Positions 1 to 64,000 of a stretch of 64,000 nucleotides of DNA are shown here, piece after piece (the stretch's first letter is position 1; every line of letters starts with the position of its first letter). Where the stretch lies: the NCBI GenBank assembly GCA_965207885.1, contig OZ242311.1:1824001-1888000 (forward strand), in the 5' to 3' direction. The DNA comes from Candidatus Latescibacterota bacterium. Lineage in GTDB: Bacteria; Latescibacterota; UBA2968. The translations under genes and the position numbers were made by a program. The notes under the pieces were generated by a model, which had not been told where the DNA came from, made no database searches, and worked only from the letters and a program-made list of their open reading frames with translations.

Positions 1-1
1 G

Positions 2-160
2 ACAGCGGTCAAATGGATACCCCTCGTTGACCTCGACAAAGTGGAATTACTCCCACACGTCACAGATCACATACTGGCCTACGCGAACAAACAGGAAAAC
101 CACTACCCAATCTATCTCTGCGAACCCATAAACCCCGACAAAGTGCAGAAATACCTTTGA
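2..160 (+). CDS. 3' end of a gene entering the window (possibly NUDIX-like)
   Basis: Open frame TAVKWIPLVDLDKVELLPHV...KYL* ending TGA at 158-160; W-x-P-L-x-D-L resembles NUDIX C-termini, but only 52 codons are visible. Confidence 0.4.
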   Translation, partial: TAVKWIPLVDLDKVELLPHVTDHILAYANKQENHYPIYLCEPINPDKVQKYL

Positions 161-183
161 TGCACTCTATTTAATCGGAGATA

Positions 184-999
184 TTGTCAAATATGGACCC
201 ATCCATCCTTAATTACTACGGGACCTATTATAATGAAATTGACCGATTCAATGATGGCAGCGGTCACCTGGAATACATACGCTCAAAACAGATTCTGGAT
301 CGGTACTTACCCCAGGCCCCTGTCAACATCCTCGATGTCGGTGGCGGTCCAGGCGCGTACTCGTCCTGGCTCGCCGAGAAAGGACACAAAGTCCATCTAA
401 TTGATCCCGTCCCTCGACATCTCAAGGAAGCGGAAGAACGCGCAAGAAAGAACCCTCTGAAAAGCATCCAGAAAGGCGATGCGCGCAGCTTGAGATGGTC
501 AGACGAAACCGTGGACATCGTCTTGCTCATGGGGCCATTATATCACCTTACGAAGGCCGAAGATCGAAAAAAGGCACTTCACGAGGCCAGAAGAGTTCTG
601 AAACCTGGAGGGATCCTATTTGCAGCCGCAATCACGCGATTTGCATCTCTACTCGACGGCATAAGATCCGGGGCGATCCTCGACCCAGCCTTCCGAGCAA
701 TTGTGGCGCGTGACTTAAAGGACGGACAACATCGCAACCCCGACGAAAACAAAGACTACTTTACCACTGCCTACTTCCATCGCCCAGAGGAACTAACTGT
801 CGAAATCACTGAATGCGGATTCGCCCAGTGCCAGACACTTGCCGTAGAAGGTGCCGCCTGGTTGCTCGGAGATATAAAAGAACAATTGGAAGACCCTGAA
901 CGCCGCGATATACTTCTCGATGCAATACAGAAACTTGAGAAGGAGCCATCGCTACTTGGCGCTTCTCCGCACATTATGGCAGTGGCCAGGAAACCTTGA
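184..999 (+). CDS. Class I SAM-dependent methyltransferase
   Basis: ILDVGGGPG motif I, GDARSL, LMGPLYHL, RVLKPGG; ATG at 193 after GGAG is the likely start. Confidence 0.9.
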   Translation: MSNMDPSILNYYGTYYNEIDRFNDGSGHLEYIRSKQILDRYLPQAPVNILDVGGGPGAYSSWLAEKGHKVHLIDPVPRHLKEAEERARKNPLKSIQKGDARSLRWSDETVDIVLLMGPLYHLTKAEDRKKALHEARRVLKPGGILFAAAITRFASLLDGIRSGAILDPAFRAIVARDLKDGQHRNPDENKDYFTTAYFHRPEELTVEITECGFAQCQTLAVEGAAWLLGDIKEQLEDPERRDILLDAIQKLEKEPSLLGASPHIMAVARKP

Positions 1000-1069
1000 A
1001 TACTTTCCCCTGATAGATCATCGTCTTTTTAAGAAGACCATCCCTAATATCATTCAGGAATCAACAAAA

Positions 1070-2086
1070 ATGCCCTCAGACAAAAGAAGCGGCAATATGG
1101 ACCCTCGGCTTGCATTGGCTTTGTCCGAAATAGACGCCATCGTGCAAGCAACGCCCAATCTAACACTTGATGAAGACTATTTGCCCGGATTTCCAGGCGG
1201 AACGAATACAGCTCTTTTTGGCCACCTGAACGGCAAGCCCATCGTCTTTAAATATTTCCATGATAAAGAGAGAAAAAACCATGAAGAAAAAGTATTGGAA
1301 CTCTTCCAAAAAACTGGATATGTCCCACAAATTTATCCGATCAAAAACGACTCAGTCCTCATAATTGAACGATTGCCCGGACTACCGTTTTTCATGGTTG
1401 AAGAGAATATAAGCCTGGACGAATGGGAAGGTCTTTTTAATCAACTGGGACAGGTGCTCGCGAGAATTGTCAAAATTGCCCCTGGCGCTGATTTAGCAAC
1501 TTCTGGAAGACAGGATCTACCGCGTGAACCTGGTTTTGATTACAAATTCTACTGTACTGCAAACTTAGAAACATTCTTTGACACAGTCATAGAAATATCC
1601 GCTGGCGTCTTAGAAACGAGTGATTTACCACATCAGTCTCTCTTAGAAAATTCTCTCAATAATCTACGGGCAAATAGAGATGCAATTCTGGCATATCGCA
1701 GTTTTATATTCTTAGACGATTTTCATTATAGTAACATCATCGCCCAGGGTCCCTCTCTACAAGGATTTATAGATCTGGAGATGTCGCGCTACAGCAACGA
1801 AGTCCTGGTTCTGGGATCTGTTATGGCTTCCGTTATACCCAGCCAATTAGAACGCTGGTCCTGGATCAAAACGGGCTATGAAGCTATCCGCGAAAATAGA
1901 CTTGATCCCGAAACAATCTACCTATCAGAAATTGTTGCGCCATTCAACCGTTGGATTCGGTTTATGTGGTATTGGGGGTGTGACGAGGTACCAGACTGGG
2001 CCAAAGAAAAAAATCTTCGAATGTCAATCATCCAAGACATTAAGGACGTCGTGAATATCATTGAATCGTTGAGAGCTATATCCTGA
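1070..2086 (+). CDS. APH/choline-kinase-like phosphotransferase fold protein
   Basis: VFK lysine, invariant E, VP motif, DDFHYSN Brenner-like motif and IDLE; start trimmed from the 920 ORF call. Confidence 0.7.
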   Translation: MPSDKRSGNMDPRLALALSEIDAIVQATPNLTLDEDYLPGFPGGTNTALFGHLNGKPIVFKYFHDKERKNHEEKVLELFQKTGYVPQIYPIKNDSVLIIERLPGLPFFMVEENISLDEWEGLFNQLGQVLARIVKIAPGADLATSGRQDLPREPGFDYKFYCTANLETFFDTVIEISAGVLETSDLPHQSLLENSLNNLRANRDAILAYRSFIFLDDFHYSNIIAQGPSLQGFIDLEMSRYSNEVLVLGSVMASVIPSQLERWSWIKTGYEAIRENRLDPETIYLSEIVAPFNRWIRFMWYWGCDEVPDWAKEKNLRMSIIQDIKDVVNIIESLRAIS

Positions 2087-2126
2087 AAGGTCACATCACA
2101 TGAGAACAAACCAGGCTGACCAATGC
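2086..2126 (+). repeat. 41-bp direct repeat A, copy 1 (copy 2 at 4045-4085)
   Basis: aaaggtcacatcacatgagaacaaaccaggctgaccaatgc vs aaaggttacatgacatgagaacgaactcggctgaccaatgc, 5 mismatches; each begins at the stop of an APH-fold gene. Confidence 0.9.
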
Positions 2127-2129
2127 GGC

Positions 2130-2582
2130 ATGTATAGTGCCCTCTTCCTGGACCTCGGAGGGACTCTCGTTCGGATAGAAGATGATGAAATCTTCACGGA
2201 CGCCGCTGGAAACGTGGAACTCCTGCCAAATACCGTTGAAATTCTCATGCAAAGGGCACAGGACTTCGACGCGATATTTATTATCACGAATCAATCGGGT
2301 ATAGAAAAGGGAACCTTATCGGTAGAGCGCGCGAAGTCCTTTATCGACCAAGTCAACACCGCAATCGGGGACCTGATCACAGATTACTGGGTGTGCCCGC
2401 ACATCGAATCACCATATAGAAAACCAAACCCTAACATGATCAATGGCCTTGCCGACAAACACTTTGTCGATGTCAAACAATCAGTAATGGTCGGAGATAC
2501 AGAAATTGATCAGCAGTCGGCTCAAAATGCCGGTATTGGTTATTTCATCTGGGCCAGGGACTTCTTCGAAAGACAAGACTGA
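2130..2582 (+). CDS. HAD-IIIA phosphatase (GmhB/histidinol-phosphatase-like)
   Basis: LFLDLGGTL, TNQSG, CPH, RKP, GDTEID motifs. Confidence 0.85.
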   Translation: MYSALFLDLGGTLVRIEDDEIFTDAAGNVELLPNTVEILMQRAQDFDAIFIITNQSGIEKGTLSVERAKSFIDQVNTAIGDLITDYWVCPHIESPYRKPNPNMINGLADKHFVDVKQSVMVGDTEIDQQSAQNAGIGYFIWARDFFERQD

Positions 2583-2588
2583 ACACCT
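2569..2588 (+). repeat. 20-bp exact direct repeat B, copy 1 (copy 2 at 4574-4593)
   Basis: aaagacaagactgaacacct in both places; contains R-Q-D-stop codons. Confidence 0.9.
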
Positions 2589-2613
2589 AATAAAAAATGA
2601 CTGTGAGAATATC

Positions 2614-3066
2614 ATGTTAATCACTGTCCGTGCTGCACAATTGAGTGACTTGCCCCAGTTGGCTAAAATGAATAGCTGTCTCGTGGATGACCAGGGTAGC
2701 GAGAATCCGTTTTCATTGACAGAATACCAGGACCGGTTTCGCGAGTGGTTAGATACCAATATATGGACAGTAGATGTATTTCTACATGATGGACAGGTAG
2801 TAGGCTATTCTGTCTATCAAGAACGTACTGACTACTATGATCCAAACGAGGCAGTAGTTTATATCCGACAGTATTACATCGAACGCTCTCATCGTCGGCT
2901 TGGCATAGGTAAAGCGGCCTTCCAGATTCTGATAGACACGCGCTTTCCAAAGCATGTGCAATCTATAGCCCTCGATGTCATGGCAACTAATTCAGTAGGC
3001 CAGAATTTTTGGAGAAAGATGGGCTTTGACGAATATTTTATTTCGATGAAAAAAGAACTGAAATAA
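2614..3066 (+). CDS. GNAT acetyltransferase
   Basis: HRRLGIG acetyl-CoA motif, N...GQNFWRKMGF C-terminal motif. Confidence 0.9.
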   Translation: MLITVRAAQLSDLPQLAKMNSCLVDDQGSENPFSLTEYQDRFREWLDTNIWTVDVFLHDGQVVGYSVYQERTDYYDPNEAVVYIRQYYIERSHRRLGIGKAAFQILIDTRFPKHVQSIALDVMATNSVGQNFWRKMGFDEYFISMKKELK

Positions 3067-3095
3067 CTCTCAGGCCGCATAGCACGATTTGAAAT

Positions 3096-4046
3096 ATGTC
3101 CCATTCTAAACTACTGGATCGCAATCCGACATGGCACGGCTTGATAGGTGGGAAAATGCCCCCTTTCCCGGCAGCAATTGTGCAGCATGTCCTCGCTCGT
3201 TTTGAGATTGAGAACCCAGCCAGATTAAAAGCATGGCCTTTCGGTCCATTTGACATTATAGCTGCCTTTGAATATCGCAACACCCCCTATCTCTTAAAGG
3301 GTCGCCACATCGAACAAAGAGGTGTCAAGTCACTGTTTCAAACGCAGGACATACAAAAGCAACTCCTTCGACTGGGCTTCCCCGTATCAGACTTTATAGC
3401 CAATTCTTCCGGCGAAACACTGGCACAAGGTCCCGACTGGCAAGATGACGAAAACATCTTTTATGAAATTCAGACCATTCTCCCCGGCGTGCCATTTTCT
3501 CCTGATACGCACACAGCTCTCTTAGCGGGGAAATTGCTCGGACAACTCCACCTTATCGGACAGGAAATTCATTCGGATCTCCTGAGCAAGTTTTACTACA
3601 TTGATACATTTGTAGATAGATTTCCCAATCAGTTACAGATATCCCTTCAAGATGATAGAGATTTACAACGCGGAGAAAGCCAGGAGATCAAAGACTCTAT
3701 ATCGCGATTATCGGATGCTTCGACACGTTTCTCACTTACGCATCGCCTGACACACGGCGACTTCACGCCCGATAATCTCTTGATGAACCAAAACCAGCTT
3801 TTCTTGATCGATAATGATGAACTTGGATTTGGCGTTGCGGCGGTCGATATCGCGTGGGGGCTAACCTATTTGTTTGGACTGAACATCGGATTGGGACAGA
3901 TCTTTCTGAATGAGTACATAAAGCACGTTCCCGAATTTGCCGAAAACGATCTTCTGGCTGTTAAAGACTACCTCCTGGCCTTAAACATACAAGCGTACAA
4001 TGTGTCAGAATTGTTAGATATCCTGCATACATTGCTCTCTATTTAA
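3096..4046 (+). CDS. APH/type II homoserine kinase-like phosphotransferase
   Basis: LLK, LGQLH, HGDFTPDN, IDND and DIAW motifs. Confidence 0.85.
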   Translation: MSHSKLLDRNPTWHGLIGGKMPPFPAAIVQHVLARFEIENPARLKAWPFGPFDIIAAFEYRNTPYLLKGRHIEQRGVKSLFQTQDIQKQLLRLGFPVSDFIANSSGETLAQGPDWQDDENIFYEIQTILPGVPFSPDTHTALLAGKLLGQLHLIGQEIHSDLLSKFYYIDTFVDRFPNQLQISLQDDRDLQRGESQEIKDSISRLSDASTRFSLTHRLTHGDFTPDNLLMNQNQLFLIDNDELGFGVAAVDIAWGLTYLFGLNIGLGQIFLNEYIKHVPEFAENDLLAVKDYLLALNIQAYNVSELLDILHTLLSI

Positions 4047-4085
4047 AGGTTACATGACATGAGAACGAACTCGGCTGACCAATGC
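4045..4085 (+). repeat. 41-bp direct repeat A, copy 2
   Basis: See 2086-2126. Confidence 0.9.
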
Positions 4086-4101
4086 AGACTGAGGACATAT
4101 C

Positions 4102-4195
4102 ATGCCTAACTTAGACCGCATTGAAATCAATCCCAAGGTGATGATGGGAAAACCCGTGGTGAAGGGAACGCGCATTCCAGTCGAACGGATTAGAC
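4102..4195 (+). pseudogene. DUF433 antitoxin N-terminal fragment
   Basis: MPNLDRIEINPKVMMGKPVVKGTRIPVERI is a typical DUF433 start; the family pattern stops after ~30 aa. Confidence 0.75.
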
Positions 4196-4196
4196 T

Positions 4197-4568
4197 ATGG
4201 CAAAATTTGAAGAATCCAGGTGGGGCGAAACAGAATATGCCCAAGAATATCAAGATCATTCGCAACACTTTTTACCGGAACGAAATACGCATTTCGAGAT
4301 ACTTGCTTCATTCTACCAGCATTTTGTTCAGAAAAAGCGAGTACTTGATCTCGGATGTGGCGACGGAATTATAAGCGAGAGACTATTCCTTATAGATCCT
4401 CATATCCAACTGGTAGCGGTCGATGGCTCTGAAGAAATGCTTTCAGCCGCCCAAAAGAGGCTTGCCGTATATGACGTGGAAAACTTCATCAAAATGCCTT
4501 TCGAAGACATAATCGCCTGCCATTATCGATATGGGCTTTTTGGAATATATAGCGGAAGAAAGCTCTGA
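4197..4568 (+). pseudogene. Truncated class I methyltransferase
   Basis: VLDLGCGDG and VDGSEEML motifs, then the frame runs into unrelated sequence and stops at 123 aa. Confidence 0.7.
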
Positions 4569-4573
4569 CGGCA

Positions 4574-4593
4574 AAAGACAAGACTGAACACCT
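4574..4593 (+). repeat. 20-bp direct repeat B, copy 2
   Basis: See 2569-2588. Confidence 0.9.
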
Positions 4594-4594
4594 G

Positions 4595-5200
4595 ATGAGA
4601 GGAAAAACAAACATGTGGACGCCAGTTGAGACTCAATTCTACGCCAAACAGAATCCCATTGGCATAATATGCATCGGAGATTTTCAAGAAGCTCATACAA
4701 TCCGAACATTTGCCGAAAGTCTAAACCTGGCAGTCAGATTCTATAGAATCGGAACACCGGGTGATTTTCTGAAGGTCATCAGTCGTGAACCTGAATTGCC
4801 TCCCTGTATCATTATCTGCGGTCATGGGGATGAAAATGGGATTGTCTTTGGCGATTACATAGAGGGCATTGATACATCAATGCTAAAGGACGAGAGCATG
4901 CCGCCAGAGAGTATTGAAAAACATGCAAATCTGACTGATCGAATTGTTGTGAATACGTGTTGTGTAGGCGGGACAGACGCAATGGCAAGCGCATTTTTGA
5001 AGAGTAAGCCGAGATGCTACATCGGATCTCTGGATTACCAAAATGCCGCGTCAACGACCATCTTCGTGACATTATTTCTAGATCAGTTATTGAAAAAAAA
5101 TAAGCCAGTGCTGGAAGCGTGGAATCGGGCAGCCTCTTATGATGGTGAAACACGTCACTTTGCTTTTTATGATTCCAACGGACGTCGAAAAATTGAATAA
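4595..5200 (+). CDS. Hypothetical protein with caspase/CHAT-like His-Cys pattern
   Basis: CIIICGHG and IVVNTCC follow hydrophobic strands as in clan CD peptidases; alternative start at 4613. Confidence 0.5.
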   Translation: MRGKTNMWTPVETQFYAKQNPIGIICIGDFQEAHTIRTFAESLNLAVRFYRIGTPGDFLKVISREPELPPCIIICGHGDENGIVFGDYIEGIDTSMLKDESMPPESIEKHANLTDRIVVNTCCVGGTDAMASAFLKSKPRCYIGSLDYQNAASTTIFVTLFLDQLLKKNKPVLEAWNRAASYDGETRHFAFYDSNGRRKIE

Positions 5201-5244
5201 GTTTCATTGCAAACTGCGAAAATGTTATACCCTACCGAGCAATC

Positions 5245-6279
5245 ATGGACACGATACCCCGCATAATCAGAATAGAAGCCGATGATCCGTACTCTGCTGG
5301 CGTCCGACTTGGCGAGAGCCTCGGCCGTAGTTTTGGTCCCTACCTTGAAAATTACCTTGCTGCCCGAATTCTGGCAGCGAAGAACTGCGCTAAACCCTCG
5401 GAAACGCATGCTGTAACGTGGATCAGTTCTCTACCCCAGCATATAAGTGACAGATTTCGGGGCCTCTCTAAAGGGAGTGGGATACCGTTCGAGCGCATAG
5501 CACATTGGGGTTATCAGGAAATAGCACTCAGTCAGGGCTGTAGCAGCATCATCTGTCGGTCCAAAGGCAAAGTCTGGATTGGTCACAACAACGACACCTT
5601 TGTACCCGAGTTATGGGGATATATCACTATCCTGGAGATCAAGGGTCGCATCCCAACCATGTACTTCGGACTTGCGGGAGATATATGGGCGACCGCTGGA
5701 ATCAACAAGGCGAAGCTATGGCTACACGTTGACCACTTGAAGGCGACTGATAAGCCAGACAGTAGAAAAGCCGTCCTGCCGACGTATGGCTTCATTGTTG
5801 AAGCTCTGGAGACGTGTGAAACTATTGATGATGTGCGGGGGCTTCTGAACAAAATTGACAGAACAGAGGGAATGATCCTGATAGCTGCGGATGGCAAAAC
5901 AGATGAAGTAGCCATCTTCGAATGCTCATGTTCGAGATGGAGACTATCGAGAGTCAAAACGGATTGGGCTGTGAGAACAAACCACGCCATGATAGGACGA
6001 GAAAGCAGAAAAAAAGGAAAGCAACCACGCGACACATGGAGCAGATACAATCGCCTGGCGCAACTTCTCGAAAACAGCTACAACAGCGGAAGGTCCCCAA
6101 CACCGTCGGATTTGAAGACATATCTCGCCGACGACGGAGTGGAGCGAAGAGACAATGAGTTCGCAACCGCGTATTCAGTCGTCGTGTGTCCCACTGCCAG
6201 CAAGACTGAGTTCACCATGGGCGGACAACCAGCGGCCAGTTGTGGAAACTGGTCTCATATTGAGTGGCCGTGGCACTAA
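5245..6279 (+). CDS. C45 family Ntn hydrolase / acyl-CoA:6-APA acyltransferase-like
   Basis: G-CS autoprocessing site, GHNND, GIN, TNH, SRY motifs. Confidence 0.85.
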   Translation: MDTIPRIIRIEADDPYSAGVRLGESLGRSFGPYLENYLAARILAAKNCAKPSETHAVTWISSLPQHISDRFRGLSKGSGIPFERIAHWGYQEIALSQGCSSIICRSKGKVWIGHNNDTFVPELWGYITILEIKGRIPTMYFGLAGDIWATAGINKAKLWLHVDHLKATDKPDSRKAVLPTYGFIVEALETCETIDDVRGLLNKIDRTEGMILIAADGKTDEVAIFECSCSRWRLSRVKTDWAVRTNHAMIGRESRKKGKQPRDTWSRYNRLAQLLENSYNSGRSPTPSDLKTYLADDGVERRDNEFATAYSVVVCPTASKTEFTMGGQPAASCGNWSHIEWPWH

Positions 6280-6692
6280 GGAATTTCTAATATCGCGGGA
6301 AGGTCAGTCAATGAACTGATTTCGTAATCGGCCTTGATCCCCGTGTCATTTGTCAGACCGTCGCGATTTAGCCAGACCGTATGCGCTCCGGCTGCACAGG
6401 CACCTGCAACATCCTGTTCCAGGGAATCTCCGACGTGTAATAGCTGCGCCAGCGGACAGCACGCCTTTTGTGCGGTAATCTGAAAAATTCTTCGATCAGG
6501 CTTCGCTACACGCACATCCTGGGCAAGCCGATTGCGAATCGCAATCATATCCTCAACAGTAAGGTCTAAAGCGCGCTGGGTCGAAACATGCCTGCGCAAT
6601 TCCCGCAATGTATGCGTTAGCGAATGTCGCATGACCTTATAAAAGTCCCACAAGGTCATATCACCATCAAAAGAAATCGCTGAAATTTGCAA
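6276..6692 (-). pseudogene. HAD hydrolase with internal deletion
   Basis: Motif I (FDGDMTL) is joined almost directly to KPD..IF and HVGDSLEQD; motif II and most of the cap are missing (138 aa). Confidence 0.65.
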
Positions 6693-6708
6693 GATCCCCT
6701 CCTCTCAG

Positions 6709-6745
6709 TGTTCATTTTCGGACACCACTGTATCAAAATCGGACA
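6709..6745 (+). promoter_or_regulatory. Tandem enhancer-like sites TGT-N10-ACA and TGT-N11-ACA
   Basis: tgttcattttcggaca (6709-6724) and tgtatcaaaatcggaca (6729-6745), upstream of a sigma54 motif. Confidence 0.55.
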
Positions 6746-6808
6746 CTTCTTAAGACGTCCATTTCGGGCGATTTTTCGTAACCTGTTGTAATATCAATAT
6801 TTGATTCT

Positions 6809-6825
6809 TTGGCATAATTTTTGCT
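6809..6825 (+). promoter_or_regulatory. Sigma54 (-24/-12) promoter
   Basis: TTGGCATAATTTTTGCT, GG-N10-GC spacing, about 80 bp before the first permease ATG. Confidence 0.7.
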
Positions 6826-6907
6826 TAATATTTATTTAAGATGGGAACTGGTCTCATATAGCGTGTCACTAAGGGCTTTCCAATGATTTGTCAACGGAGG
6901 TCTCTCC

Positions 6908-9295
6908 ATGTGGAAAAATTATCTCACCATAATCATACGAAACATCCGCAATCACAGACTTTATTCATTGATCAACATAGTCGGTTTAGCGGTAGGCCTG
7001 ACGAGCTGTGGCCTGATCCTCCTGTGGATACAGCATGAGATAAAATACGATCAACACCATCTCAACGGAGACCGCATTTACAGGGTATTGAGACAGGTAA
7101 AAAATAAAACGACTGGAGATTCCTACTTCAGCAATGGCACCCTGGGACCTTTAGGCCCTGCTCTCAAAGCCGACTTCCCCGAAATCGAGGCGATGACCCG
7201 AATCTTTACCGGTTCTTCATGGGTCCAGTACAAAGATAAGGGATTCCGTAAGAGATTCTGGGTTGCTGATAGTAGTTTTTGGGATGTGTTCACATTTCCT
7301 TTGCTCAAGGGCGATCGCCAAGCTCTACTGAAACATCCTAATTCTGTGGTCGTTACGGAAACCACTGCACGAAAGTATTTTGGTAGCGAGGATCCCATCG
7401 GCAAAGTGATTACTGTAGAAGATCGTTATACAGGGGGAGATTATGAGATAGTGGGCATCTTGAAAGATTTGCCGAGTCAATCAACACTCCGATTTGCCTT
7501 TTTGACGTTTACAGTTTCTTCTTCTCCATTTATGCAACATGTTTGGGAAGTATGGCGCAAATCTTCCTATCGTCCTATCAAAACTTACCTCTTGCTTTCA
7601 GAAGGCACTTCCCATGCTGATTTAGAGCATAAATTGCCGGACTTTACCACCCGCTATTTTGATCCCGAAACGCGTGCGAACACAACGTATCACCTGCAAC
7701 CTTTTCGCCGGATCTATCTCTACTCACATTCAGACTACGGTATAGCAGGTGGTGGAGACATTACTTATGTCTATTTATTTTCTGCTATCGGTACTCTGAT
7801 TCTCTTGATCGCTTGTGCGAACTTTATGAATTTGGCAACAGCGCGTTCAGCCAAAAGAGCACGAGAAGTGGGCATTCGCAAGACTGTCGGCGCACACAAA
7901 CTTCAATTAATCAACCAATTTTTCAGTGAATCGCTATTCATATCACTCCTGTCTTTGCTCTTTTCCATTTCATTGATTGAGCTTGTCCTGCCAGCATTTG
8001 AACAATTTGTGGGCATAGACTTGCGTTTTGGCGTCTCTGATATCCTTATTCTAATCGTCCTTACCGTGCTGATGGGATTACTCGCAGGCAGCTATCCCGC
8101 TTTCTTTTTGTCGAGTTTTCAACCCATACAGGTATTAGGTGGCAAGCACTCAAACGCCTTAAAAGGTATTCGCATGCGAGAAGTCCTGATCGTCTTTCAG
8201 TTCTGTGTGTCTATCGCCCTCATAATTTGTACTGGCGTGGTCTATCAGCAACTGAATTATATCAAAAACAAAAAACTTGGCTTCAACAAAGACATGGTGG
8301 TCATGATGCCGCTATTTGCAAGAGATCGCTCCCTCACAAATAAGTATGAATTGATCAAGCAGGAATTTCTTAAACATCCCAATATTCACCGTGCAACCGC
8401 ATCTCACACCAGCCTCGGATATGGTGGAGGCCGAGAGCTTGTCATTCCGGAGGGAATCGAGGGCGAAGAGGTCAGAATGAGATTTCTGGCGGTAGATGAA
8501 GACTTTTTGGACACATTCGAAATCGATGTGATAGCCGGAAGAAATCTAAATAAGGATATTGCAAGCGACTCGACCAACGCGTTTATTCTCAATGAGACGG
8601 CTGTTAAAAGACTCGGATGGGAAAATCCTGTTGGAAAGCAATTTACCTGGCCTCTTAGGCCTCGTCATGGCACAGTAATTGGGGTCGTACGCGATTTTCA
8701 CCTGCGGTCTCTCCACGAAGAAATAGAGCCAATTTTTATATGCAAATGGCAGGATAAATGGAATTGGCTATCGGTCAAAATTGGACCGGATAACGTCTCA
8801 TCAACGATAGATTTCATGGAAGCAAAATGGAAGCAATTCATCCCAAACCGGCCTTTTGAAAGCTGGTTTCTAAGCGAAAGTCTTGAAGTATCTTATCTAA
8901 AGGAGATCAAGATCTTTAGTGTCCTCGAAATCTTCACACTACTCGCTTCTTTTGTCGCGTGTATGGGACTATTTGGCCTTGCAAATTTCAGTGTTGAACA
9001 AAGAATCAAAGAAATTGGAATCCGCAAAGTGCTGGGCGCAAATCTCGTAGATATTTTCACATTGCTTTCAAAAGAGTTTCTGAAGTTAATCGCGATCGCT
9101 TATGTATTGGCACTTCCCCTCGCTTATTATGCCGGGGAGCAATGGCTACAAAATTTTGCATACCGAATAAATCAGAGCGTGGTTGTTTTTATTATAGGAG
9201 CAGTCTCGGGCATCATTGTCACCCTATTAATCGTGGGCTATCAAGTTGGCAAAGCCTGGGCTGAAGACCCGGTTAAAATGCTCCGCCAGGAGTAA
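6908..9295 (+). CDS. MacB/FtsX-type ABC permease (two-repeat, ~800 aa)
   Basis: MWKNYL start, NFMNLATARS..RAREVGIRK, LGFNKD, VIGVVRDFH, KEIGIRKVLGA, C-terminal LRQE. Confidence 0.95.
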   Translation: MWKNYLTIIIRNIRNHRLYSLINIVGLAVGLTSCGLILLWIQHEIKYDQHHLNGDRIYRVLRQVKNKTTGDSYFSNGTLGPLGPALKADFPEIEAMTRIFTGSSWVQYKDKGFRKRFWVADSSFWDVFTFPLLKGDRQALLKHPNSVVVTETTARKYFGSEDPIGKVITVEDRYTGGDYEIVGILKDLPSQSTLRFAFLTFTVSSSPFMQHVWEVWRKSSYRPIKTYLLLSEGTSHADLEHKLPDFTTRYFDPETRANTTYHLQPFRRIYLYSHSDYGIAGGGDITYVYLFSAIGTLILLIACANFMNLATARSAKRAREVGIRKTVGAHKLQLINQFFSESLFISLLSLLFSISLIELVLPAFEQFVGIDLRFGVSDILILIVLTVLMGLLAGSYPAFFLSSFQPIQVLGGKHSNALKGIRMREVLIVFQFCVSIALIICTGVVYQQLNYIKNKKLGFNKDMVVMMPLFARDRSLTNKYELIKQEFLKHPNIHRATASHTSLGYGGGRELVIPEGIEGEEVRMRFLAVDEDFLDTFEIDVIAGRNLNKDIASDSTNAFILNETAVKRLGWENPVGKQFTWPLRPRHGTVIGVVRDFHLRSLHEEIEPIFICKWQDKWNWLSVKIGPDNVSSTIDFMEAKWKQFIPNRPFESWFLSESLEVSYLKEIKIFSVLEIFTLLASFVACMGLFGLANFSVEQRIKEIGIRKVLGANLVDIFTLLSKEFLKLIAIAYVLALPLAYYAGEQWLQNFAYRINQSVVVFIIGAVSGIIVTLLIVGYQVGKAWAEDPVKMLRQE

Positions 9296-9339
9296 AGGAC
9301 GACCCATCTGATGCAGGTTTAATCGTTATATAAAGAAAG

Positions 9340-11745
9340 GTGGTACAATGCGGCAAATATTTTGTCATTGCTTTAAGGCGAACATTCAGAGATAAAACCT
9401 TCTCTTTGATCAATCTAATCGGGCTTTCTATTAGCATGGCAAGCGTAATACTCATTATGGTATTTATGTATAATGAGTTGACCTTTGACACCTTTCATAA
9501 AAACTCTGATCGCATATTCAGAGTGTTGAGAGAAACTGAATCTTTAGCAGGAGCACCTCAGGTTTCACCAGGGACCTCCGGTATGTTGGGGCAGAGTTTG
9601 GTGGCAGACATTCCTGAAATTGAGAAAGTGACTCGTTTTTTTAGAATGAGCCAAAACTGGGCAACCAACGAAGAGAAGGGATTTTTTGTAGCAGTTTGTG
9701 CTGTTGATCAAGAATTTTTGCAGATATTTTCTTTTCCTCTCAAAATTGGCGATCCAAAAACCGTTTTGAAAGACAAATTCTCTGTCGTTATTACGGAAAA
9801 AACTGCACAAAAGTTTTTCGCCAATGAAAACCCTATTGGTAAAACAATCTCTGTCGATGGCAGGTATTTTGGCGGAGATTATTTCGTATCTGGCGTTGTA
9901 AAAGATATACCTCGAAACTCCTCTTTGCATTTTGACATATTGACATCTACTGTTCACAATGAAATACCATTGACTGCCTGGGAGAGATGGCAACCAAATA
10001 CATCCTGGCGACCAATCCAGACATTTGTCATGTTGTCCGATGCAGCCTCTCCAAAAAACATAGATACCAAACTTCAGGACCTTTTAAATCGTTATATGGG
10101 ACCTGATGTAAGTGAACGCAATCGATATATTCTCCAACCCCTGGAAAGAATGTATTTATACTCTAACCTTGAATATGGAATTAGAGGTGGCGGGGACATT
10201 ACATACGTCTATATTTTTTCGGCAATCGCAATATTTATCGTACTTATTGCCAGCTTTAACTTTGTAAATCTATCTATAGCGCGATCTGCTGCCAGACTAA
10301 AAGAAATTGGCGTGAGGAAAACCGTCGGTGCCCATAAGAGTAGCCTTATTTTTCAGTTTATAGCCGAAGCTGTTTTTACGGCATTTTGTTCTTCACTTCT
10401 CGCCTTTAGTATTGTAGAAATCTCTCTTCCCTATCTGGATAGCTACATAAATCAAGAAGCCAAATTGGAATTCAGCGAACATCTGTTATTTGTTATAACA
10501 TTTCTTACAGCCCTTATTATCGGTACTATATCCGGACTATATCCGGCACTTTTCCTGGCATCTTTTCACCCCGCCCAAATACTAAGACGTGAACTCCAGT
10601 TTAATAACTCTGGAAAATGGCTGAGAAATGGCTCTTTAATTTTTCAATTTGCTGCTTCTGTCGTGCTTATCATCAGCACAATTGTTGTATATAAACAAAT
10701 GGCATTTATTCAAAACAAGGCGTTGGGATTTGATAAAGAGCATATTGTCGTATTACCTCTTTTTACGACTGACCGCTCTCTAAATGAGCGATATCGCGTT
10801 ATTAAGCAGGAATTTTTGAAACACCCCAATGTGATCTCTGCATCTGCATCCAATTCTACTATCGCCTGGTTTGGTGGCGCATTTCATACAGTCTATCCCG
10901 AAGGTTTTCAGGGTAACGAATGGCAGATGAGGATATTGGGCGTTGACGAAGACTTTATAGATCTGTATGGGATAACACTGTCAAAAGGCCGGAACTTTTC
11001 CGTGGATATTCCGGGTGATGCAACCGATGCTTATCTCTTAAATGAAACAGCAGTTGAGCAACTCGGGTGGCAAAATCCGATAGGAAAACAGTTCGAATGG
11101 GCATATTGGAAGCGTAAGGGCATTGTGATTGGTGTTGTTGAGGATTTTCATAACCGATCTCTCAAAGAACCCATCAGGCCAATTGCACTATGTATGTGGC
11201 AGCCCAAGTATAATCTTCTCTCTCTAAAAATTAGAGGTGAAAATATCAAAGATACAATGGCTTTTTTGGAGGATCAATGGAGTCGATTTATTCCTGACAA
11301 ACCATTCAAAGCCGCCTTTTTAGATGAACACCTGAACCAGCTATATCAAAATGACATTAATTTCGGGCGTATATTTGGCGTATTTGCATTGCTCGCCATT
11401 TTTATAGCCTGTTTGGGCATGTTGGGCATGGTATCTTATGCTTTAGAAAGAAGAACTAAAGAGATTGGAATTCGAAAAATTTTGGGCGCTTCAGCCTGGA
11501 ATATTATTGTCCTGATTTTCTCCGAGTTCTTCGGAATCCTTGTTGTTGCTAATTTATTTGCGTGGTTAATTGCATTTCTTTTGATGGATAATTGGTTGCT
11601 TTCATTTGCTTACAAGATCGAACTATCACCTCATACTTTTGCCCTGGGAACGCTATTTGCAATTGCAATTACTTTTGCAACTGTAGCCCGGCATTTGATA
11701 CAGGCCGCCTCAAAAAATCCCATTGACGAAATAAGGTATGAATAG
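9340..11745 (+). CDS. MacB/FtsX-type ABC permease, paralog 2
   Basis: Same motif set (KEIGVRK, LGFDKE, KEIGIRKILGA, IRYE); start codon uncertain (GTG 9340). Confidence 0.93.
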   Translation: MVQCGKYFVIALRRTFRDKTFSLINLIGLSISMASVILIMVFMYNELTFDTFHKNSDRIFRVLRETESLAGAPQVSPGTSGMLGQSLVADIPEIEKVTRFFRMSQNWATNEEKGFFVAVCAVDQEFLQIFSFPLKIGDPKTVLKDKFSVVITEKTAQKFFANENPIGKTISVDGRYFGGDYFVSGVVKDIPRNSSLHFDILTSTVHNEIPLTAWERWQPNTSWRPIQTFVMLSDAASPKNIDTKLQDLLNRYMGPDVSERNRYILQPLERMYLYSNLEYGIRGGGDITYVYIFSAIAIFIVLIASFNFVNLSIARSAARLKEIGVRKTVGAHKSSLIFQFIAEAVFTAFCSSLLAFSIVEISLPYLDSYINQEAKLEFSEHLLFVITFLTALIIGTISGLYPALFLASFHPAQILRRELQFNNSGKWLRNGSLIFQFAASVVLIISTIVVYKQMAFIQNKALGFDKEHIVVLPLFTTDRSLNERYRVIKQEFLKHPNVISASASNSTIAWFGGAFHTVYPEGFQGNEWQMRILGVDEDFIDLYGITLSKGRNFSVDIPGDATDAYLLNETAVEQLGWQNPIGKQFEWAYWKRKGIVIGVVEDFHNRSLKEPIRPIALCMWQPKYNLLSLKIRGENIKDTMAFLEDQWSRFIPDKPFKAAFLDEHLNQLYQNDINFGRIFGVFALLAIFIACLGMLGMVSYALERRTKEIGIRKILGASAWNIIVLIFSEFFGILVVANLFAWLIAFLLMDNWLLSFAYKIELSPHTFALGTLFAIAITFATVARHLIQAASKNPIDEIRYE

Positions 11746-12917
11746 ACCGGGAATCAGGGAAAACGACATAATGGGATTTTGACTGTACTTTTTCAAACAC
11801 AGAGGGCGCATTGATGTTCAAAAACTATCTCGTCATCACGATTCGCAATTTGCTCAAATACAAAATGTACTCAGCGATCAATGTTATCGGGCTGGGTATT
11901 GGCATTGGGTGTGTCATATTGATCGGTCTGTTTGTACAAAACGAGTTGGCTGTTAACACCCAACATCCCCATACAGATCGCTTATATCGGGTCATTGGTG
12001 AGTATCGATCAGAAAATGGTCAGAAAACATACGACTGGCGCATTTCGGGTGCTGTTGGTCCCACTCTGGCACGCGATTTCCCCGAAGTTGAAATCTCCAC
12101 ACGCACAATGCTTCGCCAGGCCTGGGTGCAGCATGAGGACAAAGTCTTGAATCGGGTATTTTGTCTCGCGGACCCGAATTGCCTGGATGTATTCAACTTT
12201 CCAATAATACAGGGTGACAAGTCTGCTCTTTTACAGCATAATTCTGTTTTTATCACCGAGTCTATGGTACGCGATTATTTTGGCGATCAAGACCCCATCG
12301 GCAAAGTGCTTACGGTCGAAGGGGCCTATATCGGGGGCGATTATACTGTCGCGGGTGTGCTTCAAGATTTGCCCAGGCGGTCTTCGATTCGTTTTGACAT
12401 GCTTTCAGCCTCTGTCAGGCCTGCTTTTCTGTCTCGATACTGGAATGCCTATTTGCCATTAGCACATTGGCGAGGCGGAATCACGGTCCACGTACGGTTA
12501 AAAGAAAACACGTCAGTTGAAAAATTGGCTTTAAAAATACCCGCGATGGTGGAACAGTATATGGGACCGGAAATGGTAGCACGCACGACGTATCACTTCC
12601 AGCCCATGGATGAAGTGCATTTGTACTCGCGACGCGATTATGGACTGCAAGACGTATTCGACCTTGAAGGGCCAGTGACGTATGGCAATATTGCACATGT
12701 TTATGCTGCATCCGCTACAGCCATTCTCATCTTTTTAATTGCAAGCATCAACTTCATCAATTTGACCACAGCCCGATCAGCTAACCGGGCACGCGAGGTG
12801 GGATTGCGAAAAGTGGTCGGCGCGCATCGAGGGCAACTCGCTTTGCAATTTTTGGCCGAGTCGGTGATTTTCTCTGTATTGAGTTTGATTGTGGGGTTAG
12901 TTTTTGTTTCTGATTTC

Positions 12918-14115
12918 CATGGTACACGACAAAACTTAAATTGTTTTAAACAGTGGCGGATTACTCAGTAAACGAATGCATATGAGGAACTGTTGGGTTT
13001 GTTGGTTTATATTGAGCAGGACATACTGCAAATAGTCCAACCCATATCGGAAGAGACTTTTCTCCATCCGCCCGTGATTTTTGATCGTCAAAGGATTTGT
13101 TTTTGCTATCCATTCGCCGATGATATGCGCCCAGATGCAGGCAATGGCCAAAAGCGCGATGAGTTTCTCAATGCGGTCTTGATGTATAAGATGGGTCTCT
13201 TCCAGATTAAATCCTCGACTTTTAAGATTGGCAAAAAGGACTTCAATGCCCCATCGTTTTTTATAGGTATCCAATGCGGCTTGACCTTTTTGGTTGCTGG
13301 CAAGAATGAGGTATTGGTCCTTCAATCTTAGTGCAGACAGATATACAGGCAGGTCATAAACGCGGTGGCGTTTGCACAAGTTGACCTGCTGATGGATATT
13401 AAGATTTTCAAACCGTTTTCTTATGGGGATCTCTCTACCGCCTGATGAGACAAGAGCGTTTTCCTTGATGCGAATAACAAAGGGTATATTTTGTGTGTCT
13501 AACCACCTAAACCATTCTCTTCCAATAAATTCTCTGTCTGCGACGACAACGCGGATATGCGATTTGCAGATGCAGTTGAGCATTTCTTGCATCAAATGGA
13601 TACGCTCATCACTATTGGAATTGCCCCGTTTTTTTAACAAGTGCCAACAGATAGGAAAGGCGACCCCTTCATAGATAATGCCTGCGGTTAGGATGTTGAT
13701 ATTGAATTTTCCCAACTTCCAATTGGTGCGATCTATTGAGACTATAAAATCCGACTTTATAGGTAATAAGTGCAAGATCAATTGTCTCACACACGCATAG
13801 GGTAAGGCAAAGTGGGCAAAGAAGCGTTGGATACGACGATAATTAGATTTCTGCTTGACGGTTCCATTGAGTGCGTTTGCCAGTTTCATAAAATTGACGC
13901 TACGCAATTTTATCAGCGACAATATGAACGCAGCGGTAAACGTTATTCGGGCTTTATGCCAGTGAAAATATCCTTGCATAATCGTTTGAAGTTCAATAGT
14001 TTCAGGAGACATAGACCTGTGCCTTGTTAAGATGAGAAAGGTTTGTCTTGGGACATTCAAACCTAACTCTTTTTAGCTTTTTTCACAGGTCTTTTATTTT
14101 TTGTCGTGTACTATG
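12918..14115 (-). mobile_element. IS4-family insertion sequence (1198 bp)
   Basis: Terminal inverted repeats catggtacacgacaaaa / ttttgtcgtgtactatg (16/17 match); 9-bp target duplication tctgatttc at 12909-12917 and 14116-14124. Confidence 0.95.
12936..14012 (-). CDS. IS4-family DDE transposase
   Basis: IDRTNW, ADREF and YKKRWGIEVLFANLK (Y-2-R-3-E-6-K signature). Confidence 0.93.
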   Translation of the reverse strand: MSPETIELQTIMQGYFHWHKARITFTAAFILSLIKLRSVNFMKLANALNGTVKQKSNYRRIQRFFAHFALPYACVRQLILHLLPIKSDFIVSIDRTNWKLGKFNINILTAGIIYEGVAFPICWHLLKKRGNSNSDERIHLMQEMLNCICKSHIRVVVADREFIGREWFRWLDTQNIPFVIRIKENALVSSGGREIPIRKRFENLNIHQQVNLCKRHRVYDLPVYLSALRLKDQYLILASNQKGQAALDTYKKRWGIEVLFANLKSRGFNLEETHLIHQDRIEKLIALLAIACIWAHIIGEWIAKTNPLTIKNHGRMEKSLFRYGLDYLQYVLLNINQQTQQFLICIRLLSNPPLFKTI

Positions 14116-15544
14116 TCTGATTTCTTACCACATTTCAACGACTATACGGGTAATTCTTTAACATTGGATATCACGGGCAATATGGCACTTGCTCTGGTTG
14201 GATTATCTCTGATAACAGGGCTTCTTACGGGGATTTATCCCGCATTTCTTTTATCGCGGTTTCGGCCTGTTGAAGTGCTCAAAGGCACACTCGCAGCAGG
14301 TGCCCGCGGTGGATTATTGCGCAAAGTGCTGGTGATTTTCCAGTTTAGCACATCTATTGCACTAATTGTAATCACATTGGTTGTGTTTAATCAAATGTCG
14401 TATATCCAAAACAAAGATCTGGGATTTGACAAAGAGTACGTCGTTGAGTCTCGTCTCTTGTGGGAATCTCGCAATTCTCGTTTGTATGAAGATCGCTTGT
14501 GGGAGCGGTACAATGTTGTCAAAGATGCGTTTTTGCAGCATCCCAATATTACGGCTGCAACAATTTCGCGTTCTTCACACGGACGCACTGCGCCGCAAGC
14601 GACTTTTAGTGCTTATGAACCGGGCAAAGAAGAATTGCGTATGGGCAGAAATGAAGTGGATGAAGATTTTCTGAGTTTCTTCAATATTGAACTTATTGCG
14701 GGTCGAGACTTTTCAGAAGACGCAGCGAAAAGGTATGATTCGGAATCATTTGTGCCCCGAGATCAGTTGGATCAATTGAAAGTTCACGGTCAGACAGAAT
14801 ACATTCTCAATGAAACCGCTGTTAAAATGCTGGGTTGGACAGACCCCATTGGCAAACCATTTGGTGTGAAAGGACGAAGACCGGGGTGTGTTGTAGGCGT
14901 GGTTAAAGATTTTCACTCGCGCACATTGCACGAGCCACTGGGCCCTATGGTTTTATATGCGAACAACGCGGTACCCAAGACACTCTACTTGAAGGTAAGC
15001 CCTCATAATTTCGATGAAACCGTTGCACACATGGAAAAAGTATGGAAACATTTTTTGCCGATTCGCCCTTTTGCTTACACGTTTATGGATGACAATCTGA
15101 ATCAGCGATATACACAGGAGCGACAGTTGAGCCAAACGATGAGCGTTTTTGCTGCTCTGGCTATTTTCGTTGCCTGTCTGGGCCTATTGGGGCTGGTCTC
15201 ATTTTTGACCGAACAGCGCAAAAAGGAAGTGGGTATTCGCAAGGTGTTGGGTGCATCTGCAGGTCTTGTTGTAGGGCTGTTCTTGAAAGAGTTTATTCGC
15301 CTGGTATTGATATCCTGTTTATTGGCATGGCCGATTGCCTATTGGGCAACCAATGAATGGTTACAGCATTTTGCCTATCGCATTGAGATTTCGGCACTGC
15401 CGTTTTTAGTAGGTGGTGTGTGTATGGTTGTCCTGACAACAATAACAGTAGCGTATAAGGTGATCAAAACAGCCCAGGCAAATCCAATAGAAGCCTTGCG
15501 GCATGAATGATTATAAAACAGTCTGGTATAACCGTGAGGGCATC

Positions 15545-16360
15545 CTAATCACCCACCTCTGAAGACCGCACATACAACGCCTCAAAGCGATCCTTCGCCT
15601 CCCACCCCAACAACCGCTTCGCCTTATCGGGCCGATACTTATCGTGCGGCAGCCGCGCACAAATAAAAAAATTCTCATAAGGCGACGGCATCTCGGGCGC
15701 TCGCAGCCCGCACAAAAACGCTGCGCCAGTATCCTCCCACGACGTCGTATAGGGATGTGCGCCGCGCCCATATTCTTCGGGCAACACCTCGCCTGGACGA
15801 AACTGCGTATAAACATAAGCAAGCACCTCCAGGCCCTCGCGCTCGGCAAAAACGCGCGTCACATGCCCGCCCAGATACTTGGTCAGCGCGTAGAGATCAT
15901 CGCCAGGATGCAGCGGGATATCGGCATCCAACTGAAAATCGTTCCAATAATCGGCATTGTGATCCAGCGAAGTATGAAAAGGGCCCGTGTGGATCAGCCG
16001 CTTAATCCCACATGCCACACAGGCTTTAGCCACATTGTAAGCACCCACCATATTCACCTGAAAAGCCAGCACCGGATGCGGTCGAATCACAGACACATTG
16101 ACCGCCGCATCCATACCCTCGCACGCGGCCAGCACCTGCTCGTAATCCGTAATATCCACAACCCGATTCTCGTGCGGCGGACCCAACACCTCTGGAATCG
16201 GCGCCCGGGGACTCTGCGGCGGCGAAACCGCGATCTCTGTCATAGACCGAAGATCGGTCACCCGCAAAGTATAATGGTCTTTAAGCGCAGAAATCGCCGC
16301 TGCACCCACCGGACCACCAGCCCCAAACAACACCACATTCCCCTCATTTACAGTCGCCAT
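15545..16360 (-). CDS. NAD-dependent epimerase/dehydratase (uronate dehydrogenase-like SDR)
   Basis: GAGGPVG Rossmann motif, YALTK catalytic YxxxK. Confidence 0.85.
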   Translation of the reverse strand: MATVNEGNVVLFGAGGPVGAAAISALKDHYTLRVTDLRSMTEIAVSPPQSPRAPIPEVLGPPHENRVVDITDYEQVLAACEGMDAAVNVSVIRPHPVLAFQVNMVGAYNVAKACVACGIKRLIHTGPFHTSLDHNADYWNDFQLDADIPLHPGDDLYALTKYLGGHVTRVFAEREGLEVLAYVYTQFRPGEVLPEEYGRGAHPYTTSWEDTGAAFLCGLRAPEMPSPYENFFICARLPHDKYRPDKAKRLLGWEAKDRFEALYVRSSEVGD

Positions 16361-16371
16361 AACATTTCCCC

Positions 16372-16971
16372 TCAAGCAAAACGCCCACTCGACGCCACAT
16401 GCGACAGCGACCAGTGGTGCCCCTCGCGCTCGGCTATAAGCGCATCGCGCACAGCCGTCACCGCATCCTCCGCCATAGTCTCCACACCCGGCGCACCAAG
16501 GCGCAAACAACGCACCTCAATCTGGCCCGTACGCGCAATCTCCCGCCCCACCAGCTCAGCCATAAACGGTGCCAGTGCCTCAGCCTCTGCTCGCGGTATC
16601 GCATTCCACCGCGGATCAACGATATATTCCTCCGGATAATCCCGCACCAAATCCAGACAACTCAACAACACCACCTTCTCAATACCGGCGGCACAGGCAG
16701 CCGTCAGCGCCACATAAGTCCCCCGCGCCGCTACGTCGAGCAAAACCTGCTCGCTATCCCCTATTGGATCGCTGGCCGCCGCGTACACAACAGCCTCTAC
16801 GCCCGCCAGCACCGGATCTACCGATTCTCGCTGGAGCAAATCAACCTGTCGGTACCCGGCAAAATCACGGGCATCTTCCGAACCGATCGCCACCACCTCA
16901 AACCCCGCGCCCAACCCCGTCGCCAGCAGCGCACCCCAGGGACGATCCGCGCCAATCACTGCCACATTCAT
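16372..16971 (-). CDS. Short, degenerate NAD(P)-binding SDR-like protein
   Basis: VAVIGAD start, GTY..L.AAC.AGIEKVVLLS, CLRLG; no YxxxK. Confidence 0.65.
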   Translation of the reverse strand: MNVAVIGADRPWGALLATGLGAGFEVVAIGSEDARDFAGYRQVDLLQRESVDPVLAGVEAVVYAAASDPIGDSEQVLLDVAARGTYVALTAACAAGIEKVVLLSCLDLVRDYPEEYIVDPRWNAIPRAEAEALAPFMAELVGREIARTGQIEVRCLRLGAPGVETMAEDAVTAVRDALIAEREGHHWSLSHVASSGRFA

Positions 16972-17050
16972 AAGTATCTCCTCCTCAATTATTCTGCAAT
17001 ATACGCGATACGCTCCAAGGAACGCAACCTTCAAAAAGCGCGAACATCTA

Positions 17051-17074
17051 TTTGACTTGCACCTGCATGTCAAA
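17051..17074. promoter_or_regulatory. 24-bp imperfect palindrome in divergent intergenic region (operator candidate)
   Basis: tttgacttgca-cc-tgcatgtcaaa, 10/11 arm match. Confidence 0.5.
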
Positions 17075-17139
17075 GGCTATATTTTGCCATCAATTGAACT
17101 GCATCACCCACCTGCTATTCTTTCAAGGAGAACCCTGAC

Positions 17140-18885
17140 ATGGACCGCGAATCTATGGCCAATGAAGAGAATTACTTCTTTGACACCGAAGGCTATATCA
17201 TCGTCCCCGGTGCCCTCACCCCGAAAGAAGTCGATACCCTCAACAACACCCTCGACGACGCCGGACCCACCGATAATCTCTTGACACTATCCGCCCCCCT
17301 GCGGGAACCCTTCCGCGACCTTCTGGTCCATCCCGTCCTGGTCTGGTACCTCAACCAGATCTGTGGCCACGGCTTTCGCCTGGACAGAGCACCTCGCCTG
17401 ATCGGAGAAGCCACTGGCGACGATCCCAACGCCCCGCTACAGGGCAACAACGAACCCAGAGACACGGCCCGGGCCTACTACTTCCAAAACAACTACCACG
17501 TCTGCCACGGCGTGCGCGTCATCTGGGCACTCTGCGATGTCAACGCGGACGACGGCGGCGTGGTCCTGGTTCCAGCCAGCCACAAAAGCAATGTAGAAGC
17601 GCCCGAAGACCTCCTCACAGGCGCAGACGACATGGACCTGGTCGAACAACCCGTACTCAAAGCTGGCGACCTGCTCATCATTGGCGGAACCACCCTTCAG
17701 GGCCTCCGCCCCTGGAAAGGGCGCAATCCACAGCGCCTCATCGCCTGCGAATATGCCAACCGCGCTGTCCTGCAATCCAACGGATCAGGAGCAAAAATAG
17801 AACCCAGACCGGAATGGATGGCCAATCTGCCACCCGAACACCTGGCCGTCCTCTCCAACCCCGGATACAAAGACACCACCGACCCGCCGCCAACCCTCAA
17901 TACCGATGGCAAAAAGACCTGGCTGGAAAAATCGCCGGACATTATCCACCCCTCGTTTTACAAATCCGACCCCGACGCTGGCATTGACCACAAAGAACTC
18001 TACTTCTGGGATCTCACCGGCTACCTCATCGTGCGCAATGTCATGGACGAAGAATGGCTGGAACGGGCCAACGAAGCCATCGACAAATTCTCTGATCGCA
18101 TTGTCGTGGGCGAAGAACTCGCCCGGGGATCCAAAAGCCTCCGGGGCACCGGACGCCCCACGCTCAGCGGCCTTCTCCACCTGCCCGAACCCTATTGCGA
18201 ACCCTTCCGCAAAATGCTCATCCACCCGGCCGTCATCGGCCGCCTCAACTGGATGATGGGCAGCGGATACCGGTGCAACGGGGCCACCGCCTTCTGTTCG
18301 GTCAAAGGCTCTACCGGGCACTCCCTCCACGGCGGCAATGAACCCCTCATACCCTCCCGAAGCTATGTCTTCCAGAACGGCCGCAGCCATGCCGAATTTG
18401 TCCGCGCTGTCTGGCAATTGCACGACACAACCCCTGGCGGTGGTGGGTTCGTCTGCGTCCCGGGAAGCCACAAAGCCTATTATCGCATGCCCGAAGGCAT
18501 CCGCACCAGCGACGACGACATGGGCGCCATCCGCCAACCCGTCCCAAAAGCTGGCGACATCCTCTTCTTTATGGACACCGTCCTCACCCACGGGGCCTGG
18601 CCCTGGAAATCCGACATCAGCCGCCGGTCCATCTTCTTCAGTTACTATTCCCGCCACCACTCCTACCGCGGCGGCGTCATCGAACCCGAAGACCGCTGGG
18701 GAGAAGATATAGTCGAAGGCATGACAGAAGCCCAATTTGCCGTCATGCGCGGTTCCACCCGTGATGCCAGGAGCAGAAACACGCCGCGCCTCGTTGTAGA
18801 AAACGGCCAGCTAAGTGTCTCCTACGACGCCAGGGGAGACCGTTATGAATACCCGGTGCGAAAACCGGGCGACAATAGAAAATAA
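17140..18885 (+). CDS. Tandem two-domain PhyH-family Fe/2OG enzyme
   Basis: Two repeats of F...GY.IV, HP.L, GG...VP.SHK, KAGD; only domain 2 has His ligands (LHGG, THG). Confidence 0.88.
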   Translation: MDRESMANEENYFFDTEGYIIVPGALTPKEVDTLNNTLDDAGPTDNLLTLSAPLREPFRDLLVHPVLVWYLNQICGHGFRLDRAPRLIGEATGDDPNAPLQGNNEPRDTARAYYFQNNYHVCHGVRVIWALCDVNADDGGVVLVPASHKSNVEAPEDLLTGADDMDLVEQPVLKAGDLLIIGGTTLQGLRPWKGRNPQRLIACEYANRAVLQSNGSGAKIEPRPEWMANLPPEHLAVLSNPGYKDTTDPPPTLNTDGKKTWLEKSPDIIHPSFYKSDPDAGIDHKELYFWDLTGYLIVRNVMDEEWLERANEAIDKFSDRIVVGEELARGSKSLRGTGRPTLSGLLHLPEPYCEPFRKMLIHPAVIGRLNWMMGSGYRCNGATAFCSVKGSTGHSLHGGNEPLIPSRSYVFQNGRSHAEFVRAVWQLHDTTPGGGGFVCVPGSHKAYYRMPEGIRTSDDDMGAIRQPVPKAGDILFFMDTVLTHGAWPWKSDISRRSIFFSYYSRHHSYRGGVIEPEDRWGEDIVEGMTEAQFAVMRGSTRDARSRNTPRLVVENGQLSVSYDARGDRYEYPVRKPGDNRK

Positions 18886-18916
18886 ATACACGCGACACAT
18901 CCCAGAGGACCCCGCC

Positions 18917-21900
18917 ATGCCCAGCATACCCTGGCGGCCCAGAGTCATCCTCCCCGGCCGCAGCTTCCGCCTGCCCGTCCAGGCAACTGACGACAACATC
19001 GCCCTCGCATCCGACCACTTTGAAACCATCGCCACCCGATGGTGCGAGCGGGACACCGCGCGCTACTACTACCTGCGATCCCCTCAAAAACAGGGCGACT
19101 ACACCCTCATCGCAACGCACAACGGCAACACCGAGGAAACCACCATCCAGGTCCGCACCCTGGACAACCTGCACCAGCCCCACACCTACAACGGCGCACA
19201 ATGGCCCCGCCGATGGCCTCTGGGACAAAACTACCACCCCACCAAAAACCGACAAACGCTACAAAACGACCCCAAATCAGAACACCTCAACGAAGAAACC
19301 CTCGCCTGGTGGTCATCCCAACCCGACCATATCCTCTGGTCACAACTACCGCCCGCAGAACTGCCCAAAGCGCACTTTGCCAACTGCCATCAGGGCTGTC
19401 CAAACTGCGGCACCGCCATCTTCAAATACAGCGGCTTCTATCCCTGGGAACGCAACCACCTGCCCTGCGATTTCAAATCGCAATGCCCCAACTGCGCTTC
19501 AATCTATCCCAGCAACAACCTCACAAAAGAAGACTATATCTCCGGCGATCATGCAGACGACGGATACGGCTACTTCGACGCAGAGGGCCACATCTACCTC
19601 TTTGCCGCCACCTATCACCGCGACCAGTGCCGCGCCTATCACGTCGGCATCAACGCACTCACAGACAGCCTGCGCACAGGCGACCTCGACGAAGAACGCA
19701 CCCGCAAACTCGGCCTCATGCTCCTGCGCTACGCCACAGAAGAACTCTACCTCGCCGCAGTCCCCCAGTTCCGCTATGGACCCTCAAAAAGCGTAGAAGA
19801 ACCCTGGGATTGGGGACAGCCGGACTGGGCAGAAGAAACCGACCCCGTTGCCGCCCTGAGCAGAAAAGGCACCATCCGCTACAGCATCGACACCCCCTAC
19901 CTCATCGAAAGTCTCGCCCTCGCCTATGACACGGCCTGGCCCCTCCTGAGAGAAGATGAGGAACTCGTCGAACGCGCACGGGCATTCGGCCTATCCCTGC
20001 AAAGTCCCGAAGACACCTGTCTGTTCATCGAAGAAATGCTCGCCGCCCTCCTGCAGGTCACCCTGGATCGAGGTGCAGGCAGCAACCTGCCGCGCGAAAG
20101 CCAGGGCGTCCTCATACTCTTGCGCTGCCTGGACCGCGCCGACGCCCGGGACGTCATGGACTGGGTCTATGACGAAGGTCCCGACACCCTGCGCGTCTTC
20201 AGCACCAATGACATCTTGCCCGACGGCACCCCCCAGGAAGCCACGGGCGGGTACAACGCCATCCACAGCGACGGCCTCTTCGACCTGGAATACCACCTCC
20301 GCAATCTCCGCACCCAGCAACCCGACGCCTACCCCGAATCTCTGTACCCCTCGCTATTCAAAGACCCGCGAGGCGCGCGCGTCCCACAGGCACTGTGCGA
20401 AATCATCATGATCGGAAAATCCTACTTCCAATTCGGCGACGGCTCTGCCCCCGGTTCTGCTGGCATCCAGGCAGAAGACTCAATCCGCCTGGAAAACGAC
20501 CTCTATCACGCGCCCATGAACGCCAGCGTACTGGAACGCGCCACAACCTTCACCAACGACCCACACATCAAAGAAATCCAATCCACCGTACAGAACAAAC
20601 AGCACCGCGCACTCGGTTCAACCATCCTCGACAGCGTCGGCATTGCCATCTTGCGCACACCCGAAGCCCCCGAACGGGCCGCCGTAGGCATAGCTTATGG
20701 CGACACCATGCACCACCGCCATCGAGACCTCCTGGACGTCCAGCTCTTCGCCTTTGACCGTCCCTTTCTCACAGACCTCGGCTATCCCCAATCCTGGGCA
20801 AGCACATCGCCCTGGGAAGCCCATTGGGCGACCCACAACACCGTCTGGGCAGACCTGCCATCTGGCGAACCCACCAGCGCAGGCCGTGGCCGCCTCGTAC
20901 GCGCCCTCTTTACCGACGGCATCCAGATCCTGGACATCGAGGCCCACCGCTGGACACTCGACCCATCGGACGGATGGTGCAAAGTCGATATCATCTTCCG
21001 CCGCCTCATCGCCCTGATCGAAACCGACGGCGAAGGCATCGCCCTCCTCGACCTCTCGCGCATCGCGGGCGGCGCAGAACACTGGCGCACCTGTCGCGGC
21101 CTGGAAGGCATATTCCAAACCGACAACGCGGACCTCAAACCCCAACCCGGCACAGTCGCTGGCCCAAACATCCCACGCACCCAAACAGACATTTTACCCC
21201 ATCCAGACCACACCGCCCTCGCGTACATGGACAACGTAACAACCGCCCAGGCGCCGCAGGCTTTCCATGGCACCTGGCAATCGCAAATCGAGCCAGCCGT
21301 ACACCTGGACCTCCATCAACTCAACATTTCTCCAAACACCCAGGTCCTCAACACCCGTGCGGCACAGGCCATGGGAACACCCGAAGAATCCAATTACCTC
21401 TACCACCCCGTAATCTGGCGTCGCACACCCGACAACGACAGCACCTGCATCGACCTCGTCTTCGAACCCCGCCTCGGCAACCCCACCCTCGCCAGCACCA
21501 CAGCCATACCATCGAACAACCCCACAGCCTCGGGCATCCACCTCACCACCGCACAGGGCAAACAAATCGCCCTGTACTGGGCACCCAATGCCAGCCCGAA
21601 TGACAAAACCCAATTCGAAAACGGCGTCGTCCTCACAGGTGCCCTCGCAGTCGTCGCAGACGGTCAAATCTCAACCATGGGCGCAACCGCCTTTCAAACC
21701 GCGGCAACAACCCTCACAAATCCCCGCGCACAACAAACTGGCCGAATCATCGCCCTCAACCGGGACACCTGCACCATCGACGTCGAGGATATAGAAGACA
21801 TCGCCGAGGGCGACCGCATCACCATCAACCCGGACGGCCGCGCACACAGCTACAACATCGAAGCCGCAGAACAACTCGACATCCACATCCACCGCCTCAC

Positions 21901-22216
21901 CCTGGACGTCACCTCAATCCTGGGACGCGCAAAAATCATCGCCATCAAAGACAACAAAATCGACCTCGGTTTTCACATCATGGCCAAATCCGGCAACCTC
22001 CACGGCACGCGACTACAAACTGAAACCAGCGACGACTGGACCGTCATAGCAAACGCTCAAAACGCGAGCACCTGGCCCCCCGGAAAAATACGCACCACCA
22101 TCTACCTTGACCCGAACAATAACAAACTTCAGAACCTATCGCCAGGCACCTGGGTACAGGCCGTCGATTACGCAATTGGCGACACAGTCCTCTTTGAACC
22201 CCTGTGCAGGGGATAG
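18917..22216 (+). CDS. Large heparinase II/III-like protein
   Basis: LPDG..QE..GGY, GD, HRHRDLL...FLTDLGYP, HNTV motifs; N-terminal CxxC pairs. Confidence 0.7.
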   Translation: MPSIPWRPRVILPGRSFRLPVQATDDNIALASDHFETIATRWCERDTARYYYLRSPQKQGDYTLIATHNGNTEETTIQVRTLDNLHQPHTYNGAQWPRRWPLGQNYHPTKNRQTLQNDPKSEHLNEETLAWWSSQPDHILWSQLPPAELPKAHFANCHQGCPNCGTAIFKYSGFYPWERNHLPCDFKSQCPNCASIYPSNNLTKEDYISGDHADDGYGYFDAEGHIYLFAATYHRDQCRAYHVGINALTDSLRTGDLDEERTRKLGLMLLRYATEELYLAAVPQFRYGPSKSVEEPWDWGQPDWAEETDPVAALSRKGTIRYSIDTPYLIESLALAYDTAWPLLREDEELVERARAFGLSLQSPEDTCLFIEEMLAALLQVTLDRGAGSNLPRESQGVLILLRCLDRADARDVMDWVYDEGPDTLRVFSTNDILPDGTPQEATGGYNAIHSDGLFDLEYHLRNLRTQQPDAYPESLYPSLFKDPRGARVPQALCEIIMIGKSYFQFGDGSAPGSAGIQAEDSIRLENDLYHAPMNASVLERATTFTNDPHIKEIQSTVQNKQHRALGSTILDSVGIAILRTPEAPERAAVGIAYGDTMHHRHRDLLDVQLFAFDRPFLTDLGYPQSWASTSPWEAHWATHNTVWADLPSGEPTSAGRGRLVRALFTDGIQILDIEAHRWTLDPSDGWCKVDIIFRRLIALIETDGEGIALLDLSRIAGGAEHWRTCRGLEGIFQTDNADLKPQPGTVAGPNIPRTQTDILPHPDHTALAYMDNVTTAQAPQAFHGTWQSQIEPAVHLDLHQLNISPNTQVLNTRAAQAMGTPEESNYLYHPVIWRRTPDNDSTCIDLVFEPRLGNPTLASTTAIPSNNPTASGIHLTTAQGKQIALYWAPNASPNDKTQFENGVVLTGALAVVADGQISTMGATAFQTAATTLTNPRAQQTGRIIALNRDTCTIDVEDIEDIAEGDRITINPDGRAHSYNIEAAEQLDIHIHRLTLDVTSILGRAKIIAIKDNKIDLGFHIMAKSGNLHGTRLQTETSDDWTVIANAQNASTWPPGKIRTTIYLDPNNNKLQNLSPGTWVQAVDYAIGDTVLFEPLCRG

Positions 22217-22272
22217 TGGACATTCTTCCGCCATTTTTTATATTGATAACCCACAAAAAGAAAGGAATCGCA

Positions 22273-23010
22273 ATGGCCGTTGCAACACTACCCCTAACAG
22301 AAAATCAGATTGACCAATACCATCGAGACGGTTTCTTGCTGGCCTCGGGATTGATTCCCGAGGCTATTGCACGCACGGGTGAAGCCACAATGTGGGAAGT
22401 CATGGGCATGGACCCTCACGCCCCGGAAACCTGGAACAACTATTCAGACGAAGCGATTGCATCCACGCTACAGGCCGGATTCAAACCCCGATCGAAATTA
22501 TTCCAACACTTCGACAATCAACACCCCGACCTCCTCGCCTGTTACACACCCGAAATGATGGCAGCAATGGCGCAATTAACCGGCGAAAGTGTAGATCTCT
22601 TTCATCCACCAGACGGCACACTCATACAAAACATCTTTCCCTCAGATGAAGAATGGGCGTGGCAAGGGGCGCATTTTGACGGTGGCGTAAAAGCCAAAAT
22701 GCACAAAACACTCCCCGGCCCATTCATCATCAACTCCATCATATATCTCAACGACATTAAAAAACACGGCGGAGGAACAGTTGCGTGGCCCGGATCTCAC
22801 AAACCCATTCGCGTACTGGCAGAGTCCGATCCCGAGAAATACGAATACATGTGGCAGCTAAAACAGGACCTGCACACCGTCGATATCGGCGGCCCCGTAG
22901 AACTGGAGCCAAAATGCGGCGACATACTATTCTTCGCCCACTTCTGCGTCCACGCCGCCACCAATAACGTGCGCGACACGCCCCGCCTGGCACTGCGAAG
23001 CCGGTGGTAA
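22273..23010 (+). CDS. PhyH-family Fe/2OG dioxygenase
   Basis: YHRDGF, HFD, GGGT..WPGSH, VHA, PR.ALR. Confidence 0.9.
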   Translation: MAVATLPLTENQIDQYHRDGFLLASGLIPEAIARTGEATMWEVMGMDPHAPETWNNYSDEAIASTLQAGFKPRSKLFQHFDNQHPDLLACYTPEMMAAMAQLTGESVDLFHPPDGTLIQNIFPSDEEWAWQGAHFDGGVKAKMHKTLPGPFIINSIIYLNDIKKHGGGTVAWPGSHKPIRVLAESDPEKYEYMWQLKQDLHTVDIGGPVELEPKCGDILFFAHFCVHAATNNVRDTPRLALRSRW

Positions 23011-23023
23011 ATGGAGATCTCAA

Positions 23024-24994
23024 TTGGCTCTTTCTTCTGCTCAGGAGGCAATACATCCAGCAACTGAACCGAAGCTGATATCGTGGAAAGTCGTAGTCGC
23101 GGGCCTCCTATTAATTGTCGCATCGGACTACTACATCAACTGGTCCACCGTGATCTTGCGGGCGTCGAAGAACAACAAAGCACTATTCCCGATGGGACTG
23201 TTCTTCCCATTTGTGATGCTGGTAGGTACCAACCTGCTACTCAGATGGGTAAAACCGCGGTGGGCATTAAACCGGGGACAATTGTGCGTCGCCCTGGGCA
23301 TGGGATTGATCGGATCCCTATTCCCATTCTATGGCCTGGCATCCTACGTAGTCGGCACCATTGCCGCGCCCTATTATTTTGCCACCCCGGAAAACGGCTG
23401 GGCAGAACTGCTGCACCCCAACATGGTCTCCTGGCTGATCATGAACAACGAAGACAAAGCCGTGACCTATTTCTACGACGGCTTGCCCCCGGGCCAGCCC
23501 ATACCCTGGGGATCCTGGGCTGTACCTGTATTCTGGTGGATGACCTTTGTGGCCGCAGCGGCATGCGTGGCCCTCTGCCTGATGGTAATACTGCGAAAAC
23601 AGTGGGTGGAAAACGAACGCCTGGAATTTCCGCTCATGGAAGTGGGTATGCAAGTGGCTCAGGTAGATAAGCGCAATGGGGGAACACCCTCCTTGCTCAA
23701 CCAGCCGCTCTTTCGCGTGGGTTTCTGGGTCGGGATATTTGCAGTCTTCTGGAACATCATCTCGTACTTTTACCCCTTAATACCGGGGCTGCCAACCACG
23801 CACACCGAAGGCCAGTGGTTCCGCTGGCTGGAAGGCGCCAAACCCTTCTGGGTACAAATCAGCATTTACGTCATAGGCTTTGCCTATTTTGCGCGGGTCG
23901 AAACCCTGTTCAGCTTCTGGCTATTCTTTCTCTTCACGGAAACAGAAGTCGCGACATTCGACCGCCTGGGCATCGCGGCAGGGCACGGAGGTGGCGAAGC
24001 CGTGCGGTCACAAAATTTCGGAGTACTATGCGCCTATGTCATGTTCGGGCTATGGATGGCGCGGGGACATCTGAAAGCCGTATTTCGGAAAGTCTTCAAA
24101 GGAGCCTCCGATGTAGATGATTCTCAAGAAGCAATGTCCTACCGCGCGGCGGTAATCGCCCTCGTCGCATCCCTCCTGTACATGGTAGCCTGGTTGCATG
24201 TGGCGGGCATGGAAATCCGGGTCGTCGTCCTGTACCTGTTTTTCACCGCAGTCGCCTACATCGGAATGGCCCGATTCGCCGCGGAACTGGGACTGCCTTA
24301 TGGAGATATAGCCTACCACTCAATAACCTGGACCCCGCTCCACATCATGGGCGGGCAAACAGTAACCGCATCCACATTGACATGCCAGGGCTATCTCTGG
24401 GCCATGTTCGGAAAAACCCGGGGATTTCTGGGACCGCCAATCGCGCAAATGCTGAAATTGACCACACCATTGCGGGTCGAGCGGGGACGCCTGTTCGGCG
24501 TAATCGTCCTCGCCGTCGTAGCAGGTGCCACATTTGCAATACTCCACGCCATATACATGGGCTATTCCTCCGGCGGCTTCAACCTCAGAGCCGCGTGGAA
24601 CCTGTTGATCGGACCACAGCGGTCCTACGACGCATCCGTAACCTGGATCCGCAACCCGGAAGCGCCCGATGTAGAGCGCATGTTATTCATGGGATCTGGC
24701 GTATTAATCACAGCCGTACTCACCTATATGAAATACCGCTTCGTACACCTGCCTCTCCATCCCGTAGCCCTCATGCTACAGGGCACCTATATGGCGCAGA
24801 AAACCGTATTCTCGGTATTTCTCATCTGGATCTACAAAGCGACCATACTGAAAATCGGTGGCGTGCGCCTCTACAGAAAAGGACAGCCGTTTTTCATCGG
24901 CCTGCTAATCGGATATGCCATAGCGACATTCTTATCCTGCGTGATAGACAGCATCTTCTTCTTTGGACAGGGACACCTGGTACACGGATTTTAG
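23024..24994 (+). CDS. Polytopic membrane protein, DUF6785/DUF6784-like (putative transporter)
   Basis: Many hydrophobic segments; YFATPENGW, W..W.VP, LRKQWVENERL.FPL, LPLHP, GG..LYRK..PFF.GL motifs. Confidence 0.75.
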   Translation: MALSSAQEAIHPATEPKLISWKVVVAGLLLIVASDYYINWSTVILRASKNNKALFPMGLFFPFVMLVGTNLLLRWVKPRWALNRGQLCVALGMGLIGSLFPFYGLASYVVGTIAAPYYFATPENGWAELLHPNMVSWLIMNNEDKAVTYFYDGLPPGQPIPWGSWAVPVFWWMTFVAAAACVALCLMVILRKQWVENERLEFPLMEVGMQVAQVDKRNGGTPSLLNQPLFRVGFWVGIFAVFWNIISYFYPLIPGLPTTHTEGQWFRWLEGAKPFWVQISIYVIGFAYFARVETLFSFWLFFLFTETEVATFDRLGIAAGHGGGEAVRSQNFGVLCAYVMFGLWMARGHLKAVFRKVFKGASDVDDSQEAMSYRAAVIALVASLLYMVAWLHVAGMEIRVVVLYLFFTAVAYIGMARFAAELGLPYGDIAYHSITWTPLHIMGGQTVTASTLTCQGYLWAMFGKTRGFLGPPIAQMLKLTTPLRVERGRLFGVIVLAVVAGATFAILHAIYMGYSSGGFNLRAAWNLLIGPQRSYDASVTWIRNPEAPDVERMLFMGSGVLITAVLTYMKYRFVHLPLHPVALMLQGTYMAQKTVFSVFLIWIYKATILKIGGVRLYRKGQPFFIGLLIGYAIATFLSCVIDSIFFFGQGHLVHGF

Positions 24995-25006
24995 AGGAGT
25001 CATTTA

Positions 25007-25954
25007 ATGGCAACAGTTGACACCAGAACACATGGCTTAACCGCGGAAGAGCGCGAGGCTTACGCAAAAGACGGATTCTTCATTCGACCAAAAGCCTTCG
25101 ATACGTATGAGATTGACGCACTGCGCGACAGAATCGAAGACCTCGTAGAACTCATCGAAACCTCCGACGTATTGCCAGAAAAACAGAAACAAGCAATTCT
25201 GAAACACAACGTCGGAACCAAAGCGACTTCTGGGCCTGCATCGTTAAACAGCATAACGCGACTTCACAGGTTCAGCGCACTGGTGCGATCCCACATCCGC
25301 GACCCGAGGCGACTGGATGCAGTCACACAGATCGCAGGATCGGATCTATTTTGTCCCAACGACCTGTACTTCTTCAAACCTCCGGGCACCGGACGGCCCA
25401 TCGCGTGGCATCAGGACTCCTGGTACTTCCGAAACACGTACGTCAGCAGCATAGGCGACGCCATAGAGCAAGCCTCCATAGGAACCTGGCTGGCGCTGGA
25501 TGAGGCAGATGAAGAAAACGGATGCCTGTGGGTAATCCCCGGCAGCCACCGCCTGGGCGTAGTAGATCACAGCCAGGTCGAAAGCGATGAGTACTTATTG
25601 CAAAAAAGATTGACCGTATCCGACGAAATGGAAGAACGAGCAATACCAGTAGAAGTGCCAAAAGGCGCCCTCGTATTTTTCAACAATGCCCTATTTCACC
25701 GCAGCACCCCCAACAGATCAGATCGGTTTCGGCGTGCCTATATCGTACACTATATGAAAGCGACCATTCAGCACACCAACACCAGGAACAGGCAAAGGAT
25801 AGACGAAGAGACGAAACACTGGGGCACAACTGAGATGTACATCTGCGGCGTGCCCGGATCAATACAGACAACACCCGAAAAAGAAAGCATGAACTGGGAC
25901 AGTGCCCTGGGCCGAACACTGACAGAAGACGACATTCGGATAAAAAGGAAATAA
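25007..25954 (+). CDS. PhyH-family Fe/2OG dioxygenase
   Basis: FKPP, WHQD, ENGCL.VIPGSH, FHRS..NRSDRFRR. Confidence 0.93.
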   Translation: MATVDTRTHGLTAEEREAYAKDGFFIRPKAFDTYEIDALRDRIEDLVELIETSDVLPEKQKQAILKHNVGTKATSGPASLNSITRLHRFSALVRSHIRDPRRLDAVTQIAGSDLFCPNDLYFFKPPGTGRPIAWHQDSWYFRNTYVSSIGDAIEQASIGTWLALDEADEENGCLWVIPGSHRLGVVDHSQVESDEYLLQKRLTVSDEMEERAIPVEVPKGALVFFNNALFHRSTPNRSDRFRRAYIVHYMKATIQHTNTRNRQRIDEETKHWGTTEMYICGVPGSIQTTPEKESMNWDSALGRTLTEDDIRIKRK

Positions 25955-25955
25955 A

Positions 25956-27422
25956 ATGCCAGATAAACGCCCCAACATCCTCTACATCATGACAGACGAC
26001 CATGGAACCGGCGCCCTGAGTTGCTACGGCAGCCAGATCAACCACACCCCCAACATGGACCGCATTGCCCACGGAGGGATGCGCCTGGACAATTGTTACG
26101 TAATCTACTCCTTGTGCTCGCCCAGCCGCGCCTCTATCTTAACCGGAAAATACGCACATCTCCACGGACAAACATCCATTGGTGGAAATATCTTTGACGG
26201 CACACAGCAAACATTCCCCCGCCTATTACAGGACGCGGGGTATCAAACCGCAATCATCGGAAAATGGCACCTGCACAGCATACCAACGGGATTTGATCAC
26301 TACAGCGTCATGTGGAATCAAGGCTCTTATTTTGACCCCAGATTTATCGAACCGGGCGAACACGGTCCCGTATGGAAAGAAAGCCGGGGATATTCGACAG
26401 ACCTGGTAACCGACAAATGCCTGGACTGGCTCAAAGGGCGAAACCCCGAAAAACCCTTTATGCTCCTGTGTCATTTTAAATCCCCCCATTACAACTGGGA
26501 GCCGGACGAAAAACACAAAACAATGTACCAGGATGAAACAATCCCCGAACCAGAGACATTTGACCACAACTTCGGAGACAGCCCGGTACCTCCCGAAGCA
26601 TTGCAAGTCAAGCTCGAAACCGTACATGAACAATGGAATATCACGCACTGGGACGCCATGCCCGAAGGATTATCCATGCAGCAGCAAAAACACAGAAACT
26701 ACCAGTACTTCATCAAAGACTACCTCCGCTGTGTGGCATCGGTAGATGATAATATCGGGCGGCTTCTCGACTACCTCGACGAACAAAACCTCGTCGAAAA
26801 TACAGTTGTAGCATATACCTCGGACAACGGGATGTTTCAGGGCGAACACGGCTGGGTAGATAAAAAAATGATGTACGAAGAAAGCCTGCGAGTTCCCTTC
26901 TTAATCCGGTACCCCAGAGAAATCGCAGCGGGAACCCACACAAATGACATGGTCATCAACCTCGACTATGCACCTACCTTTTTGGAATACGCCGGACAGC
27001 CCATCCCCGCAGACATCCAGGGACGAAGCCTGGTATCCCTCCTGCGAGGACACAAGCCGGACGATTGGCGAACCGCGTTCTACTACCAGCACTTTGACAT
27101 CCACCCCGACGGCGAACAGGCAAATTGCGGCGTACGCACCAAAAACTTCAAACTAATCTGGTACAACCACAACTACGACCACTACCAGCTCTTCGACACC
27201 CAAAAAGACCCCAGCGAAACCCGGGATGTATCCGAAGACCCCGAATACGCCTCAACAGTATCCGAAATGAAAGCCCTGCTGCAAAAAGAACGCGAAAAAG
27301 CGGGCCTGACAGACGAAATAGAACAACAAATCTTCAACAGCGATAACATACCTCAAACGCGTAAGCAAATGAACGCGTTACTACAAAAGATAGATGCCAA
27401 TACCACAAAGGAAAAACAATGA
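25956..27422 (+). CDS. Cys-type (S1) sulfatase
   Basis: PNILYIMTDD, CSPSRASILTG, GKWHL, SDNG, YEESLRVP. Confidence 0.95.
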   Translation: MPDKRPNILYIMTDDHGTGALSCYGSQINHTPNMDRIAHGGMRLDNCYVIYSLCSPSRASILTGKYAHLHGQTSIGGNIFDGTQQTFPRLLQDAGYQTAIIGKWHLHSIPTGFDHYSVMWNQGSYFDPRFIEPGEHGPVWKESRGYSTDLVTDKCLDWLKGRNPEKPFMLLCHFKSPHYNWEPDEKHKTMYQDETIPEPETFDHNFGDSPVPPEALQVKLETVHEQWNITHWDAMPEGLSMQQQKHRNYQYFIKDYLRCVASVDDNIGRLLDYLDEQNLVENTVVAYTSDNGMFQGEHGWVDKKMMYEESLRVPFLIRYPREIAAGTHTNDMVINLDYAPTFLEYAGQPIPADIQGRSLVSLLRGHKPDDWRTAFYYQHFDIHPDGEQANCGVRTKNFKLIWYNHNYDHYQLFDTQKDPSETRDVSEDPEYASTVSEMKALLQKEREKAGLTDEIEQQIFNSDNIPQTRKQMNALLQKIDANTTKEKQ

Positions 27423-29407
27423 AAAACGCAAAACTCCGCTACAGACAGGTACACCTGGACTTTCACACCTCTGAACACTGCCCAAATGTCGGTGGCAAAT
27501 TTGACGAAGACCAGTTCATCGGCGCCCTAAAAAAGGGACATGTCAATTCCATAACCATCTTTGCACAATGCCATCACGGCTGGTGTTATTACCCCACAAA
27601 AACGGATATGGAACATCCCAACCTGCAAACCGACCTCGTCGGACGCATGCTCGCCGCAGCCAAAAAAGCCGACATCAACATGCCCGTCTATATCACCGTA
27701 CAATGGCAGGAAAAAGCCGCACGCGAACACCCCGAATGGCGCGTGAGGCGACCCGACGGGAGCTATGTGGGACGGCCAACAATGCACCCCCATACCCCAC
27801 TGCCACACGGCGGATGGTATCGCCTGTGTTGCAACACGCCCTATCTGGACGCGAGTGTCTTGCCCGTATTGACAGAAGTAATGGACATGTACAATCCCTC
27901 TGGCATATTTCTCGACATCACCGGGGAAGAAATTTGCACCTGTGATTGGTGTATCGCCAGCATGCACGAAAAGGGACTCGACCCCGATAACGCTGGAGAT
28001 CGGATTATCCACTCACAAGATGTGTACAAAGACTATCTATCCAAAACCACGGACATCATCTGGAGCCGAAATCCCGACGCCACAATTTATCACAACGGAA
28101 GCGACAAAAAGGGGCGCCACGACCTCTACCCCTACTGGTCGCACCACGAAATTGAATCGCTGCCAACCGGCATGTGGGGATACAACCACTTCCCGACAAA
28201 CGCGCGCTACTTCACAAACCTGCCCGACTGCAACGCAATCGCACAAACGGGCAAATTCCATCGCATGTGGGGCGAATTTGGCGGCTTCAAAAATCCAGTC
28301 GCACTGGAATATGAAGTCGGACAAATCATCTCATTAAACTGCCGCTGTATGGTAGGCGATCAACTCCATCCAGAAGGTGAGATGGACGAAGAAACCTATC
28401 GCATCATAGGCGAGGCATACAAACGCGTTGAAGAACGCGAACCCTGGCTGGAAGGTGCCGAACACGTAGTAGATGTGGCGATCCTCGCACCCTCGGGAAT
28501 ACACAAAGACAGAGACCTGGAAGACAGCGAAGTCGGCGCCGGACTCATGCTCATGGAAAACCACATCCCATTCTTAATGCTCGACGAAACAATGGACCTA
28601 TCCCCCTACCAGCTATTAATTCTACCAGACAGCGTGCGCGTGGATAACGAACTAAAAGCAAAAATCGACACATTTCTGGCGGGCGGCGGCAAGCTCCTGT
28701 CATCTGGCGAAAGCGGCCTGGACCCCTCGGGAAAAGATTTTGTATATGACATCGGCGCAAATTATACCGGACCCTCGCCCAACGATATAGAATACGTAGT
28801 CGTCGGCGACACCATCGCCGCAAATTTGGTCCGCACCCCATTCCTCGTCTATGAATCCGGCGTAACCACAAAAGTGACAGACGGCGAAATACTCGCATCC
28901 GCTTGGAAACCGTATTTTAACCGCACATACGGAAAATTCTGCTCCCACCGAAACACCCCTTATGAAGGCGACGCGGGTTGGCCCTCTGTCATACGCAAAG
29001 GCAACATCATCCACATCGCACAACCCATCTTCAGAGTATATGACGACCAGGGCATGCAATTGCACCGCGACCTGGTAAAAAATTGCATTGACCTGCTCTA
29101 CGCCAACCCCTTATTGCAGGTCGGCCTGCCATCGTGCGGCCGCGTAAATCTAACCCGCCAACCCCAGGAAGGAAATCGGCTAATTTTGCATCTCATGTAC
29201 GCCAACCCCATCAAACGGGGCGATACAAATGTAATAGAAGACATTATCCCACTGTACGATATTCCGGTCTCATTAAAAGCGGACCGCGACATATCTCGCG
29301 TATATCTCGCACCCGAAAACGAGGACATTGAATTTGCAGTAGCAGACGGGCGCGTATCATTTACCGTGCCAAAAGTCGAAATGAATCAGATTGTGGTAAT
29401 TGAATAA
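27419..29407 (+). CDS. GH151-like alpha-L-fucosidase (GHL6 barrel plus trimerisation-like domain)
   Basis: RYRQVHLDFHTSE, FA.CHHG..YYPT, IFLDI, EIESLP, GKFH..WGEFGGFK, GDQLHP. Confidence 0.8.
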   Translation: MKNAKLRYRQVHLDFHTSEHCPNVGGKFDEDQFIGALKKGHVNSITIFAQCHHGWCYYPTKTDMEHPNLQTDLVGRMLAAAKKADINMPVYITVQWQEKAAREHPEWRVRRPDGSYVGRPTMHPHTPLPHGGWYRLCCNTPYLDASVLPVLTEVMDMYNPSGIFLDITGEEICTCDWCIASMHEKGLDPDNAGDRIIHSQDVYKDYLSKTTDIIWSRNPDATIYHNGSDKKGRHDLYPYWSHHEIESLPTGMWGYNHFPTNARYFTNLPDCNAIAQTGKFHRMWGEFGGFKNPVALEYEVGQIISLNCRCMVGDQLHPEGEMDEETYRIIGEAYKRVEEREPWLEGAEHVVDVAILAPSGIHKDRDLEDSEVGAGLMLMENHIPFLMLDETMDLSPYQLLILPDSVRVDNELKAKIDTFLAGGGKLLSSGESGLDPSGKDFVYDIGANYTGPSPNDIEYVVVGDTIAANLVRTPFLVYESGVTTKVTDGEILASAWKPYFNRTYGKFCSHRNTPYEGDAGWPSVIRKGNIIHIAQPIFRVYDDQGMQLHRDLVKNCIDLLYANPLLQVGLPSCGRVNLTRQPQEGNRLILHLMYANPIKRGDTNVIEDIIPLYDIPVSLKADRDISRVYLAPENEDIEFAVADGRVSFTVPKVEMNQIVVIE

Positions 29408-29422
29408 AAAAAGGAGGCTCTT

Positions 29423-30334
29423 ATGCCAGAAACAAAAAAAATCGTCCGGTCGGAACCCTTTGTAATCAACAAAAACATGGGCAGCCCGATGGCGATATCC
29501 GCCAGAGACCTCACGCCAAAAAATGCGGATGGTCTCCCCGTAGTCTTGCCAACGGAAAAACAAAAATACGACTTTGATCGCAATGGGTGGCTCTTAATCC
29601 CCGGCGTACTCTCCAAAGACGAATGCGACGAAATGCGGACCTTTGCCGAACGACTGGCCAAAGACCCCGAAAGCATACCCGAACACGAACGCTGTCCGCT
29701 TGGCGGACCACTGCAAAAATTAGCCGATCACCCCGTTATCGTCGGATTTATGAATGAATTCGTGGCATATCCACCCCTCGCCAACGACGAGCGATATGGA
29801 TTCAGACTGGAAACATCCCACCTGTTCTACCGCGATGCTGAAACACCCGGAAAATTTAGTCCACATAATGGCAATGGCCTGTTTCGCATGCCCTGGGACT
29901 CCCACTTTTACCGGTGCATCCCCGGCAAAGCCTGGAGCGGACTAACGCGCGTCGTATGGGAATTTAACCCCGTCAAAAAAGGCCAGGGTAGCACATTATT
30001 TGTACCGGGCAGCCACAAAGCCGCTTATCCAGCACCCGAAACCGTCCGCGACCCCGACTCAACCATGTGGGAAACATATAGCTGCCCACCCGGATCGCTA
30101 TTGTTCTTCACCGAAGCAATCACGCACAGCGCACATCCCTGGACCAACACCGAAAACAATCGCCTCGCCGTATTCAACCTCTACAACATCGTCGCGAGCC
30201 GATGGCATTCGTGGTTGCCCCCCGAAAAACTCATCGAATCCATGCCACCCCTCAGACAAACGCTCTTCAGCGAACCGTACAACGAAAAAGTGGATACATT
30301 TTTCCCGCGCACAACAGCGTATATGGACGGGTGA
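29423..30334 (+). CDS. PhyH-family Fe/2OG enzyme (HxG variant)
   Basis: FDRNGWL, PHNGNG, VPGSHK, THS. Confidence 0.85.
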   Translation: MPETKKIVRSEPFVINKNMGSPMAISARDLTPKNADGLPVVLPTEKQKYDFDRNGWLLIPGVLSKDECDEMRTFAERLAKDPESIPEHERCPLGGPLQKLADHPVIVGFMNEFVAYPPLANDERYGFRLETSHLFYRDAETPGKFSPHNGNGLFRMPWDSHFYRCIPGKAWSGLTRVVWEFNPVKKGQGSTLFVPGSHKAAYPAPETVRDPDSTMWETYSCPPGSLLFFTEAITHSAHPWTNTENNRLAVFNLYNIVASRWHSWLPPEKLIESMPPLRQTLFSEPYNEKVDTFFPRTTAYMDG

Positions 30335-30351
30335 ATAAAAAGGAGATCGAC

Positions 30352-31251
30352 ATGGACAGCAACGGAACAGTAACACCTTATATCATCGACAAAAATCTGG
30401 GCAGCCCAATGGACGACTACTCAGATACATTGCCAAAGAAAAATGGCGATGGGTTAGACATCATCGAACCGACCACAGAGCAGAAGTACCGGTTCGACAA
30501 AGACGGGTGGCTCTTAGTCCCCGGCGTACTGAGCGAACAGGACATCAAAGAAATGCGGGAATATTGTATTCAACTGCACTTCGACCCCGAATCGCTCCCC
30601 GAACACGAACGCACCCCGCTGGCAGGTCCAACACAGAAATTGATAGATCACCCTCTGGTAGTCGGCATGATGAACGAATTCATGGCCAATCCCCGCTTAT
30701 CAAGCCCCAATTGTTATGGATTCAGTTTGGCCGCCAATGGACTCTGGTACAGAACCGCACCCAATCGGCGCAATGAAGGCAAAAGAGAAGCCCGTCAGTT
30801 TAGCCCACACAACGGCAATGGACTATATCGCCTGCCCGGCGACGCGCACTACTACAACGCCTTTCCCGGCAAAGCCAACAGCCCACATACGCGCGTGGTT
30901 TGGGAATTGAACCCCGTCAAACACAAACAGGGCGGCACACTCCTCGTAACGGGCAGCCACAAAGCCGTGTACACCGCGCCCGACGAAATACAAGACCCCG
31001 ATTCCGGCATCTGGACAACCTATTCATGTCCGGCAGGCTCGGTCCTGTTTTTTGCAGAAGCGACAACACACAGCGCGTATCCGTGGATCAATGAAGAAAA
31101 CGACCGCATTGCCATTGCCAACCTCTACAACTTCGTAGATGGCGGTCACGCCAGATTGCTGAGACCAGACCCCCGCATCCTGAAATCCATGCCCCCGATT
31201 CGCCAGACCCTGTTCAGAGAGCGATTTGCCGGTCAAAATGTCGTCAGGTGA
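30352..31251 (+). CDS. PhyH-family Fe/2OG enzyme (HxG variant), close paralog of upstream gene
   Basis: FDKDGWL, PHNGNG, GSHK, THS; shares long blocks with 29423-30334. Confidence 0.85.
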   Translation: MDSNGTVTPYIIDKNLGSPMDDYSDTLPKKNGDGLDIIEPTTEQKYRFDKDGWLLVPGVLSEQDIKEMREYCIQLHFDPESLPEHERTPLAGPTQKLIDHPLVVGMMNEFMANPRLSSPNCYGFSLAANGLWYRTAPNRRNEGKREARQFSPHNGNGLYRLPGDAHYYNAFPGKANSPHTRVVWELNPVKHKQGGTLLVTGSHKAVYTAPDEIQDPDSGIWTTYSCPAGSVLFFAEATTHSAYPWINEENDRIAIANLYNFVDGGHARLLRPDPRILKSMPPIRQTLFRERFAGQNVVR

Positions 31252-31258
31252 GAACATC

Positions 31259-32647
31259 ATGGCCGAAAATCGACCCAATATCCTGTTCATAATGACCGAT
31301 GAGCAGCGATTTGACCATCTGGGAAGCGTAAACCCCGCGGTAAAAACACCGCACATAGACGCGCTGGCCAATGACGGCGTTCTATTCCCCCGGGCATATA
31401 CGCCCAATCCATCCTGTGTACCTGCACGGGCGGGAATATTCACGGGAAAATATCCACACCAGTGCGCGGCACCCACCTTTATCACCTACTTGCCAGCGCA
31501 CGAAAAGACATTCATGAGTTATTTGCAGGAAGCGGGATATTACACAGCAGTAATTGGAAAACAGCACTTTGGCGAATCGAAAATTGAACGGGGTTATAAC
31601 TACGAAGATATTATAGACAGCCACAGCCCCGCACCTCAGAATCCAAATCGCAACTCCTATAACCAGTGGTTATGGGACTCTGGATTTAAGCACCGCAACG
31701 AACTGATACAGGGAAATCCCGACATCAGAAGATATTCGGAATGGAAAGCGAACCCAAAATACCACGTCGATCACTACGTAGGCGACCGGGGCCGCGAATG
31801 GATCGAAAGCGGCATGCCCGAAAATCGCCCCTGGTTTTGCTGGATCTCATTTCCAGGACCACATGGACCCATTGACTGTGGCAACTTACCCCAGGCCGAC
31901 CTGTACGACCCGGCAGACATCGACATGCCAGAGACAGACTTTGAGATGCTGTCACAAAAACCCCCGCACAATTCACTTCGCGGCGGCCCCGTGCGCCAAC
32001 AGCCTTTTACAAAAGATGAAATACGTAAACTTCGGCACGCTTATTACGCAAACGTAACACTCATAGATGAAAAAATCGGCGCAATCGTCCAGGCATTAAA
32101 AAATAGCGGCACCTATGACAACACCCTCATATTCTTCACCAGCGACCACGGCGATTTCATGGGCGACTTCCAGCTCATGGCAAAAGGACAAAACATAATG
32201 GAAGTGCTCATGCGCATACCCTTTATAATCAAACCCCCCAAAGGCGGCGTACGCGGAAAACAGGAAACATCTCTCATCTCGGCAATTGATATTGCAGCCA
32301 CATGTCTGACCGCCGCAGGCGCAGAAGTGCCCGAACACATGGCATCACGCGACCTGTCTCATTATTGGTCCCACGCGGAAGACCTGGATGACCGGGACGA
32401 ATTGTACATGGAAGCATCGGGCATTCGGTGTTTGCGCACCCGGCGCTGGAAAATAGGGTACTATTGGAACAAACCCTATGGTGAACTCTACGACCTGAAA
32501 AACGACCCGTGGGAAAAAGAAAACCTGTGGGACCGCCAGGAATTAACAGCGTTAAAATCCAAATTACAAAAACGCTTACTGGACAAACTGATTGAATTAA
32601 GCCCGCGGTCTTATATCGCGTGGAATCACGGCGCACCTGAGTTATAA
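31259..32647 (+). CDS. Cys-type sulfatase
   Basis: PNILFIMTDE, CVPARAGIFTG, GKQH, SDHG, ELYDL. Confidence 0.95.
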   Translation: MAENRPNILFIMTDEQRFDHLGSVNPAVKTPHIDALANDGVLFPRAYTPNPSCVPARAGIFTGKYPHQCAAPTFITYLPAHEKTFMSYLQEAGYYTAVIGKQHFGESKIERGYNYEDIIDSHSPAPQNPNRNSYNQWLWDSGFKHRNELIQGNPDIRRYSEWKANPKYHVDHYVGDRGREWIESGMPENRPWFCWISFPGPHGPIDCGNLPQADLYDPADIDMPETDFEMLSQKPPHNSLRGGPVRQQPFTKDEIRKLRHAYYANVTLIDEKIGAIVQALKNSGTYDNTLIFFTSDHGDFMGDFQLMAKGQNIMEVLMRIPFIIKPPKGGVRGKQETSLISAIDIAATCLTAAGAEVPEHMASRDLSHYWSHAEDLDDRDELYMEASGIRCLRTRRWKIGYYWNKPYGELYDLKNDPWEKENLWDRQELTALKSKLQKRLLDKLIELSPRSYIAWNHGAPEL

Positions 32648-32659
32648 GGAACCTCGTAT

Positions 32660-33679
32660 ATGAACGGATATCGGATTGGAATTGTAGGATGCGGTGGGAT
32701 AGCACATCGGCACATTGCGGGATATCGGAAAGTCGCGCACGACCTGGGAGAAGTCGTCGCAGGATGTGACATAGACAAAGAGCAACTAAATAGATATTGC
32801 GACCAATACGACATACCCAACCGCTTCACAAATGCGGCAGACATGATCGCATCGGGAGAAGTCGATATCATCAGCCTGTTAACACCCCCTGCTGTGCGCC
32901 ATGACGTAATCTTCCCCGCAATTGAAAAAGGTATCCATCTCCTCGTCGAAAAACCATTCGGCGAAACATTGTGCGATGCAGTCTCCTTTGTCGAAGCCGC
33001 GGAAAAAGCAGGCGTAACCCTGGCGGTCAACCACCAACTGGGATTCATGGAAGACGTCGTCGCAATGCGCGACATCATCAACTCGGGTGATATTGGCGAC
33101 ATACGTTATATATCGCACGACGAATTAAAAAACAGGACCCGGGTACGCGGGTGGCGAAGCCGGGAACAGCGCCTGGAAATCAGTATCTTCAGCATACACC
33201 TCATCGACCGCATCCGCACACTGGCAGATAGACCGCCCCAAAGCGTATCAGCCGTAACCCGCCATTGGAATCCAGACGTCAAAGGCGAAACCTTTACCAG
33301 CTTGACAGTACAATTTGAAAATGGCATCGTCGGCACCATGATCTCCAACTGGCATGGCTTAACCCTATCGGAATGTCGATTGCGCATAGACGCCACAAAA
33401 GGCTCTGTACTATCAGTCAAAAAAGTCGTACTTGACGACACAGCCACATTGCACATCCATCCCCTGAATAAAAAAAAGGAAACACGCGAATTCAATCGCG
33501 AAGGGGCATTCACGCACGCAATGGGTGAAAGCATGAATCACCTGATGGACTCGGCGCGGCGCGGCGCAGAACCCATGCACAGTGGGCGAGGGAATTTACA
33601 CACCATGCAAATTGTCGATGCGGCCTATTTATCGGCACAACGCGGCGGACAAATGGTAGAAGTAGCGGAAATAAAATAA
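32660..33679 (+). CDS. Gfo/Idh/MocA oxidoreductase
   Basis: GIVGCGGIA, VEKP, H..D motifs. Confidence 0.92.
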   Translation: MNGYRIGIVGCGGIAHRHIAGYRKVAHDLGEVVAGCDIDKEQLNRYCDQYDIPNRFTNAADMIASGEVDIISLLTPPAVRHDVIFPAIEKGIHLLVEKPFGETLCDAVSFVEAAEKAGVTLAVNHQLGFMEDVVAMRDIINSGDIGDIRYISHDELKNRTRVRGWRSREQRLEISIFSIHLIDRIRTLADRPPQSVSAVTRHWNPDVKGETFTSLTVQFENGIVGTMISNWHGLTLSECRLRIDATKGSVLSVKKVVLDDTATLHIHPLNKKKETREFNREGAFTHAMGESMNHLMDSARRGAEPMHSGRGNLHTMQIVDAAYLSAQRGGQMVEVAEIK

Positions 33680-33695
33680 TACTGGAGGAACGGAA

Positions 33696-34496
33696 ATGAC
33701 CACAGATTGCCCCACAACCCCTGAAGATATCGCGCAATATCAAAAAAAGGGCTTCATCAGCTATCCCAACTTCTTCACGCCCGAAGACCTCTGGGAACTC
33801 GCAGACGCGCTCGACCACGCCGTAGCAATCAACCGCGCCAGAATCAAAGGCGCAGAAAACGCGGGACGAGGCAGACCCGAATACGAACTCGTATTTAACC
33901 AAATGGTCAACCTCTGGACCGACTATGCAGGCGCGCGAAAAATCGCCCTGAACAAACGCCTCGCAGAATCCGCCCGCCGACTATCACAAGCCAAACAAAT
34001 CCGCATCTATCACGACCACGCACTCATAAAACCACCCGGCGTCAAAAGCCGGGAAACCAACTGGCACCAGGACTTCCCGTACTGGTCTGGCATGGACCGT
34101 CCGGGCGCACTCTCCGCCTGGATCGCAATCGATGATGTCTATATCGAAAACGGCTGCATGCACTTCGTCCCCGGAAGCCACAAATTCGGCAAACAAGAAA
34201 GCGTGAGCCTGACCACTCAGGGCGCAAGCATCGTCCAAAAAATGAAAGAACGCGGACACAAAGTCGCCGAACCGGAAACCATAGAACTGCCAGCCGGCGG
34301 CGTCACCTTCCACCACGGATGCAACTTCCACTATGCGGGACCAAACCTCAGCGACAAACCCCGCCGCGCATTTGCCATCATCTACATTCCCGACTACGTC
34401 CTCTTCACCGGCAAAAATGACGCAGCGGGCGCGCAAGACGAAATGGAAATCGGCAAACCCTGGGATCACCCCCTGCATCCCGTAATCGCCGGATAG
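33696..34496 (+). CDS. PhyH-family Fe/2OG dioxygenase
   Basis: KPP, WHQD, ENGCM.FVPGSH, FHYAGPN..PRR. Confidence 0.93.
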   Translation: MTTDCPTTPEDIAQYQKKGFISYPNFFTPEDLWELADALDHAVAINRARIKGAENAGRGRPEYELVFNQMVNLWTDYAGARKIALNKRLAESARRLSQAKQIRIYHDHALIKPPGVKSRETNWHQDFPYWSGMDRPGALSAWIAIDDVYIENGCMHFVPGSHKFGKQESVSLTTQGASIVQKMKERGHKVAEPETIELPAGGVTFHHGCNFHYAGPNLSDKPRRAFAIIYIPDYVLFTGKNDAAGAQDEMEIGKPWDHPLHPVIAG

Positions 34497-34508
34497 AGGA
34501 GGCTCAAA

Positions 34509-35471
34509 ATGTTGACCCGTGAACAATGTGAATCATACCAGCGCGACGGCTATCTCTTAGTCCCCGACCTCTTCTCAAAAGAGCAACTGGCACCCGCGCT
34601 CGAAGTCGCAGAACAAAATGCCTACGGCAAATCTCACGAAGAATTCAACGCCGAAATAGATGCCCATCCCGAAATCGCAGAAACACTCATCAGACCAAAA
34701 GGCCGCCGCAGCTTTGGCGGACCCCGTGCGGAGTTTCACGACATCCCAACGGGAATTGACGCCATTGACCGCACCCTTGAACACGAACCCTTTTTAGACG
34801 CCCTCTCCCAACTCTTAGACACACCCGACATGCACTACCACCACGGCTTTGTCTATGCCCGCAGCGGCCGCCTGGACCGGGGAACCCCTAAAGAACCCTG
34901 GCAGGGCTTCCACATCGACTGGGCAAAACCCCTGCTACCCCCGCACCCGGAATGGCAACGCTACGGCCATATCCAGGCCTGGGTTTATTTAACCGACAAC
35001 GACGCAGACTGCGCCCCGGTCCGCGTATTGCCCGGTGCACACAGCAAAATGAACAAACTCATCCGCGACCCACTCGGAACAGAACACGCATCTTATCGCT
35101 TTGACGACATCCGCAAACTCCCCTTCAAATTCGAACCTGTCACCGCCACGGGAAAAACCGGAACCGTACTCTTTTACAGCTCACACACGCCCCATTCAGC
35201 ACAGGCATTCACCAACCCCAGAAAACAACGCGCAGTCCTCTTCTACGCAGTGGGCCGCAGAGACACCAGCACCTGGACACTCACGGAAAAACGAGACATA
35301 CAAGAACGCGGACGCCTGCGTCCCTTCCTGACAAAAACCACCGCAAGAGCACGCAGCCTCTTTGGCTGGCCCAATCCCGGCGACGACTTCTATACACCAG
35401 AAACGCTTAACCTCATCAAAAACGCCTATCCAGAAATGGACCTCAGTCCATATAAGGAATCTCGCCTATGA
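34509..35471 (+). CDS. PhyH-family Fe/2OG dioxygenase
   Basis: YQRDGY, FHID, YLTD, LPG.H, PHSA. Confidence 0.88.
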
Positions 35472-37237
35472 CAGAACGCCCCAATGTAATCCTGATCTTA
35501 ACCGACGATCAGGGATATGGGGACTTGAGTTGCACGGGCAATCCCGTATTGCAAACGCCACACCTGGATCAATTATACGACCAGAGCGTGCGCCTGACCG
35601 ACTATCACGTAGATGCCATGTGTTCGCCCACAAGAGCCGCGCTCATGACCGGGCGATATGCCGCGCGCACCGGCGTATGGAGCACCCTGCGGGGCCGGTA
35701 TATCATGCGCCGGGACGAAATCACCATCGCCGACGCATTTGCGGACTCGGGCTATCGAACCGGCATCTTTGGCAAATGGCATCTGGGCGACAACTATCCC
35801 TATCGCCCTTTTGACCGGGGATTTCGGGAAACCCTGAGCTTTGGCGGCGGCGTAGTTGGAGAAATCCCGGACTACTGGGACAACGACAACTTTACCGCAA
35901 CATACCTCCGAAACGGCGCACCCGAACCGCACTCCTGTTATTGCACAGACGTATGGTTCAACGAAGCCATGCAATTTATGGAAACAGATCCGGAGGCCCC
36001 ATTCTTCTGCTACATCTCCACCAACGCCCCCCATGGCCCGTTCAACGTACACGAAAAATACAGCGCACCTTATTTGCAACAGGGAATACCAAAACAGCGC
36101 GCGCGATTTTACGGCATGATCGCAAACATCGACGAAAACATCGGACGCCTCCGCCAGTGGCTCGCGGACAAGGAACTGGCAGAAAACACCATACTGATCT
36201 TCATGGGAGACAACGGCACATCCATGGGAACGGGAATAACCGCAGAAGGATATCCAACAGATGGATATAACGCGGGCATGCGCGGCAAAAAAACGTGGGT
36301 CTATGACGGCGGCCATCGCAACGCGTGCTTCATACACTGGCCCGCCGGAAAACTGACAGGCGGTCGCGATGTCGGACATCTAACCGCACACATCGACATA
36401 TTACCCACATTAATCGACCTCTGCAAACTCTCACCACCGGACGCAAAACTCGACGGCACCAGCCTCACACCCCTGTTGAACAACGCCTCTAACGACTGGT
36501 CCACACGCACCCTATTCGTACACCAGCAGCAAATTGATCACCCCAAAAAATACAAAGACTTCGCCGCCATGACCGACCGCTGGCGGCTCGTACACACGGG
36601 AACATGGCGCGCCCCACAATATGAACTATTCGACCACAAACGCGACCCCGAGCAAAAGCGCGACATAGCAGAACACCATCCCGATATCGTAAAAACACTG
36701 TGCGAAGACTATGAAAATTGGTGGGCTGACATCTCCCGGCGATTTGGCGAATACAGCGAAATCACAATCGGATCAAATCGCGAAAACCCCACAACACTAA
36801 CCGCGCACAGTTGGCACGGAAAAGAAGGAATTTACAGCCAGCGGCATGTGCGCCAAAAAGAGCGAGACAACGGATACTGGGCCATCGACATTGAACAAGA
36901 CGGAGAATACGAATTCGAACTACGCCGTTGGCCCATTGAAATCGACACATCGATCTGCGCAGCACTACCCGGCAGAACAGGCGTCCCTTATGTAGATGAT
37001 CTATTGCCGGGAGAAGCACTCCCCATCAAAACAGCAAAATTGCAAGTAGGCGACATCGTCCAACAAAAAGCAGTCAGCGAAAAAGACAAATACATCACCT
37101 TTCATCTATCACTCAAAAAAGGCTCAACCCGCGTACAGACCTGGTTTGACGATGGCATTGACGCACCACCCGGAGCCTACTATGTTTATGTGAAAAAAAT
37201 TACTAACATATTATCTGATAGACTGGATTGCGGCTAA
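35468..37237 (+). CDS. Arylsulfatase A-like Cys-type sulfatase with C-terminal extension
   Basis: [39 protein letters not shown]. Confidence 0.95.
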
Positions 37238-37297
37238 AACCCTGCCGCAATGACAACCCCCGTTCGTCACGCCTGCATGTTTTAAGCAGGCGTCCAG
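37223..37297. repeat. Paired palindromic (REP-like) element, related copy at 63137-63196
   Basis: ctggattgcggc..gccgcaatgac and gtcacgcctgc..gcaggcgtccag form an inverted pair of hairpins. Confidence 0.75.
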
Positions 37298-37352
37298 TGG
37301 ATTCAGCCAAGAAACTTAACAGGCGACTATCTGAACAATAAGGAGTCTATCA

Positions 37353-38618
37353 ATGGCATCACGCGTAACGGGTGTTCCCCGACCGGTTGGTATATCTGTT
37401 TACGATCCCGAGCGTAGCTGGAATGGCTATACGGTCTATGCTGGCGGTGAAATAATTGATATGAACGGCAATCTGGTAAAGCATTTTGATTTATCACAAC
37501 TGGGCAAAATAATGCCTGGGGGGTATATACTCGGTGACCGGCGTTACAACGGCCCCCGCATGGAACGGGGGCGCGAACTCGTTCAGTTGGATTGGGATGG
37601 GAATGAAGTCTGGCACTACAATAAAACTGAGCAAATCGAGATTGATAAGAAAAAAATCTGGTCCGCCAAGCAACACCACGACTTTGAGCGCGAGGGCAGT
37701 CCAACCGGGTATTATGCGCCGGGTTTAGATCCCATTATAGAAGGCGGAAATACAATAGTGCTCGCAGCAAAAGAAGTGGAAAGGCCACATATCGCACCTG
37801 GCGTGCTGCATGGCGATTGTATTTTGGAAGTAAATTGGAACGGCGACACCGTGTGGGAATGGCAAAGCGTGGATCACTTTGATGAAATGGATTTCAGCGA
37901 AGAAGCAAAAAATGCGATTTACCGGGGAGGGCGCGTCGGAGCAGATCCCTATGACTGGGTACACTCCAACAGTGTATCCTATTTGGGACCAAACAAATGG
38001 TATGATGCTGGCGACGAGCGATTTCATCCAGATAATTTTATCTGGGATGGACGACATACCAACACAATCGCAATAATCAGCAAAGAGACTGGTAAAATCG
38101 CCTGGAAGGTCGGGCCAGATTATTCACTGACATCCGAACTGCGGGCATTGGGCTGGATCATTGGACTACATCACGCGCATATGATACCAAAAGGCTTGCC
38201 CGGTGAAGGAAACATCCTGGTATTCGACAATGGCGGTGCTGCTGGATATGGCGCACCGAATCCAGGTGCTCCCAACGGGAGGATGAACGCAGTACGAGAT
38301 TATTCTCGTGTGGTAGAATTCGATCCAATAACACTGGAACTCGTGTGGGAGTATTCCGCGCTCAAGGCGGATGGCGACCGGATCCGCGCCTGCCGTTTTT
38401 ATAGCCGACCGTGGAGTTCTGCACAGCGCTTGCCCAATGGCAATACACTGATTTGCGAAGGGGCAGGAGGTCGGCTTTTTGAAGTCACTCCCGAACTCGA
38501 AATTGTGTGGGAATTTATCAGCCCTCACGAAACGTGCTATCGCGCTTATCGCGTGCCATACGAGTGGATCCCACAACTGGACAAACCAGAGGAAATAGCT
38601 ATCACAATTAAAAACTGA
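37353..38618 (+). CDS. Aryl-sulfate sulfotransferase (ASST-like beta-propeller)
   Basis: QHHD, DWVHSN, G.HHA, LVFDNG, SRVVE, SSAQRLPNGNTLI. Confidence 0.85.
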   Translation: MASRVTGVPRPVGISVYDPERSWNGYTVYAGGEIIDMNGNLVKHFDLSQLGKIMPGGYILGDRRYNGPRMERGRELVQLDWDGNEVWHYNKTEQIEIDKKKIWSAKQHHDFEREGSPTGYYAPGLDPIIEGGNTIVLAAKEVERPHIAPGVLHGDCILEVNWNGDTVWEWQSVDHFDEMDFSEEAKNAIYRGGRVGADPYDWVHSNSVSYLGPNKWYDAGDERFHPDNFIWDGRHTNTIAIISKETGKIAWKVGPDYSLTSELRALGWIIGLHHAHMIPKGLPGEGNILVFDNGGAAGYGAPNPGAPNGRMNAVRDYSRVVEFDPITLELVWEYSALKADGDRIRACRFYSRPWSSAQRLPNGNTLICEGAGGRLFEVTPELEIVWEFISPHETCYRAYRVPYEWIPQLDKPEEIAITIKN

Positions 38619-38620
38619 CG

Positions 38621-38720
38621 TTTGTCATTTTGAGCGGAGCGCAGCGGAGTCGAAAAATCTACGACCAACGCAGGTGGAAGGGATGCTTCGGCTCCGTTTC
38701 ACTCCGCTCAGCATGACAAA
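38621..38720. repeat. 100-bp palindromic intergenic repeat
   Basis: tttgtcattttgagcggag...ctccgctcagcatgacaaa inverted arms with internal hairpins. Confidence 0.8.
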
Positions 38721-38765
38721 GTCCCCAAACCTGTGTAACATCAGTTAAATAGTAAAGGAGCATAA

Positions 38766-39902
38766 ATGAAAATCACTGATCTACACGTAATGCGCATGGG
38801 CACACCGGGACAGGGTGGAACAAACTGGACATTTGTAAAAATCGAAACCGACGCCGGCATATACGGATTGGGCGAAGCCAGTCTGCAATACAAGGACGAA
38901 GGATTAATAGCGGAATTTGGCGCATTCAAGCGATATTTAATCGGCAAAAACCCCTTTGAAATCGAACGACTATGGACATCCCTATATCGGCGCGTCACCT
39001 GGTCTGGCGGACCCGTAACCACCAGTGCCATCAGTGCCATTGACCTCGCCCTATGGGACATCAAAGGCAAAGCACTCGGCGTACCCGTATATGAATTACT
39101 CGGCGGCAAATCCCACGACAAAATACGCATGTACGCCAACGGCTGGCCCAGAAAAGGAAACACCCCCGAAGGCATCTTCGAAGGCGTAAAACAAGTCGTA
39201 GGTCAAGGCTATACAGCGTTAAAATTCTATCCCTTTGCCGGAGAACAAGTCGCAAAAATCGACCGAATAGAACACGGTGTCGCGCTCGTAGAAGCCGCGC
39301 GAGAAGCCGCCGGACCGCAAGTCGAAATCGGCATTGACATACGCGCACGGTTAAACATCTGGAGTGCGCGCCGGGTCGCACAAGCACTCGAACCATACAA
39401 CATCGCCTGGATGGAAGAACCCATCTTGTGGGACAACCCCGAAGCCCTCGCGCAATTTGCCCATGAAGTGCGCGTACCCATTGCAACGGGCGAACAACTG
39501 TACACCCGATGGGGATTCCGCTCACTATTAGAACTGAATGCCGTAGGCATCATCCAGCCGGACATCTGCCACGCGGGCGGCATCACCGAACTGAAAAAAA
39601 TCGCGGCAATGGCCGAAACATATTACGTAACCGTAGCACCGCACAACTCCAACGGACCAATCTCCACCATCGCCAGCCTGCACCTGGACCTCTGCATACA
39701 CAACAGTTTAATGCAGGAAATATTCCTATCCTCCATCGACCTCTACAACGAAGTCCTCACACAACCCATCGAAGTAATCGATGGCTATTGCATCCCACCT
39801 GAAGGACCTGGCTGGGGCGTGGATTTAAAAGAGGATATCCTGGCAAAATACCCCCCCAAACCATTTACACCCATAGAATCAGAGCCTTATGTAGAATTTT
39901 GA
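38766..39902 (+). CDS. Mandelate racemase/enolase superfamily acid-sugar dehydratase (DgoD-like)
   Basis: SAIDLALWDIKGK, EEP, ATGE, QPD, APHN. Confidence 0.9.
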   Translation: MKITDLHVMRMGTPGQGGTNWTFVKIETDAGIYGLGEASLQYKDEGLIAEFGAFKRYLIGKNPFEIERLWTSLYRRVTWSGGPVTTSAISAIDLALWDIKGKALGVPVYELLGGKSHDKIRMYANGWPRKGNTPEGIFEGVKQVVGQGYTALKFYPFAGEQVAKIDRIEHGVALVEAAREAAGPQVEIGIDIRARLNIWSARRVAQALEPYNIAWMEEPILWDNPEALAQFAHEVRVPIATGEQLYTRWGFRSLLELNAVGIIQPDICHAGGITELKKIAAMAETYYVTVAPHNSNGPISTIASLHLDLCIHNSLMQEIFLSSIDLYNEVLTQPIEVIDGYCIPPEGPGWGVDLKEDILAKYPPKPFTPIESEPYVEF

Positions 39903-39907
39903 AAGGC

Positions 39908-39975
39908 GGGCGACCACGGGGGGGCGCCCCTACAAACCACAACATCATCGTAGGGGACGGCCCCTGTGCCGTCCC
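39908..39975. repeat. GTAG-type REP doublet
   Basis: gggcgaccac..gcccctac, spacer, gtaggggacggcccctgtgccgtccc in inverted arrangement. Confidence 0.7.
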
Positions 39976-39997
39976 ACCAATTTACACAGGAGAAACC

Positions 39998-41413
39998 ATG
40001 GCAATACAACTACCCGAAGGACCTTTTAAACCAAACTGGGAATCACTCTCAAATTATCGCGTTCCCGACTGGTATCAGAACGACAAATTTGGCATCTTCA
40101 TCCACTGGGGCGTATATTCTGTCCCCGCTTATGGAAGTGAATGGTACCCCCGCAACATGTATCAACAAGGCGCCAGAGAATTCGCGCATCACAAAGCGAC
40201 CTATGGCGAACACAGCAAATTTGGATACAAAGACTTCATCCCCATGTTCAAAGCGGAAAAATACGACCCCGACCACTGGGCGGACTTATTCCGCAAAGCT
40301 GGCGCCCGCTTTGTCGTCCCCGTAGCCGAGCATCACGATGGATTTGCCATGTACGACACCGCTCTATCGGACTGGTGCGCGAGCAAAATGGGGCCCAAAC
40401 GCGACCTCATTGGCGAACTCGCCGAAGCCGTACGCAAACAATGGCTGATATTTGGCCTATCGACACACCGCGCAGAACACTGGTGGTTCATGGATGGCGG
40501 GATGCAATTTGACTCCGACGTACAGGACGGACAATACGCGGGCTTATACGGACCCGCGCAGCCGAGAGACAGCCAGCCCAACGAAGAATTCTTAGACGAC
40601 TGGCTCGCGCGCACCTGCGAACTGGTCGATAAATACCACCCGCAAATCGTGTGGTTTGACTGGCGGATACAAGAACCCGCTTTCGCGTCTTACGTACAGC
40701 GTTTTGCAGCCTATTATTACAACCGCGGAGCCGAATGGGATCGCGGTGTCGCGATCAATTACAAACACGATACCTTTCCCCCAGAGGTCGCAGTTTACGA
40801 CATTGAGCGTGGACAATTAGACGACATCAACCCGCACTTCTGGCAAACCGACACCTGTGTGGCGAGAAAATCCTGGGGATATATCGAAGAAGAACGGGGA
40901 TACAAAAGCGCCTCGCAACTAATCGGCGACCTCGTGGATATCGTAAGCAAAAACGGCGCGCTCTTGCTCAACGTGGGACCGCGCGCAGATGGCACAATCC
41001 CCGAAGAAGAAGAGGCCCTATTGCTCGCAATCGGCAAATGGCTCACCGTAAACGGCGAAGCGATCTACGACTCGCGCCCCTGGAAAGTATTTGGCGAAGG
41101 TCCCACAGAAGTCACAACAGGTTCATTCACCGACACAAAGCGACAGATGTTTGGCGAACGCGACATCCGCTTCACCACGCGAGGGGATATCCTCTACGCA
41201 ACCGTATTGGCAATACCCGAAAAAGATGAAGTGACGATCCAATCGCTCGGCTCCTCCCTGCGTCTGCTAACCAAACAAATCGACAAAGTCGAACTGTTGG
41301 GAGCAGGAACGTTAAAATGGTCGCAAACAATGCGCGGACTAAAAGTCCAACTCCCCGCAGAAAAACCATGCGACCACGCGCTCGTCTTAAAAATCACGCC
41401 AGTGTCTGATTGA
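39998..41413 (+). CDS. GH29 alpha-L-fucosidase
   Basis: KFGIFIHWGVYSVP, EWY, HHDGF, WFD nucleophile, VSKNG.LLLNVGP. Confidence 0.95.
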   Translation: MAIQLPEGPFKPNWESLSNYRVPDWYQNDKFGIFIHWGVYSVPAYGSEWYPRNMYQQGAREFAHHKATYGEHSKFGYKDFIPMFKAEKYDPDHWADLFRKAGARFVVPVAEHHDGFAMYDTALSDWCASKMGPKRDLIGELAEAVRKQWLIFGLSTHRAEHWWFMDGGMQFDSDVQDGQYAGLYGPAQPRDSQPNEEFLDDWLARTCELVDKYHPQIVWFDWRIQEPAFASYVQRFAAYYYNRGAEWDRGVAINYKHDTFPPEVAVYDIERGQLDDINPHFWQTDTCVARKSWGYIEEERGYKSASQLIGDLVDIVSKNGALLLNVGPRADGTIPEEEEALLLAIGKWLTVNGEAIYDSRPWKVFGEGPTEVTTGSFTDTKRQMFGERDIRFTTRGDILYATVLAIPEKDEVTIQSLGSSLRLLTKQIDKVELLGAGTLKWSQTMRGLKVQLPAEKPCDHALVLKITPVSD

Positions 41414-42204
41414 GGCATCCAATGACATCCGATCACATACACTGGTCATTTCAGTACGATGGCAGAAGTCAGACTCCGCATTTTGGCAAGCTATTGATCG
41501 AAATACTAAATAGAGACACTACGCCAGCATCTCAAAAAAAATACACCGTCCTCCCGAACTACTGGAAAGGATACAAAGGGCGTGGCGGTGGAGAACCCAT
41601 GCGCGACCTGACAATTGGCGAAGTAGTAATCAACCGGAAGCGCGAACCATCGAAAAACTGGCATTACGACATCCAATTTCTCAACACCACAAGCGGCGAA
41701 AATCTGCACCTCGACTTCTATTGTGCGGACGACGACCTCTGCACCCTGCGAGACACCTGGCGCGTAATAGCGACCAATGGTGCAGGAGATAAATATCGCC
41801 AATTCACCTGTGAAGGACGCATCACATCACAGGGAATCACACTCGTCGTCAACAACACAACCCTACCCATCGGTCATCTCGAAAACACCCACCCCATCAC
41901 CTGCAACTGGACGCTATTCGACGTCATCCCAAAACTCGCACACCAGTTAAAATCTTCCGGCGAAAAAATCTCCCTCACAATCCTGGAAGACCTCGAAAAA
42001 GTCCGCACACCCGCACACATCGGCTACATGGAAGACTGCACTCTACCACTCGGCGACAGAACCCTGAAACTCTCCGGCTTCTTCGTCTATGGCACGGGCA
42101 TGCTACCCTCGTACTGGTGGATGGATCAACAAAGACAGGTCATCATCGCATCAACCACATTCCAAACCTTTGTGTTAGAAGGCCAGGTACATGACCAACA
42201 ATAG
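41410..42204 (+). CDS. Hypothetical protein
   Basis: 264-aa ORF with the same C/A-ending codon bias as neighbours; no motif recognised. Confidence 0.65.
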   Translation: MRHPMTSDHIHWSFQYDGRSQTPHFGKLLIEILNRDTTPASQKKYTVLPNYWKGYKGRGGGEPMRDLTIGEVVINRKREPSKNWHYDIQFLNTTSGENLHLDFYCADDDLCTLRDTWRVIATNGAGDKYRQFTCEGRITSQGITLVVNNTTLPIGHLENTHPITCNWTLFDVIPKLAHQLKSSGEKISLTILEDLEKVRTPAHIGYMEDCTLPLGDRTLKLSGFFVYGTGMLPSYWWMDQQRQVIIASTTFQTFVLEGQVHDQQ

Positions 42205-42266
42205 AACGGATAGAGAGACTACGTATATAGGTAGATGAACTACTACAATCTGTCTAAGCACGATGT

Positions 42267-42295
42267 ATTCGTTGATTCGTCTATTCGTTGATTCG
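42267..42295 (+). repeat. Short 8-bp periodic repeat (ATTCGnnn x4)
   Basis: attcgttg attcgtct attcgttg attcg. Confidence 0.6.
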
Positions 42296-42311
42296 CTTCA
42301 GGAGACGCGGC

Positions 42312-43763
42312 ATGAGCGACCGACCCAATATCCTGTTCATCAACACCGACCAGCACACCTGGGACGTCATATCAGCCTACGGCAACACACATGTAAAAAC
42401 GCCGCACATCGACCGCCTGCACAACAACGGCATCTCATTTATGCGGTCTTATAGCAGCGACCCCGTCTGCGCCCCTGCGCGAGCGAGCTGGATGACCGGG
42501 CGATACACCTCAGAAGCCGGCACCCCGTTCAACGGCGGCCATCTGCACGAAAACATACCCGACCTCGGCCAGATATTACAACAAAGCGACCACCGCGCAA
42601 TCCACTGCGGCAAATGGCACGTAGATGGCCGAAACGTATATGATAGCTTCGACGTCCTCTACTACGGCCAACAGCGAATCGGGGCAGGCGGCGGCGAATA
42701 CTACGACGCGGCAATGACCCATGCCGTCGTAGATTTTTTAACCACTTGTGACAAAACCGACCCATTTTATCTGCAAGTCTGGTACGTCAACTCCCACGAC
42801 ATCTGCGAATACGGCCACAACTTTGAAACAAAAGAAATGCCCGACGCCATAACCCGGGGCATGCTCACCGAAAAGGACTTACCCCCTCTCCCTGACAATT
42901 TCAATTACGACACGCGCGAAACCGTCTTACACCGCGTATGCAGGCGCATAGACGAATGCCTGATACACTGGCCCATCTTGCGCGCCATGAAAACATGGGA
43001 CGAACGCCAATGGCGAACATTTATATGGCATCACCACCGCTTTGTAGAAAAAGTAGATGGTGAAATCGGCCTGATCTTAACCACCCTTGAGCAAAGCGGC
43101 CTCGCGGACAACACCGTAATCATCTTCAGCGTAGATCACGGCGAAGCCTTTGGACAACACCAGATGTTCCAGAAATTCTCCCTCTACGAAGCCAGCATTC
43201 GCGTACCCTTTATCGTCTCATCACTCGGACACAACCTGAACATCCCCAAAGGCGCATTTGATCACAAACACTTTGTCTCCGGCGTCGATCTCCTCCCCAC
43301 CGTATGCGACTACGCCGGAATCGACCCACCCGAGCATGCGCGGGGAATGAGCGTGCGCCCCCTCGTCGAAGGCCGGGACGTGCCCTGGCGCGACTTTGGC
43401 TTTGTCGAAAGCAACTACTGGGGACGCGCCCTGCTTTTTGATCAATACAAATACGTCTGTGAGTATATTCCCTACGGCGATGAAAAAGACCTGCTCCCAC
43501 CCGGACCCGACCCCGAACGTATCGGCCTCGAACAAATTTTTGACCTCAAGAACGACCCGGGAGAAACGCAAAACCTCGCCTATGACGAAAACAAACGCGC
43601 ATTATTGATGCAATGCCGCCAGGCACTACTGAAATTTGAAGCGGGATTGGAACGGCGGCAAATCACACACGAGCGACCCACCCGTCAAATCGGCAACTGG
43701 GGACAGCGGATTCGGGCGCACTGGGACGCGCATCCCGAATTGGAAGCCATGAGAATTCCCTAA
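42312..43763 (+). CDS. Cys-type sulfatase
   Basis: PNILFINTDQ, CAPARASWMTG, GKWH, DHG, YEASIRVP. Confidence 0.95.
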   Translation: MSDRPNILFINTDQHTWDVISAYGNTHVKTPHIDRLHNNGISFMRSYSSDPVCAPARASWMTGRYTSEAGTPFNGGHLHENIPDLGQILQQSDHRAIHCGKWHVDGRNVYDSFDVLYYGQQRIGAGGGEYYDAAMTHAVVDFLTTCDKTDPFYLQVWYVNSHDICEYGHNFETKEMPDAITRGMLTEKDLPPLPDNFNYDTRETVLHRVCRRIDECLIHWPILRAMKTWDERQWRTFIWHHHRFVEKVDGEIGLILTTLEQSGLADNTVIIFSVDHGEAFGQHQMFQKFSLYEASIRVPFIVSSLGHNLNIPKGAFDHKHFVSGVDLLPTVCDYAGIDPPEHARGMSVRPLVEGRDVPWRDFGFVESNYWGRALLFDQYKYVCEYIPYGDEKDLLPPGPDPERIGLEQIFDLKNDPGETQNLAYDENKRALLMQCRQALLKFEAGLERRQITHERPTRQIGNWGQRIRAHWDAHPELEAMRIP

Positions 43764-43783
43764 AACAGAAAGGACAAAGCACC

Positions 43784-45337
43784 ATGAGCGACACACCAGA
43801 TTACACATCACTCGTACCGCACTACACATTTCCAAACACACTCGAAGAACAACGCGAAGCCCTCGCCACAAATCCGCTATTGCAACGGATGAACGAAGCG
43901 CGAAAAGGTTATGAAGGCGACCCCCACAGACCCATCTACCACTACGTAAACCCAGAACACACACTCAACGACCCCAATGGCATTTGCTTCTGGCAGGGGC
44001 GATGGCATCTGTTTTACCAGGCATATCCCCCCGAAGACCCGCGCCAGCACTGGGGACACGCCATCAGCGACGACTTAATCCACTGGGAAGACTTGCCCTA
44101 TGCGATCTATCCCAATCCCGAACGCTGCTGTTTTTCCGGCTCAACATTCGTAGAAGACGACCGCGTCATCGCCATGTATCACGGCACCATGGTAGGCAAC
44201 ATGGTCGCCGTATCCAGCGACCCCCTGCTCTTGAACTGGGAAAAAGTAACCGGACAAGCCGTGATCCCCATGCAAAATCCCGATGGCTCCACCCCGCCCT
44301 ATCGGGTATTTGATCCGTGCATCTGGAAAAAGGGCGACTTTTACTACTCCCTCTCGGGCGGCACCCTGCCCGGACCGGGCGGCAAACCCAAGCGCGCAAA
44401 CTTCTTGCTCCGCTCACCCGACCTGGCGAACTGGACGTATTTGCATCCATTTGTCGAAGACGACCTCTTCACAATCGTTGGCGACGACGGCGCCTGCCCC
44501 TACTTCTGGCCCATTGGCGATCGCCATATCTTGCTCTTTTACAGCCACATAAGCGGGGGGCAATATCTCCTGGGCGACTACGACAAAGAACGCGACAAAT
44601 TTGTGGTAACAGCGCATGACAAATGCAATTTCGGACCCTCCGCTCCCTGTGGCGTACACGCGCCTTCGGCAACCCCGGATGGAAATGGCAATATCATCGT
44701 CATCTTCAACATGAACCCGGGCAAGCCAACAGAGAACTGGAACCAGATCATGACCTTGCCCCGCAAAATGACCCTCATCGGCGAAGAAGATATACGCATA
44801 GAACCAGCGGGCGACATAGAATCCCTGCGCCGCGATCACCAGCACGTAGAACGCATGACACTCGCTGCCAATAGCGAGATCGTCCTCGACAATATTCAGG
44901 GCAATGCAATGGAGATTGTCGCTGAAATCGACACCAAAAACGCGCCCATGGTCGAAATGGACGTATTGCGGTCACCCAACAAAGAAGAAGTCACGCGCAT
45001 CATGTTCTTCAAAGATCGCGGGCTCAGAAATCGGGCACTCAACACACAGAAAAGCCTGATCACAATCGACTCATCGTGCTCCTCCATCCTACCCGACGTG
45101 CGCACCCGCGCGCCAGAAACCGGTTCGGTCCATATCGAACCGGACGAAACCTTAAAATTGCGCGTATTTGTCGATAAAAGCGTCGTAGAAGTATTTGTAA
45201 ACGGCAAACAATGCGTGGCATTGCGCGTCTATCCCGGACGCGAAGACAGCACTGGCGTCTCCCTGCGATCACAGGGGCAGGACAGCGAACTCCTATCACT
45301 CGACGCCTATCAGATGGAGAATATCTACACATCATAG
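43784..45337 (+). CDS. GH32-like five-bladed propeller glycoside hydrolase (atypical catalytic motifs)
   Basis: NDPNG, WGHAIS.DL, FSGS, FDP, GACP, C-terminal DKSVVEVF. Confidence 0.88.
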   Translation: MSDTPDYTSLVPHYTFPNTLEEQREALATNPLLQRMNEARKGYEGDPHRPIYHYVNPEHTLNDPNGICFWQGRWHLFYQAYPPEDPRQHWGHAISDDLIHWEDLPYAIYPNPERCCFSGSTFVEDDRVIAMYHGTMVGNMVAVSSDPLLLNWEKVTGQAVIPMQNPDGSTPPYRVFDPCIWKKGDFYYSLSGGTLPGPGGKPKRANFLLRSPDLANWTYLHPFVEDDLFTIVGDDGACPYFWPIGDRHILLFYSHISGGQYLLGDYDKERDKFVVTAHDKCNFGPSAPCGVHAPSATPDGNGNIIVIFNMNPGKPTENWNQIMTLPRKMTLIGEEDIRIEPAGDIESLRRDHQHVERMTLAANSEIVLDNIQGNAMEIVAEIDTKNAPMVEMDVLRSPNKEEVTRIMFFKDRGLRNRALNTQKSLITIDSSCSSILPDVRTRAPETGSVHIEPDETLKLRVFVDKSVVEVFVNGKQCVALRVYPGREDSTGVSLRSQGQDSELLSLDAYQMENIYTS

Positions 45338-45353
45338 ACAACCCCACCCACAA

Positions 45354-45392
45354 AAAAATCCCCCGACGCCACAATAGCACCGGGGGATTTTT
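45354..45392. terminator. Bidirectional intrinsic terminator
   Basis: aaaaatcccccg-loop-cgggggattttt between convergent genes. Confidence 0.8.
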
Positions 45393-45405
45393 GTTGTACG
45401 CTCTA

Positions 45406-46677
45406 CTATTCATTCTCATATCGCGCGGCGTAAATCGTGAGTTTGGTCGCCTCTCCGATTTGTTCGAGCTCTGGGCGGCGTCCAGATAGACGCAGGCTAT
45501 CTCTCACCAGGTTCAAGAACCCTTCTCCTCTCGCTTCCATAAAGCTGCTGCCGGTCAGCATGCTCTTGTAATCGCGCATAAAACCCGCCAGAAGTTGATT
45601 GCGGCGAACGGGCTGACAGCCCGCGTATAAATTCTCAATAGTCAGCGTGTTGTAGAGCGCACCCGGATTCTGAAACTCAATTCGGTCGGGAAACATGCGA
45701 ATGATAATCTGCGAACCCGCAATTTCGTAATCCCGATGCACAACCGCGTTCACAACAGCTTCCTGAAGTGCTGTGAGTGCGTAACTCGGATAATCCCTTC
45801 GGCCATCTCTATCCTTCCTGGAAACCGTCGGAACCAGAGGAGAAACCCGTAAATAGGACACCACTTGGGCGATCTGTTCAGGCACTGGTCCGACGAATCG
45901 GTTGCTATCCACAGTATTGCCATCGGGCGTATCGTGGGTATATACGGCCAAATCGATATAAGCACCGTATATATATCGCTCGGGCTGTTCTGCAAATAGC
46001 AACACCCCGAGGTATGTCGGCGTCACACCCGAGTCGAGCACTGCGGCGAGTTTGTGGGCCACGAGAGTGGAGCCCCAGTCATCTGGCTCGGACCAATCCG
46101 AGAAGCGATCACGGAAGTATTTTTCCAGCCGAATCTCGCTCAGATCATCCAGACTACTGCCCAACAGCGGTCGTTCCTCAATCGGACTGGTCAGACGACG
46201 CGCACTCAACAGACGGGCAAGTCGCTCCGGAGGAATGGATTGCCGGTGGCTACCCAACCGTTGAAGATAGCGTCCATCGCTCGTTTGATGTACATCGAAC
46301 CTCGACATGGGGATCTCAACAATCAAACAGAGTTTTGGGACATCCTCTTCTCCGGGCAGATATTCCCAATCCAACGCCGGGACAATCATCGGCTTACAGT
46401 TATTCAGCGCCACATTGACTACAAATTGCTCCAGAAGATCGCGCTTTTCGGGCTCGATACCGACTGGCATGCGATCGCTATTGCGCACACCTATCACAAC
46501 CACGCCACCCTTCGTATTCGCCATGCTGACAAATACCTTGGCAAGTCTGGATGTGGCGCGCCCTTCTTCCCTCGCAAAGGAAATTCTGTCTCCCCGAAAC
46601 ACAATCTCCTTTAATTCGAGTTCAGTATCTTCTCCGGCCCGAATAGAAGCCAAGCGTTCTTGTTTATTCATCTTCAC
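45406..46677 (-). CDS. AlbA_2 (Schlafen-like) plus HATPase_c_4 domain protein
   Basis: GED..LELK, SMANTKGG...IGV, RLGS, EAVVNAVVHRDY, NPG, RN.LLA, GEG. Confidence 0.88.
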   Translation of the reverse strand: MKMNKQERLASIRAGEDTELELKEIVFRGDRISFAREEGRATSRLAKVFVSMANTKGGVVVIGVRNSDRMPVGIEPEKRDLLEQFVVNVALNNCKPMIVPALDWEYLPGEEDVPKLCLIVEIPMSRFDVHQTSDGRYLQRLGSHRQSIPPERLARLLSARRLTSPIEERPLLGSSLDDLSEIRLEKYFRDRFSDWSEPDDWGSTLVAHKLAAVLDSGVTPTYLGVLLFAEQPERYIYGAYIDLAVYTHDTPDGNTVDSNRFVGPVPEQIAQVVSYLRVSPLVPTVSRKDRDGRRDYPSYALTALQEAVVNAVVHRDYEIAGSQIIIRMFPDRIEFQNPGALYNTLTIENLYAGCQPVRRNQLLAGFMRDYKSMLTGSSFMEARGEGFLNLVRDSLRLSGRRPELEQIGEATKLTIYAARYENE

Positions 46678-46689
46678 TTCGTTCCGTAT

Positions 46690-47856
46690 TTACGACACAG
46701 TCTGGAAACGCTCCCACGCCTCGCCAGCCGCTGCCGCTTGCCGCTCCAGTTCACCGCGCCAACCGATCACCTCGCCAGCTTTGACGCGCTTGATATCAAA
46801 TCCCGGATACCGGTCCTCGAGCGTATCCCCGAGCTTCGTTCTCTCGGCCCAGCGATCCCACGCCGTCTTCATCCACTCGTGTGGCAGTGCTTCTCGCACA
46901 GCGGGATCGAGCTGCCATGCATGCCGCACATCGCTCACAGAGGGCTCCTCTTCAGATGGTCCCGACCACTTCGACCAACCAATTGACAACGTATTGCGCT
47001 CGCGACCGGGAACCGTGTGCCCCGTATGGATCGTTGCCCCATTTCGGATAAGCGCTTCCCCAGCCTTAAGCCGGATCGCCACCTGTCCCGGCAATGGATC
47101 TTCGCCATTCCAACTCGGCGTATGCGGCACCCCCTGCTCCTTCACCGCCTTCGGCAAAAGCACATCGTGCTCAAACGGCGTACGCCACCGATTGTGACTC
47201 CCCGGCACAAGCTCGTGACACTCATCATCCGCCAATGCCAAAAACATACTCACGCCATTCCGCTCTTTAAGAGACTTCGCATTATTTGCGCGGATCTCTT
47301 CCCAGCGCTTCCTCTCAACCTCCTCGGAATACGCCTCTGGATCACTACCCCGCTCATCCCGCTGTGCAAAATAGCGCTCCCCCGTGCCCCACCACGTCAC
47401 ATCCCGGTGCCAGCTCAGCTTATTCTCTTTCTGTCGGGGATTGCACCACAGCAACAAACCACCCAGCACCATATCTTCTGGCTCCAGCCCGTCACACCAC
47501 GAATGAACGAAATTCAGAAAATCTGGCGAACCGTGGAACTCGGCAAAACACGGCTCTCCAAAAGCCGGATGGATAAGCCCCCGAATCGCCCACGGCTCAT
47601 CATTGCCCGTGCGGTGTACATAGCCCTTCGAGCAATCGATCTCGTCGTACCCCTTCTCTGGCGCGCACGCCTCGGTAACGCGGCGACCCGCCTCACGGAG
47701 AACGGGAATCCAGGGATTATCGACAAAATCGTTAATAATGACAAACCCATGCTCCTCCAGATGCGCCAATCGCTCTGGCGTAGCCCCGGGCGCCGAAAGC
47801 TCAGGCTTGAAATCGGCAAAAGCCGCAGCGCGATAAACTGATTGAGAACTGGACAT
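46690..47856 (-). CDS. PhyH-family Fe/2OG dioxygenase
   Basis: EHGFV, WHRD, LVPGSH, LKAGE, IHTG, R.TL. Confidence 0.85.
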   Translation of the reverse strand: MSSSQSVYRAAAFADFKPELSAPGATPERLAHLEEHGFVIINDFVDNPWIPVLREAGRRVTEACAPEKGYDEIDCSKGYVHRTGNDEPWAIRGLIHPAFGEPCFAEFHGSPDFLNFVHSWCDGLEPEDMVLGGLLLWCNPRQKENKLSWHRDVTWWGTGERYFAQRDERGSDPEAYSEEVERKRWEEIRANNAKSLKERNGVSMFLALADDECHELVPGSHNRWRTPFEHDVLLPKAVKEQGVPHTPSWNGEDPLPGQVAIRLKAGEALIRNGATIHTGHTVPGRERNTLSIGWSKWSGPSEEEPSVSDVRHAWQLDPAVREALPHEWMKTAWDRWAERTKLGDTLEDRYPGFDIKRVKAGEVIGWRGELERQAAAAGEAWERFQTVS

Positions 47857-48071
47857 CTTCAATCCTTTCGCCCCAGGCCATATTATCTCAGCACTGAGGT
47901 CATCGTAAGGGTGATAAATCTGCCTTCCTCCGCTCCCCGTGAAATTATGGCATGAAACAAAAAAATTATCAAGCGTTTTGCTATTCGCAAGAAGTAAAAA
48001 TGTTGCTTTTTTTAAAAACTGGTATAATTTTGGACGAGATAAAATTGAAACGCGAACCTGAGGAGAACGCA

Positions 48072-48818
48072 ATGGAACTAACCAAAAGCCAAAAGCGCTT
48101 CTTTTACGAAGAAGGCTATCTCAAAGTCTCGGGCGCTGTGCCCCGCGCGATGGTAGATGCGGCGCGGCAGGCCATCAATGCCGAAATAGGCAAAGGAAAT
48201 ACCAACCCATTTCCCGAAATTAACGCCACACCAGTCATTACAGACCTGTTCAACGAAACACCCGCTTTCTCTCTCCTCGAATCCGCATTGGGAGAAGGCA
48301 ATCTGCAGCGCAGTCAGGTAGGAAGTATCAAACTCAATTTCCCGCGCCCACCGGGTAGCCTTCCAAAAGATACTTTAACGGAAAAAATTGGATGGGGCCG
48401 AAGTGGCGGTCATCTGGACGGCATTAAAGCCGTAGGCGCCCGGTTGCGAGGATTGCGCGAAGACGGAACTTATAACCGGAATTTTACATCTTTTGCCGTA
48501 GTATATCTCGACGATGTCCCCGTTCCCAATGGCGGCAATTTTACCGTATGGCCCAAATCGCATCACTTCTTTGAAAACTACTTCAAAGAACACGGGCATC
48601 AGATCCTGGACGACCACATGCCCCACGTCGAACTACCCGAAGGTCCGACATTTGTAACTGGGGAAGCAGGTGACGTAATCTTTGCCCATCACGCCATGGT
48701 ACACACCGGCTGCCCCAACACCTCACCAGACATTCGATACGCCGTAATCTTCAGGACCAAACACACACAAATCGACGAAATTGGAGTAGATGCCTTCACC
48801 GATATATGGCGCGAATAG
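48072..48818 (+). CDS. PhyH-family Fe/2OG dioxygenase
   Basis: FYEEGY, GHLD, GNF.VWP.SH, AGD, VHTG..N.S..IR. Confidence 0.88.
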
Positions 48819-48870
48819 GATGGTGTACGCGAGGCCGTTGACGCAGTATAATCACAGAAAGGAACCTATT

Positions 48871-49758
48871 ATGAAATCCGCAACTGACTTTGATCAAGAA
48901 CTTCTCGACCTCTACGATGAATATGTCCACGGACAAACAGATCGGCGGGGCTTCTTAAACCGCGCTGCAAAATTCGCAGTCGGCGGCGTAACCGCTGCCG
49001 CTCTGTTAGACAGTCTAAAGCCCAATTACGCGCTTGCGCAACAAATCGCCACAGACGACGAGCGCATCACCGCCGAATACATAGAATACCCGTCACCAGA
49101 AGGACACGAAAAAACCCGCGGATACCTCGTCGCCCCAGCACAGGCAGAAGGCAAAGTACCCGGCGTCGTTGTCATCCACGAAAATCGCGGCTTAAATCCC
49201 TACGTAGAAGACGTAGCCCGGCGCGTGGCAACGGCAGGCTTTCTGGCTCTTGCCCCCGACGCACTCGCGCCCCTCGGCGGATATCCCGGCACAGATGACG
49301 AAGGGCGACTCATGCAACGCGAGATAGATCGCAATAAAATGACAGAAGATTTTATCGCCTCTGCGCGTTATTTACACACACACGAAAAATGCACCGGAAA
49401 AGTCGGCGTCGTAGGCTTCTGCTTTGGCGGTGGCATGTCAAACACCCTTGCCGTGCGCATCCCCGACATCATCTCCGCCGCAGTTCCCTTTTACGGCCGC
49501 CAACCCGCTGTCGAAGATGTGCCAAAAATAAAAGGCGCCTTGCTCATCCACTATGCCGAACTGGACAGACGTATCAACCGGGGCTGGCCCGCTTATGAAG
49601 CCGCGCTCAAAGAAGCAGGCGTGAGTTACACGGCTCATATATACGAAAACGCCAACCACGGATTTCACAATGACACAACGCCGCGCTATGACGAAGCGGC
49701 TGCAAAGCTCGCCTGGCAACGCACAATTGACTTTTTTAATGAAACGTTGAAGGAATAG
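48871..49758 (+). CDS. Dienelactone hydrolase family (YghX-like)
   Basis: [37 protein letters not shown]. Confidence 0.92.
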
Positions 49759-49778
49759 CTTCTTAACAAGGAATCTTC

Positions 49779-51410
49779 ATGAACGGCATTGAATATATCG
49801 CTCGCATATTGAAGCAAGAAGGCGTCGAATGGATCTCCTGTTATCCCAGCAATCCCCTGATCGAGGCCGCAGCCCAAGAAAGCATTCGTCCAATCGCATT
49901 TCGGCATGAACGCGGGGCAGTCATGGCCGCAGACGGCTTTAGCCGCACCAGCAACCGACAGCGATTTGGCGTCGTAGCAATACAGGCACAAGCAGGTGCC
50001 GAAAACGCAATGGGTGGCATCGCCCAGGCTTATGCCGACAACGTCCCAATTCTGGTCCTCCCAGGCGGCGTAAGACTGAATCAAATCGCAGTCCGTCCCA
50101 ATTTTTCCGCAACCCACACCTATCGCGGATGGGTCAAACGCGTTGAAGCGATCTATCGACCAGAAGATGTCGGCACCGTAATGCGGCGCGCATTCCACGC
50201 GCTTCGCAATGGTATTTCGGGTCCAGTCGTAGTCGAAATGACCTCCGACGTCTGCGCAGAGGAAATACCCGCCGACGCGCAAAATTATCACTCGCCAAAA
50301 CGCGCACAACAGGTGCCCTCGTCCGGAGACATCAAAGATGCCGTCACAGCACTACTCGCCGCAAAAAACCCCGTAATCTGGGCGGGACACGGGGTCGTAT
50401 TTGCCGGTGCAACAGATGAAATAGAAGAACTGGCCGACCTGACCGCCACACCCGTATTCTGCACCATGCCCGGCAAATCGGCCTTTGACGAACGCCATCC
50501 ACTCGCCCTCGGCGCTGGCAGCGGCGCAACCACGGGACCTGTACACCACTGGCTCAAAAATTGCGACGTACTCCTCGCACTCGGATCCAGTTTAACCCGC
50601 ACCTCTTATGCCCAATCCGTCCCCCCCGCCAAAGTACTCATCCAAAACACCGATAACCCAGATGACATCAACAAAGACGAAGCCGTAGATATCGGATTGA
50701 TCGGCGATGTCAAACTCACCCTGCAAGCGATCATAGACGAAGTAAAAGCGCAAATCGGCGAACCCAGAAATTCTGATCAGATCGCCGCCGAAATCGCACA
50801 TGCCAAAAAGCAATGGCTCGACACCTGGACACCCTTGCTAACCTCAAATGAAGAACCCCTCAACCCCTATCGCGTCATCAACGAAATCAACAACACACTC
50901 GACCGCGAAAACAGCATTGTCACACACGACGCCGGTGCCCCCCGCGACTCAATCGTGCCATTTTACACCGCAACCACGCCCCACAGCTACATCGGCTGGG
51001 GCAAAACAACCCACCTCGGTTTCGGCATCCCACTGATGATCGGCGCCAAACTCGCCCACCCCGACAAATTCTGTCTCAACATGATGGGAGATGGCGCCTT
51101 CGGCATGTCCGGCCTGGACATCGAAACATCTGCCCGTGCAGGCATTCCCATTACAACCGTACTTTTGAACAACGGGGGCATGGCGACCTATCCCGGTGGC
51201 TTTCCCACGGCACGCGAACGCTATGGCGTCTCCAATATGCAGGGCAACTACGCCCAAATTGCCGAAGGCATGGGTGCTGTGGGCATCACCGTCAAAAAAG
51301 TGGGCGAAATGCGCCCCGCATTACAAGAAGCACAGTGCTTAAACGCCGATGGCAAAACCGTGCTTATCGATGTGCATACCAGCATGGAGAGCAAACAATC
51401 GCGGTTTTGA
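49779..51410 (+). CDS. Thiamine-diphosphate-dependent enzyme (acetolactate synthase-like fold)
   Basis: RHE..A..AADG, GPV, GDGAF...LLNNG ThDP motif. Confidence 0.92.
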   Translation: MNGIEYIARILKQEGVEWISCYPSNPLIEAAAQESIRPIAFRHERGAVMAADGFSRTSNRQRFGVVAIQAQAGAENAMGGIAQAYADNVPILVLPGGVRLNQIAVRPNFSATHTYRGWVKRVEAIYRPEDVGTVMRRAFHALRNGISGPVVVEMTSDVCAEEIPADAQNYHSPKRAQQVPSSGDIKDAVTALLAAKNPVIWAGHGVVFAGATDEIEELADLTATPVFCTMPGKSAFDERHPLALGAGSGATTGPVHHWLKNCDVLLALGSSLTRTSYAQSVPPAKVLIQNTDNPDDINKDEAVDIGLIGDVKLTLQAIIDEVKAQIGEPRNSDQIAAEIAHAKKQWLDTWTPLLTSNEEPLNPYRVINEINNTLDRENSIVTHDAGAPRDSIVPFYTATTPHSYIGWGKTTHLGFGIPLMIGAKLAHPDKFCLNMMGDGAFGMSGLDIETSARAGIPITTVLLNNGGMATYPGGFPTARERYGVSNMQGNYAQIAEGMGAVGITVKKVGEMRPALQEAQCLNADGKTVLIDVHTSMESKQSRF

Positions 51411-51486
51411 TCACTGGCGAAACATTTAGCAGTATAAACCAAAAAACCACGCCCAAAGGACGTGGTTTTTTAGTTAGTAGAAGATG
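51292..51486 (+). repeat. TPP-gene 3' end plus terminator, copy 1 (native)
   Basis: Codes KKVGEMRP...ESKQSRF* followed by hairpin aaaaaaccacg-cccaaagga-cgtggtttttt (51441-51471). Confidence 0.95.
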
Positions 51487-51640
51487 CAATTTTAGAGATG
51501 AGGAATCAAGCCCAAGCGACTGAGCTTTTAGGTATCTCAAGAATGATGCGAAATAGGTTTGCTATTCCCGCTTCGTCCTCAAGGTGCATGCGAATAAAAT
51601 TGAATCCGCTTTCCCGCTTCAGGATAGATAGGCGGTCTTC

Positions 51641-51910
51641 TCAGATATCCAATTGGTCCCAATCTGGAGGCGTTTGGCTGGGAATTTGTTTGCTCATAAC
51701 AGCGTCAAACGCCTCCAGAATTTCTCGTTTATCTTTACCGGCATATTGGTTTTGAAAAAAGGCTGTGGTTTCAAGCTCGGCAATTTCGCGCGCAAAAGCA
51801 TAAATCGCAAACTGATTCATAGACACGCCCTGTTTTTCCGCTGTCTTTTCTATTCTCTCTTTGAGGTCCTTCGGCACGCGAATGGTCAGTACGTGACTCT
51901 TTTTATGCAT
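51641..51910 (-). CDS. RHH/HicB-like antitoxin
   Basis: LTIRVPKDLK..IE..AEKQGVSMNQF ribbon-helix-helix pattern; overlaps toxin stop. Confidence 0.85.
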   Translation of the reverse strand: MHKKSHVLTIRVPKDLKERIEKTAEKQGVSMNQFAIYAFAREIAELETTAFFQNQYAGKDKREILEAFDAVMSKQIPSQTPPDWDQLDI

Positions 51911-52340
51911 AACGTTGTCTCCAATATCGAGCAAATTGAGCTGGCGTAATGATGTCGAACTGGTCAAATATCAATTCCGTTCCTTTTGTAAAATCATTGA
52001 CATTTTGAGTAATGATATATCGCGCATTGCTTGCGAAAGCCAGATCAATGAACATATTATCGTTCTCATCGCGAAGATTTGGTCGCATAAGAAAGTGGAT
52101 GGGGATAGGCTTGCCAATATACGCGATAAATCGAAGAACCGATTCTATCTCCTCGCGCGTTCGTTTGAGGTCCCGAAGTGTGTTTGGGCGCAACAGAACA
52201 TCTGAATATTCTAAAAAGACAGGGATTGATAGGGGCAAATCGAGGCGATAAGCGCGAATGAGTTGTAAAATATAATTTGATGCTCCTGCGATATTTCGCA
52301 GTGCCTGATAGAGTACATTGGTATCCATTACAATTCTCAT
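51903..52340 (-). CDS. PIN-domain toxin
   Basis: IVMDTNV, EY, LRD.ND.MF, A, IIT.N..DF, TP. Confidence 0.9.
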   Translation of the reverse strand: MRIVMDTNVLYQALRNIAGASNYILQLIRAYRLDLPLSIPVFLEYSDVLLRPNTLRDLKRTREEIESVLRFIAYIGKPIPIHFLMRPNLRDENDNMFIDLAFASNARYIITQNVNDFTKGTELIFDQFDIITPAQFARYWRQRYA

Positions 52341-52346
52341 GCTAAA

Positions 52347-52375
52347 ATGATAGTATATATGCTATCAAGTGTCAA
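52347..52375 (-). promoter_or_regulatory. Sigma70-type promoter with overlapping palindromic operator
   Basis: TTGACA-N17-TATCAT on minus strand, 6 nt before the toxin ATG; TGATAG-N8-CTATCA at 52348-52367. Confidence 0.75.
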
Positions 52376-52421
52376 GAATATATTGTGATGGACAGATATA
52401 CGCGGATGGACCTACTTTGCC

Positions 52422-52584
52422 AATGCGCCCTGCATTACAAGAAGCACAGCACTTAAATGCCGATGGCAAAACCGTGCTGATTGATGTGCATACCAGTATG
52501 GAGAGCAAACAATCGCGGTTTTGATCCCCATCGAAAACATTAGCATCATAAATAAAAAACCACGCCCAAAGGACGTGGTTTTTT
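52422..52584 (+). repeat. TPP-gene 3' end plus terminator, copy 2
   Basis: Codes MRPALQEAQHLNADGK...SRF*; about 7 mismatches in 103 coding bp vs copy 1; same hairpin. Confidence 0.95.
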
Positions 52585-52586
52585 GG

Positions 52587-55064
52587 TTAAGGAACTGATG
52601 GTGCCACTACATTGAACACAGCCCGTCGCCTCACACGTTGTCCTGAATTTAAATCATCAATGGCTACTTCCACCATCTTGAGACCAGGCTTTAGAGAACC
52701 GGTCTCCAATGCGAAGAAAACAGGTTCTTCTGTCGCATTCACATTCCGTTCATAGCTAATAGTATATTCCGGTTCTTGCGCGCCAGCAAACAACCGTCTC
52801 AATCCACCGATTACCACACTTGCTACCGTCGAGCTTCCTGCCACATTGGGGTGAATGGTATAGGTCACCCGATATTTCGCCTGACCAAACGCATCCAACT
52901 TCAGGTTGTACACTTCGTAGTACAAGTTTGCATCTTTATGTAGATTAAAACTCCTTGTAGGAGAGGGTATCACCACAAGCTCACCTTTTACAAACTTTGA
53001 GGTCTGTGAGGTCTGTGAGGTATCAGATATATTATAGGCCATTTCGATTTCACTGACGGCCAATGAATCTTCAAATGATGGGATTTCCACCTCCTGGCGA
53101 TACATACCCCACCGGCCAGATACGCGATCTGCTAACTTTACACCCAGGGTATAATGGCCAGGCGGAACATCCAGAGAGGCCAATTCTACGAATAATCCCC
53201 TGTCTTGATTCTTTGCCACCTCACCTTCAAAGACAAGCTCATCCCTTTTGCGATAGATTGAGTCTCCTTCAGCATCAGCCAGAACAAGGGTTCTTTCTAT
53301 CGTCATACGAACAACCTGATCATCTACATTTTCTAAACGAATTTGCTCTGGCGGAATACCAAAATAAACTTCCAGTAAAGATCGTTCATTTTCTCCGCGA
53401 AAGCTCACTGTATCATAATAAAATTCTAATAACTTAACACCTGGCGGAACATCAAAATACTCAGGCAACTCCGAAACAGTTTGCATGAGTTGGTATGAAG
53501 GAGAATTCAAAGAGGCATGCATTCCCAAAGACGCATGCCAAATCGTATTTGGTTGAAGCGGAAAATCCCAACTGCCACTCATATATCGATCAGTAAATAC
53601 AAACTCCAATCCATCACCGATATTCAGATAGACCCAGGATTCCCAGGGCACCATAGTTGCCCCTTCAGGAGAACGATCAATCGGAACAACAGGCTCGATA
53701 CCTCGATATAGTCCTGGAGGAATATTGAGGTGAACTGTTCCATAGACCCCTTTAACTTCCCATAACCACTCGCTCAGAGGTATTTGATCTAAGCCAACTT
53801 CAATTTCAACTCCCTTATCCTCATAAGCAATCCGTGTCCGTGCGCTTAACTTACGTGGATCTTTTACAGAAACTCCGAACATTGATGGCGTTCCAGGTGT
53901 CCACGATTGACCCGGCATCACCCGGGGCAATAAATATCGACTCTGTTCTTGTGCTTTATATTGGAAAGAGCGACCAAACAATTCATCTATCTTTCGCATC
54001 TTAAAATTCTGAACCGCCACACCTGGTATCGGATTTTCTCTCCCAGACCTGGACCTGTAATCAGGCTCTCCATACCGAATATAGACCTCACCGCGTCTAT
54101 CCCACGGCTGATCCTTGCGACCAAAGAATGTACGCGCATACCACACACGACGATAATGTTCCATCTGCCGGGCATCTCCGCCCAACATCAAAGCACCCTC
54201 CCGACTTTCCCAAAAGCGGGTTAAAAAATCTTCGCGCTCATCCTCTGATATGGATTTCAGTGCCTCCAGTTCAGCATTCGTAGCGATAAGCGATAGATCA
54301 TGGTAATAGGCACGCTCATCCTCAGAAACACCTTGCAAATATTCTTCAAATATGATCAAGCTACGCTCTGCATCACCTCGCGAAGCGTACCCCTGCGCTA
54401 TCAATGGCATCCATCTCATATCATCTGAAAAACGCGCTTTTACTTCAGCACTTATCTTCAGGACTTCATCGTAGCGATGGTTTTCAAGATGCGATAAAGT
54501 CAGGTGATAATATCCCATCGGATCGTTTGGAAAGCGGGCGATGTATTGTGTGCAGACGTCTATTAGCTCCTGTTCATAATTTAGCTGCGCTTGCTCATAC
54601 CATAAAATTAATTCGCGATACGCCGGGGCATAGTTTGGATCCATTTCGATAACTCGGCACAATGCTTTCTCTGCATCCATGTTACGGGATCTTACGTGCA
54701 ATAGTGCAATCTGCATTTGGGCTTCGAGATATGCAGGATCTACGCCTAAAGCTTGACGAAAAGCGACAAATGCCTTTTGAGCCCTTTTTTCCATAAGTGC
54801 ATAAGCTTTTCCTAAACCGGTATATGCCTCAGCGGACTTTGTATATCGCACACCTTTTTCGAAAGCGTTCTGAGCATCTGTTAATCGCTCTTCACTCAGA
54901 TATAGGTAACCGAGCTTTATCCATGCATCGCCATTTTTGGGTTCTTGTTTTACCACACGCTCCATGACATGCAAAGAATCGATTTCACTCGCATGCGTTC
55001 TTATCCCAAAAATCAATATCCAGGACAAACACAGCACACAACGAATATAGCTATGATTAGACAT
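52587..55064 (-). CDS. Secreted TPR plus GWxTD-like domain protein
   Basis: Signal-peptide-like N-terminus, TPR helices, FW...EHYRRV.YA...WDRRGEVYIRYGEPD, E.W.Y...F.F.D, C-terminal beta domains. Confidence 0.8.
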   Translation of the reverse strand: MSNHSYIRCVLCLSWILIFGIRTHASEIDSLHVMERVVKQEPKNGDAWIKLGYLYLSEERLTDAQNAFEKGVRYTKSAEAYTGLGKAYALMEKRAQKAFVAFRQALGVDPAYLEAQMQIALLHVRSRNMDAEKALCRVIEMDPNYAPAYRELILWYEQAQLNYEQELIDVCTQYIARFPNDPMGYYHLTLSHLENHRYDEVLKISAEVKARFSDDMRWMPLIAQGYASRGDAERSLIIFEEYLQGVSEDERAYYHDLSLIATNAELEALKSISEDEREDFLTRFWESREGALMLGGDARQMEHYRRVWYARTFFGRKDQPWDRRGEVYIRYGEPDYRSRSGRENPIPGVAVQNFKMRKIDELFGRSFQYKAQEQSRYLLPRVMPGQSWTPGTPSMFGVSVKDPRKLSARTRIAYEDKGVEIEVGLDQIPLSEWLWEVKGVYGTVHLNIPPGLYRGIEPVVPIDRSPEGATMVPWESWVYLNIGDGLEFVFTDRYMSGSWDFPLQPNTIWHASLGMHASLNSPSYQLMQTVSELPEYFDVPPGVKLLEFYYDTVSFRGENERSLLEVYFGIPPEQIRLENVDDQVVRMTIERTLVLADAEGDSIYRKRDELVFEGEVAKNQDRGLFVELASLDVPPGHYTLGVKLADRVSGRWGMYRQEVEIPSFEDSLAVSEIEMAYNISDTSQTSQTSKFVKGELVVIPSPTRSFNLHKDANLYYEVYNLKLDAFGQAKYRVTYTIHPNVAGSSTVASVVIGGLRRLFAGAQEPEYTISYERNVNATEEPVFFALETGSLKPGLKMVEVAIDDLNSGQRVRRRAVFNVVAPSVP

Positions 55065-55259
55065 GACATATCACCTCGGGTAGTGTCGGCACTTGATCAA
55101 GGTGGTCTTGACGTATATAAATCAAAGAGGTCCGCTTGCCAAACGTTAGAGATACATTTTAATAGAAAATAACGACCCGGATTTAGATTTAAAGGGAATG
55201 AAATCACGGATCTTCATCTTCTGAATTGAAACCAGAGTGAAAGACTCTTAAATTTCAAT

Positions 55260-56515
55260 TGGAGTTACCCCGCTTTGGTGGAGAGTTTAGGGCTTGTGTA
55301 TCAAGCCTGTGATTGATGCAGTTTTTCATAAGCTATCGGTGCATGGTAAGCAATGGAAGAGTGCCTGCGATGCGGATTATACCACCCTTCAATGTAGGAG
55401 AAGATAGCCAACCGAGCCTCTTTATGCGTACGGAAGGATCGGCGATTGATCAGTTCACACTCCAAGGTGGCGAAAAAGCTCTCGCACAGTGCGTTGTCAT
55501 AGCAGTCGCCAGCAGCTCCCATTGAGGGACGTACGCCAGCCTCCTGACAACGCTTTCCAAATGCTATGGAGGTATATTGCGCCCCCTGGTCAGAGTGATG
55601 GATCACGTCTTCGGGTCGGCGCTGGTAAAGTGCCATATTTAAAGCCGATAAGACCAACTCACTTTGCAAGTGGCTCGCCATTGCCCAGCCCACAACGCGG
55701 CGGGAGAAGGCATCTACGACAACAGAGAGATACAAAAATCCAGACCAAGTGGGTACATAGGTGATGTCGGCCACCCAGAGTTTATTGACCGTTGCCACAG
55801 TGAAGTCGCGCTTTATCAGATCGGGAGCCTTGACAGCCTGATGCGTTTTACGGGTCGTTGTGGTGCTCTTTCTGCGGCTGATGCCACAAATGGTCATCTC
55901 TCGCATGAGACGCGCCACACGCTTCTTGCCTACTCGGATACCCATATCCATCAGGTCTTTCCAGATGCGAGGGGCACCATAAGTGCTATCTGATCGGGTG
56001 TGAAAGGCTTTGATATGTTCCTTCAACTGTGTATCAACCTTTGCGCGTTTAGAGGGTGGACGTGTTCGCCAGGCATAATACCCGCTGAGGGAAACACCCA
56101 GGACTCGGCATTGCGTGGCGATTGGCCAAAGTGCCTGGTACGCTTTTACGAACGCGAAGATTTTCTGGGGTTCGCGTCGGTCTCCGCTGCGAACCAGGCC
56201 GCTGCTTTTGACAATATCTCGCGCTCGATGCGCAACTGCTTGTTCTCACGTCGAAGACGACGCAACTCTTCTCGCTCAGAACTGGTCAGACCATCTTCTC
56301 GAAGGCCCTCATCTCGATCAGCCTGACGTATCCAGTTTTGGATGGTCTGAGCGGTCGGCTCAAACTCTCTGGCCAATTCTGCAGGACTGCGACCAGCGCG
56401 CACAAGCTCGATGATTTGGCGCTTCAACTCGGCTGGATAAGGTGGACGTGTCGGTGGCATAGTGGGTCTCCTTTCTAACTACTCATAAGGTACCCACCGA
56501 AACGGGTCAAGTCCA
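55260..56515 (-). mobile_element. IS3-family element 1 (orfA 56146-56460, orfB in shifted frame to 55301)
   Basis: TG...CA ends (tggagttaccccg / cgggtcaagtcca), orfA HTH plus zipper, orfB WVADITY, HHSDQG, DNA..ESFF; no target duplication seen. Confidence 0.93.
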
Positions 56516-56667
56516 TCCTCATATATCACATTACTTTAGCAATCATTATATTATGATGAATTTAAATTTAACAATCGTTATACTTTACTATAATGCGTAC
56601 GATCCAAGATTTTTTCAACCTTTTTTTACCCGTAGCACATTCTGTTCAGTCGTATTTTTCAGACTTA

Positions 56668-56860
56668 TCAAAAAAGTGGGCGAAATGCGCCCCACACTAC
56701 AAGAAGCACAGCGACTAAACGCCGATGGCAAAACCGTGCTGATCGATGTGCATACCAGTATGGAGAGCAAACAATCTCGGTTTTAAGCCCCGTCGAAAAC
56801 ATTAGCTGTATAAACCAAAAAACCACGCCCGAAGGACGTGGTTTTTTTTGGTAGAAGATG
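56668..56860 (+). repeat. TPP-gene 3' end plus terminator, copy 3
   Basis: Codes KKVGEMRPTLQEAQRL...SRF*; about 9 mismatches in 119 coding bp vs copy 1; hairpin and downstream gtagaagatg shared. Confidence 0.95.
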
Positions 56861-56876
56861 ACCGGGAGTTGACCAA

Positions 56877-58412
56877 TCATTCAGGCTGCTTTTTTTGATA
56901 TTTATTCAATCTTGTGTTTAGAGTATCTATAGTCACCTTGTCCTTAAGTTCGGATTTCATTGCATAGTCCCTCAATCTTGTGTTTAGAGTATCTATAGTC
57001 ACCTTGTCCTTAAGTTCGGATTTCATTGCATAGTCCCTCAATCTTGTGTTTAGAGTATCTATAGTCACCTTGTCCTTAAGTTTTTCATTAACTTCATCCA
57101 TCTTTGCATAGTAATTCAATGTATCTGTAACTGCTTTAGCGATGTATTTTTTGTGCTCTTCTATTTTGCTTTTAAGAATAGAATCGATCTGAGTTGAGAA
57201 AACAGTTACTTTCTCATTAGTGAGCTTTTCTACATCTTCGTTCCAGTTCACCAGCATATTCATGGCCATTTCGTACCCACTAACAATATTCTGTGTTTTA
57301 CTATCCATTTCTTCTTTCATTTCCCTTGCTTTGATATCCACTTCTTTCTCCATTGCCCCTACTTTGCTATCCATCTCCTTTACTTTACTATCCATTTCTT
57401 TCTCCATTGCTCTTACTTTGCTATCTACCTCCTTTACTTTACCATCCATTTCTTTGTCTATTTCCTCTGCTTTAATACGCATTTGATCTACGTTATTTGC
57501 GGTGTCTTCAATATTCAATAGGGATATGTAGCCAAATAGGCCGACTAAGCCACCAAAGAGCGCAAGCGTAGTTGTGAAAACAGTTATTCGTTGTTGTATT
57601 CGATCCATCATTCTACGCTCGAGTTTCAGTTCTTTTAGAGCGTCAAGAGAAGAATTTTTTGTTGGTTGTAGCTCTTGTTCAGCACTACTTTCATCACCCT
57701 TTTTATTTACCTTTATTGATTCTTGCTCAGATCTGTTAAAAAAATTATAACGTATGATAATTATTGCCAAGAGTGCTGCAGCTCCAAGTGCTGTAACCCA
57801 GTCTTGTAGAGACCGTTTTGCTTCTACTAACCCCAAAATTCCAATTAAAATCAAAAAAACAGCGGCAAAAGCTGGAAAACCATCCTTGAGTGATGGCCAT
57901 TTTCTATTCAATAAAGATATATAAACTATCGCAATTCCCACTCCCATACATAGTATAGATATCAAGAAAGGAATCAACATAATTATTAGATCGTTGAATT
58001 TTTTTACTGCACTTGAGTCTATATGGTTCCTTAAAGAATCTTCCACAGTATCCAGTTGTTTTGAAAATCCGTCTGTTGATGTTTCAATACGAGTTGGTGT
58101 GGATGTTAATTTACCACTTTCCACTTCTTCACCATTTACGATAGTTACGCCAGAAAGCATTACCAGAGGAATCAAAAAAAGACCTATTACCATATACAAC
58201 TTCGCGGTCTTTGCTTTTTTATTAAAGATAAGATTTCTTGAGGAGTCTCGAAAATTGATGTTAGAAAATATGATAAATGCAATAAAAAGCAGACCAAATA
58301 GCACGGCTTGCATAATTCCAATATTGTTCTTGACAATACTGTAATCATAAATAAGCCATGCTATTATAAGGCATATTGTTCCAAGAATTAAAAGTGTGGA
58401 TATTTTATTCAT
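56877..58412 (-). CDS. AT-rich multi-TM protein with coiled-coil repeat C-terminus
   Basis: About 7 hydrophobic segments, then KEMDSKV-type repeats and 22-aa tandem repeats. Confidence 0.75.
   Translation of the reverse strand: MNKISTLLILGTICLIIAWLIYDYSIVKNNIGIMQAVLFGLLFIAFIIFSNINFRDSSRNLIFNKKAKTAKLYMVIGLFLIPLVMLSGVTIVNGEEVESGKLTSTPTRIETSTDGFSKQLDTVEDSLRNHIDSSAVKKFNDLIIMLIPFLISILCMGVGIAIVYISLLNRKWPSLKDGFPAFAAVFLILIGILGLVEAKRSLQDWVTALGAAALLAIIIIRYNFFNRSEQESIKVNKKGDESSAEQELQPTKNSSLDALKELKLERRMMDRIQQRITVFTTTLALFGGLVGLFGYISLLNIEDTANNVDQMRIKAEEIDKEMDGKVKEVDSKVRAMEKEMDSKVKEMDSKVGAMEKEVDIKAREMKEEMDSKTQNIVSGYEMAMNMLVNWNEDVEKLTNEKVTVFSTQIDSILKSKIEEHKKYIAKAVTDTLNYYAKMDEVNEKLKDKVTIDTLNTRLRDYAMKSELKDKVTIDTLNTRLRDYAMKSELKDKVTIDTLNTRLNKYQKKQPE
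56906..57082 (-). repeat. 66-bp perfect tandem repeat, about 2.7 copies
   Basis: Units start at 56906, 56972, 57038; encode LKDKVTIDTLNTRLRDYAMKSE. Confidence 0.95.
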
Positions 58413-58442
58413 AACATTCTACTTTCTGTAGGGCGAGATATT

Positions 58443-59695
58443 TGGACTTGACCCGTTTTAGTGGACAACTTATCTCTTTCAGAGAAAGGAGTCCGCAATG
58501 GGAAGAAAAAGATCATATCCATCAGCATTTCGCCAGCAAATGGTCGCGCTGGTCAGATCAGGCCGTAGTGCCAGCGATTTGGCCAAAGAGTTTGAGCCGA
58601 CCGCTCAGACGATCAGTGCCTGGGTGCGTCAAGCAGACCGCGATGAAGGCCGTCGGGACGATGGGTTGACCAGTCGTGAGCGAGAAGAACTTCAGCGGCT
58701 TCGCAAAGAAAATAAACGCTTGCGTCAAGAGCGTGAGATCCTTGCAAAAGCCGCGGCCTGGTTCGCAGCGGAGACCGATGCGATACCCCCAAAATCTTCA
58801 GATACATAAAGGCGCATCAGGCCATCCATCCGATCACCATGCTATGCCGCGTGCTGGGTGTCTCCACCAGTGGGTATTATGCCTGGTGTAATAGACCTTT
58901 ATCTAAACGGGCAAAGGACGATGAAAAGTTAACAGAACAAATAAGCACCTTTCATCAGCGTTCTAATGGAACCTATGGCGCACCGCGTATCTTTCAGGAT
59001 CTGCGCGAAGTAGGTGTCCACATCAGCAAGAAACGGGTCGCAAGACTGATGCGACAAGCCAATATATGTGGTGTGAGCCGAAGAAAAGGTATCCTGACTA
59101 CATACCGGTCTATCACAGACGAGAAAGCCCCTGATCTGGTTAAGCGAGACTTTAGGGTTGATAAGCCCAACAAGCTGTGGGTCGCTGATATTACCTACAT
59201 AAAAACCTGGTCTGGCTTTTTGTATCTCTCTGTTGTTCTCGACGCCTTCTCCAGACGCGTAGTTGGTTGGGCAATGGCCTCGCATCTGAAGACCCAACTG
59301 GTCTTAGATGCCTTGGATATGGCACTTTGGAACCGACGACCAGATGGGGTCATCCATCATTCAGATCAAGGCGCTCAATATACCTCTTATGCCTTTGGTC
59401 AACGCTGTGCAAGAATGGGGGTCAAACCCTCTGTCGGATCGGTTGGCGATTGCTTTGACAATGCCTTGTGTGAAAGCTTCTTTGCTACCCTTGAATGCGA
59501 GTTGATAGACCGGCATAGCTTCCCCAATCATAATCAGGCCAAACTGTCTATCTTCGAGTATATTGAAGGGTGGTATAACCCACACCGCAGACACTCTGCG
59601 ATCAGGTACCAATCGCCCATCACCTATGAAAAACTGATGGCAAAAGGTGACGGGGTTGAAAGTTCTACACTATCCACTAAAACGGGGTAACTCCA
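58443..59695 (+). mobile_element. IS3-family element 2 (orfA 58498-58809, orfB to 59690)
   Basis: Ends tggacttgacccgttttagtgga / tccactaaaacggggtaactcca, 3-bp duplication att on both sides, DDE motifs intact. Confidence 0.95.
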
Positions 59696-59698
59696 ATT

Positions 59699-59960
59699 GT
59701 CAAATGTTGTGGATGGGTAGGAGCGCATCCGTGATGATTATTATGCAGCCAACTTGAGTTCTCTGTCTTCGAATTTCATGCCTTCAATCTCTAGGGAAAT
59801 GAGCCTGTAACTACGTAACCTCAGCCAGCTTTTTTCAGCTTCAATCGCCAGTTTATACACCATCGCCACCGTATAAAATCATTACGGTGCAGGCTATCGC
59901 CGCCTCGACCGACCCTCGGCCTTTGGTCTGCCGCGTGCGATGCTGTACGGTGGCAAAGGT
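59699..59960 (-). pseudogene. IS256-family transposase 3' remnant with terminal repeat
   Basis: Minus strand reads TFATVQHRTRQTKGRGS and MVYKLAIEAEKSWLRL..IEGMKFED; followed by tccacaacatttgac, which continues as aatatctc at 58435-58442. Confidence 0.75.
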
Positions 59961-60105
59961 CTATGGACTACTATGCAGTTGTACACCTCTGCAAAATTTT
60001 GGAATACATCTCGCACAGATAAACTCGTTGTCAAAGAGATGATTAGTTCTCCTTTATCAACGAATTAGATGGGGAGACCTAAGAGAATAGAAGGTTAGTA
60101 TTTGG

Positions 60106-61596
60106 TTAGTTGATCACAATTATTTGATCACGCCACTTAGAATTCTCATAGTTTTCCAGACATTCGGTAATCAATGCTGCTTCTGGATAATTGATGAGTA
60201 TTTCGAGAGTCTTTTCTATATCCTGTGAAAAAAAAGGTCGTTTAGCTTCGGAGTTTTTTAGCTTTATATGCAAAAAATTTATCAGTTCGTCTTTCTTCTC
60301 ATGTTTTGAAAGAATGCGCATTATCTTATCAAGCCGTTCAATTTTGAGACGAAACTTGTAATCATCATCCAAAAAGCATTCCAATAACGCACCTCTCAAC
60401 ATGTCGTCAGGCCAAGCATCAGGTTCTGCAATCCACCAGTCAAGAAACCTAATAGCGTAGTTTGAGTCTCCATTAGCTGCCTGCAAAATATTACGACCAA
60501 GTATTTCGGCTTGATCAGCCTCCAAGTTTCCTAAGTTATTCTCTCCATTTTGCATTATTAGTTGCATCGCTGGATTTTGGGTGTACCAATCACGAGATTT
60601 CAAATCTTCTATAATCTTGTCAAAGCATGTCGATATTTGCAAACCCGACGCCATCAATGTTTCGATTCTAGTTTTCCCAATAGCCTCTTGAAATCTGTCT
60701 TTCTGTCTATCGTTAAGTGCATCCGCATCGTACAGACACTCCAAATCACTTAGGCCAGATGGTATATTTGAGCTACCTATTAGGCGTGCGACGATACTAT
60801 CTTGTGCTCTCTGCCCAATTTCTTTGAATAACTCCGGGCGATTTGCAAGTATCAAGCACAAAATTTGCGGATGTTTTATAACGAGATTATGCCACTGCTC
60901 TACATTGAAAATTCCACAACCTACGAGTTCTAAAAATCTGCGAAGAAACCAAGTGGCCCTATTCGTAAGTAATTCGAGACTCACGTCGGTGGCGACAGGC
61001 TCAATTTCCTTCATGTACTTTTCTACAAAATAACCATAAACATCTTTATCGAGCTTTGGTGTAATGCTTTCTACGTATCTGCTGACAGTAGGTTCGTGAT
61101 TGTCGAGATAGGAGCTTTTCATTAGATTCTCAATCAACGAAGATACATAGCCCTCTTTTAAAGTGGTAGGTTTAGATAGCACATTCTCGACTACTGTGCA
61201 GGCAGCATGTCCGACTTCTTCCTCAGAGGGAGCTTCTTCATAAGGATGCCCGAAGATACAACGCATTTCGTATATATGTTCTAATTTTTGGTGCGCAATA
61301 TCAGATACAAAACCATAGTCTCGAGCTTTAACGAGAATGAATTTATCGATACTCTGGTGTTTTTTTTCTTGTTCTTCGAATTCACTAACAATTTTTGCGG
61401 CAATGTGATCTCTGAGGGCAGCTTCTCGAAATTTACGTTTAAGAGATTCCAAACACGAAAGCCATAATAGAATGTAGGCCCCTCTGAGTGCTCCAACTCG
61501 TGCAGATTCAACAGCCTCATCAAAGAGTGGTTTGTCATTATCCGCAAGTACTCTGTTTTGATATTCAGATAAATCTGTCCTGTTCTCGTTATTCAT
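60106..61596 (-). CDS. Hypothetical protein with N-terminal HEPN-like domain
   Basis: FDEAV...GALRGAY...W...E helix and RCIFGH (R-x4-H) motif; helical C-terminus. Confidence 0.6.
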   Translation of the reverse strand: MNNENRTDLSEYQNRVLADNDKPLFDEAVESARVGALRGAYILLWLSCLESLKRKFREAALRDHIAAKIVSEFEEQEKKHQSIDKFILVKARDYGFVSDIAHQKLEHIYEMRCIFGHPYEEAPSEEEVGHAACTVVENVLSKPTTLKEGYVSSLIENLMKSSYLDNHEPTVSRYVESITPKLDKDVYGYFVEKYMKEIEPVATDVSLELLTNRATWFLRRFLELVGCGIFNVEQWHNLVIKHPQILCLILANRPELFKEIGQRAQDSIVARLIGSSNIPSGLSDLECLYDADALNDRQKDRFQEAIGKTRIETLMASGLQISTCFDKIIEDLKSRDWYTQNPAMQLIMQNGENNLGNLEADQAEILGRNILQAANGDSNYAIRFLDWWIAEPDAWPDDMLRGALLECFLDDDYKFRLKIERLDKIMRILSKHEKKDELINFLHIKLKNSEAKRPFFSQDIEKTLEILINYPEAALITECLENYENSKWRDQIIVIN

Positions 61597-61673
61597 TTGG
61601 CTCCTCTCCTGGCGGACATCCCTCTTCGGCGTTTTATTTTTTTACCAGCTATTGGTAATTAAAATTAAATAGA

Positions 61674-61734
61674 CTGCGGGATGGGAGGACCGGTCCCTGA
61701 GTCTTCTGGAAGAATCCAGAAGAACATCCCGCAG
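61674..61734. other. Branched hairpin element
   Basis: Outer arms ctgcgggatg/catcccgcag enclosing ggaccggtcc and cttctgg/ccagaag. Confidence 0.55.
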
Positions 61735-61769
61735 CCGTTGGACTTTTCCTCAGGTTGTATCCATTACAT

Positions 61770-62126
61770 CTAAAGCGGAATAATCCCAAACGCTTTTTTC
61801 CGAAATGTAGTTGGAGTATCGCCATACTTCTCTTTGAAAATCTTGCTAAATGTCGATAAAGATGTAAACCCACACATATAAGCAATTTCTGTAATAGAAT
61901 ATGGTGTGTTCTTCATCGCTTCTCTGGCCTTTGCCAGGCGTACATTCTGAAGGCACGTCCCGAATGGTGCGCCCAGGTGTTTTTTGAACAATGCGTAACC
62001 ATGCGATTTAGAAAATCGAAAATAGCGCATGACGTCTTCAAATTTTAGATCTGGATTGCTGTAATGATTCTCCAAAAACGATTCCAATGCGATCTTACAT
62101 ATATCTTGCATCTGCTTGTCCATCAA
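61770..62126 (-). CDS. Stand-alone AraC-type HTH protein
   Basis: FKK..G..F...L...RL.KA, SITEIAY.CGF.S.S.FSK.FK..YG.TP..FR. Confidence 0.92.
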   Translation of the reverse strand: MMDKQMQDICKIALESFLENHYSNPDLKFEDVMRYFRFSKSHGYALFKKHLGAPFGTCLQNVRLAKAREAMKNTPYSITEIAYMCGFTSLSTFSKIFKEKYGDTPTTFRKKAFGIIPL

Positions 62127-62191
62127 TTCTCTCGCAGAAATGGTTTTAGATCAAAGAGAAAGTCTTGATTCAAATAGTCTAAATGTTATCC

Positions 62192-63100
62192 TTAATGTGA
62201 AAACTGAGCGTCTCGAAAAAACGTATTGACGATTGTCATATAACAGGCATTCTGTTTTCTTTTTTTCTTTTCTGGTGAGAGTGCGGAATTCCGATCCCTG
62301 AACTCTTGGATGCGCTCAGGCGTAACCCCATAGATATTCCGAATGGTATTGAACAGACCAATCAGATCTGTCTCACAGCAACTATTCGCTTTAGCCAGCG
62401 CGCTCAAATACACATCATCAACATGGGATAATGCCTTTGTAATACGGGAGCGCGTTTCGCTGACAGACTGAACATCCGAAAGTCTGGCAGGCGCATTCCA
62501 ACACGGTGTCACGGATCTGACCTTACGCAGCACTGCCAGATGGTGGTCCTCGCGGATAACCTCCACTGCAAAATTACCGGGATAGACGGATAGCCAGTTC
62601 TCGACAATTTGCTTCTCAAATCGCCTTCTGAAATCGTCCAGAATGACCAGACCACCAATCTTAATCTGATCATAAACCTGATAAAGGCATGCCTCTCGAC
62701 CTCGCAAGGTATAGACCGGCGGACCATCAATAATCACGCAATCTATCTCTTCCTCCCAAAATATCCCATCTTCATAAGTCAAAAATTCCGCATTTCCATA
62801 AGATTCAAGAGTAATCGGACGATATCTGATCGACAGATTGCGCTTATCCCAGAATGTTTGCATCAAACTCGTGGTCTCTGCAAAATTCCGCCAATCGCCT
62901 TCCATAGACAGAACCTCGGCTTCCGAAAACGCCATCGCCAGACGGATAGAACTCGGACCACTTCCAAACTCGAGAATTCTTTCTACTGGGGACATCTGAA
63001 GAAGCGTGGTTGTAATTCTCTTAAACGCCGTCTCACCAATGCTCCAGCCCGCGTCCAGATTAAGCCGATCCGGTATTTTGAGGTCTGAAATTTTATGCAT
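62192..63100 (-). CDS. Class I methyltransferase-fold protein
   Basis: GWSI, ILEFGSG.S, IIDGPP, GG.VILDD..R. Confidence 0.8.
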   Translation of the reverse strand: MHKISDLKIPDRLNLDAGWSIGETAFKRITTTLLQMSPVERILEFGSGPSSIRLAMAFSEAEVLSMEGDWRNFAETTSLMQTFWDKRNLSIRYRPITLESYGNAEFLTYEDGIFWEEEIDCVIIDGPPVYTLRGREACLYQVYDQIKIGGLVILDDFRRRFEKQIVENWLSVYPGNFAVEVIREDHHLAVLRKVRSVTPCWNAPARLSDVQSVSETRSRITKALSHVDDVYLSALAKANSCCETDLIGLFNTIRNIYGVTPERIQEFRDRNSALSPEKKKRKQNACYMTIVNTFFRDAQFSH

Positions 63101-63136
63101 TTCTCACTTATCTCGGATTACTTTGGCATGCGCGTG

Positions 63137-63196
63137 GCGGCTTTAAGCATACAGGCATGACAAGGTGTCACGCCTATATGCCTGAAGCAGGCGTCC
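63137..63196. repeat. Paired palindromic element related to 37223-37297
   Basis: gtcacgcctatatgcctgaagcaggcgtcc vs gtcacgcctgcatgttttaagcaggcgtcc. Confidence 0.7.
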
Positions 63197-63248
63197 CGGG
63201 TCGGAGGGAATATCAGGAGGCCTGTTCTGATCCTGCTCCGCCAGTGGT

Positions 63249-64000
63249 TTATGAAGCCACTTCCAGATCATATCGCCGCTGCAACAAAGACGCATCGACT
63301 TCTGCAATCTCCATACACATCTCCATCGCCAGTTCATAGCGATAGCGCGTCTGTTCGCAAGCAACAGGGTTGGGATACATCGGGTCACCCGTTGTCGTTC
63401 GCGCCTCCCAAAGACATCCGCCACCACACAAGTTGCGCGCCCAGCACGTCTTGCACTCAGGACGATTATTCACATTGAACTGCGCGTCAAAATACTGCTG
63501 CTTTTCGCGATCAATACCCGCAAACACATCACCCATCTTAAACTCGGGCGCATCGGCCAAACTCGAACAAAAATAAATCGACCCATCTGCTGCAATCGCC
63601 AAATACTGCTTGCCACCGAGACATCCATGACAGGATTTTTGGCGCGTCAACAGTTTTTGAATCCGCGGATCAAACTCCTCATGCTCTTCACCGCTTAAAA
63701 TAGCTTTGAGCGCACGCCTACTCCGCCTGTAAATTTGTTCCTTCAACGCGGGTATGTGTTCTTCCCCAATCGCATAGGGCGCATCCGGTGAAACAACAGC
63801 CGGACCAACAAGCGCGTTATCGGTACCCAGAGAACGCAACGCATCGGCAATCTGATCCTCGTCCATATCATAAGCTGTCATAACAGCCTGCAAATACACC
63901 CTCTCGGGAACCTCAGCAGTCAGTTTCTGTACATTCTGTGCCACAACATCATAAGTGCCAGAACCATTGTGAAACTTGCGAATGCGATCCTGTGTTTTAC
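63249..64000 (-). CDS. Radical SAM protein with SPASM domain (5' part outside window)
   Basis: QDRIRKFHNGSGTYD core motif; GC.GG...I.ADG.IY.C and CKTCWARNLCGGGC...C SPASM cysteines. Confidence 0.88.
   Translation of the reverse strand, partial: KTQDRIRKFHNGSGTYDVVAQNVQKLTAEVPERVYLQAVMTAYDMDEDQIADALRSLGTDNALVGPAVVSPDAPYAIGEEHIPALKEQIYRRSRRALKAILSGEEHEEFDPRIQKLLTRQKSCHGCLGGKQYLAIAADGSIYFCSSLADAPEFKMGDVFAGIDREKQQYFDAQFNVNNRPECKTCWARNLCGGGCLWEARTTTGDPMYPNPVACEQTRYRYELAMEMCMEIAEVDASLLQRRYDLEVAS

Follow-up and report, generated by a model that had tools for sequence, protein, structure and literature searches.

Within the 64,000-nt window analysed here (the whole stretch of DNA; Candidatus Latescibacterota bacterium, assembly GCA_965207885.1, contig OZ242311.1, positions 1,824,001–1,888,000 of the forward strand), the 3′ end of a gene for a TPP-requiring enzyme is present in three diverged copies, which are the leftovers of repeated additions of DNA at a very variable site. 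Most likely these additions were made by ordinary recombination and not by a dedicated mobile element. The best reading, to which we assign a probability of about 0.6, is that homology-anchored and illegitimate recombination acted together with the end of the TPP gene as anchor, no dedicated recombinase being needed. The host is uncultured and sponge-associated, and is represented by a metagenome-assembled chromosome of 6.2 Mb with a contamination estimate of 5%.

The copies lie in a hypervariable island flanked on the left by the TPP gene and on the right by a GT2 glycosyltransferase gene, F3, both conserved and transcribed towards each other (intact F3 at 70222–71253 in window coordinates, itself with a hairpin on each side). 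The gene directly 3′ of the TPP terminator differs in almost every species compared within the genus. The TPP enzyme itself matches NCBIfam NF004807 (650 bits; cut-off 607) and has orthologues of 93–98% amino-acid identity in 16 relatives of the genus. This genome has one full-length gene with this tail, and a BLAST search of it shows a closest paralogue of only 45% protein identity. An Rfam scan of 49000–60000 gave no match. The features of the region are as follows.

49779–51410, plus strand: intact gene for the TPP-requiring enzyme, 543 aa, left conserved flank of the island (Pfam TPP_enzyme_N/M/C)
51292–51471, plus strand: tail 1, the working 3′ end of this gene, with 39 codons, TGA, 30 nt of 3′ UTR and a hairpin at 51441–51471 (repeats, alignment)
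51472–51645, no strand: 174-nt patchwork between hairpin 1 and the toxin–antitoxin (TA) unit
51646–52384, minus strand: minimal TA operon, promoter to stop (Pfam; NCBIfam TIGR00305)
51641–51967, minus strand: RHH/HicB-like gene of the TA operon (Pfam)
51903–52340, minus strand: PIN_3 gene of the TA operon (Pfam)
52422–52585, plus strand: tail 2, displaced 3′ end of 33 codons with TGA and hairpin (alignment), contiguous with the GWxTD gene as in relative G017
52587–55064, minus strand: TPR/GWxTD-domain gene, 825 aa, convergent on hairpin 2 (Pfam TPR; TIGR04514)
55260–56515, minus strand: IS3-family element no. 1, diverged (HTH_Tnp_1 and rve of Pfam; terminal repeats)
55301–56026, minus strand: orfB of element no. 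1 (rve, DDE)
56146–56460, minus strand: orfA of element no. 1 (HTH_Tnp_1)
56572–56667, minus strand: stub of the F3 3′ end, about 28 codons and stop (74% over 106 nt to resident F3, E 1e-13)
56660–56667, no strand: 8-nt microhomology TCAAAAAA between F3 stub and tail 3 (read from both parent sequences and the joint)
56668–56847, plus strand: tail 3, displaced 3′ end of 39 codons with TAA and hairpin (repeats, alignment)
56877–58412, minus strand: repeat-rich membrane protein gene, 511 aa, 35% G+C (ORF, repeat and composition analysis)
58443–59695, plus strand: IS3-family element no. 2, 1253 bp, flanked by ATT/ATT (NCBIfam transpos_IS3, 334 bits; cut-off 160)

A repeat search of the window returned a direct-repeat family of three copies (51292–51471, 52406–52585 and 56668–56847), and alignment places the beginning of homology at 52422 (AATGCGCC) in copy 2 and at 56660/56668 in copy 3. 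The repeated segment comprises the last 33–39 codons of the TPP gene together with the terminator hairpin (hairpin 1 folds with −19.9 kcal/mol, z −3.7), and the copies are 89–90% identical. BLAST of the tail in the genome gives matches far beyond chance (90% over 180 nt, E 4e-65; 89% over 168 nt, E 1e-56), and detects a fourth copy 3.4 Mb away (C1:5322961–5323095, 86%, E 6e-39). Frame and stop are kept in all tails, the stops of tails 1, 2 and 3 being TGA, TGA and TAA, and 16 of the 20 altered codons carry synonymous changes: relative to tail 1, six synonymous and two non-synonymous of 39 codons in tail 3, five and one of 34 in tail 2, and five and one of 22 in tail 4. The codons are few, and this excess is only marginally off the expectation for decay along one branch. 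Repeats, alignment and codon counts agree with the first-pass annotation, which had placed the recurring tails at 51292, 52422 and 56668 and described their differences as mostly synonymous, with TGA against TAA. Native and imported tails cannot be told apart, because the three are equidistant from each other (89–90%) and from those of other species (87–94%), without phylogenetic signal. The joints at which foreign sequence meets the displaced tails vary in position (q184, q342, q393, q408 and q409); two of them, that of tail 2 (q409) and that of the second locus of G007 (q408), fall within 1 nt of each other, a near-coincidence that counts against the favoured reading.

The cargo genes that follow the tails are unrelated to one another, lie on the minus strand and converge on the tails: an RHH/HicB-like and PIN pair, a TPR/GWxTD protein and a repeat-rich membrane protein, with G+C contents of 35–46% compared with about 55% for the TPP gene. 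These identities are those first proposed, but the TA pair, thought to end near hairpin 1, ends 170 nt away from it. The intervening patchwork resembles sequence of relatives, 51479–51547 (G000 context 1780–1848) being 84% like the post-hairpin sequence in G007 and 51548–51641 (1849–1942) 89% like a piece inside a cargo gene of G020; to judge from these resemblances, it probably consists of remnants of earlier cargo. The TA unit of about 740 bp recurs with 88–94% identity and sharp ends at other places in four related chromosomes (L056–L059), with neither TPP tail nor hairpin beside it at any of these four sites, and by this comparison is a separately mobile minimal operon. The GWxTD match (TIGR04514) scores 49.6 bits against a cut-off of 28. 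In G017, the gene family to which it belongs (F25) is directly 3′ of the TPP gene, the tail of the intact gene running straight into it, and this stretch is 91.7% identical over 2847 nt to window positions 52422–55260. The membrane gene contains three 66-nt tandem repeats (56906–57103); its 511-aa product matches no family of Pfam or NCBIfam, and a search of 5.8 billion proteins found only four homologues, at 47–64% identity. The initial picture of three cargo cassettes is therefore too simple, since tail 2 and the GWxTD gene are native in G017, the TA unit moves separately, and the F3 stub and the IS3 elements had been overlooked.

The earlier statement that no integrase is present holds for tyrosine and serine recombinases, of which no domain (Phage_integrase, resolvase) was found in the 12 + 46 ORFs of the window region or in the 27 array ORFs of G019, G002 and G010, but it missed two DDE elements of the IS3 family, one within the annotated span and one 31 nt past it. 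Both carry orfA (HTH) and orfB (DDE rve) within TG...CA inverted ends. An integron cassette array was considered and rejected, there being no integrase in the window and the repeated unit being a gene end plus terminator.

One joint is informative on both of its sides. The F3 stub and TPP tail 3 are joined back-to-back at TCAAAAAA, an 8-nt microhomology of the kind expected from homology-facilitated illegitimate recombination; it is demonstrated once, because both parents are known for this joint only. The same F3 stub/tail joint is found on contig C1 of G003. Besides this joint and its recurrence, the island-scale copy that opens with the fourth tail, described below, speaks for the favoured reading.

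Comparison with relatives shows that such scars recur. At least two tail matches are present in 12 of 21 genomes of the genus, and of the 18 genomes having the tail, five show scars at the TPP locus; five species have extra tails. Orphan tails lie 3′ of the intact gene in G002 (three), G010 (one) and G019 (one), and a small contig of G003 carries a further one. By our reading of a genome scan, orphan 3′ ends also occur outside the island: in the genome studied here, about eight single-copy genes besides the TPP gene have one such end nearby, which points to a general scar-forming process. A contig of run X2, from a relative about 93% identical, joins the equivalent of 51472 directly to that of 52587. 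Neither the TA unit nor the membrane gene was found 3′ of the TPP terminator in the TPP loci of 16 relatives, so that the donor was not found there, and no recombination breakpoint is visible in the TPP gene of G000. Cargo and tail number differ among relatives, against the single ancient event that identical cargo and order would have indicated.

The tail array is real. In a metagenome-assembled genome with 5% estimated contamination one might suspect that the assembly had placed variants of this locus from different strains one after another, a danger raised at the outset, the more so as run contigs break within the repeated tails. Nevertheless, in X19, possibly the source sample, contigs without a single difference extend from hairpin 1 through the TA unit to 90 nt of tail 2, from hairpin 2 through the GWxTD gene to IS no. 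1, and from IS no. 1 through the F3 stub to tail 3, at similar per-contig depths (57.8–79.7); X1, a run from a different study, yields identical pieces, the F3 stub/tail 3 joint included. Furthermore, the tails diverge by 10–11%, far above strains of one population, and closed chromosomes of other species contain the same kind of array. An artefact is accordingly scarcely credible.

We propose that incoming DNA would find a homologous anchor towards the 3′ end of the TPP gene, and that short microhomologies would serve to join its far end, illegitimately, to the resident chromosome at a point upstream of the stop codon already there. A related lineage may have supplied a linear piece that entered by homology-facilitated illegitimate recombination; equally, a circularised piece may have been inserted in the Campbell manner. 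The TPP gene would stay intact because the incoming piece brings its own gene end and terminator; the old end and everything behind it would be displaced downstream as an orphan, and repetition would build the array. The window would thus record at least two events, one being a 1114-bp unit (tail 1, remnants and TA operon) placed before tail 2 and the GWxTD gene, the other an older, island-scale addition with its joint at F3 stub/tail 3; the IS3 insertions would have come later, on top of the additions. According to this model the newest addition is expected to adjoin the gene. The low G+C of the cargo and the synonymous bias are suggestive of an origin of the inserted DNA in other lineages, although both this foreign origin and the pathway are inferred. 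Besides the lack of a donor and of a visible breakpoint, the rarity of illegitimate joints counts against this reading: they are reported to be less frequent than simple homologous exchange by orders of magnitude (PMC5361080), and yet scars are present in five of 18 genomes. As for the claims made at first, serial growth is borne out, additions supplying a new gene end as the old one moves downstream, with relatives varying in cargo and tail number; of the routes then offered, homology-anchored recombination fits the data, whereas integrative elements or a trans-acting recombinase are not supported, given the variable starts, the microhomology joint and the lack of a recombinase domain in the ORFs scanned.

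Duplication within the genome would require no foreign DNA when the tails were duplicated. Replication slippage or template switching at microhomologies would have copied the whole island, or its first few hundred bases, either on the spot or into another locus; the copies would then have diverged, and homologous recombination with other lineages would have exchanged their cargo. We consider this unlikely. The F3 stub/tail joint is exactly that expected from a tandem duplication running from TPP codon ~505 to F3 codon ~315, and a distant copy of the island with ends of this type does exist: the fourth tail opens an 18.8-kb duplicate of the island (C1:5322961–5341769) that ends in an F3 stub and carries paralogues of F2, F10 and F18 (85, 93 and 81% amino-acid identity), genes of a type that occurs at least three times in the genome. 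In G002, moreover, two tail units are 96.5% identical over 200 nt and have a common internal deletion. Decay in place, however, does not predict tails that are 10–11% different, mostly at synonymous positions, with frame and stop kept. The cargo behind each tail is unrelated and G+C-poor; and identity between the F3 stub and resident F3 is no higher than 74%, while the counterpart of the stub in G003 reaches 84% with the F3 3′ end of G006.

Two further explanations invoke mobile elements, and both are improbable. Site-specific accretion supposes small elements without a recombinase of their own, whose att-like target would lie within the tail or hairpin and which would use an enzyme encoded elsewhere, in the manner of cis-mobilisable elements, pseudo-SCC, Xer-dependent modules or integron cassettes. 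As in integrative elements, direct repeats of the gene 3′ end flank each unit; the 6.2-Mb genome has the 31-nt hairpin, with its conserved C–A mismatch, at just five sites, all of them unit boundaries, as a site-specific process would also predict; cargo begins a few nt from the T-run in most copies, and F3 lies between two hairpins. Against it, repeat starts vary by hundreds of nt in place of a fixed crossover core, one joint is a microhomology with the opposite-flank stub, and recombinases are absent from window and arrays, the only four tyrosine recombinase genes (PF00589) of the genome lying more than 170 kb from either tail locus; the TA unit's other sites lack hairpin and tail, and the hairpin pattern has 0 matches in viral contigs. 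Capture driven by the IS3 pair is if anything less probable still; the pair would have acted as a composite transposon that carried tail 3 together with the membrane gene, or would have made the duplications by rearranging the region. This reading draws on the inverted IS3-family elements that stand on either side of tail 3 and its membrane gene, on the ends of no. 1, where homology to G017 stops (left) and homology to contig C1 of G003 starts (right), on IS3-type ends that abut the hairpin in several relatives and one metagenome contig, and on the 10 identical genomic copies of no. 2. Yet the two elements are only about 69–70% identical and thus not the same element, their outer flanks are AAT and ATT, no. 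2 has its own ATT/ATT flanks, and the joint in G003 is free of IS, as are those of tail 2, G010 and G019.

Recombination anchored in the TPP gene end, the favoured reading, has partial counterparts in known systems. Tandem accretion at the 3′ ends of protein genes is known from CIME/ICESt1 at fda and SCC elements at rlmH. There too, direct repeats of a gene 3′ end separate tandem units, some of which lack their own recombinase, but in those systems the repeats are att cores, short, fixed in position and made by a dedicated recombinase, whereas here they measure 160–390 nt, start variably and have no recombinase that we could find. In the minimal mobile elements of Neisseria, different cassettes occupy the space between the same conserved flank genes across strains, exchanged by flank recombination with no mobility genes. 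Variable cassettes between conserved flanks are thus common to both; in Neisseria replacement is clean, while here both flank genes leave stubs and the site grows. These elements are treated in PMC3787668 and PMC1797815.

The closest parallels are C-terminal displacement arrays of the Rhs/CDI/T6SS type, namely those of Rhs genes (Jackson et al. 2009, PMC2935791) and of T6SS effector–immunity loci (Kirchberger et al. 2017, PMC5361080). Neither of the routes proposed in these reports involves an integrase: one is homologous recombination by way of circular intermediates, the other homology-facilitated illegitimate recombination. As described there, the 5′ part of the gene is constant and acquired pieces bring a new 3′ end, leaving the old end orphaned downstream with its companions; in those loci, however, the displaced tips are the payload, namely variable toxin domains with co-oriented immunity genes. 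Here the ends belong to a metabolic enzyme and encode nearly the same peptide (1–2 changes in 33–39 residues), the cargo is unrelated and convergent, and the gene on the opposite flank has left a stub as well. Homology-facilitated illegitimate recombination has been described in naturally transformable bacteria (de Vries & Wackernagel 2002; Prudhomme et al. 2002; Meier & Wackernagel 2003, as cited in PMC5361080). Like our proposal, it combines a one-sided homologous anchor with an end joined at a short microhomology, traps foreign DNA and may duplicate or delete recipient sequence; the events described in that account are single and made in the laboratory, whereas those considered here are deduced from scars alone and stacked at one site.

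The island is thus a hotspot that would gain genes without mobile-element machinery, in an uncultured sponge-associated lineage, and single events can be counted because stubs of both flank genes remain. C-terminal displacement, known for toxin loci, would be extended to an ordinary metabolic gene whose end is anchor only. A practical warning is that a gene end present in several diverged copies in a metagenome-assembled genome can be genuine and is not to be pruned as a misassembly. More speculatively, and in our view doubtfully, the gene end and its bidirectional terminator might form a reusable docking module, tail–terminator–cargo units passing between lineages and between the two loci, with linear or circular intermediates that general recombination would capture. 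Were this so, the convergent pair of TPP gene and F3 would constitute a recombinase-free, integron-like capture site that records its own acquisitions, and many loci of uncultured symbionts rich in IS elements may be shaped in this way.

The 3′ end of the TPP gene (49779..51410, plus strand, 543 aa) is present with its hairpin three times in the window, at 51292 (in the intact gene), 52422 and 56668, as the first-pass annotation had described. A repeat search returns a 180-nt direct repeat family with copies at 51292, 52406 and 56668, and alignment shows that true homology in the second copy begins at 52422. All copies include the stop codon, roughly 30 conserved nt of 3′ untranslated region and, between A6 and T6, a 31-nt hairpin whose fold is that of a terminator usable from both strands. 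A search of the whole 6.23-Mb single-contig genome (contig C1) recovers the tail copies with E values of 1e-56 to 4e-65 and, outside the window, a fourth (E 6e-39) at C1:5322961-5323095; the genome holds only one full-length gene with this end, and its nearest paralogue is 45% identical in protein. The copies are mutually 89–90% identical and retain intact frames and stops, and their changed codons are, as had been noticed earlier, mostly synonymous (six synonymous and two non-synonymous of 39, five and one of 34, five and one of 22).

Across all genus tails, the stretch of about 30 nt between stop codon and hairpin (51411-51440) is as conserved between species as the coding sequence, and a function, for example as a 3′-UTR-derived RNA, is possible; an Rfam search of 49000-60000 gives no match at E up to 0.1. 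The hairpin pattern has 0 matches in public viral contigs and is found in four public metagenome contigs. These were rejected as further TPP tails, as a 621-nt TPP-tail query matches the hairpin alone (30–42 nt) and no TPP protein match is found.

Three more features, all absent from the first-pass annotation, complete the region:

55260-56515, minus strand: IS no. 1, an IS3-family insertion sequence
56572-56667, minus strand: F3 stub, 74% identical (E 1e-13) to the final ~28 codons, stop codon included, of F3, the GT2 glycosyltransferase gene that converges with the TPP gene across a hypervariable island
58443-59695, plus strand: IS no. 2, an IS3-family element of 1253 bp, one of 10 copies in the genome that are 100% identical

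The array is not an assembly artefact. Contigs built independently from public sequencing runs were aligned on 50800-58600, and run X19, which may be the source sample, provides with 0 differences the pieces 51442-52512 (from hairpin 1 across the toxin–antitoxin (TA) unit into 90 nt of tail 2 that show the variants specific to it), 52559-55306 (from hairpin 2 across the GWxTD gene into IS no. 1), 56454-56774 (from IS no. 1 across the F3 stub into tail 3) and 57053-58472, all at similar per-contig depth (57.8–79.7). Run X1, from another study, gives identical pieces, including 56543-56767, which spans the joint between F3 stub and tail 3. Since the contigs end within the repeated tails, some links, including those from tail 2 to the GWxTD gene and from tail 3 to the membrane protein gene, lack a spanning piece. 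The tails nevertheless diverge by 10–11%, far above strain variation, and the same kind of array occurs in closed chromosomes of other species; with the zero-difference junction contigs of X19 and X1, this makes the strain-chimeric assembly that the first-pass annotation had considered very unlikely. Contigs of runs X2 and X23 in which parts of the stretch are missing were rejected as excision products of this genome, as they come from 90–95%-identical relatives.

A TPP orthologue is present in 17 of the 20 genus relatives (15 full-length at 93–98% amino-acid identity, one partial and one at 83%), and 12 of 21 genomes, this one (G000) included, have at least two tail matches. Orphan tails follow the intact gene in G002 (three, all inside 6.4 kb), in G010 (one of 110 codons, 2.9 kb downstream) and in G019 (one, 12 kb downstream), and G003 has one on a 2.2-kb contig. 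Gene-order maps (ORFs of at least 80 aa chosen greedily, families at 50% identity and 60% cover) show a different first gene past the TPP terminator in almost every species; relatives differ in both cargo and tail number, as the serial-capture reading had anticipated. The right-hand block, from F3 and F4 (E1 beta) onward to a second TPP enzyme, is common to G000, G017, G012, G004 and G006 and partly present in G010 and G001; G012 displays the minimal form, in which the TPP gene and F3 converge on one hairpin and a second separates F3 from F4 in the same orientation. Cargo in the arrays of G019, G002 and G010 encodes MacB/FtsX permeases as well as proteins of the TPR, LRR, redoxin, pentapeptide and sulfotransferase types, and Mutator and DDE transposases lie close by. 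An apparent recurrent joint in G002, ‘q345' (q-numbers give the TPP position at which a displaced tail starts), was discarded because a longer TPP fragment there has lost 275 internal nt between 12-nt repeats.

Comparison with G017 bears on which of the first two tails is native. Window 52422-55260 aligns without a break (91.7% over 2847 nt) with G017, where the intact gene's own tail runs into the GWxTD gene; tail 2 with this gene is therefore an arrangement known beside the intact gene, and the 1114-bp unit ahead of it is the addition. This unit comprises tail 1, 174 nt of remnants, the TA operon (PIN and RHH/HicB-like) and 37 nt, and pieces of the 174-nt stretch resemble the post-terminator sequence of G007 and the inside of a G020 cargo gene. 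The TA operon (51646-52384) forms a sharply bounded unit of ~740 bp, from ~5 nt upstream of the −35 box to the stop codon. Among 18 loci returned by a search with the PIN protein, it occurs in four related chromosomes (L056-L059) at 88–94% nucleotide identity, in at least three contexts and at mutually different places, with no TPP tail, hairpin, transposase or clear repeats at its ends. An Xer- or integron-like cassette was rejected, since these four sites lie always elsewhere and lack tail or hairpin at their ends. The same query, which located the unit always away from a TPP tail, gave no donor. Unit 1 may be the decayed remainder of a larger import, of which the addictive TA pair survived.

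At tail 3, the F3 stub meets the TPP end in an 8-nt overlap, TCAAAAAA, found in both parents. Contig C1 of G003 carries the same joint (90% over 360 nt), with an F18-like gene to its left, F15/F2-like sequence to its right and no IS there. The contig is unplaceable, because its F18- and F2-like ends fit three paralogous places in G000 about equally (85–88%), and no tandem or circular form can be proved from it. Back-to-back stubs of both flank genes are what results from any of three cases: a piece from inside the TPP gene to inside F3 would be added beside the resident island, through one homologous and one illegitimate joint; a TPP-to-F3 piece would be circularised and then inserted; or the island would be tandemly duplicated. 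The membrane protein gene beyond tail 3 (511 aa) contains three 66-nt tandem repeats, two identical, at 56906-57103 and a second set of 33/54-nt repeats at 57285-57479 coding for a charged, coiled-coil-like stretch; its protein has only four homologues (47–64% identity) among 5.8 billion clustered proteins.

Tail 4 begins an 18.8-kb segment (C1:5322961-5341769) with eight other genes, followed by paralogues of F2 (85% amino-acid identity), F10 (93%) and F18 (81%) and a final F3 stub 88% identical. The segment duplicates the island at a distant site and carries a stub of each flank gene. This second locus is common to G006, G007, G008, G012, G014 and G017, its tail variously decayed and its hairpin kept. 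The genes for F2, the radical-SAM protein F10 and the 1600-aa kinase/sigma-54 activator F18 form two full sets in G000 (C1:1886192-1893984 and 5333643-5341420), and further F18-like and F2-like copies lie near C1 1383512 and 218457.

A genome-wide survey covered 4380 ORFs, each represented by its final 450 nt plus 70 nt; intergenic repeat families and IS copies, which dominated the hits at first, were filtered out. By our reading, about eight other single-copy genes have one nearby orphan 3′ end, and the TPP gene is the sole gene with three:

G000 C1: 2628747, 2840818, 3895981, 4778341/4783379, 5037786, 5575540, 5797660, same orientation: orphan 3′ ends of other single-copy genes, 0.1–5 kb away, 82–96% identical

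The TPP site is therefore not alone in bearing such scars, and these ends may be further products of the same process. Among the short intergenic repeats directly after stop codons are a ~124–140-nt family with 38 hits and a ~75-nt family with more than 20 identical copies (for example downstream of C1:245794-246642 and C1:225869-227596), MITE- or REP-like in character.

Taken together, the best explanation, to which we give a probability of roughly 60%, combines homology-anchored with illegitimate recombination, acting at an island hotspot that lies between two convergent core genes. Intragenomic duplication, by which the repeated ends would derive from this genome itself, as in the tandem case above, is the main rival and appears unlikely. 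The joints between foreign sequence and displaced TPP ends scatter (q184 in G010, q342 in G019, q393 at tail 3 of G000 and in G003, q409 at tail 2 of G000, q408 at the second locus of G007), which argues against a site-specific mechanism at the tails, even though q408 and q409 agree within 1 nt. Such a mechanism is kept alive also by the hairpin, found only five times in the genome and always at a unit boundary, and by cargo beginning a few nucleotides from the T-run; yet orphan ends accompany the other single-copy genes too, and the four tyrosine recombinase genes of the genome all lie >170 kb from either locus. The first-pass annotation had seen no integrase in the window, and indeed no tyrosine or serine recombinase is found among 12 + 46 ORFs drawn from the window and the adjoining 17 kb, although two IS3-family elements had escaped it. 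The check that it had proposed, for a recombinase beside further tail copies, gives none in the arrays of G019, G002 and G010 (0 of 27 ORFs). Of the two routes it had put forward, homology-anchored recombination fits the data and a trans-acting recombinase, given also the variable joints, is not supported.

Under the preferred recombination, synonymous bias, intact frames and low cargo G+C (35–46% versus ~55%) suggest import from another lineage. We infer this and go no further, because no donor, gene breakpoint or phylogenetic signal in the tails was found: identity to 17 orthologues, scanned in sliding steps of 150 nt, shows no switch of nearest relative in the G000 gene, and neither the tail tree, proposed earlier as a check, nor the identity matrix separates native from imported copies (all values 87–94%).

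The closest described pattern is C-terminal displacement, as set out for Rhs genes by Jackson et al. (2009, PMC2935791); for type VI secretion effector displacement and orphan immunity arrays, Kirchberger et al. (2017, PMC5361080) propose homology-facilitated illegitimate recombination, with no integrase involved. The TPP array shares this architecture and likely mechanism. It differs in that the displaced ends are conserved rather than diversifying and belong to the gene of a metabolic TPP enzyme (NF004807), in its unrelated cargo, which runs convergently, and in keeping stubs of the opposite flank gene. Full-text literature searches found no account of comparable arrays at a metabolic gene, which is not proof of absence.

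A 3-bp direct repeat flanks only 2 of 10 IS no. 2 copies; either the element normally inserts without duplicating its target or recombination has affected many of its copies, and target-site duplication was accordingly dropped as a sign of rearrangement at IS no. 1. Terminal repeats of IS3 type (TGACCCGTTTTAGT...) are found a few nucleotides from the hairpin T-run in L049, L047, L052 and L053 (second locus; G006, G007, G008 and G017), and also near it at the real tail of G014 (L045) and in the X23 joint 51476->58446, which hints that IS3-type elements prefer inserting at this terminator. Elsewhere in the window, a DDE_Tnp_1 transposase gene (12936-14060, minus strand) lies between apparent halves of one MacB/FtsX-type permease gene (11811-12971 and 14101-15510), and a long plus-strand cluster at 17140-45337, which resembles a locus for the use of a sulfated fucose-rich polysaccharide, encodes sulfatases, PhyH-type dioxygenases, alpha-L-fucosidases, an arylsulfotransferase and a GH32 enzyme.
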